The notes: generated by a model from the letters alone, not told the origin. 32,000 bases of DNA from Pseudoalteromonas translucida KMM 520 (GCF_001465295.1 NZ_CP011034.1:1380001-1412000), one strand, 5' to 3'. Positions 1-32,000 are shown, counted from the stretch's first letter. Numbers and translations: made by a program.

Positions 1-2
1 TG

Positions 3-206
3 GCGCAAGCTGGTTTTGATCCAAAAGAGTCAGTTACTTTATGGCAAAACATGAGTAAAGCGGGTGGTGGCGCAACGCCTGAATTTTTATCAACTCACCC
101 AGCACCAGCAAGCCGCATTAAAGACTTGCAAGCACAAATGAGCCAAGCATTAGGAGAGCAAAAAACAGCAAGAGCACAGGGTAAAAACCCACAATGTAAG
201 CTGTAA
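3..206 (+). CDS. 3' fragment of an M48-family (HtpX/LoiP-like) zinc metallopeptidase gene; the start lies upstream of the window
   Basis: Frame 3 is open from the window edge to TAA at 204-206. Hand translation ...GGGATPEFLSTHPAPASRIKDLQAQM... carries the C-terminal STHPxxxxRI motif typical of M48 peptidases. It is absent from the ORF track because it is truncated. Confidence 0.55.
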   Translation, partial: AQAGFDPKESVTLWQNMSKAGGGATPEFLSTHPAPASRIKDLQAQMSQALGEQKTARAQGKNPQCKL

Positions 207-224
207 TCTAGTTTAACTACAAAC

Positions 225-261
225 AAAACTCCCTGTGAGTAATTACTTACAGGGAGTTTTA
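225..261. terminator. Bidirectional rho-independent terminator between convergent genes
   Basis: ACTCCCTGTGAGT-AATT-ACTTACAGGGAGT forms a 13-bp stem with one G.U pair. An A-run flanks the left arm and a T-run the right arm. It lies between the + strand stop at 206 and the - strand stop at 311. Confidence 0.8.
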
Positions 262-310
262 TATTCAGTGCTAACCTTTATTTACTGAGTAAATAGCTAT
301 TGATTAAAGC

Positions 311-1099
311 TTAAAATGTCCACTCAACATGAAGTTGTGGTACCGACTCTGTTACATCAGTGCCAAATTTGTTATGCCAATATTGCCATTCCATCCCTAG
401 TAATAGGGTGTTTTCTTTCATTTCAAGGGCATGACCTAAATCCCAGGTAATGATAGGCTGCGCTAAAAACCACGCACGCACATCTTGACCAAATTCATTT
501 TCACGCTCAGCAATGTATTCAACATGGCCTTTTACATTAAATTTTTGCGCGCCAATCATAAATGGGTAGTCAAACGCAACATCAAACATCCAGCTATTAG
601 TCTCTATTGGTGCGCCACCTTTTGCTACGCCTTCACTGTCATCAATGTAGGCAGTTACCAATGTCTGAAAAAAGTTAAATCCAGGTACATCCCAGCTTAA
701 TTTAACACCCGGTAAGTATTTCATTACCTTGGCGTCTCCTGCTACGTTAATACCGGCGGTTAAACCAACATCAATTAACGCGCCCGAACCAACCTGCTGG
801 CCGGTAATAGCCGATAGGCTAACGGTTGAATACCATTCGCCATAAAAATCACGGTCTTGAAAGCCATCTTCAAGGTCGTCTTTACTGTAATCAATAAAGA
901 AAAAGTTATCGCCGTAATCATAACCAGATGCGTGCTGAATTGAATACACAGCGGTATCTGACTCTTGCTCTGTAAATGGGTTTGTTTGCTCGCCATAATT
1001 AATGTGTAGAGCAGTACTGCTCCAATTAGCAGCAACAGCTGAGGTAGATAAAGCGCAAGTGCTTAAACATAAAGCGGGAAGTAATTTTTTTAGTTTCAT
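311..1099 (-). CDS. Outer-membrane beta-barrel channel, Tsx/OmpK (nucleoside-specific channel) family-like
   Basis: From the internal Met the product starts MKLKKLLPALCLSTCALSTSAVA/AN, a signal peptide. The sequence is rich in alternating aromatic residues and ends in ...HVEWTF, a terminal aromatic typical of OM barrels. FFFIDY and FYGEWY..SLSAITG segments resemble Tsx/OmpK. The start was moved from 1144 to the ATG at 1099. Confidence 0.55.
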   Translation of the reverse strand: MKLKKLLPALCLSTCALSTSAVAANWSSTALHINYGEQTNPFTEQESDTAVYSIQHASGYDYGDNFFFIDYSKDDLEDGFQDRDFYGEWYSTVSLSAITGQQVGSGALIDVGLTAGINVAGDAKVMKYLPGVKLSWDVPGFNFFQTLVTAYIDDSEGVAKGGAPIETNSWMFDVAFDYPFMIGAQKFNVKGHVEYIAERENEFGQDVRAWFLAQPIITWDLGHALEMKENTLLLGMEWQYWHNKFGTDVTESVPQLHVEWTF

Positions 1100-1175
1100 A
1101 ATAATAATAATTAGAGTGACACGCGGGAGCGCTAGTATAAGCAAAGGGAGGTGGTTTGTTAATTATTATATTACA

Positions 1176-1204
1176 CGTTGTAGCTTAATCACTAAGCTAC
1201 AACG
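1176..1204 (-). terminator. Terminator hairpin downstream of the NhaC-family gene
   Basis: CGTTGTAGCTTA-ATCAC-TAAGCTACAACG is a perfect 12-bp stem, 14 nt past the stop at 1218. An AT-rich tract follows on the minus strand. Confidence 0.6.
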
Positions 1205-1217
1205 CAGTAACATTAAT

Positions 1218-2534
1218 TTATGCTTTATTTCTGCGCAGACAAATAACCGCAATCGCACTAAAAGCTAATATAAAGCAGTAGTAAGAAGAAGTTGATACTT
1301 CCCATGGGCTAATTTTAAATGTAGCTCCAAGTAGTAATGCTTGCGCGCCATAAGGCAGTGTACCTTGCGTTACACAGGCAAATATATCGAGCAAACTAGC
1401 TGAGCGTTTGCCTGTAATATTACCGTCATCGGCAAGCTTTTTGGCAATTGGGCCGGTAACAATAATAGACACGGTGTTATTAGCAATACACATATTGCTG
1501 GCCATTACTAACGCCGCAATACCAAGTTGGTCTGCCACTTTTCTATGCCACTTAGCAATCACTTTGGTAATTGATTGGATTTTTTGCGCTATGTAATCCA
1601 GGCCACCATTAAGGCGAATAAATTCAGAAAGACCGCCTATAAACATCGACAGCAAAAATATTTCTTGCATGTCGGTAAAGCCTTTATAAATATCTTTTAC
1701 AAAGCTGGCGCCTTCGTAACTACCAGTAAAACCCATAAGGGCAGCAAAAATAATACCGCTAAGCAAAACTACAAATACGTTAAAGCCCATCACTGCAAGC
1801 ACTAAAATAAAGGCATAAGGCAACACTAATAAAATGTCGTAATCTTTGGTTTCAACAACTTGTGCAGCGGGTGTTAAATATAACAACAACGCAATTGTGA
1901 CAATAGCGGCTGGAATAGCTATTTTAAGGTTTTCTTTAAACTTATCTTTCATTTCACAGCCCTGAGTACGGGTGGCTGCAATAGTGGTATCTGAAATTAT
2001 CGATAAGTTATCACCAAACATCGCGCCCGATACTATAGTACCGGCCATGAGTGCTGGATCTATACCTGTTTTAACCGATACTGCATACGCTATAGGGCCA
2101 ATAGCACCAATAGTACCCATTGAAGTACCCATGGCGGTAGAAATAACGGCGGCAATTAAAAACAATCCAGGGAGTAATAAAGAAGGTGGAATAATTGACA
2201 AACCAGCGTTAACAACTGCATCAACACCACCTGTAGCACCAGCAACAGCAGAAAACGCACCCGCAAGTAAGTAAATTAAACACATGGTAATTATGTTGTT
2301 ATTACCTACACCTTTAATAAAGGTTTCGACGCTTTGGTTGATTGAGGTTTTATTTAAAATAAAAGCCAGAATAATGGCAGGTAAAATTGCTACAGGGGCA
2401 GGTAATTGATAAAAAGCGTAATCAACCCCTTGCGATTGTAAATATAAGCCTGAGCCTAAAAATATCGCTACAAAGGTAAGTAGGGGAAGCAAAGAAAGTA
2501 TTGCTTTGTTTTTGTTAAATGATGGCTGCATCAT
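1218..2534 (-). CDS. NhaC-family Na+/H+ antiporter-type permease
   Basis: The 438-aa polytopic membrane protein has an N-terminus and glycine-rich TM segments (...GATGGVDAVVNAGL..., ...SVKTGIDPALMAGTIVSGAMFGDNLSIISDTTI...) typical of the NhaC family. A GAGGAA SD lies 6 nt before the ATG. Confidence 0.8.
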   Translation of the reverse strand: MMQPSFNKNKAILSLLPLLTFVAIFLGSGLYLQSQGVDYAFYQLPAPVAILPAIILAFILNKTSINQSVETFIKGVGNNNIITMCLIYLLAGAFSAVAGATGGVDAVVNAGLSIIPPSLLLPGLFLIAAVISTAMGTSMGTIGAIGPIAYAVSVKTGIDPALMAGTIVSGAMFGDNLSIISDTTIAATRTQGCEMKDKFKENLKIAIPAAIVTIALLLYLTPAAQVVETKDYDILLVLPYAFILVLAVMGFNVFVVLLSGIIFAALMGFTGSYEGASFVKDIYKGFTDMQEIFLLSMFIGGLSEFIRLNGGLDYIAQKIQSITKVIAKWHRKVADQLGIAALVMASNMCIANNTVSIIVTGPIAKKLADDGNITGKRSASLLDIFACVTQGTLPYGAQALLLGATFKISPWEVSTSSYYCFILAFSAIAVICLRRNKA

Positions 2535-2550
2535 ATTCCTCGTATTATTG

Positions 2551-2587
2551 AAAAAAGATCACAGCCAAAACTCCTCTTTTAGCTGTG
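2551..2587 (-). promoter_or_regulatory. Terminator-like hairpin plus U-tract in the 5' leader of the NhaC-family gene (candidate attenuator or riboswitch expression platform)
   Basis: The minus strand reads CACAGCUAAAA-GAGGAG-UUUUGGCUGUG, an 11-bp stem with one G.U pair. It is followed by AUCUUUUUU and ends about 17 nt before the start codon. The loop is SD-like (GAGGAG). Confidence 0.4.
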
Positions 2588-2839
2588 TTTAGCGAATCCT
2601 CCACTGTATTTAAACTAGGAGACCACTGCGCCCGCAAGCCAAAGACCAAATCGACGCTGAAAAAGAAGTTTAAATGTATAGACGGCTAAAGTAAACTGGT
2701 ATTATTATTTAAATTCAAAGTGTGACCTGACTATTACATGCTATTTAGGTAATATCTAGCCTAGTAAATAGCGTTGATTGATCAATAGTATCTTCGCGCG
2801 ATCCACAAGGTGCTGCAAATTAAAATATTAGGTAAGGTA

Positions 2840-3643
2840 ATGACAAAAAATAGAATCGGTGTTTTTGGTGCCAACGGCAGAATGGGCTCAGCCTTATTAG
2901 AAGCAGCAAGTACAAAAGAGCATAGTGAACTTGCAGCCGCTTATGTGCGCAGTAGTTCACCGTTATTAGGCATTAATGTTAATCAACTAAACAGTGCTGC
3001 AGATAAAATAGTAACCTTTAGTAATGAAGCTAATATAACGAATGTTGATGTATTAATTGATTTTACTTTGCCAGCCGGCATGCGCACGCATTTACAAACA
3101 GCGGTTAAGCAAGGTGTACCTATGGTAATTGGTACCACGGGGCTTAACGAAGCCGATATGAGATTACTACACGAGGCTGCAAACCACATTCCTATCGTAT
3201 TTGCGCGCAATTACAGTGTGGGGGTAAATGTATTACTTAATTTAGTGCAAACAGCTGCCACTAAGTTTGGCGATGATATGGATATTGAAATTTTTGAAGC
3301 GCATCATCGCCATAAAATAGATGCGCCGTCGGGCACTGCGCTGGCCATTGGCGAAGCCATTGCTGATGCAAAAGGCTGGGATCACGACGATGTTGCCGTA
3401 TACGACCGCAGCAAAGTTGAGCAGGCTAAGTCGCAAAATGAAATTGGTTATTCGGTGCTCAGAGGCGGCGACATAGTAGGTGAACACACCGCATACTTCG
3501 CAACAATGGGCGAAAGGCTCGAATTAACCCATAAAGCAAGCTCAAGAATGACCTTTGCATTAGGTGCTATAAGAGCTGCAAGCTGGTTAGTAAATAAACC
3601 GGCAGGACTTTATGATATGCAAGATGTACTAGATTTGAAGTAG
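2840..3643 (+). CDS. dapB: 4-hydroxy-tetrahydrodipicolinate reductase
   Basis: Motifs RIGVFGANGRMG...IDFT.P...GTTG...EAHHRHKIDAPSGTA...GGDIVGEHT...THKASSR are collinear with E. coli DapB. The start was moved to the ATG at 2840, behind an AGGTAAGG SD; the ORF-track GTG at 2810 adds 10 non-conserved residues. Confidence 0.95.
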   Translation: MTKNRIGVFGANGRMGSALLEAASTKEHSELAAAYVRSSSPLLGINVNQLNSAADKIVTFSNEANITNVDVLIDFTLPAGMRTHLQTAVKQGVPMVIGTTGLNEADMRLLHEAANHIPIVFARNYSVGVNVLLNLVQTAATKFGDDMDIEIFEAHHRHKIDAPSGTALAIGEAIADAKGWDHDDVAVYDRSKVEQAKSQNEIGYSVLRGGDIVGEHTAYFATMGERLELTHKASSRMTFALGAIRAASWLVNKPAGLYDMQDVLDLK

Positions 3644-3953
3644 TTAAGTTGTTCTTTCGGCTGTTTGGGTCTGAATAAAGGTACAAGCAGTTATTTATTA
3701 TAATTTACTAAATAGCGTTAGATCTAAAAGAAAACTTAATGTAAAATGCAGCCAATTTGCCAAAAATTAATAATCGCGTGTTTCCAATTATACCCAAGTG
3801 GCTTGAAAAAAGCAGGGTTCAGTGGGAATAAAGTCGTTTAAAGGCAAGAAAAAATGATTAAGGTTTAAAGCTCGTTATCGGCGTCATTTAACACTGTTTA
3901 TAAAATAACTTTATCCACAAAACTCGCTTTAACAATCGCCTGGGTATTGGCGG

Positions 3954-3985
3954 GGCGTTAAGCATTTTGCTTAGCCTCGTTTTTT
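3954..3985 (+). promoter_or_regulatory. Terminator-like hairpin with T6 tract immediately upstream of the carA SD (possible attenuator)
   Basis: GTTAAGC-ATTTT-GCTTAGC forms a 7-bp stem with one G.U pair. CTCG TTTTTT follows, ending 6 nt before the AGGAGG SD at 3992-3997. Confidence 0.3.
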
Positions 3986-4002
3986 ACTGTTAGGAGGTTA
4001 AT

Positions 4003-5139
4003 TTGACTAAATCCGCTCTGTTAGTCCTAGAAGACGGCACAGTGTTTCGCGGTACTGCAATCGGCGCTGACGGCATGTCAGTAGGTGAAGTAGTATTCAA
4101 TACGTCTATGACTGGTTATCAAGAAATTTTGACTGACCCATCATACGCGGAACAAATCGTAACTTTGACGTACCCACATATAGGTAATACGGGTACTAAT
4201 AGCGAAGACGAAGAAGCGAATCAAATATGGGCCAAAGGCCTAGTGATCCGTGATTTGCCACTGCTAGCAAGTAATTTTCGTAGCGAGCAATCGTTAGATG
4301 ATTACTTAAAACAACGTAATATTTTAGGTATTGCGGACATCGACACCAGAAAGCTAACGCGTATTTTGCGTGATAAAGGCGCTCAAAACGGGTGTATTAT
4401 AGCCGGTGACGAATTAGACGAAAACAAAGCGCTTCAAGCCGCGCAAGCCTTCCCAGGCTTAAAAGGTATGGATTTAGCAAAAGTAGTCTCAACCAAGGAA
4501 ATGTTTGAGTGGCGCGAATCAAGCTGGACATTAGGCGCAGGTTTTAAAACCTTAAACGCGGCTGATGAAAAGTTTCATGTTGTTGCCTACGACTTCGGTG
4601 TTAAGCGTAATATTTTACGTATGCTTGTAGATCGTGGTTGTAAATTGACTGTAGTACCAGCGCAAACTTCTGCCGCTGACGTACTAGCATTAAACCCAGA
4701 TGGTATCTTTTTATCTAATGGCCCGGGCGATCCAGCACCGTGTACTTATGCCATTGATGCAATTAAAACGCTTTTAGAAACCGAAATTCCTATTTTTGGT
4801 ATTTGTTTAGGCCATCAATTATTAGCGCTTGCCTCAGGTGCTAAAACAGTCAAAATGAAGTTTGGCCATCATGGTGCCAACCACCCAGTTAAAGATTTAG
4901 AACGTGATGTAGTGATGATCACCGCACAAAACCATGGTTTTGCTGCCGATGAAACTACGCTACCTGATAACCTGCGTGCTACGCACACATCGTTATTTGA
5001 CGGTACTTTGCAAGGTATTCATCGTACAGATAAGCCAGCGTTTAGCTTCCAAGGTCACCCTGAAGCAAGCCCAGGCCCGCACGATGCCGCCCCACTATTT
5101 GATCACTTCATCGATTTGATGCAAGCGCGTAAACACTAA
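4003..5139 (+). CDS. carA: Carbamoyl-phosphate synthase small (glutaminase) subunit
   Basis: The 378-aa product has the class-I glutamine amidotransferase motif GICLGHQLL and HHG.NHPV. The start is TTG, as in E. coli carA, behind a strong AGGAGG SD. carB follows directly. Confidence 0.95.
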
Positions 5140-5155
5140 TTTAACCGGAGTAATA

Positions 5156-8100
5156 ATGCCAAAACGTACCGACATAAAAAGCATTCTTATCTTAGGCGCA
5201 GGCCCAATTGTTATTGGTCAGGCTTGTGAATTTGACTACTCTGGTGCACAAGCGTGTAAAGCACTAAGAGAAGAAGGCTATCGAGTTATATTAGTTAACT
5301 CAAACCCAGCAACAATTATGACCGACCCTGATATGGCCGATGCGACGTACATCGAACCAATTCACTGGGAAGTTGTAGAAAAAATTATCGAAAAAGAAAA
5401 GCCAGATGCAATCCTACCGACTATGGGTGGGCAAACAGCATTAAACTGTGCGCTTGAATTAGACAAGCACGGTGTATTGGCTAAGCACGGCGTTGAGCTA
5501 ATTGGCGCAACAGCAGATGCAATCGACAAAGCAGAAAACCGCGAACGTTTCGATACAGCAATGAAAAACATTGGTTTAGAATGCCCACGTGCTGAAATTG
5601 CTCATTCAATGGATGAAGCAAGAGACATCATTACACGCATTGGCTTACCGTGTATTATCAGGCCTTCTTTTACTATGGGCGGCACCGGTGGTGGTGTAGC
5701 GTATAACCTAGAAGAGTTTGAAGAAATTTGTGAGCGCGGCTTAGACTTATCGCCAACGAACGAATTGCTCATTGATGAATCACTGATTGGTTGGAAAGAA
5801 TACGAAACAGAAGTTGTACGTGATAAAAACGACAACTGTATTATTGTTTGTACCATTGAAAACTTTGACCCTATGGGTGTGCACACGGGTGATTCGATCA
5901 CAGTTGCACCAGCGCAAACATTAACCGACAAAGAATACCAAATTATGCGTAACGCCTCTATGGCGGTATTACGTGAAATTGGTGTTGAAACCGGTGGCTC
6001 TAACGTACAGTTTGGTATTAATCCTGAAGATGGCCGTATGGTTATCATTGAGATGAACCCACGCGTATCACGCTCATCAGCATTAGCGTCAAAAGCAACG
6101 GGTTTCCCAATTGCTAAAATTGCAGCAAAATTAGCAGTAGGCTACACACTTGACGAGCTACAAAATGATATTACTGGCGGTAAAACACCAGCGTCGTTTG
6201 AGCCGGCAATTGACTATGTAGTTACAAAAATACCTCGCTTTAACTTTGAAAAATTTGCTGGTGCGAACGACCGTTTAACCACGCAAATGAAATCAGTAGG
6301 CGAAGTAATGGCGATTGGTCGTAACCAACAAGAGTCATTACAAAAAGCATTACGTGGCCTTGAAGTGGGCGCAACTGGGTTTAACCCAATTGTGGCGCTT
6401 GACGACCCTAAAGCAAAAGAAATTATCATTCGTGAACTACGCGAGCCAGGTGCAGAGCGTATTTGGTATATTGCCGATGCAATGCGCCATGGTATGAGCG
6501 TTGATGATGTTTACGAGCTGACAAAAGTTAACCGCTGGTTCTTAGTACAAATAGAAGACATTTTAAAAGACGAAGCAAAAATTAGCGACGTAGGCATGGC
6601 AGGTTTAAATGCCGACTTCCTACGTAAGTTAAAGCGTAAAGGCTTTGCTGACCCACGTATTGCAGAAATTGCTGGCGTATCAGAAGCTGAAATTCGTAAA
6701 AAGCGTCATTTGCTAAACATATTACCTGTATATAAGCGTGTTGATACCTGTGCTGCAGAGTTTAGCTCAGACACAGCCTACATGTACTCAACTTACGATG
6801 AAGAGTGTGAAGCTAACCCAACAACCCGTGACAAAATCATGGTGATTGGTGGCGGCCCTAACCGTATTGGTCAAGGCATTGAGTTTGATTACTGTTGTGT
6901 ACACGCTTCGCTTGCACTGCGTGAAGACGGTTATGAAACCATTATGGTTAACTGTAACCCTGAAACGGTATCTACCGATTACGACACCTCAGATCGTTTA
7001 TACTTTGAACCAATTACCCTTGAAGACGTGCTAGAAATTGTACGTGTTGAAAAGCCAGTGGGTGTCATTGTGCAGTACGGTGGTCAAACACCGCTTAAAT
7101 TAGCGCGTGAACTTGAAGCGAATGGCGTGCCAGTGATTGGTACATCGCCAGATGCAATCGACCGTGCAGAAGACCGCGAACGTTTTCAACAATTAGTTGA
7201 GCGTTTAAATCTACTGCAACCAGAAAACGCTACGGTAACGTCAACTGAAGAAGCAATTTTAAAATCAGTTGAAATTGGCTTTCCATTAGTAGTACGTCCA
7301 TCGTATGTACTTGGTGGTCGCGCTATGGAAATTGTATACGACGAGCAAGACTTACGTCGCTACATGACCGAAGCAGTACAAGCCTCAAACGAAGCACCAG
7401 TATTACTAGACCGCTTTTTAGATAACGCGATTGAAGTTGACGTTGACGCAATTTGCGACGGCGAGCAAGTAATTATTGGCGGCATCATGGAGCACATAGA
7501 GCAAGCGGGTGTTCACTCAGGTGACTCAGCGTGTTCATTACCTGCTCATACGCTATCGCAAGAAGTACAAGATGTAATGCGCAAGCAAGTTACTGATATG
7601 GCACTTGAGCTTGGTGTGGTTGGTTTAATGAATACTCAGTTTGCTGTTAAAGATGGCTTAGTGTATTTAATTGAAGTTAACCCACGTGCTGCACGTACTG
7701 TACCGTTTGTATCAAAAGCAACCGGTGTTGCGCTTGCAAAAGTAGCTGCACGTTGTATGGCGGGTCAGTCTTTGGCAAGCCAAGGTATAACTAAAGAAGT
7801 TATTCCTCCATATTACAGCGTAAAAGAAGTTGTTTTACCATTTGCTAAGTTTCAAGGTGTGGATCCAATCCGTGGCCCTGAGATGCGTTCAACCGGTGAA
7901 GTGATGGGTGTTGGTGATACTTTCGCCGAAGCGTTCGCAAAAGCACAATTAGGTGCAAGCAATACTTTACCACGCGGTGGTCGCGCGCTATTATCCGTGC
8001 GTGATAGCGATAAGCCACGTATTGTTGAACTAGCCAGAATCATGACAGACCTTGGTTTTGAAATAGACGCAACAGGTGGCACAGCTGCTGCACTTGAAAA

Positions 8101-8374
8101 TGCTGACATTGCGGTTCGCCGTGTAAATAAAGTATTTGAAGGGCGCCCGCACATTCTTGATAGAATCAAAAGTGGCGAGTATAGCTATATTGTTAATACC
8201 ACAGAAGGTCGCCAAGCGATTGAAGATTCGAAGGTGTTACGTCGTGGTGCTTTACAGCACAAAACCAACTATACTACGACCTTAAATGCGGCGTTTGCAA
8301 ACTGTACAGCAAACCAAGCAGATGACCGTGGGAAGGTGACGTCAGTTCAAGAACTACACCTGCGATTGAACTAA
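5156..8374 (+). CDS. carB: Carbamoyl-phosphate synthase large subunit
   Basis: The 1072-aa product has duplicated ATP-grasp halves ([19 protein letters not shown]... and [19 protein letters not shown]...) and a C-terminal MGS-like allosteric domain. It is collinear with E. coli CarB. Confidence 0.97.
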
Positions 8375-8383
8375 GGAAATGTG

Positions 8384-8409
8384 CCAAGGCCGTTAAATTG
8401 CGGCCTTGG
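8384..8409 (+). terminator. GC-rich hairpin between carB and greA (no U-tract; partial terminator or RNA-processing element)
   Basis: CCAAGGCCG-TTAAATTG-CGGCCTTGG is a perfect 9-bp stem starting 10 nt after the carB stop. Confidence 0.4.
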
Positions 8410-8427
8410 GATTAAGTGAGAAAAAGT

Positions 8428-8904
8428 ATGCAAACAATTCCGATGACAGTTCGTGGTGCAGATTTACTGCGCAAAGAACTTACCGAATTAAAAACAGTTA
8501 CCCGTCCTAAAATCGTCAGCGATATTGCAGTTGCACGAGAACATGGTGACTTAAAAGAAAATGCTGAGTATCACGCTGCGCGTGAGCAACAGGGTTTTTG
8601 TGAAGGCCGAATTCAAGAAATTGAAGCTAAGCTTTCAAATGTACAAATAATTGATGTAACTAAAATGCCTAATACCGGCAAAGTTATTTTTGGTACAACA
8701 GTTACTATTGTCAACGTTGAAACTGATGTTGAAGTTAAATACCAGATTGTTGGTGATGACGAAGCGAGTATTAAAAATAATCGTATTTCGGTTAATTCAC
8801 CGATCGCACGAGGTTTAATTGGTAAGCAAGCAGATGATGCTGTGAACATTGAAACCCCTAAAGGCACCGTTGAATACGAGATCATCGAGGTTGAGTATAT
8901 TTAA
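8428..8904 (+). CDS. greA: Transcript cleavage factor GreA
   Basis: [18 protein letters not shown]...[27 protein letters not shown]...[12 protein letters not shown]... is near-collinear with E. coli GreA. The start was set at the ATG matching E. coli MQAIPMT rather than the upstream GTG at 8416. Confidence 0.95.
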
Positions 8905-8926
8905 TAACTCACTTTACGCGTAAATA

Positions 8927-8958
8927 AAAGCCAGTGTATTAGTACACTGGCTTTTTTG
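8927..8958 (+). terminator. Rho-independent terminator of greA
   Basis: GCCAGTGTA-TTAG-TACACTGGC forms a 9-bp stem. TTTTTTG follows and AAAA precedes. Confidence 0.85.
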
Positions 8959-9425
8959 TTTTAAAGTGTTTAAAAGTGTTAAAACAGCCCTTATAAATTA
9001 GCCTTAAAAATTTTACTTTGTTACCATATACAGGCTGCAAATTAAGCAGTTTACTCGGAGATATTTATGAACGATACCGACCATCCCTCTAGATTGAGGG
9101 CAGAAAAATAACCCGTATTGGTATTTATCTTCTATAAATCTACCTAAGCGGTAGAGTAATTTTATTCTTTCCTATTTTTCTTCTCTCAGACACCTAGATA
9201 TAAATAATGAAATTAGCCTTATTACGTGCTGATTATGGTTACTAATGCGCAGGTATTTTAACCAGTCATATAGTTTCATTATTTGATGGTCGTTACCTTA
9301 CGCTAATGTGTTTTACTCCTAGTTAATGACTATTAGTTAAACAGTAGTTTTAACTGTTTGAGCGCCCTGTTATTAATTTAAATAAAACACAATTAGCCTG
9401 ACATTAGCCAATCGGGAGATTCGCC

Positions 9426-10271
9426 ATGACGGTAATGAGCAAAAACTATGTAGAAAACAACCCACATTTTTCTCAAGCAGAAATAGGGGCGGCTAGAAAA
9501 GTGTTTTTAGCGCACAGCTATAATAAACAAGTGCACTTATTAACAATAATGGATGTTGAAGAAGCGGTTGCTATTTTACAACACTGTTCAATTACTTATG
9601 TACAAGACTTAATAAGTCGTTTAGAAAAAGACGGATACGACAAACTCGCTCGACATTATGCGCATCAGTTGGGTTTTATTCATTCAGAAGTTGAAACAGC
9701 GCAAAGTTATTTAAATACCTCGGCACTGGGGCATGTACAACAGCGTATTGGCTGGATCGTCGTGTTAGCGTTATTAGGTATAGTATCTGGGTTAATTATT
9801 ACTCAATACGAAGACACATTAAGCCAGTTAGTATTGTTGGCAGTGTACATGCCGGTTATTGCGGCTGCGGGCGGTAACACAGGTTCACAAGCGGCAACTT
9901 TGGTAATACGGGCGTTAGCGACAGGCGAGCTGAAAAAAAGGCAATGGTTTGCTGTGCTTCTTAAAGAAAGCCAAATTGCAGTGTGTCTTGCGTTAGCGGT
10001 GGCGGGCGTAATGGTTATTCGAATTTTATTTTTTAGCGATGTTAAATCTGCAGGTGGGTTCGATTTAAATATAATTGCGATGGCCATTGCAGTGGCATTG
10101 TTTATTCAGGTAACTATTTCTACTACGTTAGGGGGGTTATTACCTATTTTAGCGCGGGCACTTAAGTTAGATCCCGCGGTATTAGTGAGCCCTGTATTGG
10201 CATCAATTGTTGATATATCAGGGATGTGGATTTACTTTACCGTAGTTAACTATTTTTTAGAAATAGGTTAA
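9426..10271 (+). CDS. Short MgtE-family divalent-cation channel: MgtE transmembrane domain with a short N-terminal domain and no CBS pair
   Basis: The C-terminal ~180 aa match the MgtE TM domain (...YMPVIAAAGGNTGSQAATLVIRALATGE..., ...PVLASIVDISGMWIYF...). The protein is only 281 aa, versus about 450 aa for canonical MgtE. A GGGAGA SD precedes the ATG. Confidence 0.7.
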   Translation: MTVMSKNYVENNPHFSQAEIGAARKVFLAHSYNKQVHLLTIMDVEEAVAILQHCSITYVQDLISRLEKDGYDKLARHYAHQLGFIHSEVETAQSYLNTSALGHVQQRIGWIVVLALLGIVSGLIITQYEDTLSQLVLLAVYMPVIAAAGGNTGSQAATLVIRALATGELKKRQWFAVLLKESQIAVCLALAVAGVMVIRILFFSDVKSAGGFDLNIIAMAIAVALFIQVTISTTLGGLLPILARALKLDPAVLVSPVLASIVDISGMWIYFTVVNYFLEIG

Positions 10272-10293
10272 ACCAAAAGTTTTAGGTTTATAT

Positions 10294-10335
10294 GTTTTGC
10301 GCTAATCACTTAACACTCAGTAATTAGCGCAAAAC
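10294..10335 (+). terminator. Long hairpin downstream of the MgtE-like gene (candidate terminator, weak U-tract)
   Basis: GTTTTGCGCTAAT-(16-nt loop)-ATTAGCGCAAAAC is a perfect 13-bp stem starting 22 nt after the stop. Confidence 0.45.
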
Positions 10336-10478
10336 CTAGTTTGAATATATTCTTGCGCATTTCCCTCCTCAAACAATTACTTTAACTAAAAATTCCTCTA
10401 GGTTATTCATCTGCCATCAATTTGATCTATGCTGATATGGAGCAATACGGTTTAACGTCCTCTCAAATAAGGAAAATA

Positions 10479-11537
10479 ATGGCTAATATACTTTATCCGG
10501 CACCTTTAAAAGTAGGCTCTAAAATTGCGGTGTGTTCGCTTTCAGAAGGGATCGCGGCTAAATATCATGCTCGTTTAGAGAGTGTAATAAATGGTTTAAA
10601 ACAGCGTGGCTATGAAGTAATTGAGGGGGCGTTTTTACGGCGCAGCGAAGCAACAGCAGAATTAGCTACCAAAGCCCATGCAGAGCAGTTAATGGGCTTT
10701 TTAGTTGACGATAGTATTGATGCAATTATGCCTCCCTTTGGTGGCGAGCTTGCGATGGAAATACTGCCGCAACTTGATTTTAATGCCATTAAACAGGCTA
10801 AACCCAAATGGCTTGTGGGATTTTCTGATGTGAGCACGGTGGCCTGTGCACTCACTGCTAAATGCCAATGGGCAACACTGCATTGTGCCAATTTAATGCA
10901 ATTGCACCCAAATGAAAAAAGCCCATATTGCTTACAAATATTTGAAACCCTAAGTTATGCAGCAAATAGTGAGTTTACCCAGGCACCATCTACACATTAT
11001 CAAAAAGCAGCCCCCGATTATGCACAGCATCCAGAAGCCTTATTTAATTATACCGAGGCGACTCAATGGCAATGCTTAAATTACTTTGATCAGCGTACTA
11101 TCGAAATGTCGGGGCGTTTATTTGGTGGCTGCCTAGATACCGTGGGTTTATTACTTGATTCACCATTTTTAGATCTGCATGAATTTAAAAAACACAGCGC
11201 GCCCGAAGGGCTAATTTTATACTTAGAAAACTCAGAATTAACCCCCACTACCGTAGCGCGATTTTTACTGGCGTTAAAACTAGCTGGTATATTTGACGAC
11301 ATTAACGGCATAATTATCGGCCGCAGTGAAATTACCCAAGGTAAAAACCCTGATTTTGACTATCGCCACGCATTAAATGTAGCGCTTGGAGGCTGCATTT
11401 TTCCGGTTATTATAGATGCCGATATAGGCCATATTGCACCTAACTTAAATTTAATTAATGGTGCTACTTGCACATTAATTGCCGATATAAACGAAGGCAG
11501 AGTAATAAAAGCGTCATTAAATACGTCGCTCTCTTAA
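10479..11537 (+). CDS. S66-family LD-carboxypeptidase / MccF-like serine peptidase
   Basis: The N-terminus PLKVGSKIAVCSLS, the nucleophile motif WLVGFSDVST and the C-terminal DADIGHIAPN (catalytic His) are typical of peptidase S66 (LdcA/MccF). The start was set at the ATG at 10479 behind an AAGGAAA SD instead of the upstream TTG at 10422. Confidence 0.8.
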   Translation: MANILYPAPLKVGSKIAVCSLSEGIAAKYHARLESVINGLKQRGYEVIEGAFLRRSEATAELATKAHAEQLMGFLVDDSIDAIMPPFGGELAMEILPQLDFNAIKQAKPKWLVGFSDVSTVACALTAKCQWATLHCANLMQLHPNEKSPYCLQIFETLSYAANSEFTQAPSTHYQKAAPDYAQHPEALFNYTEATQWQCLNYFDQRTIEMSGRLFGGCLDTVGLLLDSPFLDLHEFKKHSAPEGLILYLENSELTPTTVARFLLALKLAGIFDDINGIIIGRSEITQGKNPDFDYRHALNVALGGCIFPVIIDADIGHIAPNLNLINGATCTLIADINEGRVIKASLNTSLS

Positions 11538-11599
11538 TTGGCTTTGAATAACGTGTCGGTACAGGGGTATAATAAGTTGGCTTTTATAATACGTTATTT

Positions 11600-11780
11600 A
11601 AGTACATTCTCAGGGCGGGGCGAAATTCCCCACCGGCGGTATGTTTAACTCACTATTTTTAATTACATTTGTAGTGTTTAAATAAGCCCGCGAGCGCTTT
11701 GTTGTTTTATATAATACCAAAGGTCAGCAGATCTGGTGAGATGCCAGAGCCGACGGTTACAGTCCGGATGAAAGAGAATA
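11600..11780 (+). promoter_or_regulatory. FMN riboswitch (RFN element) controlling ribB
   Basis: Canonical conserved blocks are present: TTCTCAGGGCGGGGCGAAATTCCCCACCGGCGGTA ... AGCCCGCGAGCG ... GGTCAGCAGATCTGGTGAGATGCCAGAGCCGACGGTTACAGTCCGGATGAAAGAGAA. P1 closes as ATTCTC/GAGAAT. A wobble-rich hairpin at 11802-11826 and a T6 run at 11834-11839 follow. Confidence 0.95.
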
Positions 11781-11939
11781 TGGCTTAAATATAGCGTTAA
11801 TAGTGCACGGCTTTTGGCTGTGTGCTATTTGCGTTTTTTAATTTAAGTTATTGTTGGTACTTATACTTTAATGCTTTTAGAGTTTATTTTATCGATCCTT
11901 TCAGTGTCCTGAATCTATTTATTTTTAATCAGGAATATA

Positions 11940-12596
11940 ATGATGATTCAGTCTCTACTTACTCAATTTGGCGAGCCGTTAACGCGCGTCGAAAATGCCA
12001 TTACCGCACTACAGCAAGGCCAAGGTGTATTGGTTGTTGATGACGAAAACCGTGAAAACGAAGGTGACTTTGTATTTTCAGCCGAGCATTTAACCACCGC
12101 ACAAATGGCTGAGATGATCCGCGAAGGCAGCGGCATTGTGTGTTTATGCATGGGGGAGGAGCGCATAAAGCAGCTCGACCTACCGCAAATGGTTACTCAT
12201 AACACCAGTCAAAATAACACCGCTTACACCATAACCATTGAGGCCAAAGAGGGCGTAACTACCGGCGTTTCTGCAGCCGATAGAGTTACAACTATTAAAG
12301 CCGCCACAGCCGACAATGCTAAACCTGCGGATTTATCACGCCCAGGGCATGTATTTGGCTTAAAAGCTAAAACGGGTGGAGTACTGGTACGCCGTGGCCA
12401 TACCGAAGCATCTGTTGATTTAATGCAACTTGCCGGTTTAAAGCCGTTTGGTGTTATTTGCGAGCTAACTAACCCCGATGGCTCAATGGCGCGTTTACCT
12501 GAGGTGAGCGGTTATGCAAATAAGCATAATATGCCAGTGGTATCGATTGAAGATTTAGTGCAGTACATTCAAATTGCACAACAAAAAGTAAGTTAA
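11940..12596 (+). CDS. ribB: 3,4-dihydroxy-2-butanone-4-phosphate synthase
   Basis: ...[37 protein letters not shown]...GSGIVCLC...RPGHVF.L....GGVL.R.GHTEA..DL is collinear with E. coli RibB and is preceded by the RFN element. Confidence 0.95.
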
Positions 12597-12603
12597 CAGC
12601 AAT

Positions 12604-12642
12604 AAAAGACCCCTGTTTAATTTAATTAAACAGGGGTTTTAA
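12604..12642. terminator. Bidirectional terminator between ribB and the nitroreductase gene
   Basis: CCCCTGTTTAA...TTAAACAGGGG forms a stem of about 11 bp. AAAAGA flanks the left arm and TTTTAATT the right arm. It lies between convergent stops at 12596 and 12669. Confidence 0.85.
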
Positions 12643-12668
12643 TTATTATAAACGTGCGATAAGCGCGA

Positions 12669-13325
12669 TTATAAAACCTGAATTACTTGCTCAGCGTCTA
12701 AACGCGATTTAGGTAATTTAGCATTATAGTCCTCAGCGCTATCGTGATAGCCCAGTGCTAATGCAACATCACATACGTAACCATCTAATTCTTTAGCAAA
12801 AATTTCGCCAAGTAACTGCGCATCTACGCCTTCCATTGGGGTTGAGTCAATGCCTAAACGAGCAGCTGCGTGCATGGTATTACCAAGTGCAATGTAAGTT
12901 TGCGCTTTAGTCCAAGTTGCATTATTGCCTTGCTCATCGGTATTCATATCTACAAACGCAAATGCGCCAAAAGCGTGTTCACGGTTTTCGCTTTGCGTGC
13001 GCCCATTTTTAATATCTGTGTCTATAACGCGTGCGTAATCATCACGGGTATAGTTAGTTTTGTGAGCAAAAAGCACAATATGCGATGCTGTTTTAGCGTG
13101 TTTTTGATTAAACTGAAACATATTAGCAAAGCTGTCATGAAAACGTTGTTTAGCCTGATCAGACTCAATAACAATAAACTTCCACGGTTGTGAGTTAATT
13201 GATGAAGGCGATAAACGCATAGCTTCATAAATTACGTTAATGTCGTGATCGCTAATACGTTTAGCTGCATCATAATGTTTGGCCGTGTGGCGTTTTTCTA
13301 AATCGCTAATAATAGGGTGAGTCAT
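12669..13325 (-). CDS. Oxygen-insensitive NAD(P)H nitroreductase (NfsB / FRase I family)
   Basis: The 218-aa product has ...KRHTAKHYD....I......I.EAMRLSPSSINSQPWKFIV... and a C-terminal ...YNAKLPKSRL.... It is collinear with E. coli NfsB. Confidence 0.85.
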   Translation of the reverse strand: MTHPIISDLEKRHTAKHYDAAKRISDHDINVIYEAMRLSPSSINSQPWKFIVIESDQAKQRFHDSFANMFQFNQKHAKTASHIVLFAHKTNYTRDDYARVIDTDIKNGRTQSENREHAFGAFAFVDMNTDEQGNNATWTKAQTYIALGNTMHAAARLGIDSTPMEGVDAQLLGEIFAKELDGYVCDVALALGYHDSAEDYNAKLPKSRLDAEQVIQVL

Positions 13326-13493
13326 GGTTTTCTCCGGGTAAATTTAATTTTAAAACAATCATACTTAACAGATAAAAATTAACGATTGGTTAGCGTAATA
13401 AGTGCTTAGTGCGAATGGCAGCTAATATACGCTTTGCTTTGTGAAAAATAAACAGCATAATAATTGAAACATTATCAAATAAAAATAGATAAT

Positions 13494-14429
13494 ATGCAGA
13501 TAGACGATCTTAAGCTTATTTTAAAAGTTGCAGAGTTTAGAAGTATTACTTTAGCAGCAGCAAAATGCGATATGCGCACTGCAACCGCGAGTGCCGCCAT
13601 TAAGCGTGTAGAGTTAGCCCTTGGCAGTGAGCTGTTTATAAGAACAACACGCCACTTACGCCTTTCGGCAGCGGGTGAGCGCTACATTCCTCAGTGCGAG
13701 CAAGCAATTGCGGTGCTAGAGCAAGCAAAACAAAACCTCAAAGGCGAACACGATGAAATTGAGGGAGAGTTGCGCGTTGCACTTTCATCAGATTTTGGGC
13801 GTAATTTAGTGATCCCCTGGATTGATGAGCTCATGGATAATTACCCAAAACTCAGTTTAAGAACACATATAAGCGACAGTAACGTCGATTTTTATCGTGA
13901 TTCGGTCGATATAGCGCTGCGTTATGGATCTCCTAGCGATACTAATATGTATGGTTTTAAAATTTGTAACGTTCCACGGCTCCTTTGCGCCACTAAAGAA
14001 TACTTAATAGCACATGGCAGCCCCAATCACCCAGACGAATTGAATCGTCATCAAGGTATGTTTTATCAACTACAAGACATTATAAATAACAACTGGGAAT
14101 TTACCGACGGGCAAAGTAAGTTTAAAGTTAAAATGCAAGGTAGGCGTGCCTCTAACGATGGCGATTTAGTTAGGCGCTGGTGCGTTGCAGGTAAAGGGCT
14201 GGCGGTTAAGTCAGCGCTCGATATAGCAGACGATTTACTGGCCGATAGGGTGGTTACGCTGATGCCAAACTATCAACATGTTAGCGGTGAGTTATGGCTT
14301 ATTTGCCCAAGCAGGCAATCGATTACTCCAGCAGTGCGTTTACTGCGCGATGTGTGCCGCGAAAAATGCCGCACAATTTTAAAACAGTTAATTGCCAAAG
14401 GTATTATAGATAAAAGTGTATTGGACTAG
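13494..14429 (+). CDS. LysR-family transcriptional regulator
   Basis: An N-terminal wHTH (MQIDDLKLILKVAEFRSITLAAAKCDMRTATASAAIKRVELALGSELFIRTTR) is followed by a LysR substrate-binding domain. The gene is divergent from the nitroreductase gene. The start was set at the ATG at 13494; the ORF-track TTG at 13464 adds 10 residues. Confidence 0.85.
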   Translation: MQIDDLKLILKVAEFRSITLAAAKCDMRTATASAAIKRVELALGSELFIRTTRHLRLSAAGERYIPQCEQAIAVLEQAKQNLKGEHDEIEGELRVALSSDFGRNLVIPWIDELMDNYPKLSLRTHISDSNVDFYRDSVDIALRYGSPSDTNMYGFKICNVPRLLCATKEYLIAHGSPNHPDELNRHQGMFYQLQDIINNNWEFTDGQSKFKVKMQGRRASNDGDLVRRWCVAGKGLAVKSALDIADDLLADRVVTLMPNYQHVSGELWLICPSRQSITPAVRLLRDVCREKCRTILKQLIAKGIIDKSVLD

Positions 14430-14549
14430 CCACTTATTTACGCTTGATAATTTTAAGTGTAGGGTATAAATATAAGGCTTTAGCTTAAGGTGGTAAATAT
14501 TAAGTCGGGCAGTTAAATTTAAATAAAGGACTTTTAATAAGGTGTGCTT

Positions 14550-15173
14550 ATGGATTATTTAGTTGCAACCGTATTTTTTGCTGTGTCAGCTTCGGTCACT
14601 CCTGGGCCAAATAACATCATGCTTATGACCTCAGGGGTAAACTTTGGCGTGCGAAAAAGCCTACCTTTACTTACGGGGATCTGTATTGGTTTTGCCTTAA
14701 TGATACTACTCATTGGCTTAGGCTTTGGGCAATTATTTGCGTTATTCCCTAATTTGCATTTAATTATTAAGTGCTTAGGAACACTGTACTTGCTGTATTT
14801 AGCATGGCTTATTGCTAAATCTGGCAGTGTTAACTCAACAAATAGCCAAACCAAACCGCTTACTTTTATAAAAGGAGCATTATTTCAGTGGGTAAATGGT
14901 AAAGCATGGGTTGTAGCCACCGGCGCTATTGCGGCGTTTACAACCGTTGGCGCAGGTTATTACGGGCAAAGTTTTACATTAGCACTGACGTTTTTGTTGG
15001 TTGCTTTTCCGTGTGCGGGAGTGTGGTTATTTTTTGGTACATTATTAAAGCAAGTATTAAAGTCTGAACGTTATAGACGCTACTTTAATTATACTATGTC
15101 GGCGTTACTGGTTTTATCGGTAGCACCTGTGGTGAAAGAAATTACGCTGCAGGTATTCTCCCAAGGCGTTTAA
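14550..15173 (+). CDS. LysE/RhtB-family amino-acid efflux translocator
   Basis: The product is about 207 aa with six TM segments. The N-terminal motif ...SVTPGPNNIMLMTSGVNFG.RKSLP is typical of the LysE/RhtB family. A TAAGGTG SD lies 6-7 nt before the ATG at 14550. Confidence 0.85.
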   Translation: MDYLVATVFFAVSASVTPGPNNIMLMTSGVNFGVRKSLPLLTGICIGFALMILLIGLGFGQLFALFPNLHLIIKCLGTLYLLYLAWLIAKSGSVNSTNSQTKPLTFIKGALFQWVNGKAWVVATGAIAAFTTVGAGYYGQSFTLALTFLLVAFPCAGVWLFFGTLLKQVLKSERYRRYFNYTMSALLVLSVAPVVKEITLQVFSQGV

Positions 15174-15235
15174 ACAAAACACCTTGAGAGCAAATTTTAA
15201 CAATAAAAAGTCAACAGCCCTAGGCTCGCTTATTA

Positions 15236-16906
15236 TTAAAAGTCGGGCGCAACTGTAAACTCTAACGGCTGATGATTAATCGGGTGGCAAAACGATAAGT
15301 ACTCGGCATGTAAATGTAATCTATTGGCTTTTTCACCGTAGTGATCATCGCCAACTATGGGCATATTTAAGCCTAACTTATGCGCGCAATGTACTCTTAG
15401 TTGGTGCGTACGCCCCGTTTTAGGGTAAAGGTGCAAGCGGGTAATATTATCTTTTCGCTCTAATACCTGCCAAGTAGTAAGGGATGCTTTACCGTATTGA
15501 TAACACACTAACTGACGTGGTTTATCATCAAAATCTAAGCGCAAAGGTAAGTCAATTGTGCCGCTGTTTTCAACTACATTTCCGGCAACTAAAGCAACGT
15601 AACGTTTTTCGATGGTACGCTCTATAAACTGTTTTTGCAGGGCCTTATGGGCTCTTTTATTGAGTGCAATAATTAATAACCCTGACGTCGACATATCTAA
15701 GCGATGCACAATGAGCGGGCCGGTAGCGTGTGGAAATTGTGTTTTAATGCGCAAATAAACCGAGTCTTCAATATTAACCCCAGGAACGGACAAAAACTCA
15801 GCCGGTTTATTGATCACTAATATGTCGTGATCTTGGTAAATAATAGTTAAATCTTTACCAATAGCAGGGTTGATCAATAATGGGTTTTCTTCTACATGTA
15901 AGCCTTTGAGCATATGCCCTAAAATAGGTTGGCATTTACTATAACAAGACGGGTAGTAATGTTTATGATGCCTAATAGCTGATTTAGGCGCAGCGCCCCA
16001 CCAAAATTCTGCCAAAGATAAAGGTTTTAAATTATGTTGATACGCATATTGCAATAACTTAGGCGCGGCGCAATCTCCTGCGCCTGCTGGTGGCGTATGT
16101 TCAGGCAAAGGTGCAAAAATAGCGTTTAGATCTTTGGTTTCGTTATCGGCATTTAAAAACTGGTATTGCGCAAACAGCTTTTTTTGTAAATTTTTAGAAA
16201 GTGTTTTACGGCGCTTTTTTAAGTGTGCAATTTCATCAGTAATATTATTTAGAGCTTGCTGCAGGGTGTCGAGTTTACTTTGCCATTGCTGCTTTAGTGC
16301 TTGTAGTTGCTTTTTTTCGACAATACTTTGCCCAGCTAATTGAATTTTTAGCTGCTCAAAGTCAGTTGGAGATAACTGAGTACTTGCATCAGTACGTTGT
16401 TGTTTACGCATTCGGCGGCTAACTTGCATTAACGCTTGCTGCGCTTCTAACTGCTGCTGATAAGTGGCATTGGCTTGGTTAAATGCGTTATTAAGAGTGC
16501 TAAATTGCTCACTATTTTCAAGCTGCTCAAATTGGGCGTTAATATTATTAATAATGCTGCTTTGTGCTAAATACTCAGCATCGTGTAGCTGCATATCGGC
16601 CACGGCAGGTACAAAGTTAATTTTACTGCTTACGCCTTCAAGTTGCCCTGAGTAAGCGGCTAAATAACCAAGCTGTTGCTGATTATTTTGCACCACTAGT
16701 ACACCAAACATTTTACCCGACTCTTCATTATTAGCTGGATTTGCCAAGTACTCTAACTGTGTTTCGAGCTGTTGTTGCAACTGCTCGGTTGCTGCTACAG
16801 CAATTGCTTTAGGCTCATAGTAAAAAGGAAAAGTAAATTTGTCTGGTAGCGCAATGTGATTTACAGGCGCTGAAAATAGCGTAAAGCAAGAAGCAATATT
16901 TGGCAT
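15236..16906 (-). CDS. RluA-family pseudouridine synthase with a ~290-aa N-terminal extension (Q-rich coiled coil plus Cys motifs)
   Basis: The C-terminal ~230 aa carry RluA motifs (ILVINKPAEFLSVPG, catalytic HRLDMSTSGLL, GRTHQLRVH, LHLHA). The start is uncertain: ATG at 16906 (MPNIASC...) or TTG at 16948. Neither has a good SD. Confidence 0.8.
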   Translation of the reverse strand: MPNIASCFTLFSAPVNHIALPDKFTFPFYYEPKAIAVAATEQLQQQLETQLEYLANPANNEESGKMFGVLVVQNNQQQLGYLAAYSGQLEGVSSKINFVPAVADMQLHDAEYLAQSSIINNINAQFEQLENSEQFSTLNNAFNQANATYQQQLEAQQALMQVSRRMRKQQRTDASTQLSPTDFEQLKIQLAGQSIVEKKQLQALKQQWQSKLDTLQQALNNITDEIAHLKKRRKTLSKNLQKKLFAQYQFLNADNETKDLNAIFAPLPEHTPPAGAGDCAAPKLLQYAYQHNLKPLSLAEFWWGAAPKSAIRHHKHYYPSCYSKCQPILGHMLKGLHVEENPLLINPAIGKDLTIIYQDHDILVINKPAEFLSVPGVNIEDSVYLRIKTQFPHATGPLIVHRLDMSTSGLLIIALNKRAHKALQKQFIERTIEKRYVALVAGNVVENSGTIDLPLRLDFDDKPRQLVCYQYGKASLTTWQVLERKDNITRLHLYPKTGRTHQLRVHCAHKLGLNMPIVGDDHYGEKANRLHLHAEYLSFCHPINHQPLEFTVAPDF

Positions 16907-17032
16907 GGGTAATATAATAATGAAATTTTTAACGAGATAATTAGCCAATATAATAACATAGTCGTTGCTATGTCACTAAGTGTGTTGTGTAACCTGTGTT
17001 ATCCATATTTCAGGTAAGTTGTGGCGTTGCGA

Positions 17033-17066
17033 TTAAAAAAAGCTCGGTATTAAATACCGAGCTTTG
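17033..17066 (-). terminator. Rho-independent terminator of the RND efflux operon
   Basis: The minus strand reads AAAGCTCGGTAT-TTA-ATACCGAGCTTT followed by TTTTTTTAA, 25 nt after the stop at 17091. Confidence 0.85.
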
Positions 17067-17090
17067 TAGGTTGGGTTGGACTGTTTATAA

Positions 17091-20000
17091 TTAACTATTT
17101 GTTGTGGTTGGGTGGCCATCTACCATTTGGGGTTTACCGCGCATTTTAGCAATTAAGCGCTTAGTGTCCTCTAGCGCCACATACTGACACGGAATAAGTA
17201 TTAGCGTTATTACGGTGGCAAATAACACCCCAAAAGCCAGTGATACAGCCATAGGGATAACTATTTTAGCTTGTAAGCTGGTTTCCATAATAATAGGCAT
17301 AACGCCAATAAATGTAGTCACTGAGGTGAGTAAAATTGCTCTAAAGCGCCGAGCGCCAGCTTGCATTACCGCCTCTTTAATAGGCACACCTTCAGCGCGT
17401 GCTTTGTTTACAAAGTCAACCATCACGAGCGAATCGTTTACCACTACGCCGGCCACGGCAATAATGCCAAACATTGATAAGCTACTCATGGTCATGCCTA
17501 AAATCATGTGGCCAAACATAGCGCCAATGACGCCAAATGGAATAACCGACATAATAATAAGCGGCTGCGAGTAAGAGCGTAGCGGAATAGCCAGTAGCGC
17601 AAATATAATGATCATCGATAATGCAAAATCGCGTTTTTGTTCATCAGCACTGTCCATTTCTTCTTGAACACGCCCAGCTACGTCGCTTTGTACACCCGGA
17701 TAGCTTTTTAATAAAGCGGGCAGGTACTGATCCCGAATTTCCTCGGCAATAGCAAAAGGCTCTGCTTTGTCGGTATTTACCGCTGCCCACACATTAACGG
17801 TGCGTTTTGAGTCTTCGCGTCGAATACGATTTACCCCATCAACTAAACTTACTTGCGCTATTTCGCTAAGCGGTACTTCTGCGCCGCTTGGAGTAATAAT
17901 ACGTACACTTTGAATATCGCTAATAGAATTACGCTCATCTTCGGGGTAGCGTATCATTACTTTAATTTCTTCACCTTCGCGTAAAATACGCTGTGCTTCT
18001 AGACCGTAATAACTAAAGCTCACCTGCGACGCTACATCGGCAAGGGTTAAGCCCATACTGTAGGCAAGCGGTTTTAAATCAAGTTGTACTTCGTCGGTGG
18101 CGCTTTGCATTGAGTCGTTTACATCGCCCACGCCTTCGATAGTTTGTAACTTGGCTTTTAATTTAGCGGCAACTTCTTTAAGTACGGCAGCATTTTTACC
18201 TTCAAGTTTAAAGCTAATATCACCATCATCACGGCCACCGTTCATTATGCTATCTTCAATGGTGAGGGTTTTAACACCCGGCAGTGGAGGCATTTGCTCG
18301 CGCCACAATGCACTTAGCGCAAAGGTGTCTATGGGGCGTAAATCGGGCTCTACTAAAATAGCCATAATATTGGCTAGTGTACGGCCACGTAAACTGACCG
18401 ATAAATCGCGGATCATCGATTTACCATATTGCTGTTGTAGTTGTTGATCTACTTTTAGCAGCACACTTTCTATTTTTTGTGCCGTCTCTAAGGTGGCTTG
18501 CTCCGAAGAAGCCAAGTTCATTTCTATTCGAATACGTGGAAAATCATGCGGTATTTTAGGGTTAGGAACAAATTTAACTAATCCTCCTGCAAACATCCCA
18601 GCGCTAATAATTAATAAGCACATAAAGCCTATTATTACTGTGTAACGATAATGAATACAGTGGCCAATAAAGGGCGTGTAATAATGGCTAACAAAGCTTT
18701 TTAAGCCGTTATCCATCACTGTACGAATACGATACAGTGGGTTTTTAGGGTTAGGTTTACGCTTACTCATAGCAGCAATATGTGCGGGTAAAATTAGTTT
18801 TGATTCAATCAAAGAAAAAATCAAACATAAAATAATCACGCCACCAATCGCTTTTGAAAACGCAGCACCTGGGCCTGTTGCTAAAGTTTGTGGTAAAAAG
18901 GCGGCAATAGTGGTCAGTACGCCAAAGGTTGCTGGTATAGCAACGCGTTTAACTCCGCGTACTACGTTATCTAGAGTGTGGCCGTGCTTTTCTATTTCGG
19001 CGCTCGCCGACTCGCCAACTACTATGGCGTCGTCTACTACTATGCCGAGCACTAAAATAAAGGCAAATAATGAGGCTAAGTTAATTGTTACGTCTAAAAA
19101 GCCAATTGGCATAAATAAAAATGCGCCTAAAAACGACACGGGTAAGCCCATCATCACCCAAAACGCTAAGCGTAATGGTAAAAATAAAGCCAGTACTAGC
19201 ATGACTAACAAGCCACCCCAAATCATGTTATCGACCATCATATCAAGCCGACCTTCAAGGTAGTAAGTTAAATCAAGAATAGGGGTTAGCTTTACACCTG
19301 CGGGTAACTGCGATTCTTTTGCTGCCATGTAACTTTTAAGTACTTTGGCTACGTCGGTAATATCTTGATCTTTTGAGGCGTTTATTTCAAACGACAATGA
19401 ATTTTTACCATTGTACTTTGAATATTGTAGGCCCTCGGCAAAGCCATCGTTAATAGTAGCTACATCGCCTAAATAAATTTGTGCGCCGTCGGGCAGGGTA
19501 ATAAGCGGCAATTTTGCAAACTCGTTACCCCGGTAGGCTTGCTTTTCTACCCGCATAGAAATATAGCCATTTTTTGAGCGAATTTGCCCAGCCGACATAT
19601 TGGCCGAAAAGCTTTGTACGGCGCTGGCAATATCTCTAAATGTTAAACCGTACTCACGCAGTTTATCTGGGCTCACTTCTATGCCTATTTCGTAATCTAG
19701 GCCAGCATTAAACTCAACCAAATTAATATTAGGCAGGGCTTGGAGTTCGTCTTTTATGTTATTACCTAGCTCTTTTAGCTGGTAGTTGCTCATGTCGCCA
19801 TACAGCGCGAGGATCATAACCTCTTGCTCGTACTTATCGCGGCGCACCACAGGACGCTCCATATCGGCAGGAAAAGTATTGATTGAATCAACCTGAACTT
19901 TTATTTCGTCAAGTACGTCTTGGGGATTATATTGCTCTTCTATTTCAACCCAGGCTTGCGAAAACCCACGGTTAGAATAAGTGATAAGGCGTTTTATGCC

Positions 20001-20240
20001 TTCAATTCCTTCTAGGTTTTCTTCTATTTTTATGGTTATACCTTCTTCAACCTCTTGCGGAGCAGCCCCAGGGTAAACAGCTTGTACGCTGATCCAATTA
20101 CTTTCAAACTGTGGAAACATCTGTTTGCGAATAGTAAATACCGTTAAAATACCGCCAATTAATATAAAAATCATTAATAGGTTTGCGGCTACGGGGTTTC
20201 GGGCAAACCAGGCAATTAAGCCTTTTTCACGAGTACTCAT
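17091..20240 (-). CDS. RND efflux transporter, inner-membrane permease subunit (AcrB/AcrD/AcrF family)
   Basis: The 1049-aa product has a 12-TM topology with two large periplasmic loops. The N-terminus (...IAWFARNPVAANLLMIFILIGG...) and conserved ...GIVVDDAIVV... / ...GVVVNDSLVMVDF... segments are typical of the family. Confidence 0.9.
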   Translation of the reverse strand: MSTREKGLIAWFARNPVAANLLMIFILIGGILTVFTIRKQMFPQFESNWISVQAVYPGAAPQEVEEGITIKIEENLEGIEGIKRLITYSNRGFSQAWVEIEEQYNPQDVLDEIKVQVDSINTFPADMERPVVRRDKYEQEVMILALYGDMSNYQLKELGNNIKDELQALPNINLVEFNAGLDYEIGIEVSPDKLREYGLTFRDIASAVQSFSANMSAGQIRSKNGYISMRVEKQAYRGNEFAKLPLITLPDGAQIYLGDVATINDGFAEGLQYSKYNGKNSLSFEINASKDQDITDVAKVLKSYMAAKESQLPAGVKLTPILDLTYYLEGRLDMMVDNMIWGGLLVMLVLALFLPLRLAFWVMMGLPVSFLGAFLFMPIGFLDVTINLASLFAFILVLGIVVDDAIVVGESASAEIEKHGHTLDNVVRGVKRVAIPATFGVLTTIAAFLPQTLATGPGAAFSKAIGGVIILCLIFSLIESKLILPAHIAAMSKRKPNPKNPLYRIRTVMDNGLKSFVSHYYTPFIGHCIHYRYTVIIGFMCLLIISAGMFAGGLVKFVPNPKIPHDFPRIRIEMNLASSEQATLETAQKIESVLLKVDQQLQQQYGKSMIRDLSVSLRGRTLANIMAILVEPDLRPIDTFALSALWREQMPPLPGVKTLTIEDSIMNGGRDDGDISFKLEGKNAAVLKEVAAKLKAKLQTIEGVGDVNDSMQSATDEVQLDLKPLAYSMGLTLADVASQVSFSYYGLEAQRILREGEEIKVMIRYPEDERNSISDIQSVRIITPSGAEVPLSEIAQVSLVDGVNRIRREDSKRTVNVWAAVNTDKAEPFAIAEEIRDQYLPALLKSYPGVQSDVAGRVQEEMDSADEQKRDFALSMIIIFALLAIPLRSYSQPLIIMSVIPFGVIGAMFGHMILGMTMSSLSMFGIIAVAGVVVNDSLVMVDFVNKARAEGVPIKEAVMQAGARRFRAILLTSVTTFIGVMPIIMETSLQAKIVIPMAVSLAFGVLFATVITLILIPCQYVALEDTKRLIAKMRGKPQMVDGHPTTTNS

Positions 20241-20242
20241 GG

Positions 20243-21433
20243 TTATTCCTCTTTAAGGGCAAGCTGGGTTACATCGCTATTAGGCGTGGTTTCTTCAATT
20301 TTAACGGCCATGCCCTCGGTTGGGTATTCAAGCGCTGAGGTAATAAGCTGATCACCCTCATTTAAACCTTGATTGGCTATTATCATGCCGTTTTGCTCAC
20401 GAATTATATTGAGGGTTTTAAACGATAGGGTTAAGTTATTATTTAAAATGGCAATTTTATTATTTTTTACTAAATGATGCGGCACAATAATAGCGTTATC
20501 GAGTGCGCGTCCCTCAATAGTGGCATTAATGTAAGAGCCAAATCGCAGTGGTTGGCTGTTATTAGCATAAGGAGTAGCAAGCTGCGCGACTAAGTAACTC
20601 ATTCTACTTTTTTGATCAACCACGCCTTCACTGCGTATTATTTTAGCTTGCCATGTTGTTTGCTTACCTGCGTACTGGGCGCTAAAAGTGACGTTTGCGT
20701 TTATGCCGCCGTTGCTTAAGAATTGCAGCTCGTTATCGGCCACGGGTAAACGTACTTCAGCAACTGCTATGGCACTTAATGCACCCAACCGACTTCCTTG
20801 ATTTACCACTGAGCCTAAGCTAATGCTGCGCTCATTAATTATCGCGTTGTAGGGGGCTTTTATGTAAGTGCGTTCAAGGTTGCGGTTAGCGCGTTTAACA
20901 CTGGCTTGCGCTGAGCGGTAACGTGCCATTTTTTCGGCGAGTTGCGGTTTACGTAAATACAGCTGAGATGCAATTGCATCGCTGGCATCGGCTTTAATTC
21001 GCTCCCATTCTGCTTTTGCTACGTGGGCTTGAGCACGTTCTATTTCGAGTGCAGAACTTGCTTGGGCTAAACCGGCCTGGGCTTCAATTAAGTCGGCTTC
21101 GTAATCATTTGGATCAATTCGTGCTAAAATATCGCCTTGTTTTACAAATGCGCCTTCAACAAACTGCCCGGCAACCGAAATAACTTGCCCACCTACTTGT
21201 GCAATTAACTCTGTTTTATCTTTTGGTTTTACAATACCGTAAGATTTTACATCGAGTGTTATTGCATCAAGGTGAACGTGTTGCGTGGCAATAAGTGGGC
21301 GAGTATCTTGTTCTGGTTTTTCTTCGGGTGGCGTTTTCATGGTTGAAAAAGCGAAAGCTAACGCAATTCCGCCAATTAAAACCGCAAACGGCAGTATTAT
21401 TTGTTTTTTAGAAGCCACGAGGCATTCCTTCAT
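20243..21433 (-). CDS. RND efflux periplasmic adaptor (membrane fusion protein, HlyD/AcrA family)
   Basis: It has a single N-terminal TM/anchor segment, a lipoyl-like/barrel-sandwich hybrid motif (...GDILARIDPNDYEA...), a hairpin coiled coil and a beta-barrel. Its stop lies 2 nt before the RND start. An alternative GTG start at 21418 has a better SD (AAGGA). Confidence 0.85.
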   Translation of the reverse strand: MKECLVASKKQIILPFAVLIGGIALAFAFSTMKTPPEEKPEQDTRPLIATQHVHLDAITLDVKSYGIVKPKDKTELIAQVGGQVISVAGQFVEGAFVKQGDILARIDPNDYEADLIEAQAGLAQASSALEIERAQAHVAKAEWERIKADASDAIASQLYLRKPQLAEKMARYRSAQASVKRANRNLERTYIKAPYNAIINERSISLGSVVNQGSRLGALSAIAVAEVRLPVADNELQFLSNGGINANVTFSAQYAGKQTTWQAKIIRSEGVVDQKSRMSYLVAQLATPYANNSQPLRFGSYINATIEGRALDNAIIVPHHLVKNNKIAILNNNLTLSFKTLNIIREQNGMIIANQGLNEGDQLITSALEYPTEGMAVKIEETTPNSDVTQLALKEE

Positions 21434-21578
21434 AATTGTGGTGACCAGCTAATAATACGCAATAAAATGTTTACAAAGCATTTAAAGATGTAACAAAGCA
21501 TTGCGCTTCACTACCTGTTTATTTAAGGCATGACTAAAAAATGCAGCAGCAAACAAATATATTTATATTGAGGTTATT

Positions 21579-21842
21579 ATGAAAACACAGCCTATGGCGT
21601 GTCGGTTAGGCTGTGGGGCATGTTGTATTGCGCCAAGTATTAGCTCACCCATTCCAGGAATGCCAAACGGTAAAAAGGCCGGAGAGCGTTGTATTCAGCT
21701 AGATGAGCGTAATTTATGTAAGTTATTTGGCGACGCTAGTCGGCCAAAAGTGTGCAGCGATTTTAGCGCCACACTGGATGTATGCGGTACAACTAATGCG
21801 CAGGCTTTAGCGCTTATTACTGAGCTTGAAGAGTTGACTTAA
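21579..21842 (+). CDS. YkgJ-family cysteine-cluster protein (CxxCxxCC putative Zn/Fe-chelating domain)
   Basis: The 87-aa product has an N-terminal C-x3-C-x2-CC cluster (ACRLGCGACCIAP) and further conserved Cys residues (ERCIQL, LCKLF, KVCSDF). A GAGG SD precedes it. Confidence 0.7.
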   Translation: MKTQPMACRLGCGACCIAPSISSPIPGMPNGKKAGERCIQLDERNLCKLFGDASRPKVCSDFSATLDVCGTTNAQALALITELEELT

Positions 21843-21933
21843 TCCTCGTTTTTAATACACACATATTTACATTTATTTATGAATAAGTGTTTTAAATACT
21901 TGAATGCAAAAATTGAAAGCCGCGCTTTTCGCA

Positions 21934-22007
21934 GCAGCAAGCTCAACGCTTACGATTAAAGTACAGGTTTGTGGCTGTTTTTGTAGATGCGAAGCTTGCT
22001 TGCGTGA
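21934..22007 (+). repeat. REP-like imperfect palindromic element, copy A
   Basis: The arm GCAGCAAGCT (21934-21943) is complementary to AGCTTGCTTGC (21993-22003). The 27-mer TTGTAGATGCGAAGCTTGCTTGCGTGA (21981-22007) recurs in inverted orientation at 22191-22217, with 22/27 identity by hand alignment. Confidence 0.6.
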
Positions 22008-22190
22008 CGGGCAAAGCCTGTAAAGTGATTTACTTACAAAGAGGTTAAGAGACGCTGCGCTTTTAGAGGAAGAGATAGACCCGAAATAAGTCCTTATTAT
22101 CCGAACTTAGGATTATATATTGACTCATTTACTCCCATTATCTGCTCTTTGTACAATAGTGTTTTACTTTAAATAATTGAACTGTACTTT

Positions 22191-22247
22191 TCACGTGAGC
22201 AAGCCTATCATCTACAACCACCTGGTAAATAATAAGCTTGCTTGTGA
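22191..22247 (-). repeat. REP-like imperfect palindromic element, copy B (inverted relative to copy A), directly downstream of the TonB-dependent receptor stop
   Basis: The minus strand reads TCACAAGCAAGCTT...CAGGTGG TTGTAGATGATAGGCTTGCTCACGTGA. Arms AGCAAGC/GCTTGCT and TCAC/GTGA can pair. It shares the CAGGT..GG - TTGTAGATG - GCTTGCT - CGTGA order with copy A. Confidence 0.6.
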
Positions 22248-22253
22248 AGGGGT

Positions 22254-24122
22254 CTACCAGCTATAGGTTGCGCTTAGCGTATATTGCTCGCCACGTCCAG
22301 GAGTGCCCGGGATCTCTTGAAACGATTCATTCCACAGGTTATCTGCGGCCAATGTAATAAATAAGTTTTTAATCTGCGGCGGCATTATTTTTAAGGTTAA
22401 ATGAGTGAATAACGCATCATCATCGCCACTGCGCAGCGTATTTTCATGTTGTTTGCGCCATTCGTTATCTATACGAAACTCTAAAATATCTGTTGGGTTC
22501 CAAATAGCCGCAAGGGTTAGCCTATGGTCTGGGTAGTTTAATGCGTAAAAGCTAGCATCTATATCGGCTGCGCCATAATTCTCTGATTTTTTTAAAAAGC
22601 TATAACTGGCAATAATTTCTGCGTTATCAAAATGCTTAGTGGCAAGAAACTCAACCCCCGAGGTATTAATATCTACCGGATTGGCAAAGCGGGCAGAAGT
22701 GGCATCTAAACTATAAGTCCAATCGGTTAAGTTATCATCTTGGCGATAAAAAACAGCAGAGTTAAAGCGCCAACTTTGTCGCTCTAATAATAAACCCAGC
22801 TCGAGGTTTTTAGTGGTTTCGCGCTCAAGGTTGTAGTTACTTCTAAACAAACCGCCAGTGTCACTGCCGCCAATTGCGGTATAGCCTGCTACTTGGCTTG
22901 CCTGTGCATACGATAAATAAACAGTGCGCTCAGTGCCGTCGCTGTTTTGTGTATTTAAAGTTATATCACCAATAAGTGAAATTTCAGAATCATCGCGATT
23001 AGTATCGTCAAAAGCCGCACCAAGGCGAATAGTAAGGTGTTGATCGCTCTCAAGTGCCATTTGGTACTCTGGCAGCACACTTACTTTATAATAATTACGT
23101 GAGGTGAAATTATTTTCAAGCGTGGTCGATTCAATCGAATCATTAATAAATTGCGCAGAATAATTGAGTGCAAAAGACGCGCTGTGCGCATGGCGCCCCG
23201 AAAGTGCTAGTGATTTAACATCGGTTTGATGAAACGCTTCGAACGACATTGGGTTTTCACGAGAATACACATAGTGATCCTCGTGTTTACGATAATATGT
23301 AGATACTTCAAACGAGCTCTCGGCGCCATAGTTTTGTTTATGGTTGAGCATAAATAGCTGAGTTTTAAGATCTTCAGTTTCGTTAACCCCAAATGGAGTA
23401 TACAAATTTGGCCAACCAAAAAACTTTTCTTGAGAGCCAAAAAACAGATCGGTTTGTGAGTCTGGGCCCACCAATTGAACACGGCTTGAGGCGCGGGTAA
23501 AGTCATGATCGCCATAATCAATAGAGCCATCACTTTGTGAGTGAGAAAACTCGCCTTCTACACCCAGCTGCCAATCGGAAATACCATCCAATGGTATATT
23601 CACGCCCGCATGCAGGCTTTGTAAATTAAAGTCATTGCTGCCAACCCCAAGTGATACGCTACCACCGGTACTAATTGGCTTCCAAGCAAACGATACTGTA
23701 CCAACGGAGCTGTTAACGCCATAAAGTGCATTATCTGCTGCGGTGAATATAGCTGGGCCACGTAACATTTGTGGCGCTATAGGAATTTCGGCAAAGTAAT
23801 GTCCCGACTGCGGATCGAACAACGTTGCGCTGCCAACCCTAAAACCAGTATTTTCGAAAATACCACCACGAATGGTTACATCGGCTTGTGCTTCGGCCAT
23901 ATTACGCGATTGCACATCAACACGCGGATCATACTCTAAATTAGAAACCGGTGAGTCGAAGGTGCCCACGGGTTCCTTATTTGCAGTAGGGGAAGCTTCA
24001 ACCGTTATTTGCTCTATTGCTGTGGCATTTTTAGTTTGTACTTCAGCGTAGGCAAAGCCAGTAACACTGCATAGCAATGTAGGTAATAATATAGGTAATA
24101 TAAGGCGCGGGGCACGATTCAT
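22254..24122 (-). CDS. TonB-dependent outer-membrane receptor (small, BtuB-size class); substrate unknown
   Basis: The 622-aa product has a signal peptide (...SVTGFAYA/E), a TonB-box-like EQITVEAS and a plug domain (...DVTIRGG.FENTGFRVGSATLFDPQSGHY...). A 22-strand-type C-terminal barrel ends in ...LSATYSW with a terminal aromatic. Confidence 0.85.
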   Translation of the reverse strand: MNRAPRLILPILLPTLLCSVTGFAYAEVQTKNATAIEQITVEASPTANKEPVGTFDSPVSNLEYDPRVDVQSRNMAEAQADVTIRGGIFENTGFRVGSATLFDPQSGHYFAEIPIAPQMLRGPAIFTAADNALYGVNSSVGTVSFAWKPISTGGSVSLGVGSNDFNLQSLHAGVNIPLDGISDWQLGVEGEFSHSQSDGSIDYGDHDFTRASSRVQLVGPDSQTDLFFGSQEKFFGWPNLYTPFGVNETEDLKTQLFMLNHKQNYGAESSFEVSTYYRKHEDHYVYSRENPMSFEAFHQTDVKSLALSGRHAHSASFALNYSAQFINDSIESTTLENNFTSRNYYKVSVLPEYQMALESDQHLTIRLGAAFDDTNRDDSEISLIGDITLNTQNSDGTERTVYLSYAQASQVAGYTAIGGSDTGGLFRSNYNLERETTKNLELGLLLERQSWRFNSAVFYRQDDNLTDWTYSLDATSARFANPVDINTSGVEFLATKHFDNAEIIASYSFLKKSENYGAADIDASFYALNYPDHRLTLAAIWNPTDILEFRIDNEWRKQHENTLRSGDDDALFTHLTLKIMPPQIKNLFITLAADNLWNESFQEIPGTPGRGEQYTLSATYSW

Positions 24123-24246
24123 GTTTTTCTCATTTTTGTATATGTAATTGTGCTAACAATTAAATCCGAAACACCCTGTTAAGGCGTGATAAAGTAGTCA
24201 AATAATTGTAATTTGGCTTGGTATTGTATATTAATCTTAAAAAATT

Positions 24247-24265
24247 GCATTTGATAATCATTCGT
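24247..24265. promoter_or_regulatory. Fur-box-like site in the receptor/msrA divergent intergenic region
   Basis: GCATTTGATAATCATTCGT matches the 19-bp Fur consensus GATAATGATAATCATTATC at 12/19 positions, including a contiguous TGATAATCATT 11-mer. Confidence 0.4.
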
Positions 24266-24285
24266 AAAGTAGGGTAATTGATTTT

Positions 24286-24795
24286 ATGAGCACAGTACAA
24301 ACAAACGACAATTCGCATCTAGAAAGCATTTACTTTGCCGGAGGCTGCCTTTGGGGGGTACAAGAGTTTATTAAGTACTTACCCGGCGTTGTTACCACTG
24401 AGGCAGGGCGAGCTAATGGCACAAATAATAATACACAAGGTGAATACGACGGTTATGCCGAATGCGTGAAAGTAACCTTTGATATAACAGCCGTGACACT
24501 CAATAAACTGATTGAATACTTTTTTGAGATTATTGACCCTTACAGTGTTAATAAGCAGGGTAACGATGTTGGATTAAAATACCGTAGTGCTATTTATAGT
24601 AAACAGCAATGTCACTTAACAATTGCAAACGACTATATAAACCAACGCGCTGATGCAGATAAAATAGTGGTACAAGTTCAGCTGCTAACCAATTATGTTC
24701 CAAGCGATGCAGAGCACCAAGACCGGCTAACTAACTTCCCTGATGACTATTGCCATATACCACCTGAGTTATTACATAAATATAAATCGAAATAA
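24286..24795 (+). CDS. msrA: Peptide-methionine (S)-S-oxide reductase
   Basis: The active-site motif is YFAGGCLWGVQ (GCFWG-type). ...GY.ECVKVTFD..., ...IDPYSVNKQGNDVGLKYRSAIY... and a C-terminal ...YCHI match MsrA. Confidence 0.85.
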   Translation: MSTVQTNDNSHLESIYFAGGCLWGVQEFIKYLPGVVTTEAGRANGTNNNTQGEYDGYAECVKVTFDITAVTLNKLIEYFFEIIDPYSVNKQGNDVGLKYRSAIYSKQQCHLTIANDYINQRADADKIVVQVQLLTNYVPSDAEHQDRLTNFPDDYCHIPPELLHKYKSK

Positions 24796-24894
24796 AGCGA
24801 AAGTCTGCTATATCAATTATGCAAAGAGCGATTGTTTTTCTTATCAGCAGGCTCTGCGGCTACAGCAAAAAATTTAATAAAAACAATCAGCCAC

Positions 24895-24922
24895 AAAAAA
24901 GCTCACACATTGTGAGCTTTTA
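24895..24922. terminator. Bidirectional terminator between msrA and the DUF4136-like lipoprotein gene
   Basis: AAAAAAGCTCACA-CAT-TGTGAGCTTTT has a 7-bp GC-containing core extended by A/T pairs. It lies between convergent stops at 24795 and 24944. Confidence 0.7.
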
Positions 24923-24943
24923 TATGTGCTTTAAAACCAGCGG

Positions 24944-25489
24944 CTACTTTTGTGGCGGGAAGTTACTTAAAATTTTAGCAACTGTTTTTCTAACCGACAG
25001 TTCACGTTGCTCAGGAGATTGGTTTTTCTTTAATCGACCATCTTCAGCGCCGCGCCATACTAACTGGTTTGATTCACGCTCAATAATATCAATAACTAAA
25101 GTGCCTACTTCGTATTCACGAGCAGATATATCGTTTTGATACCCTAAACCCCACGAGCTCCAACGAGCGCCGTAGCCAATGTTAAAAGAACTTACGTCTA
25201 GCTCTTTATCTACCGACGCATGGTAGTTTACCAGCACGTCTGCTTGAGCAGGATCGGTTAAGCTCATACCCATTTTCTGATTAAGCTCACTGCTTATTGC
25301 GCTGCGTACACGTTTTTCCATTAACGCATTAATTTGATAGTTATTGGTGTCTTTTGTTAAATCTGCATTTTCTACCCACGCAAACGTTTTATAGTTAGCA
25401 AAGTTTGCTGATTTGTCGTAATCCCAATCTGCGGTTTGCGTACAAGCAGTTAAAAACGCAAGTGCGGCTACAATAAAAATATTTTTCAT
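24944..25489 (-). CDS. Small outer-membrane/periplasmic lipoprotein, DUF4136-like
   Basis: A lipobox signal peptide is present (MKNIFIVAALAFLTAC/TQ). The 181-aa product has ...YKTFAW... and ...LV.D..... .LVWRG motifs reminiscent of DUF4136. Confidence 0.55.
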   Translation of the reverse strand: MKNIFIVAALAFLTACTQTADWDYDKSANFANYKTFAWVENADLTKDTNNYQINALMEKRVRSAISSELNQKMGMSLTDPAQADVLVNYHASVDKELDVSSFNIGYGARWSSWGLGYQNDISAREYEVGTLVIDIIERESNQLVWRGAEDGRLKKNQSPEQRELSVRKTVAKILSNFPPQK

Positions 25490-25510
25490 ACAGTTTGCTC
25501 CTAATCTTTT

Positions 25511-25542
25511 TTATAAAATAACACACATTGTTAAACAGTGTG
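25511..25542 (-). terminator. Weak terminator-like hairpin downstream of the SMC-like ATPase gene
   Basis: The minus strand reads CACACTG-TTTAA-CAATGTG, a 7-bp stem with one wobble pair, followed by TGTTATTTTAT. It lies about 57 nt after the stop at 25599. A 12-nt perfect palindrome TTAAGCGCTTAA lies just upstream of it (25547-25558). Confidence 0.35.
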
Positions 25543-25598
25543 ATATTTAAGCGCTTAACAACAGTTTAGCTGCTATAGCTGAACCATTGATTAATTAC

Positions 25599-28373
25599 TT
25601 AATGTTCAACTTCTATCCAGTCTTTTTCGTCTACCCAGTTTTGTGCACCGTCTTTAACTGAGCGAATTGGCACAATATAATCGCAGCTTGTTTGCGGTTT
25701 AACTGAGGCAAATATAGGGACGAAGCCAAAGCTAAGCGCGGTTTCAATAATTGCCTTTTGATTTTGCGGGTCAATGTCGGCGGCTTCATCTATGTATATA
25801 GGTATACGGTATAAGTTTTGTTCTTGTGAGCTTAACAAATAGCGAATAAACAACATACCACATAATAACTTAATAGTTATGCGCGTGCCGTTTGAACCCG
25901 CCGAGTCTATTTTGTCAAAGTGTTCGGTATCGCCTGCGCGATTGACTACTTCAAAACGAATATCAAATAAATCGGTGAGGGTAAGGCCAGCTTTGTCGGA
26001 GGCGAGCTTAATTAAATGATCTTTCGCCTCGTTTACTGCGCTTTCGCTATAGGGTTCTTGGCTGAGTAAATCCAGCGTGTCCCCTTGCTCAAACTGATGC
26101 GAGGTACTAATTATAGTATCTATGCTATCAACTAACATTTTGCGCGGTATTACATTAATTTTAAATGCTTGAAGGTTCGAAATGCGATGCTGGCTAATGC
26201 CTTTATTAAAGCTGTTCATTTCGCGGCGCAGGCGGTCTAAATCTTCGCGCAGGCCTTTAATGGTTGCGGCTACTTCAGTTAGAGCCACGCGGCCTTGGCG
26301 CTCAACGGCATCGCGTTCGTTATCAATGTTATGAAACGCACTAATGAGTTTTTGATACTTACTAAACTCATCGTTTTCGTTATCAAACTTGGTAATACCG
26401 GCGTTATAAATATGTAAATAGGTATTGCGTACGTTTATCTCAAAGTTACGCAGCTCTTGGCAGTCTTTATTAAAGTGGTGCACTAGGTCGCTTAAATTAT
26501 CAAAGTCTATTGTTACCTCTATCATGTAAGGGGTAACTTTGCCGCTGTATAAATCAAGGGTGTGGTCAATTCGCTCACTTTTAACTTGGCGCAAACGATC
26601 AGATTGGCGATTAATTTGCGCCTGTTTTGATTTAATTATTGAGCGTCGGTCGCTAATTGAGCCGCTATTTTTTTGAATGTCTTGTAGATAATCGTCAACC
26701 TGATCGCGCTCGGCTAACAGCTGCTCTTTTAGCATGGTTTGTGCTTCTGCCGATTGCAGCATAGTGTCAAACTGCTCTAAACGTTTAAGAGCGGCTTCGG
26801 CGCTCATTAGTTCATCGTACAAGGTGTCTTTTTCTTTTTGCTTGTCGGCCACATTTGCCGCTACATCGCGCTGTTGCTTAAACTCTTTTAAAGCCTGTTC
26901 AAGGGCGCTTAGCTGAGCAGTTAGTTGCTCTTTATTTTCGCCGCTTTGCATTTGTACAGGCGAGAGCTTTTTAAGCTTAATACTCGCACCAGGCAGTGTA
27001 AGTACGCCGCCTTTAACGTTTTCACTTAAGTGCGATAAAAATTCCCCAAACGCATCTTCGTCATCAATACTTATATCGCCATTGCTGGTGGTTGCAAACG
27101 AAAGCATGTCGGGGTTTAAAATGCGCGAAATTTCTTCCACTTCTTTTAACGACAGCTCTTCGCGCATGCGGGTAAATAAATTAAATTCCAAGTTTTTAAG
27201 TTGCAGCTTTAAGCTCTTAATTTGTTTTTGGGTTTCGCTAATACGGTAGTCAAGTGTATGCAGGCTTTGCCCTTGTGCGCTGGTAATAGAGTGCGAAAGC
27301 GACTCGTAGTCTTGCTTTAACTGGGTTAGGTTTGTTTTAAGCGTGGCTTTGTTAACCAGTTCAAATTCGTTTTTAAGTGCGTTAAAATCTAAAAACCATT
27401 GCTCTATTTGCGTTTGCCTGCGCTCTATATCGCGCGACTGCTGCACGTACAAACTTTGCTTTTGTTCAAACTCGTGTTTTTCGTGCTCTATGTTTTCAAG
27501 CGCTATTGCCAGCTCTTCTAGTTGCGATTCTTGGTAGTTGTCAAAGTCAATGAGTGCTTGGTCAATTTTTGGAGCATAAGCCGCTAATTTACCTTTTAGT
27601 ACAGTTTGGTTCTCTAGCATCGACTCAAGCGCGGCTATGGGCTCTTGCATCGATTCAAGGGCGTGTAACTCACGTTTACTGCGGTTTACTTTGTCGAACG
27701 AGCGACGCCACACTTCATAAAAGTCGACCTTAGAGTTAGACATGTGGCGCTCAAATACACGTAGCATAAAGCGTTTTACATCGGCGGCACCGAGTTTATG
27801 TAAGTTAAGAATACGGCGAAATATTTCTTTATAAATAGTCGAATCTTGAACGTTATTAAGCGGGATCATTTTTAAGTTGATCTCGTCGTCAAATGGGGTT
27901 GCGCCGCCGGTGAGTAGGGCGTTTAGCTCTTGCGCTTTTAGCTCTATGGGGTTGTACCCAAGCTGTTTTAAATGGCTAAACAGCTTAGTGTATTTAATAA
28001 TGGTTTTACCTTGGGTGTACTGCTCTAAATCAAGCTTACCTTGGTAGCAAAAATATTGGTGCGCATAACCGGCAATTTTCCCCAAACCCGCTACACCAAT
28101 TACTACTGAGCCATGGGGCAGGTTTGCTTCAAGCAAAATGTAGGATTGATCGGACGAAAAATAAAACTTACGGGTTTCGTCTAAATCGTGGCCATCCCAT
28201 TCGGTTAGGCGTAAATCGTTAATAAGCGGAAACTGAAGAGCATTTATTACCGAGCTTTTACCGGTATTATTAGGCGCGCAAATAGAGCTGCTTTTATCCA
28301 GCGGGATCACACATTTTGCGTAACCTGCAGTATTGAGTAGGGCGAGTTTACTTAGTCCGTATAAATTTTTCAT
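25599..28373 (-). CDS. SMC-like ATPase (MukB/MksB/JetC-like), compact 924-aa form
   Basis: An N-terminal P-loop APNNTGKS (nt 28254-28277) follows ...LALLNTAGY....IPLD. Walker B IYIDEA (nt 25782-25799) lies 60 aa from the C-terminus, with SAGSNGT about 36 aa upstream in the position of the ABC signature. The ~750 aa between the head halves are E/K/Q/L-rich heptad-like sequence. They are interrupted near the midpoint by a Gly/Pro/Asp-rich segment (...NPDMLSFATTSNGDISIDDEDAFG...GGVLTLPGAS...), consistent with a hinge. The start overlaps the upstream stop (ATGA). Confidence 0.7.
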   Translation of the reverse strand: MKNLYGLSKLALLNTAGYAKCVIPLDKSSSICAPNNTGKSSVINALQFPLINDLRLTEWDGHDLDETRKFYFSSDQSYILLEANLPHGSVVIGVAGLGKIAGYAHQYFCYQGKLDLEQYTQGKTIIKYTKLFSHLKQLGYNPIELKAQELNALLTGGATPFDDEINLKMIPLNNVQDSTIYKEIFRRILNLHKLGAADVKRFMLRVFERHMSNSKVDFYEVWRRSFDKVNRSKRELHALESMQEPIAALESMLENQTVLKGKLAAYAPKIDQALIDFDNYQESQLEELAIALENIEHEKHEFEQKQSLYVQQSRDIERRQTQIEQWFLDFNALKNEFELVNKATLKTNLTQLKQDYESLSHSITSAQGQSLHTLDYRISETQKQIKSLKLQLKNLEFNLFTRMREELSLKEVEEISRILNPDMLSFATTSNGDISIDDEDAFGEFLSHLSENVKGGVLTLPGASIKLKKLSPVQMQSGENKEQLTAQLSALEQALKEFKQQRDVAANVADKQKEKDTLYDELMSAEAALKRLEQFDTMLQSAEAQTMLKEQLLAERDQVDDYLQDIQKNSGSISDRRSIIKSKQAQINRQSDRLRQVKSERIDHTLDLYSGKVTPYMIEVTIDFDNLSDLVHHFNKDCQELRNFEINVRNTYLHIYNAGITKFDNENDEFSKYQKLISAFHNIDNERDAVERQGRVALTEVAATIKGLREDLDRLRREMNSFNKGISQHRISNLQAFKINVIPRKMLVDSIDTIISTSHQFEQGDTLDLLSQEPYSESAVNEAKDHLIKLASDKAGLTLTDLFDIRFEVVNRAGDTEHFDKIDSAGSNGTRITIKLLCGMLFIRYLLSSQEQNLYRIPIYIDEAADIDPQNQKAIIETALSFGFVPIFASVKPQTSCDYIVPIRSVKDGAQNWVDEKDWIEVEH

Positions 28374-28918
28374 TGCTCGTCCTCTGTTAGGTAGGTTTCT
28401 TCGTTTACTTCCATTAAGGCATCTATATAGCGATGAATAGGGGCTTGTAGCATAAAGCCTGCTTCTACTTCGCGTGCCAAACCTAAGCGCACCATGCGCA
28501 GGTACACGTCTTTGCGCAGATCGGAGCCCGAAAATATCTCTAGTTGATCAAACAAGTGTTTGTTAATTTGCACTAAGGTTTGCATTAACTCTAAATCGTT
28601 TACTTCGTCGAACAAGGCGCGCATTGGGTCTTTGCCGGTGTTGGCGTAGTGCTCAATTAAAATATAAATAGTGAGGGCAATAGCACGGGATATTTTGCCC
28701 ATATTGGGTGTGCTTTCGTCGCTGCTAAAGTAATAAAAGCCACGGCTGTCGTGTTTTAGCTCGTTACCTAGGGCGCTAAATAGCGCGCTGTAAGCGTCTA
28801 TGTTTTGATCCAGCTCTTGCCACATTAGGTTGTCTTGTTCGCAAATATGATAACCCGCCACTAATTTTTTATTAATTGCTTGTAAGTGGGTAAGCTCGTT
28901 TAAGTTTATTTGTGTCAT
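28370..28918 (-). CDS. Small acidic MukE/MksE/JetB-like (DUF4194-like) subunit
   Basis: The 182-aa product contains ...KKLVAGYHICEQDNLMWQELDQNIDAYSALFSALGNELKHDSRGFYYFSS.... This follows the hhxG.hI......hW..L......h..hF..hG..L..D...GFhYh pattern I associate with MksE/JetB. The C-terminus is acidic (TEDEQ). The gene sits between the kleisin-like and SMC-like genes with a 5-nt gap upstream and a 4-nt overlap downstream. Confidence 0.6.
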   Translation of the reverse strand: MTQINLNELTHLQAINKKLVAGYHICEQDNLMWQELDQNIDAYSALFSALGNELKHDSRGFYYFSSDESTPNMGKISRAIALTIYILIEHYANTGKDPMRALFDEVNDLELMQTLVQINKHLFDQLEIFSGSDLRKDVYLRMVRLGLAREVEAGFMLQAPIHRYIDALMEVNEETYLTEDEQ

Positions 28919-28923
28919 GGTGA

Positions 28924-30210
28924 TTACTCATCTGCCTTACTAGGTTTTTGCGGCTGTGAATTATAGGGATAAAGAGAAAAATACTGACCGGCAATTTTAA
29001 AGCGTGCTTTTTCATCGCTTTGGCTTTTTTCAAGCTCGTCGTCACTCACTAATTTTTGATACAAAAACAGCATTTCTTCGGCATCTAAATCGGGGTAACT
29101 TTCGTCTAAAAATTGCAGCAATGGTTGCGGCTTTTTACGTTTTGTATTGAAGCGTTTTGCAAAGCTGCTTTTAACATCGTTGTAATCGGGAATGTTTGGC
29201 GTTTGAAAAGGCGGTACATCTTGCTGATCGGGCAATTGGTATTCTTGGTGTTCAAACTCAACCAAACTTGCCATATAGGCAACTATATGACGTTGTTGCC
29301 CCAGCGAGTAACGCTGTGCGTCGCTCACAAAGTGTGGTTGCACCGCTGTTAGCATGTTGTCTACGCCATTTTTACGCACTAGCCCAAGCACTTTTGCAGC
29401 TTGGCGGGTAATTAAGTTATTTCGGCGTAGCTCTTCACGCAGCGGCATTAGCATGTCGGCACTTTTACGCAGGCTTTCGCGGCCTACTAAATGCATTTCG
29501 AGAATACGGGTACGTAATTGCTCTAGCATGCGTTTGTCGGTATATGCTTTACCCGATTGCTCAATACGCTCTATTTGCGTACTAATTTGCAGCTCTATAA
29601 GATTAAAACAGGCATGAAATTCGCCGCGAATATCAATCATTTCTAGCATTGGCTCTATGTATTCGTCAAACGCTTCTATTACCGCTTTATAACGCTTTTG
29701 CAGCGATTGCACCGCGTTATTAGATTTAGCTTGCTCAACAATATTTAAAATGGCGTTTTCGTTGTGTGCGTACAGTTTCATTATTTTGCGTACCCGATCA
29801 TCCATAATACGGCTAAAACGGCGTAAGTCGTCAAAATCTTCCACTTCGCCCGCGTTAGCTAAGCGATCGCCAAGGCGAGCTAAGTCCTCTACTAATACGC
29901 TAATTTCTTGTGCTAAACCTAAATGCTCTTCTTGCAGTAAAAATGTAGCAAAGTCGGCAATGGCACGGTTTATTTCAAGCTGCGAAGATTTAGCTAAAGG
30001 AATTATAATATCTTGATTTAACAAGCGATTAGTTTCTTTATAAATTCGCTCGTTATGCCATGTAGGTTGTTTGTGTTTAATGGCATTTTGCAAATCTTTA
30101 ATACTAAAGTCGGCCATTTTAAAACGTTTAAATAATAGCTCTAGCACCCCCCAATGTTCGCTAAGGGTATTTAATAGCTTTTTAGCTGGGATCATAAGGC
30201 GTTTATACAT
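28924..30210 (-). CDS. Kleisin-like helical protein (MukF/MksF/JetA-like)
   Basis: The 428-aa product has an N-terminal WH-like region (...LLNTLSEHWGVLELLFKRF...RLLNQDIIIPL...). A long helical middle (...EISVLVEDLARLGDRLANAGEVEDFDDLRRF...) has a layout resembling the MukF middle domain. A Pro/Gln/Asp-rich linker (QEYQLPDQQDVPPFQTPNIPDYND) and a C-terminal domain follow. It is the first gene of the operon, as in mukFEB/mksFEB/jetABC. The family call rests on architecture, not on a search. Confidence 0.5.
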   Translation of the reverse strand: MYKRLMIPAKKLLNTLSEHWGVLELLFKRFKMADFSIKDLQNAIKHKQPTWHNERIYKETNRLLNQDIIIPLAKSSQLEINRAIADFATFLLQEEHLGLAQEISVLVEDLARLGDRLANAGEVEDFDDLRRFSRIMDDRVRKIMKLYAHNENAILNIVEQAKSNNAVQSLQKRYKAVIEAFDEYIEPMLEMIDIRGEFHACFNLIELQISTQIERIEQSGKAYTDKRMLEQLRTRILEMHLVGRESLRKSADMLMPLREELRRNNLITRQAAKVLGLVRKNGVDNMLTAVQPHFVSDAQRYSLGQQRHIVAYMASLVEFEHQEYQLPDQQDVPPFQTPNIPDYNDVKSSFAKRFNTKRKKPQPLLQFLDESYPDLDAEEMLFLYQKLVSDDELEKSQSDEKARFKIAGQYFSLYPYNSQPQKPSKADE

Positions 30211-30426
30211 CCTAGTATGTTGTTAAATAACGAGCTAAATAAGCGAGTTATTCATAATTTTAATAGCGCTGATAGCACTATGGTATTCGTTTTTACAACG
30301 ATTTAATAATAGTTTTTACCAGGTCATAGTGATAACATCCGCACCGAAAATAGGCACACGAAATATGCGGCTCTATTTTCTTCATAGGTTCAATTTTTAC
30401 ATTATTCCAAAGGTTGTTCAATTATC

Positions 30427-31674
30427 ATGGTTTCCTCTATTATCCTGACTTTAATAGCGATTGCATTTTTGCTGATTGTTATTGAGGATATAATCCACGT
30501 AAACAAAGCTAAAACGACACTTTTTTTTGGTACGCTCTGCTGGATTATCTCTTTTATCTTCCCTATTAATGGGCAAAGCCCTGATACGATTCAATCACTC
30601 CTTAATCATAATATTTTAGAAATTGCCTCCTTATGGTTGTTTTTAATGGCGGCAATGACCTTTGTTGCCTATTTAAACTCAAAAGGGTTTATCGAAAATA
30701 TTGTTAACCGGATTATGCCAAAACGAATTAGCGAACGTAAGTTAATGTTTTTGGTTGGTGTTTTTGCATTTTTATTCTCTTCTATTTCCGATAACGTAAC
30801 TGCTACGCTTATATCTTTAGCGGTGGTTTTATCATTAAAACTTGAAGCCAAAAAGCTAATTAGATACGCCACGCTGATAATTTTTGCGGTTAACTCTGGT
30901 GGTGTGTCGTTAATTACCGGTGATGTAACCACGTTAATGATATTTTTAGATGGCAAAGTAACTATTAGCAATTTGTTATTGTTAATTGGGCCAGCATTTG
31001 TAAGTGTGATGCTGTTAGCTGCACTGTTATCAATAGGCTTAAATGGCCAGCTCGACTTTACTAAAACCAAGCAAAAACGCATTGAAAAAACCGATATTAC
31101 AATTGCAGTTATCTTCTTATCTACGGTTATTGCTACCTTAACACTGAGTGTTTTATACAGTGTACCGCCATTGCTTACCTTTTTGTTTGGTTTGTCTATG
31201 ATGTTTTTAGTGGCGCAATTTTTAATGCGCAAAAAAGACATAAACAAAGACATGATAGATTTTATTCGTGAAATAGAATACGACACCTTGTTGTTTTTTG
31301 TAGGTGTATTATTACTGGTAGGGGCGTTAAAAGAAGTTGGTATGTTAAGCAACTTTAGCGACCTGTACACAATAATGGCACCTGAATACGCAAACTATTT
31401 AATGGGTATATTGTCGGCAGGCGTTGATAACGTACCACTTACTGCCGCGTTATTAAAAGCAGATATAGTAATGACACAGCAGCATTGGCTGTCGTTTACT
31501 TATGCCACAGGCGTAGGGGGCTCTATGTTAATTATAGGCTCAGCGGCGGGTATTATTGCCATGAGCAAAGTTAAAGAACTGACCTTTATGAGCTATTTAC
31601 GTTTGTCGTTTTATTTATTAATTTGTTACACCGTAGGCTATACAGGCTCGTATTTAATGGCAGGTTTTGTTTAA
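30427..31674 (+). CDS. NhaD-type Na+/H+ antiporter (ArsB/NhaD permease superfamily)
   Basis: The 415-aa polytopic membrane protein has an N-terminal ...IAFLLIVIEDIIHVNKAKTTLFFGTLCW... resembling the NhaD start. Internal ...SAGVDNVPLTAALL... and ...TGVGGSMLIIGSAAG... segments are typical of this superfamily. Confidence 0.6.
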   Translation: MVSSIILTLIAIAFLLIVIEDIIHVNKAKTTLFFGTLCWIISFIFPINGQSPDTIQSLLNHNILEIASLWLFLMAAMTFVAYLNSKGFIENIVNRIMPKRISERKLMFLVGVFAFLFSSISDNVTATLISLAVVLSLKLEAKKLIRYATLIIFAVNSGGVSLITGDVTTLMIFLDGKVTISNLLLLIGPAFVSVMLLAALLSIGLNGQLDFTKTKQKRIEKTDITIAVIFLSTVIATLTLSVLYSVPPLLTFLFGLSMMFLVAQFLMRKKDINKDMIDFIREIEYDTLLFFVGVLLLVGALKEVGMLSNFSDLYTIMAPEYANYLMGILSAGVDNVPLTAALLKADIVMTQQHWLSFTYATGVGGSMLIIGSAAGIIAMSKVKELTFMSYLRLSFYLLICYTVGYTGSYLMAGFV

Positions 31675-31723
31675 TATTAGTTATTAAAGTGCTTGACAGC
31701 TAGATGTCTAAACGATAACTTTC

Positions 31724-31779
31724 AAAGCCCCAGTAAAGTATTGATCTTTTCAATATATTGCTGGGGTTTTGTTTTATTA
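31724..31779 (+). terminator. Rho-independent terminator of the NhaD-type gene
   Basis: AAAGCCCCAG...(27-nt loop with inner ATTGA/TCAAT stem)...CTGGGGTTTT is a 10-bp stem with one G.U pair, followed by GTTTTATT. Confidence 0.7.
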
Positions 31780-31811
31780 GTGATTGCTAAAATAGCCATT
31801 AATACAACATT

Positions 31812-31974
31812 CAGAAGAGGTGCGATACTTAGGTATTTAATGTGAGGTGACGAACGCCGTTGAGCATTAAAGAGGGAGGTACTCGCCGAGAAAAATAACG
31901 CGTCGTCGTCGTTGTTTTTCGGTTTATGGGGCTGAATCCTCAAAACTGTCACCAATATAGGTGGAGAGCTTCTG
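31812..31974 (+). promoter_or_regulatory. Lysine riboswitch (L-box); the regulated gene lies beyond the right edge of the window
   Basis: CAGAAGAGGTGCGA...AAAGAGGGAGGTACTCGCCGAGAAAA...ATGGGGCTGAATCCTCAAAACTGTCACCAATATAGGTGGAGAGCTTCTG reproduces the conserved L-box blocks AGAGGYGC, GGGAG..CGCCGA, GGGGCTGAATCC, CTGTCACC and GGTGGAGCRCTTCTG. These are nearly as in the E. coli lysC leader. P1 closes as CAGAAG/CTTCTG. Confidence 0.85.
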
Positions 31975-32000
31975 GCAGTGAATTTTCTTACCTTATATTT

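What the first reader, a model, noticed from the sequence alone, without database searches (positions are those of the whole stretch)
25599..30210. Compact kleisin / MksE-like / SMC-like ATPase operon (MukFEB-MksFEB-JetABC architecture) with no nuclease partner
Three minus-strand genes of 428, 182 and 924 aa are packed with a 5-nt gap and an ATGA start/stop overlap at 28370-28373, so they are almost certainly one translationally coupled unit.

The order and sizes match bacterial MukBEF-type condensins and the Wadjet (JetABC) anti-plasmid machine:
- first, a helical protein with a WH-like N-terminus, a flexible Pro/acidic linker and a C-terminal domain;
- second, a small acidic protein with a MukE/MksE/JetB-like pattern;
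- third, an ATPase with split Walker A and Walker B heads, a long coiled coil and a central hinge-like break.

Two things are unusual.
1. No Toprim/JetD/MksG-like ORF lies in or next to the operon. Downstream come a weak hairpin and then a lipoprotein gene; upstream is a divergent antiporter gene.
2. The ATPase is far shorter than MukB (about 1480 aa) and is on the short side for JetC/MksB as I recall them.

By established knowledge, Wadjet and MksBEFG need the nuclease subunit to restrict plasmids, whereas nuclease-less MksBEF in Pseudomonas acts on the chromosome. This locus could therefore be a second, minimal condensin, a DNA-surveillance module using a nuclease encoded elsewhere, or a diverged, uncharacterised SMC-family system. 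It is the only locus in the window that is not routine housekeeping.
Basis: partly seen in the sequence, partly recalled or inferred. Interest (0 to 1): 0.8.

Follow-up and report, generated by a model that had tools for sequence, protein, structure and literature searches.

The report
Ordinary nuclease-free MksBEF condensin operon
These three genes are a standard mksF-mksE-mksB operon, a MukBEF-like chromosome-folding SMC complex that normally has no nuclease; Pseudoalteromonas species inherit it in one chromosomal place, so it is an untested member of a known family, not a new system.

Summary
Three minus-strand ORFs of 428, 182 and 924 aa sit at the stated coordinates, with a 5-nt gap and an ATGA overlap.

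- The 182-aa protein passes Pfam MksE (138.8 bits, cut-off 27).
- All three match NCBIfam's Mks condensin models (E 1.8e-60, 3.5e-36, 4.2e-168). The kleisin and ATPase match end to end; MksE covers profile positions 2-175 of 232.
- An AlphaFold model of the ATPase (pLDDT 85) hits MukB best, then JetC. The kleisin model hits MukF.

Both "unusual" points fail.
- 924 aa is the normal MksB length. The profile is 926 aa, and nearly all full-length relatives are about 900-950 aa.
- Lack of a nuclease is what separates MksBEF from MksBEFG/Wadjet.

The operon is syntenic on the large chromosome across Pseudoalteromonas, Algicola and Rheinheimera. It is better conserved than its neighbours. It is absent from viral contigs and rare on plasmids. 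Its next relatives, at 33% identity over the full length, are Pseudomonas/Stutzerimonas MksBEF, a chromosome organiser in P. aeruginosa.

I could not test whether the genome also has MukBEF, SMC-ScpAB or an orphan JetD.

The parts
28924..30210 (-). mksF, the kleisin subunit (428 aa as an ORF; probable true start M6 at 30195, giving 423 aa). The model shows an N-terminal helical domain, long MukF-like helical bundles (residues ~100-287), a low-confidence Pro/acidic linker (~319-337) and a C-terminal winged-helix domain (helices 343-388 plus a beta-hairpin at 402-413).
   Evidence: NCBIfam NF040857 matches at E 1.8e-60, residues 6-400 against profile positions 1-391 of 412. Precomputed Pfam gives PF28010. 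The AlphaFold model has pLDDT 72.9. Foldseek ranks 1-7 are all MukF chains, E 2.7e-3 to 2.5e-2, prob 1.00. M6 is invariant.
28370..28918 (-). mksE, the KITE subunit (182 aa, with an acidic C-terminal tail).
   Evidence: Pfam PF21980 MksE scores 138.8 bits against a cut-off of 27, covering profile positions 2-163 of 163. NCBIfam NF040858 matches at E 3.5e-36, covering profile positions 2-175 of 232.
25599..28373 (-). mksB, the SMC-like ABC ATPase (924 aa). Layout: N-terminal head half 1-215, coiled coil 218-393, central hinge-like domain 399-480, coiled coil 481-727 with a conserved non-helical break at 598-627, C-terminal head half 730-924.
   Evidence: NCBIfam NF040859 matches at E 4.2e-168, residues 3-920 against profile positions 4-922 of 926. 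Precomputed Pfam gives PF28007. The AlphaFold model has pLDDT 85. Foldseek ranks MukB first (3e-22), then JetC (1e-15), then Rad50, Smc4 and Smc5/6.
28254..28277 (-). Walker A / P-loop codons of MksB (residues 33-40, APNNTGKS; K39).
   Evidence: N35, G38 and K39 are invariant in 50 diverse homologues.
25884..25895 (-). Signature-like motif of MksB (residues 827-830, SNGT).
   Evidence: S827 is invariant; G829 and T830 are at least 90% conserved.
25785..25805 (-). Walker B codons of MksB (residues 857-863, IPIYIDE; D862 and catalytic E863), followed by a D-loop-like AADID motif.
   Evidence: D862 and E863 are invariant; D868 is nearly invariant and N871 is invariant.
26934..27179 (-). Central hinge-like globular domain of MksB (residues 399-480), where the coiled coil reverses direction.
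   Evidence: Secondary structure of the AlphaFold model: short helices at 399-451 and strands at 457-466, lying between the two long helical arms.
30211..30426 (.). 216-bp AT-rich divergent intergenic region between mksF and the CitMHS transporter gene. This is the presumed operon promoter region.
   Evidence: Sequence read. Two weak sigma-70-like matches lie on the minus strand (30428-30401 and 30335-30306), but the number of such matches in the region is at chance level. The promoter is inferred, not shown.

Best explanation
The locus is a chromosomal mksF-mksE-mksB operon of a Pseudoalteromonas species (closest: P. distincta / P. arctica, 95% MksB identity). It encodes a nuclease-free MksBEF complex, the third family of bacterial condensins alongside SMC-ScpAB and MukBEF.

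Shown here:
- MksB has the SMC layout. Two ABC-ATPase head halves carry intact Walker A, signature-like and Walker B motifs. They are joined by a long antiparallel coiled coil that folds back at a small hinge-like domain.
- MksF has a MukF-like fold with a C-terminal winged helix.
- MksE is a bona fide MksE/KITE protein.
- The genes are translationally coupled.
- The unit is vertically inherited and under strong purifying selection.

Inferred from the family, mainly P. aeruginosa MksBEF, E. coli MukBEF and the JetABC structures:
- MksB dimerises at the hinge.
- MksF bridges the neck of one head and the cap of the other.
- MksE dimers sit on MksF.
- ATP binding and hydrolysis at the engaged heads drive DNA entrapment and loop extrusion on the chromosome.
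- The result is megabase-range cis contacts and help with sister-chromosome segregation.
- Because there is no JetD/MksG nuclease, the complex does not cleave DNA.
For: Family assignment:
- Pfam MksE is well above its gathering score.
- The kleisin and ATPase match the NCBIfam Mks models end to end, and MksE matches profile positions 2-175 of 232.
- Precomputed Pfam hits are PF28010 / PF21980 / PF28007 on this exact trio.

Structure:
- The MksB model has pLDDT 85 with head / coiled coil / hinge / coiled coil / head.
- Its best Foldseek hits are MukB (3e-22), then JetC.
- The MksF model hits MukF in ranks 1-7.

Catalytic motifs are invariant across 50 relatives that share only 19-66% identity.

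Normal size: 487 representatives at E<=1e-3, and nearly all full-length ones listed are about 900-950 aa.

Core-gene behaviour:
- The same lysC-CitMHS<>mksFEB arrangement is found on the 3.3-4.2 Mb chromosome in P. spongiae and P. piscicida, and also in Algicola on a 59-kb assembly contig.
- All 78 related loci keep the F-E-B order.
- Against P. distincta, MksB/E/F are 95/92/90% identical, while the CitMHS and DUF4136 neighbours are 87% and 77%.
- GC content is unremarkable.
- No viral relatives were found. Only 7 distant hits occur on plasmids, all on non-mobilizable replicons of 76 kb to 2.3 Mb.

Link to a characterised system:
- Pseudomonas/Stutzerimonas loci are the next relatives, at 33% identity over residues 5-919.
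- The Stutzerimonas trio passes all three NCBIfam equivalog cut-offs.
- P. aeruginosa MksBEF promotes megabase-range contacts and supports segregation, and E. coli MukBEF can replace it.

No fourth gene: none in the window, none in the annotated flanks of 5 relatives, and none in the spot-checked flanks of 5 more distant ones.
Against: - No function has been tested in this clade. Identity to the only well-studied nuclease-free MksBEF is about 33%, and the scores (561 / 125 / 205 bits) are far below NCBIfam's equivalog cut-offs (1900 / 400 / 750).
- The kleisin fold match is consistent but statistically weak (best E 2.7e-3), from a model of moderate confidence.
- Sequence and profile searches against the PDB found no SMC-family chain. 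Only coiled-coil noise was returned.
- I could not search the rest of the genome, so an unlinked JetD/MksG-type partner is not excluded. The other condensins present (MukBEF or SMC-ScpAB) are unknown.
Confidence: 0.82

Rival explanations
1. The operon is a Wadjet-like plasmid-surveillance module. Its JetD/MksG nuclease is encoded elsewhere in the genome, or another effector has been recruited, so the three proteins act as a DNA-shape sensor rather than a chromosome organiser.
For: The ATPase model resembles JetC nearly as well as MukB. PADLOC gives weak partial JetC hits, best E 5.3e-6. Some orthologous kleisins carry a UniRef name of 'DUF3375 domain-containing'; from my own knowledge DUF3375 is the JetA-type kleisin domain. 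[quoted passage not shown] The whole genome could not be searched.
Against: Wadjet needs all four subunits, and they are encoded in one operon. No fourth gene is present here or in any examined relative. PADLOC finds no JetA, and JetB only at E 0.016. The locus is fixed in one syntenic position and is better conserved than its housekeeping neighbours, which is unlike a defence island. It has no viral relatives and almost no plasmid relatives. The nearest characterised relative acts on the chromosome.
Confidence: 0.06
2. This is a functionally specialised MksBEF branch. In the Pseudoalteromonas / Algicola / Rheinheimera clade the complex may have a role different from that in Pseudomonas. It could be the sole or primary condensin, or it could manage or coordinate the plasmid-derived second chromosome (chromid) of Pseudoalteromonas.
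For: The clade is distinct: 51-95% identity within it against 33% to Pseudomonas. It falls below the equivalog cut-offs. MksE lacks the ~55-residue C-terminal part of the Pseudomonas-type profile. Pseudoalteromonas carries a unidirectionally replicating chromid. Which other condensins the genus has could not be established.
Against: Nothing in the sequence points to a new activity. All subunits, motifs and lengths match the family. Rheinheimera shares the clade, and nothing found here ties the operon to chromid carriage. The operon sits on the large chromosome.
Confidence: 0.1
3. The proteins are not SMC/kleisin/KITE proteins at all, and the resemblance is chance similarity driven by coiled-coil composition.
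For: Sequence and profile searches against the PDB return only coiled-coil proteins.
Against: The family-profile matches extend into both globular head halves of the ATPase. Head motifs are invariant. Structural hits to MukB and JetC reach 1e-15 to 1e-22 and include head-only crystal structures (3euk, 8dk3).
Confidence: 0.01

Closest known systems
MksBEF of Pseudomonas aeruginosa (nuclease-free Muk-like SMC condensin; Petrushenko et al. 2011, Lioy et al. 2020, Zhao et al. 2020)
   Same: Same three-gene order, mksF-mksE-mksB. Same subunit sizes for MksB (924 aa against a 926-position profile) and MksF (about 415-428 aa). The kleisin and ATPase match the Pseudomonas-type NCBIfam models end to end, and MksE matches most of its model. 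Pseudomonas/Stutzerimonas proteins share 33% identity over residues 5-919. No nuclease gene. Chromosomal and vertically inherited.
   Different: Only about 31-34% identical, so below NCBIfam equivalog cut-offs. MksE is shorter (182 aa against about 232), lacking the C-terminal part of the Pseudomonas-type profile. The genomic neighbourhood differs: CitMHS/lysC here, an rRNA operon downstream in Stutzerimonas. No experiments exist for this clade.
Wadjet / JetABCD = MksBEFG = EptABCD (anti-plasmid SMC complex)
   Same: Kleisin-KITE-SMC operon order. The MksB model aligns with JetC structures at E about 1e-13 to 1e-15. Loop-extrusion-type mechanics are presumed for both.
   Different: No JetD/MksG Toprim nuclease. 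PADLOC JetA/JetB/JetC models are not matched, or only marginally. The locus does not behave like a defence island. The literature reports no sequence similarity between MksBEF and MksBEFG.
MukBEF of E. coli
   Same: It gives the best structural matches for both the ATPase (MukB, 3e-22) and the kleisin (MukF). Same mukF-mukE-mukB gene order. MukBEF can functionally replace MksBEF in P. aeruginosa.
   Different: No Pfam Muk family is matched at E<=1. The Foldseek alignments run at 11-15% identity. From my own knowledge MukB is about 1480 aa, so MksB has much shorter arms.
SMC-ScpAB
   Same: General SMC architecture, with remote structural similarity to SMC heads (for example 5xei at 1e-7).
   Different: No SMC_N, ScpA or ScpB profile hits. 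The kleisin is MukF-like, not ScpA-like.

Membership tests
MksBEF (nuclease-free Muk-like SMC condensin) | Three-gene operon in the order kleisin (mksF), KITE (mksE), SMC-like ATPase (mksB) | tested here: met
   ORFs and junctions are confirmed. The same order holds in all 78 related loci, including Pseudomonas. The literature gives the operon order as mksFEB.
MksBEF (nuclease-free Muk-like SMC condensin) | MksE-family KITE subunit | tested here: met
   Pfam PF21980 scores 138.8 bits against a gathering score of 27, with full profile coverage.
MksBEF (nuclease-free Muk-like SMC condensin) | MksB: an SMC-like ATPase of about 900-950 aa with split Walker A/B heads, coiled coil and hinge | tested here: met
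   NF040859 matches at E 4.2e-168 over profile positions 4-922 of 926. Precomputed Pfam gives PF28007. Catalytic motifs are invariant. Model architecture and MukB/JetC fold matches agree. Family lengths are shown.
MksBEF (nuclease-free Muk-like SMC condensin) | MksF: a MukF-like kleisin with a C-terminal winged helix | tested here: met
   NF040857 matches at E 1.8e-60 over profile positions 1-391 of 412. Precomputed Pfam gives PF28010. MukF takes the top 7 fold hits, though with weak E-values (2.7e-3 to 2.5e-2). A helix-helix-helix-hairpin element lies at residues 343-413.
MksBEF (nuclease-free Muk-like SMC condensin) | Scores above NCBIfam equivalog cut-offs, meaning the same function as the Pseudomonas type by NCBI's rule | tested here: not met
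   The scores are 561, 124.9 and 204.8 bits against cut-offs of 1900, 400 and 750. A Stutzerimonas trio passes all three. This makes the window's operon a divergent branch of the family, not an equivalog by that rule.
MksBEF (nuclease-free Muk-like SMC condensin) | No fourth (MksG/JetD) gene in the operon | tested here: met
   Neighbours in the window and in L001 show no nuclease. Neither do relatives. The rest of the genome was not searched.
MksBEF (nuclease-free Muk-like SMC condensin) | Acts in chromosome organisation and segregation | not testable with these tools
   This is known only for P. aeruginosa. It is inferred here.
Wadjet / JetABCD (MksBEFG) | JetD/MksG Toprim nuclease encoded in the operon | tested here: not met
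   No such gene lies within the 32-kb window, within 9 kb beyond it, or in the related loci examined.
Wadjet / JetABCD (MksBEFG) | Matches to JetA, JetB and JetC models | tested here: not met
   In PADLOC, JetA gives no hit, JetB gives E 0.016 over 40 residues, and JetC gives only partial hits with a best E of 5.3e-6.
MukBEF | Matches to MukB/MukE/MukF sequence families, and a MukB of about 1480 aa | tested here: not met
   No Pfam Muk family is matched at E<=1. The ATPase is 924 aa. The similarity is structural only.
SMC-ScpAB | SMC_N / ScpA / ScpB sequence families | tested here: not met
   No such hits were found in Pfam or NCBIfam.

The most novel reading that the evidence does not exclude
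The Pseudoalteromonas / Algicola / Rheinheimera MksBEF is a separate branch, about 33% identical to the Pseudomonas type and with a truncated MksE. It might not be a redundant second condensin. It could be the main or only chromosome-folding SMC complex of these bacteria. It could have been adapted to coordinate the large chromosome with the unidirectionally replicating chromid. Or it could retain a nuclease-independent plasmid-sensing role. None of these is excluded, because the condensin complement of the genome could not be determined and no member of this branch has been studied.
Probability: 0.12. Interest if true: 0.5.

Novelty: new member of a known kind. Interest (0 to 1): 0.14.

Why it matters
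It matters little as a discovery. The family was described in 2011, has dedicated Pfam and NCBIfam models, and has been studied in P. aeruginosa.

Three modest points of value remain:
1. In NCBI records these Pseudoalteromonas proteins are still named only 'ATPase' or 'hypothetical protein', because they fall below the equivalog cut-offs. They can safely be annotated as MksB, MksE and MksF.
2. The clade offers a second, divergent, nuclease-free MksBEF in a two-replicon marine bacterium. That could be useful for comparing how condensins share work.
3. The Pfam and NCBIfam names for MksB and MksF appear swapped relative to the literature, which can mislead annotation.

Tried and rejected
- Sequence (phmmer) and profile (hmmsearch) searches of all three proteins against PDB chains gave nothing except coiled-coil noise. 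The SMC/kleisin relationship therefore had to be shown by structure prediction and Foldseek.
- A profile re-search of the 5.8-billion-protein set with the diverse alignment A1 returned the same close relatives plus Rheinheimera. It did not reach Pseudomonas.
- The listing of cluster members on ten distant representatives gave no organism names.
It worked with the smaller alignment A3.
- I tried to learn from the literature whether Pseudoalteromonas also has MukBEF or SMC-ScpAB. Searches and readings gave no statement either way. The founding paper (PMC3179180) is not held.
- The promoter and terminator scans are at chance level. No intrinsic terminator-like site was found in the 109-bp spacer after mksB, so the operon boundaries rest on gene spacing only.
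- A defence-island or mobile-element reading was considered and rejected, on synteny, conservation, GC content, and the plasmid and viral searches.

Full report
**Observation.** The raw sequence confirms a 5-nt spacer (TAA-tcacc-ATG) between the first two genes and an ATGA stop/start overlap between the second and third. The upstream neighbour is a divergent CitMHS-family transporter gene, 216 bp away. The downstream neighbour is a DUF4136 lipoprotein gene, 109 bp away. GC content across the operon (0.42-0.43) is like the rest of the window. One correction: in 32 orthologues M6 is invariant and residues 1-5 are not conserved. The kleisin therefore most likely starts at 30195 (423 aa), which is also what the gene caller chose on an independent contig.

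**Family searches.**
- The 182-aa protein is a clear Pfam MksE (PF21980): 138.8 bits against a gathering score of 27, with the whole profile covered.
- NCBIfam's Mks condensin models match all three proteins. The 924-aa protein matches at E 4.2e-168, residues 3-920 on profile positions 4-922 of 926. The 428-aa protein matches at E 1.8e-60 on positions 1-391 of 412. The 182-aa protein matches at E 3.5e-36 on positions 2-175 of 232.
- All three scores lie below NCBIfam's equivalog cut-offs.
- On an independent assembly contig that carries the identical ATPase, the precomputed Pfam table labels the trio PF28010 / PF21980 / PF28007. These are Mks families newer than the local Pfam copy.
- PADLOC's Wadjet models are not matched. 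JetA gives nothing, JetB gives E 0.016, and JetC gives only partial hits at about 5e-6.
- Sequence and profile searches against PDB chains gave only coiled-coil noise.

**Structure.** An AlphaFold2 model of the ATPase, built on a 50-sequence alignment, has mean pLDDT 85 and the SMC layout:
- N-terminal head half, residues 1-215
- helical arm, 218-393
- small globular central domain, 399-480
- return arm, 481-727, with a non-helical break at 598-627
- C-terminal head half, 730-924

Foldseek against the PDB ranks MukB first (9gm9_A at 3.2e-22, 7nyw_B at 4.1e-22). Wadjet JetC follows (9qe0, 8q72, 8dk2; about 1e-13 to 1e-15), then Rad50, Smc4 and Smc5/6. Head-only crystal structures of MukB and JetC are also hit.

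In 50 relatives sharing only 19-66% identity, the following are invariant or nearly so:
- the Walker A residues N35, G38 and K39
- the signature-like S827 / G829 / T830
- the Walker B pair D862-E863
- D868 and N871

The kleisin model is of moderate confidence (pLDDT 72.9). It shows long helical bundles, a disordered Pro/acidic linker, and a C-terminal three-helix plus hairpin winged helix. Its top seven PDB matches are all MukF. The E-values are weak (2.7e-3 to 2.5e-2) but the probability is 1.00.

**The two 'unusual' features.**
- *Length.* An exhaustive HMMER search of 1.84 billion representatives finds a compact family: 487 proteins at E<=1e-3 and 180 at 1e-30. Nearly all full-length members among the 150 best listed are about 900-950 aa. 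The NCBIfam profile is 926 positions. So 924 aa is the family norm.
- *No nuclease.* This is what separates MksBEF from MksBEFG/Wadjet in the literature. The P. aeruginosa mksFEB operon has three genes, and MksBEFG is treated as a separate system with no sequence similarity. Wadjet needs JetD encoded in the operon.
- *Local check.* Pfam annotation of every sizeable ORF in the window shows housekeeping, transport and regulatory genes only: dapB, carAB, greA, ribB, an RND efflux pair, a TonB receptor, msrA and others. The 9 kb beyond the window end is equally free of nucleases.

**Distribution and inheritance.** The ATPase has 74-95% identical orthologues in named species across the genus: arctica, distincta, tetraodonis, issachenkonii, atlantica, piscicida, rubra, luteoviolacea, tunicata, phenolica, spongiae and others. 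It is 63% identical in Algicola.

The best 80 break down as follows:

| Group | Loci / identity to the window MksB |
|---|---|
| Pseudoalteromonas | 37 species genomes, 70-95% |
| Rheinheimera and relatives | 58-63% |
| Marinifaba | 57% |
| Litoribrevibacter | 54% |
| Gallaecimonas | 51% |
| Pseudomonas / Stutzerimonas | 33-34% over residues 5-919 |

All 78 distinct loci keep the kleisin-KITE-ATPase order. The divergent CitMHS neighbour is kept throughout Pseudoalteromonas, in Algicola and in most Rheinheimera. The lysC-CitMHS<>mksFEB arrangement was seen on the 3.3-4.2 Mb large chromosome of P. spongiae and P. piscicida, and also on a 59-kb Algicola contig.

Against P. distincta, the Mks proteins are 95/92/90% identical. 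The flanking CitMHS and DUF4136 proteins are 87% and 77%. That is strong purifying selection, unlike a defence island.

No relative occurs in 2.9 million viral contigs. Only seven distant relatives (23-29%) occur among 72,556 plasmids, all on non-mobilizable replicons of 76 kb to 2.3 Mb.

**Link to a characterised system.** A Stutzerimonas stutzeri trio from the scan passes all three NCBIfam equivalog cut-offs: 1995.7, 855.9 and 445.7 bits. Those models therefore define the Pseudomonas-type MksBEF, and the window's operon is a divergent branch of the same family. In P. aeruginosa, MksBEF promotes megabase-range DNA contacts. It becomes critical for segregation when the main system is absent, and E. 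coli MukBEF can replace it. [quoted passage not shown]

**Mechanism.**
- *Shown:* SMC-type ATPase architecture with intact catalytic motifs, a MukF-like kleisin with a C-terminal winged helix, an MksE KITE subunit, translational coupling and vertical inheritance.
- *Inferred from MukBEF, JetABC and P. aeruginosa MksBEF:* MksB dimerises at the central domain. MksE dimers bind MksF. ATP-driven head engagement powers DNA entrapment and loop extrusion along the chromosome, which aids compaction and sister separation. No DNA is cleaved.

**What remains open.** I could not determine whether the same genome also encodes MukBEF or SMC-ScpAB, or an orphan JetD/MksG. This leaves a small probability for a trans-acting nuclease, or for a specialised role such as sole condensin or chromid management in this two-replicon genus.

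**Verdict.** The claimed oddities are the normal properties of MksBEF. It is a new, untested member of a known kind, and its interest is low.

Noticed in passing
window 25599-28373 and 28924-30210; L065:5962-10835: NCBIfam (NF040857 'condensinMksB', 412 aa; NF040859 'condensinMksF', 926 aa) and Pfam (PF28010 'MksB'; PF28007 'MksF') call the kleisin 'MksB' and the SMC-like ATPase 'MksF'. The literature uses the opposite names: MksB is the ATPase, MksF is the kleisin, and the operon is mksFEB. The database names appear swapped and could spread into annotations.
   Followed up: partly
window 17091-21433 versus L001:15104-15732: The window carries an RND efflux pair (AcrB-family protein of 1049 aa plus a HlyD-family protein of 396 aa) between the pseudouridine synthase gene and the TonB-dependent receptor gene. 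The assembly contig L001 has a 100% identical MksB but only an 87-aa ORF at that place. This is a strain-level insertion or deletion next to otherwise identical DNA.
   Followed up: no
window 11602-11783 (+): An FMN riboswitch (Rfam RF00050, 107 bits) lies just upstream of the ribB (DHBP synthase) gene at 11940-12596.
   Followed up: no
window 31807-31979 (+): A lysine riboswitch (Rfam RF00168, 100 bits) lies at the window edge. It points towards the aspartate kinase gene that L001 shows just beyond the window end.
   Followed up: no
window 26490-26579 (MksB residues 598-627): The model has a roughly 30-residue non-helical break in the descending coiled-coil arm. P615 is invariant in the 11-sequence alignment A3. 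It may be an elbow or joint like the one that lets MukB arms fold. It was not analysed further.
   Followed up: no
L065:11556-16778: In Stutzerimonas stutzeri a complete rRNA operon (5S, 23S, two tRNAs, 16S) lies convergently just downstream of mksB. This probably explains why many Pseudomonas draft contigs end about 3 kb after mksB.
   Followed up: yes
L053:10811-11695 (-): In Gallaecimonas a convergent Exo_endo_phos (EEP-family endonuclease/phosphatase) gene abuts and slightly overlaps the end of mksB. It was not seen next to any other examined relative, so it is probably coincidental.
   Followed up: no
window 28370-28918: MksE here is 182 aa and matches only positions 2-175 of the 232-position Pseudomonas-type NCBIfam profile, although the Pfam MksE domain is complete. 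MksE ORF lengths vary among relatives: 176-239 aa in the five MksE ORFs listed, and 206 aa in Algicola. So the variation appears to lie in the C-terminal tail.
   Followed up: partly
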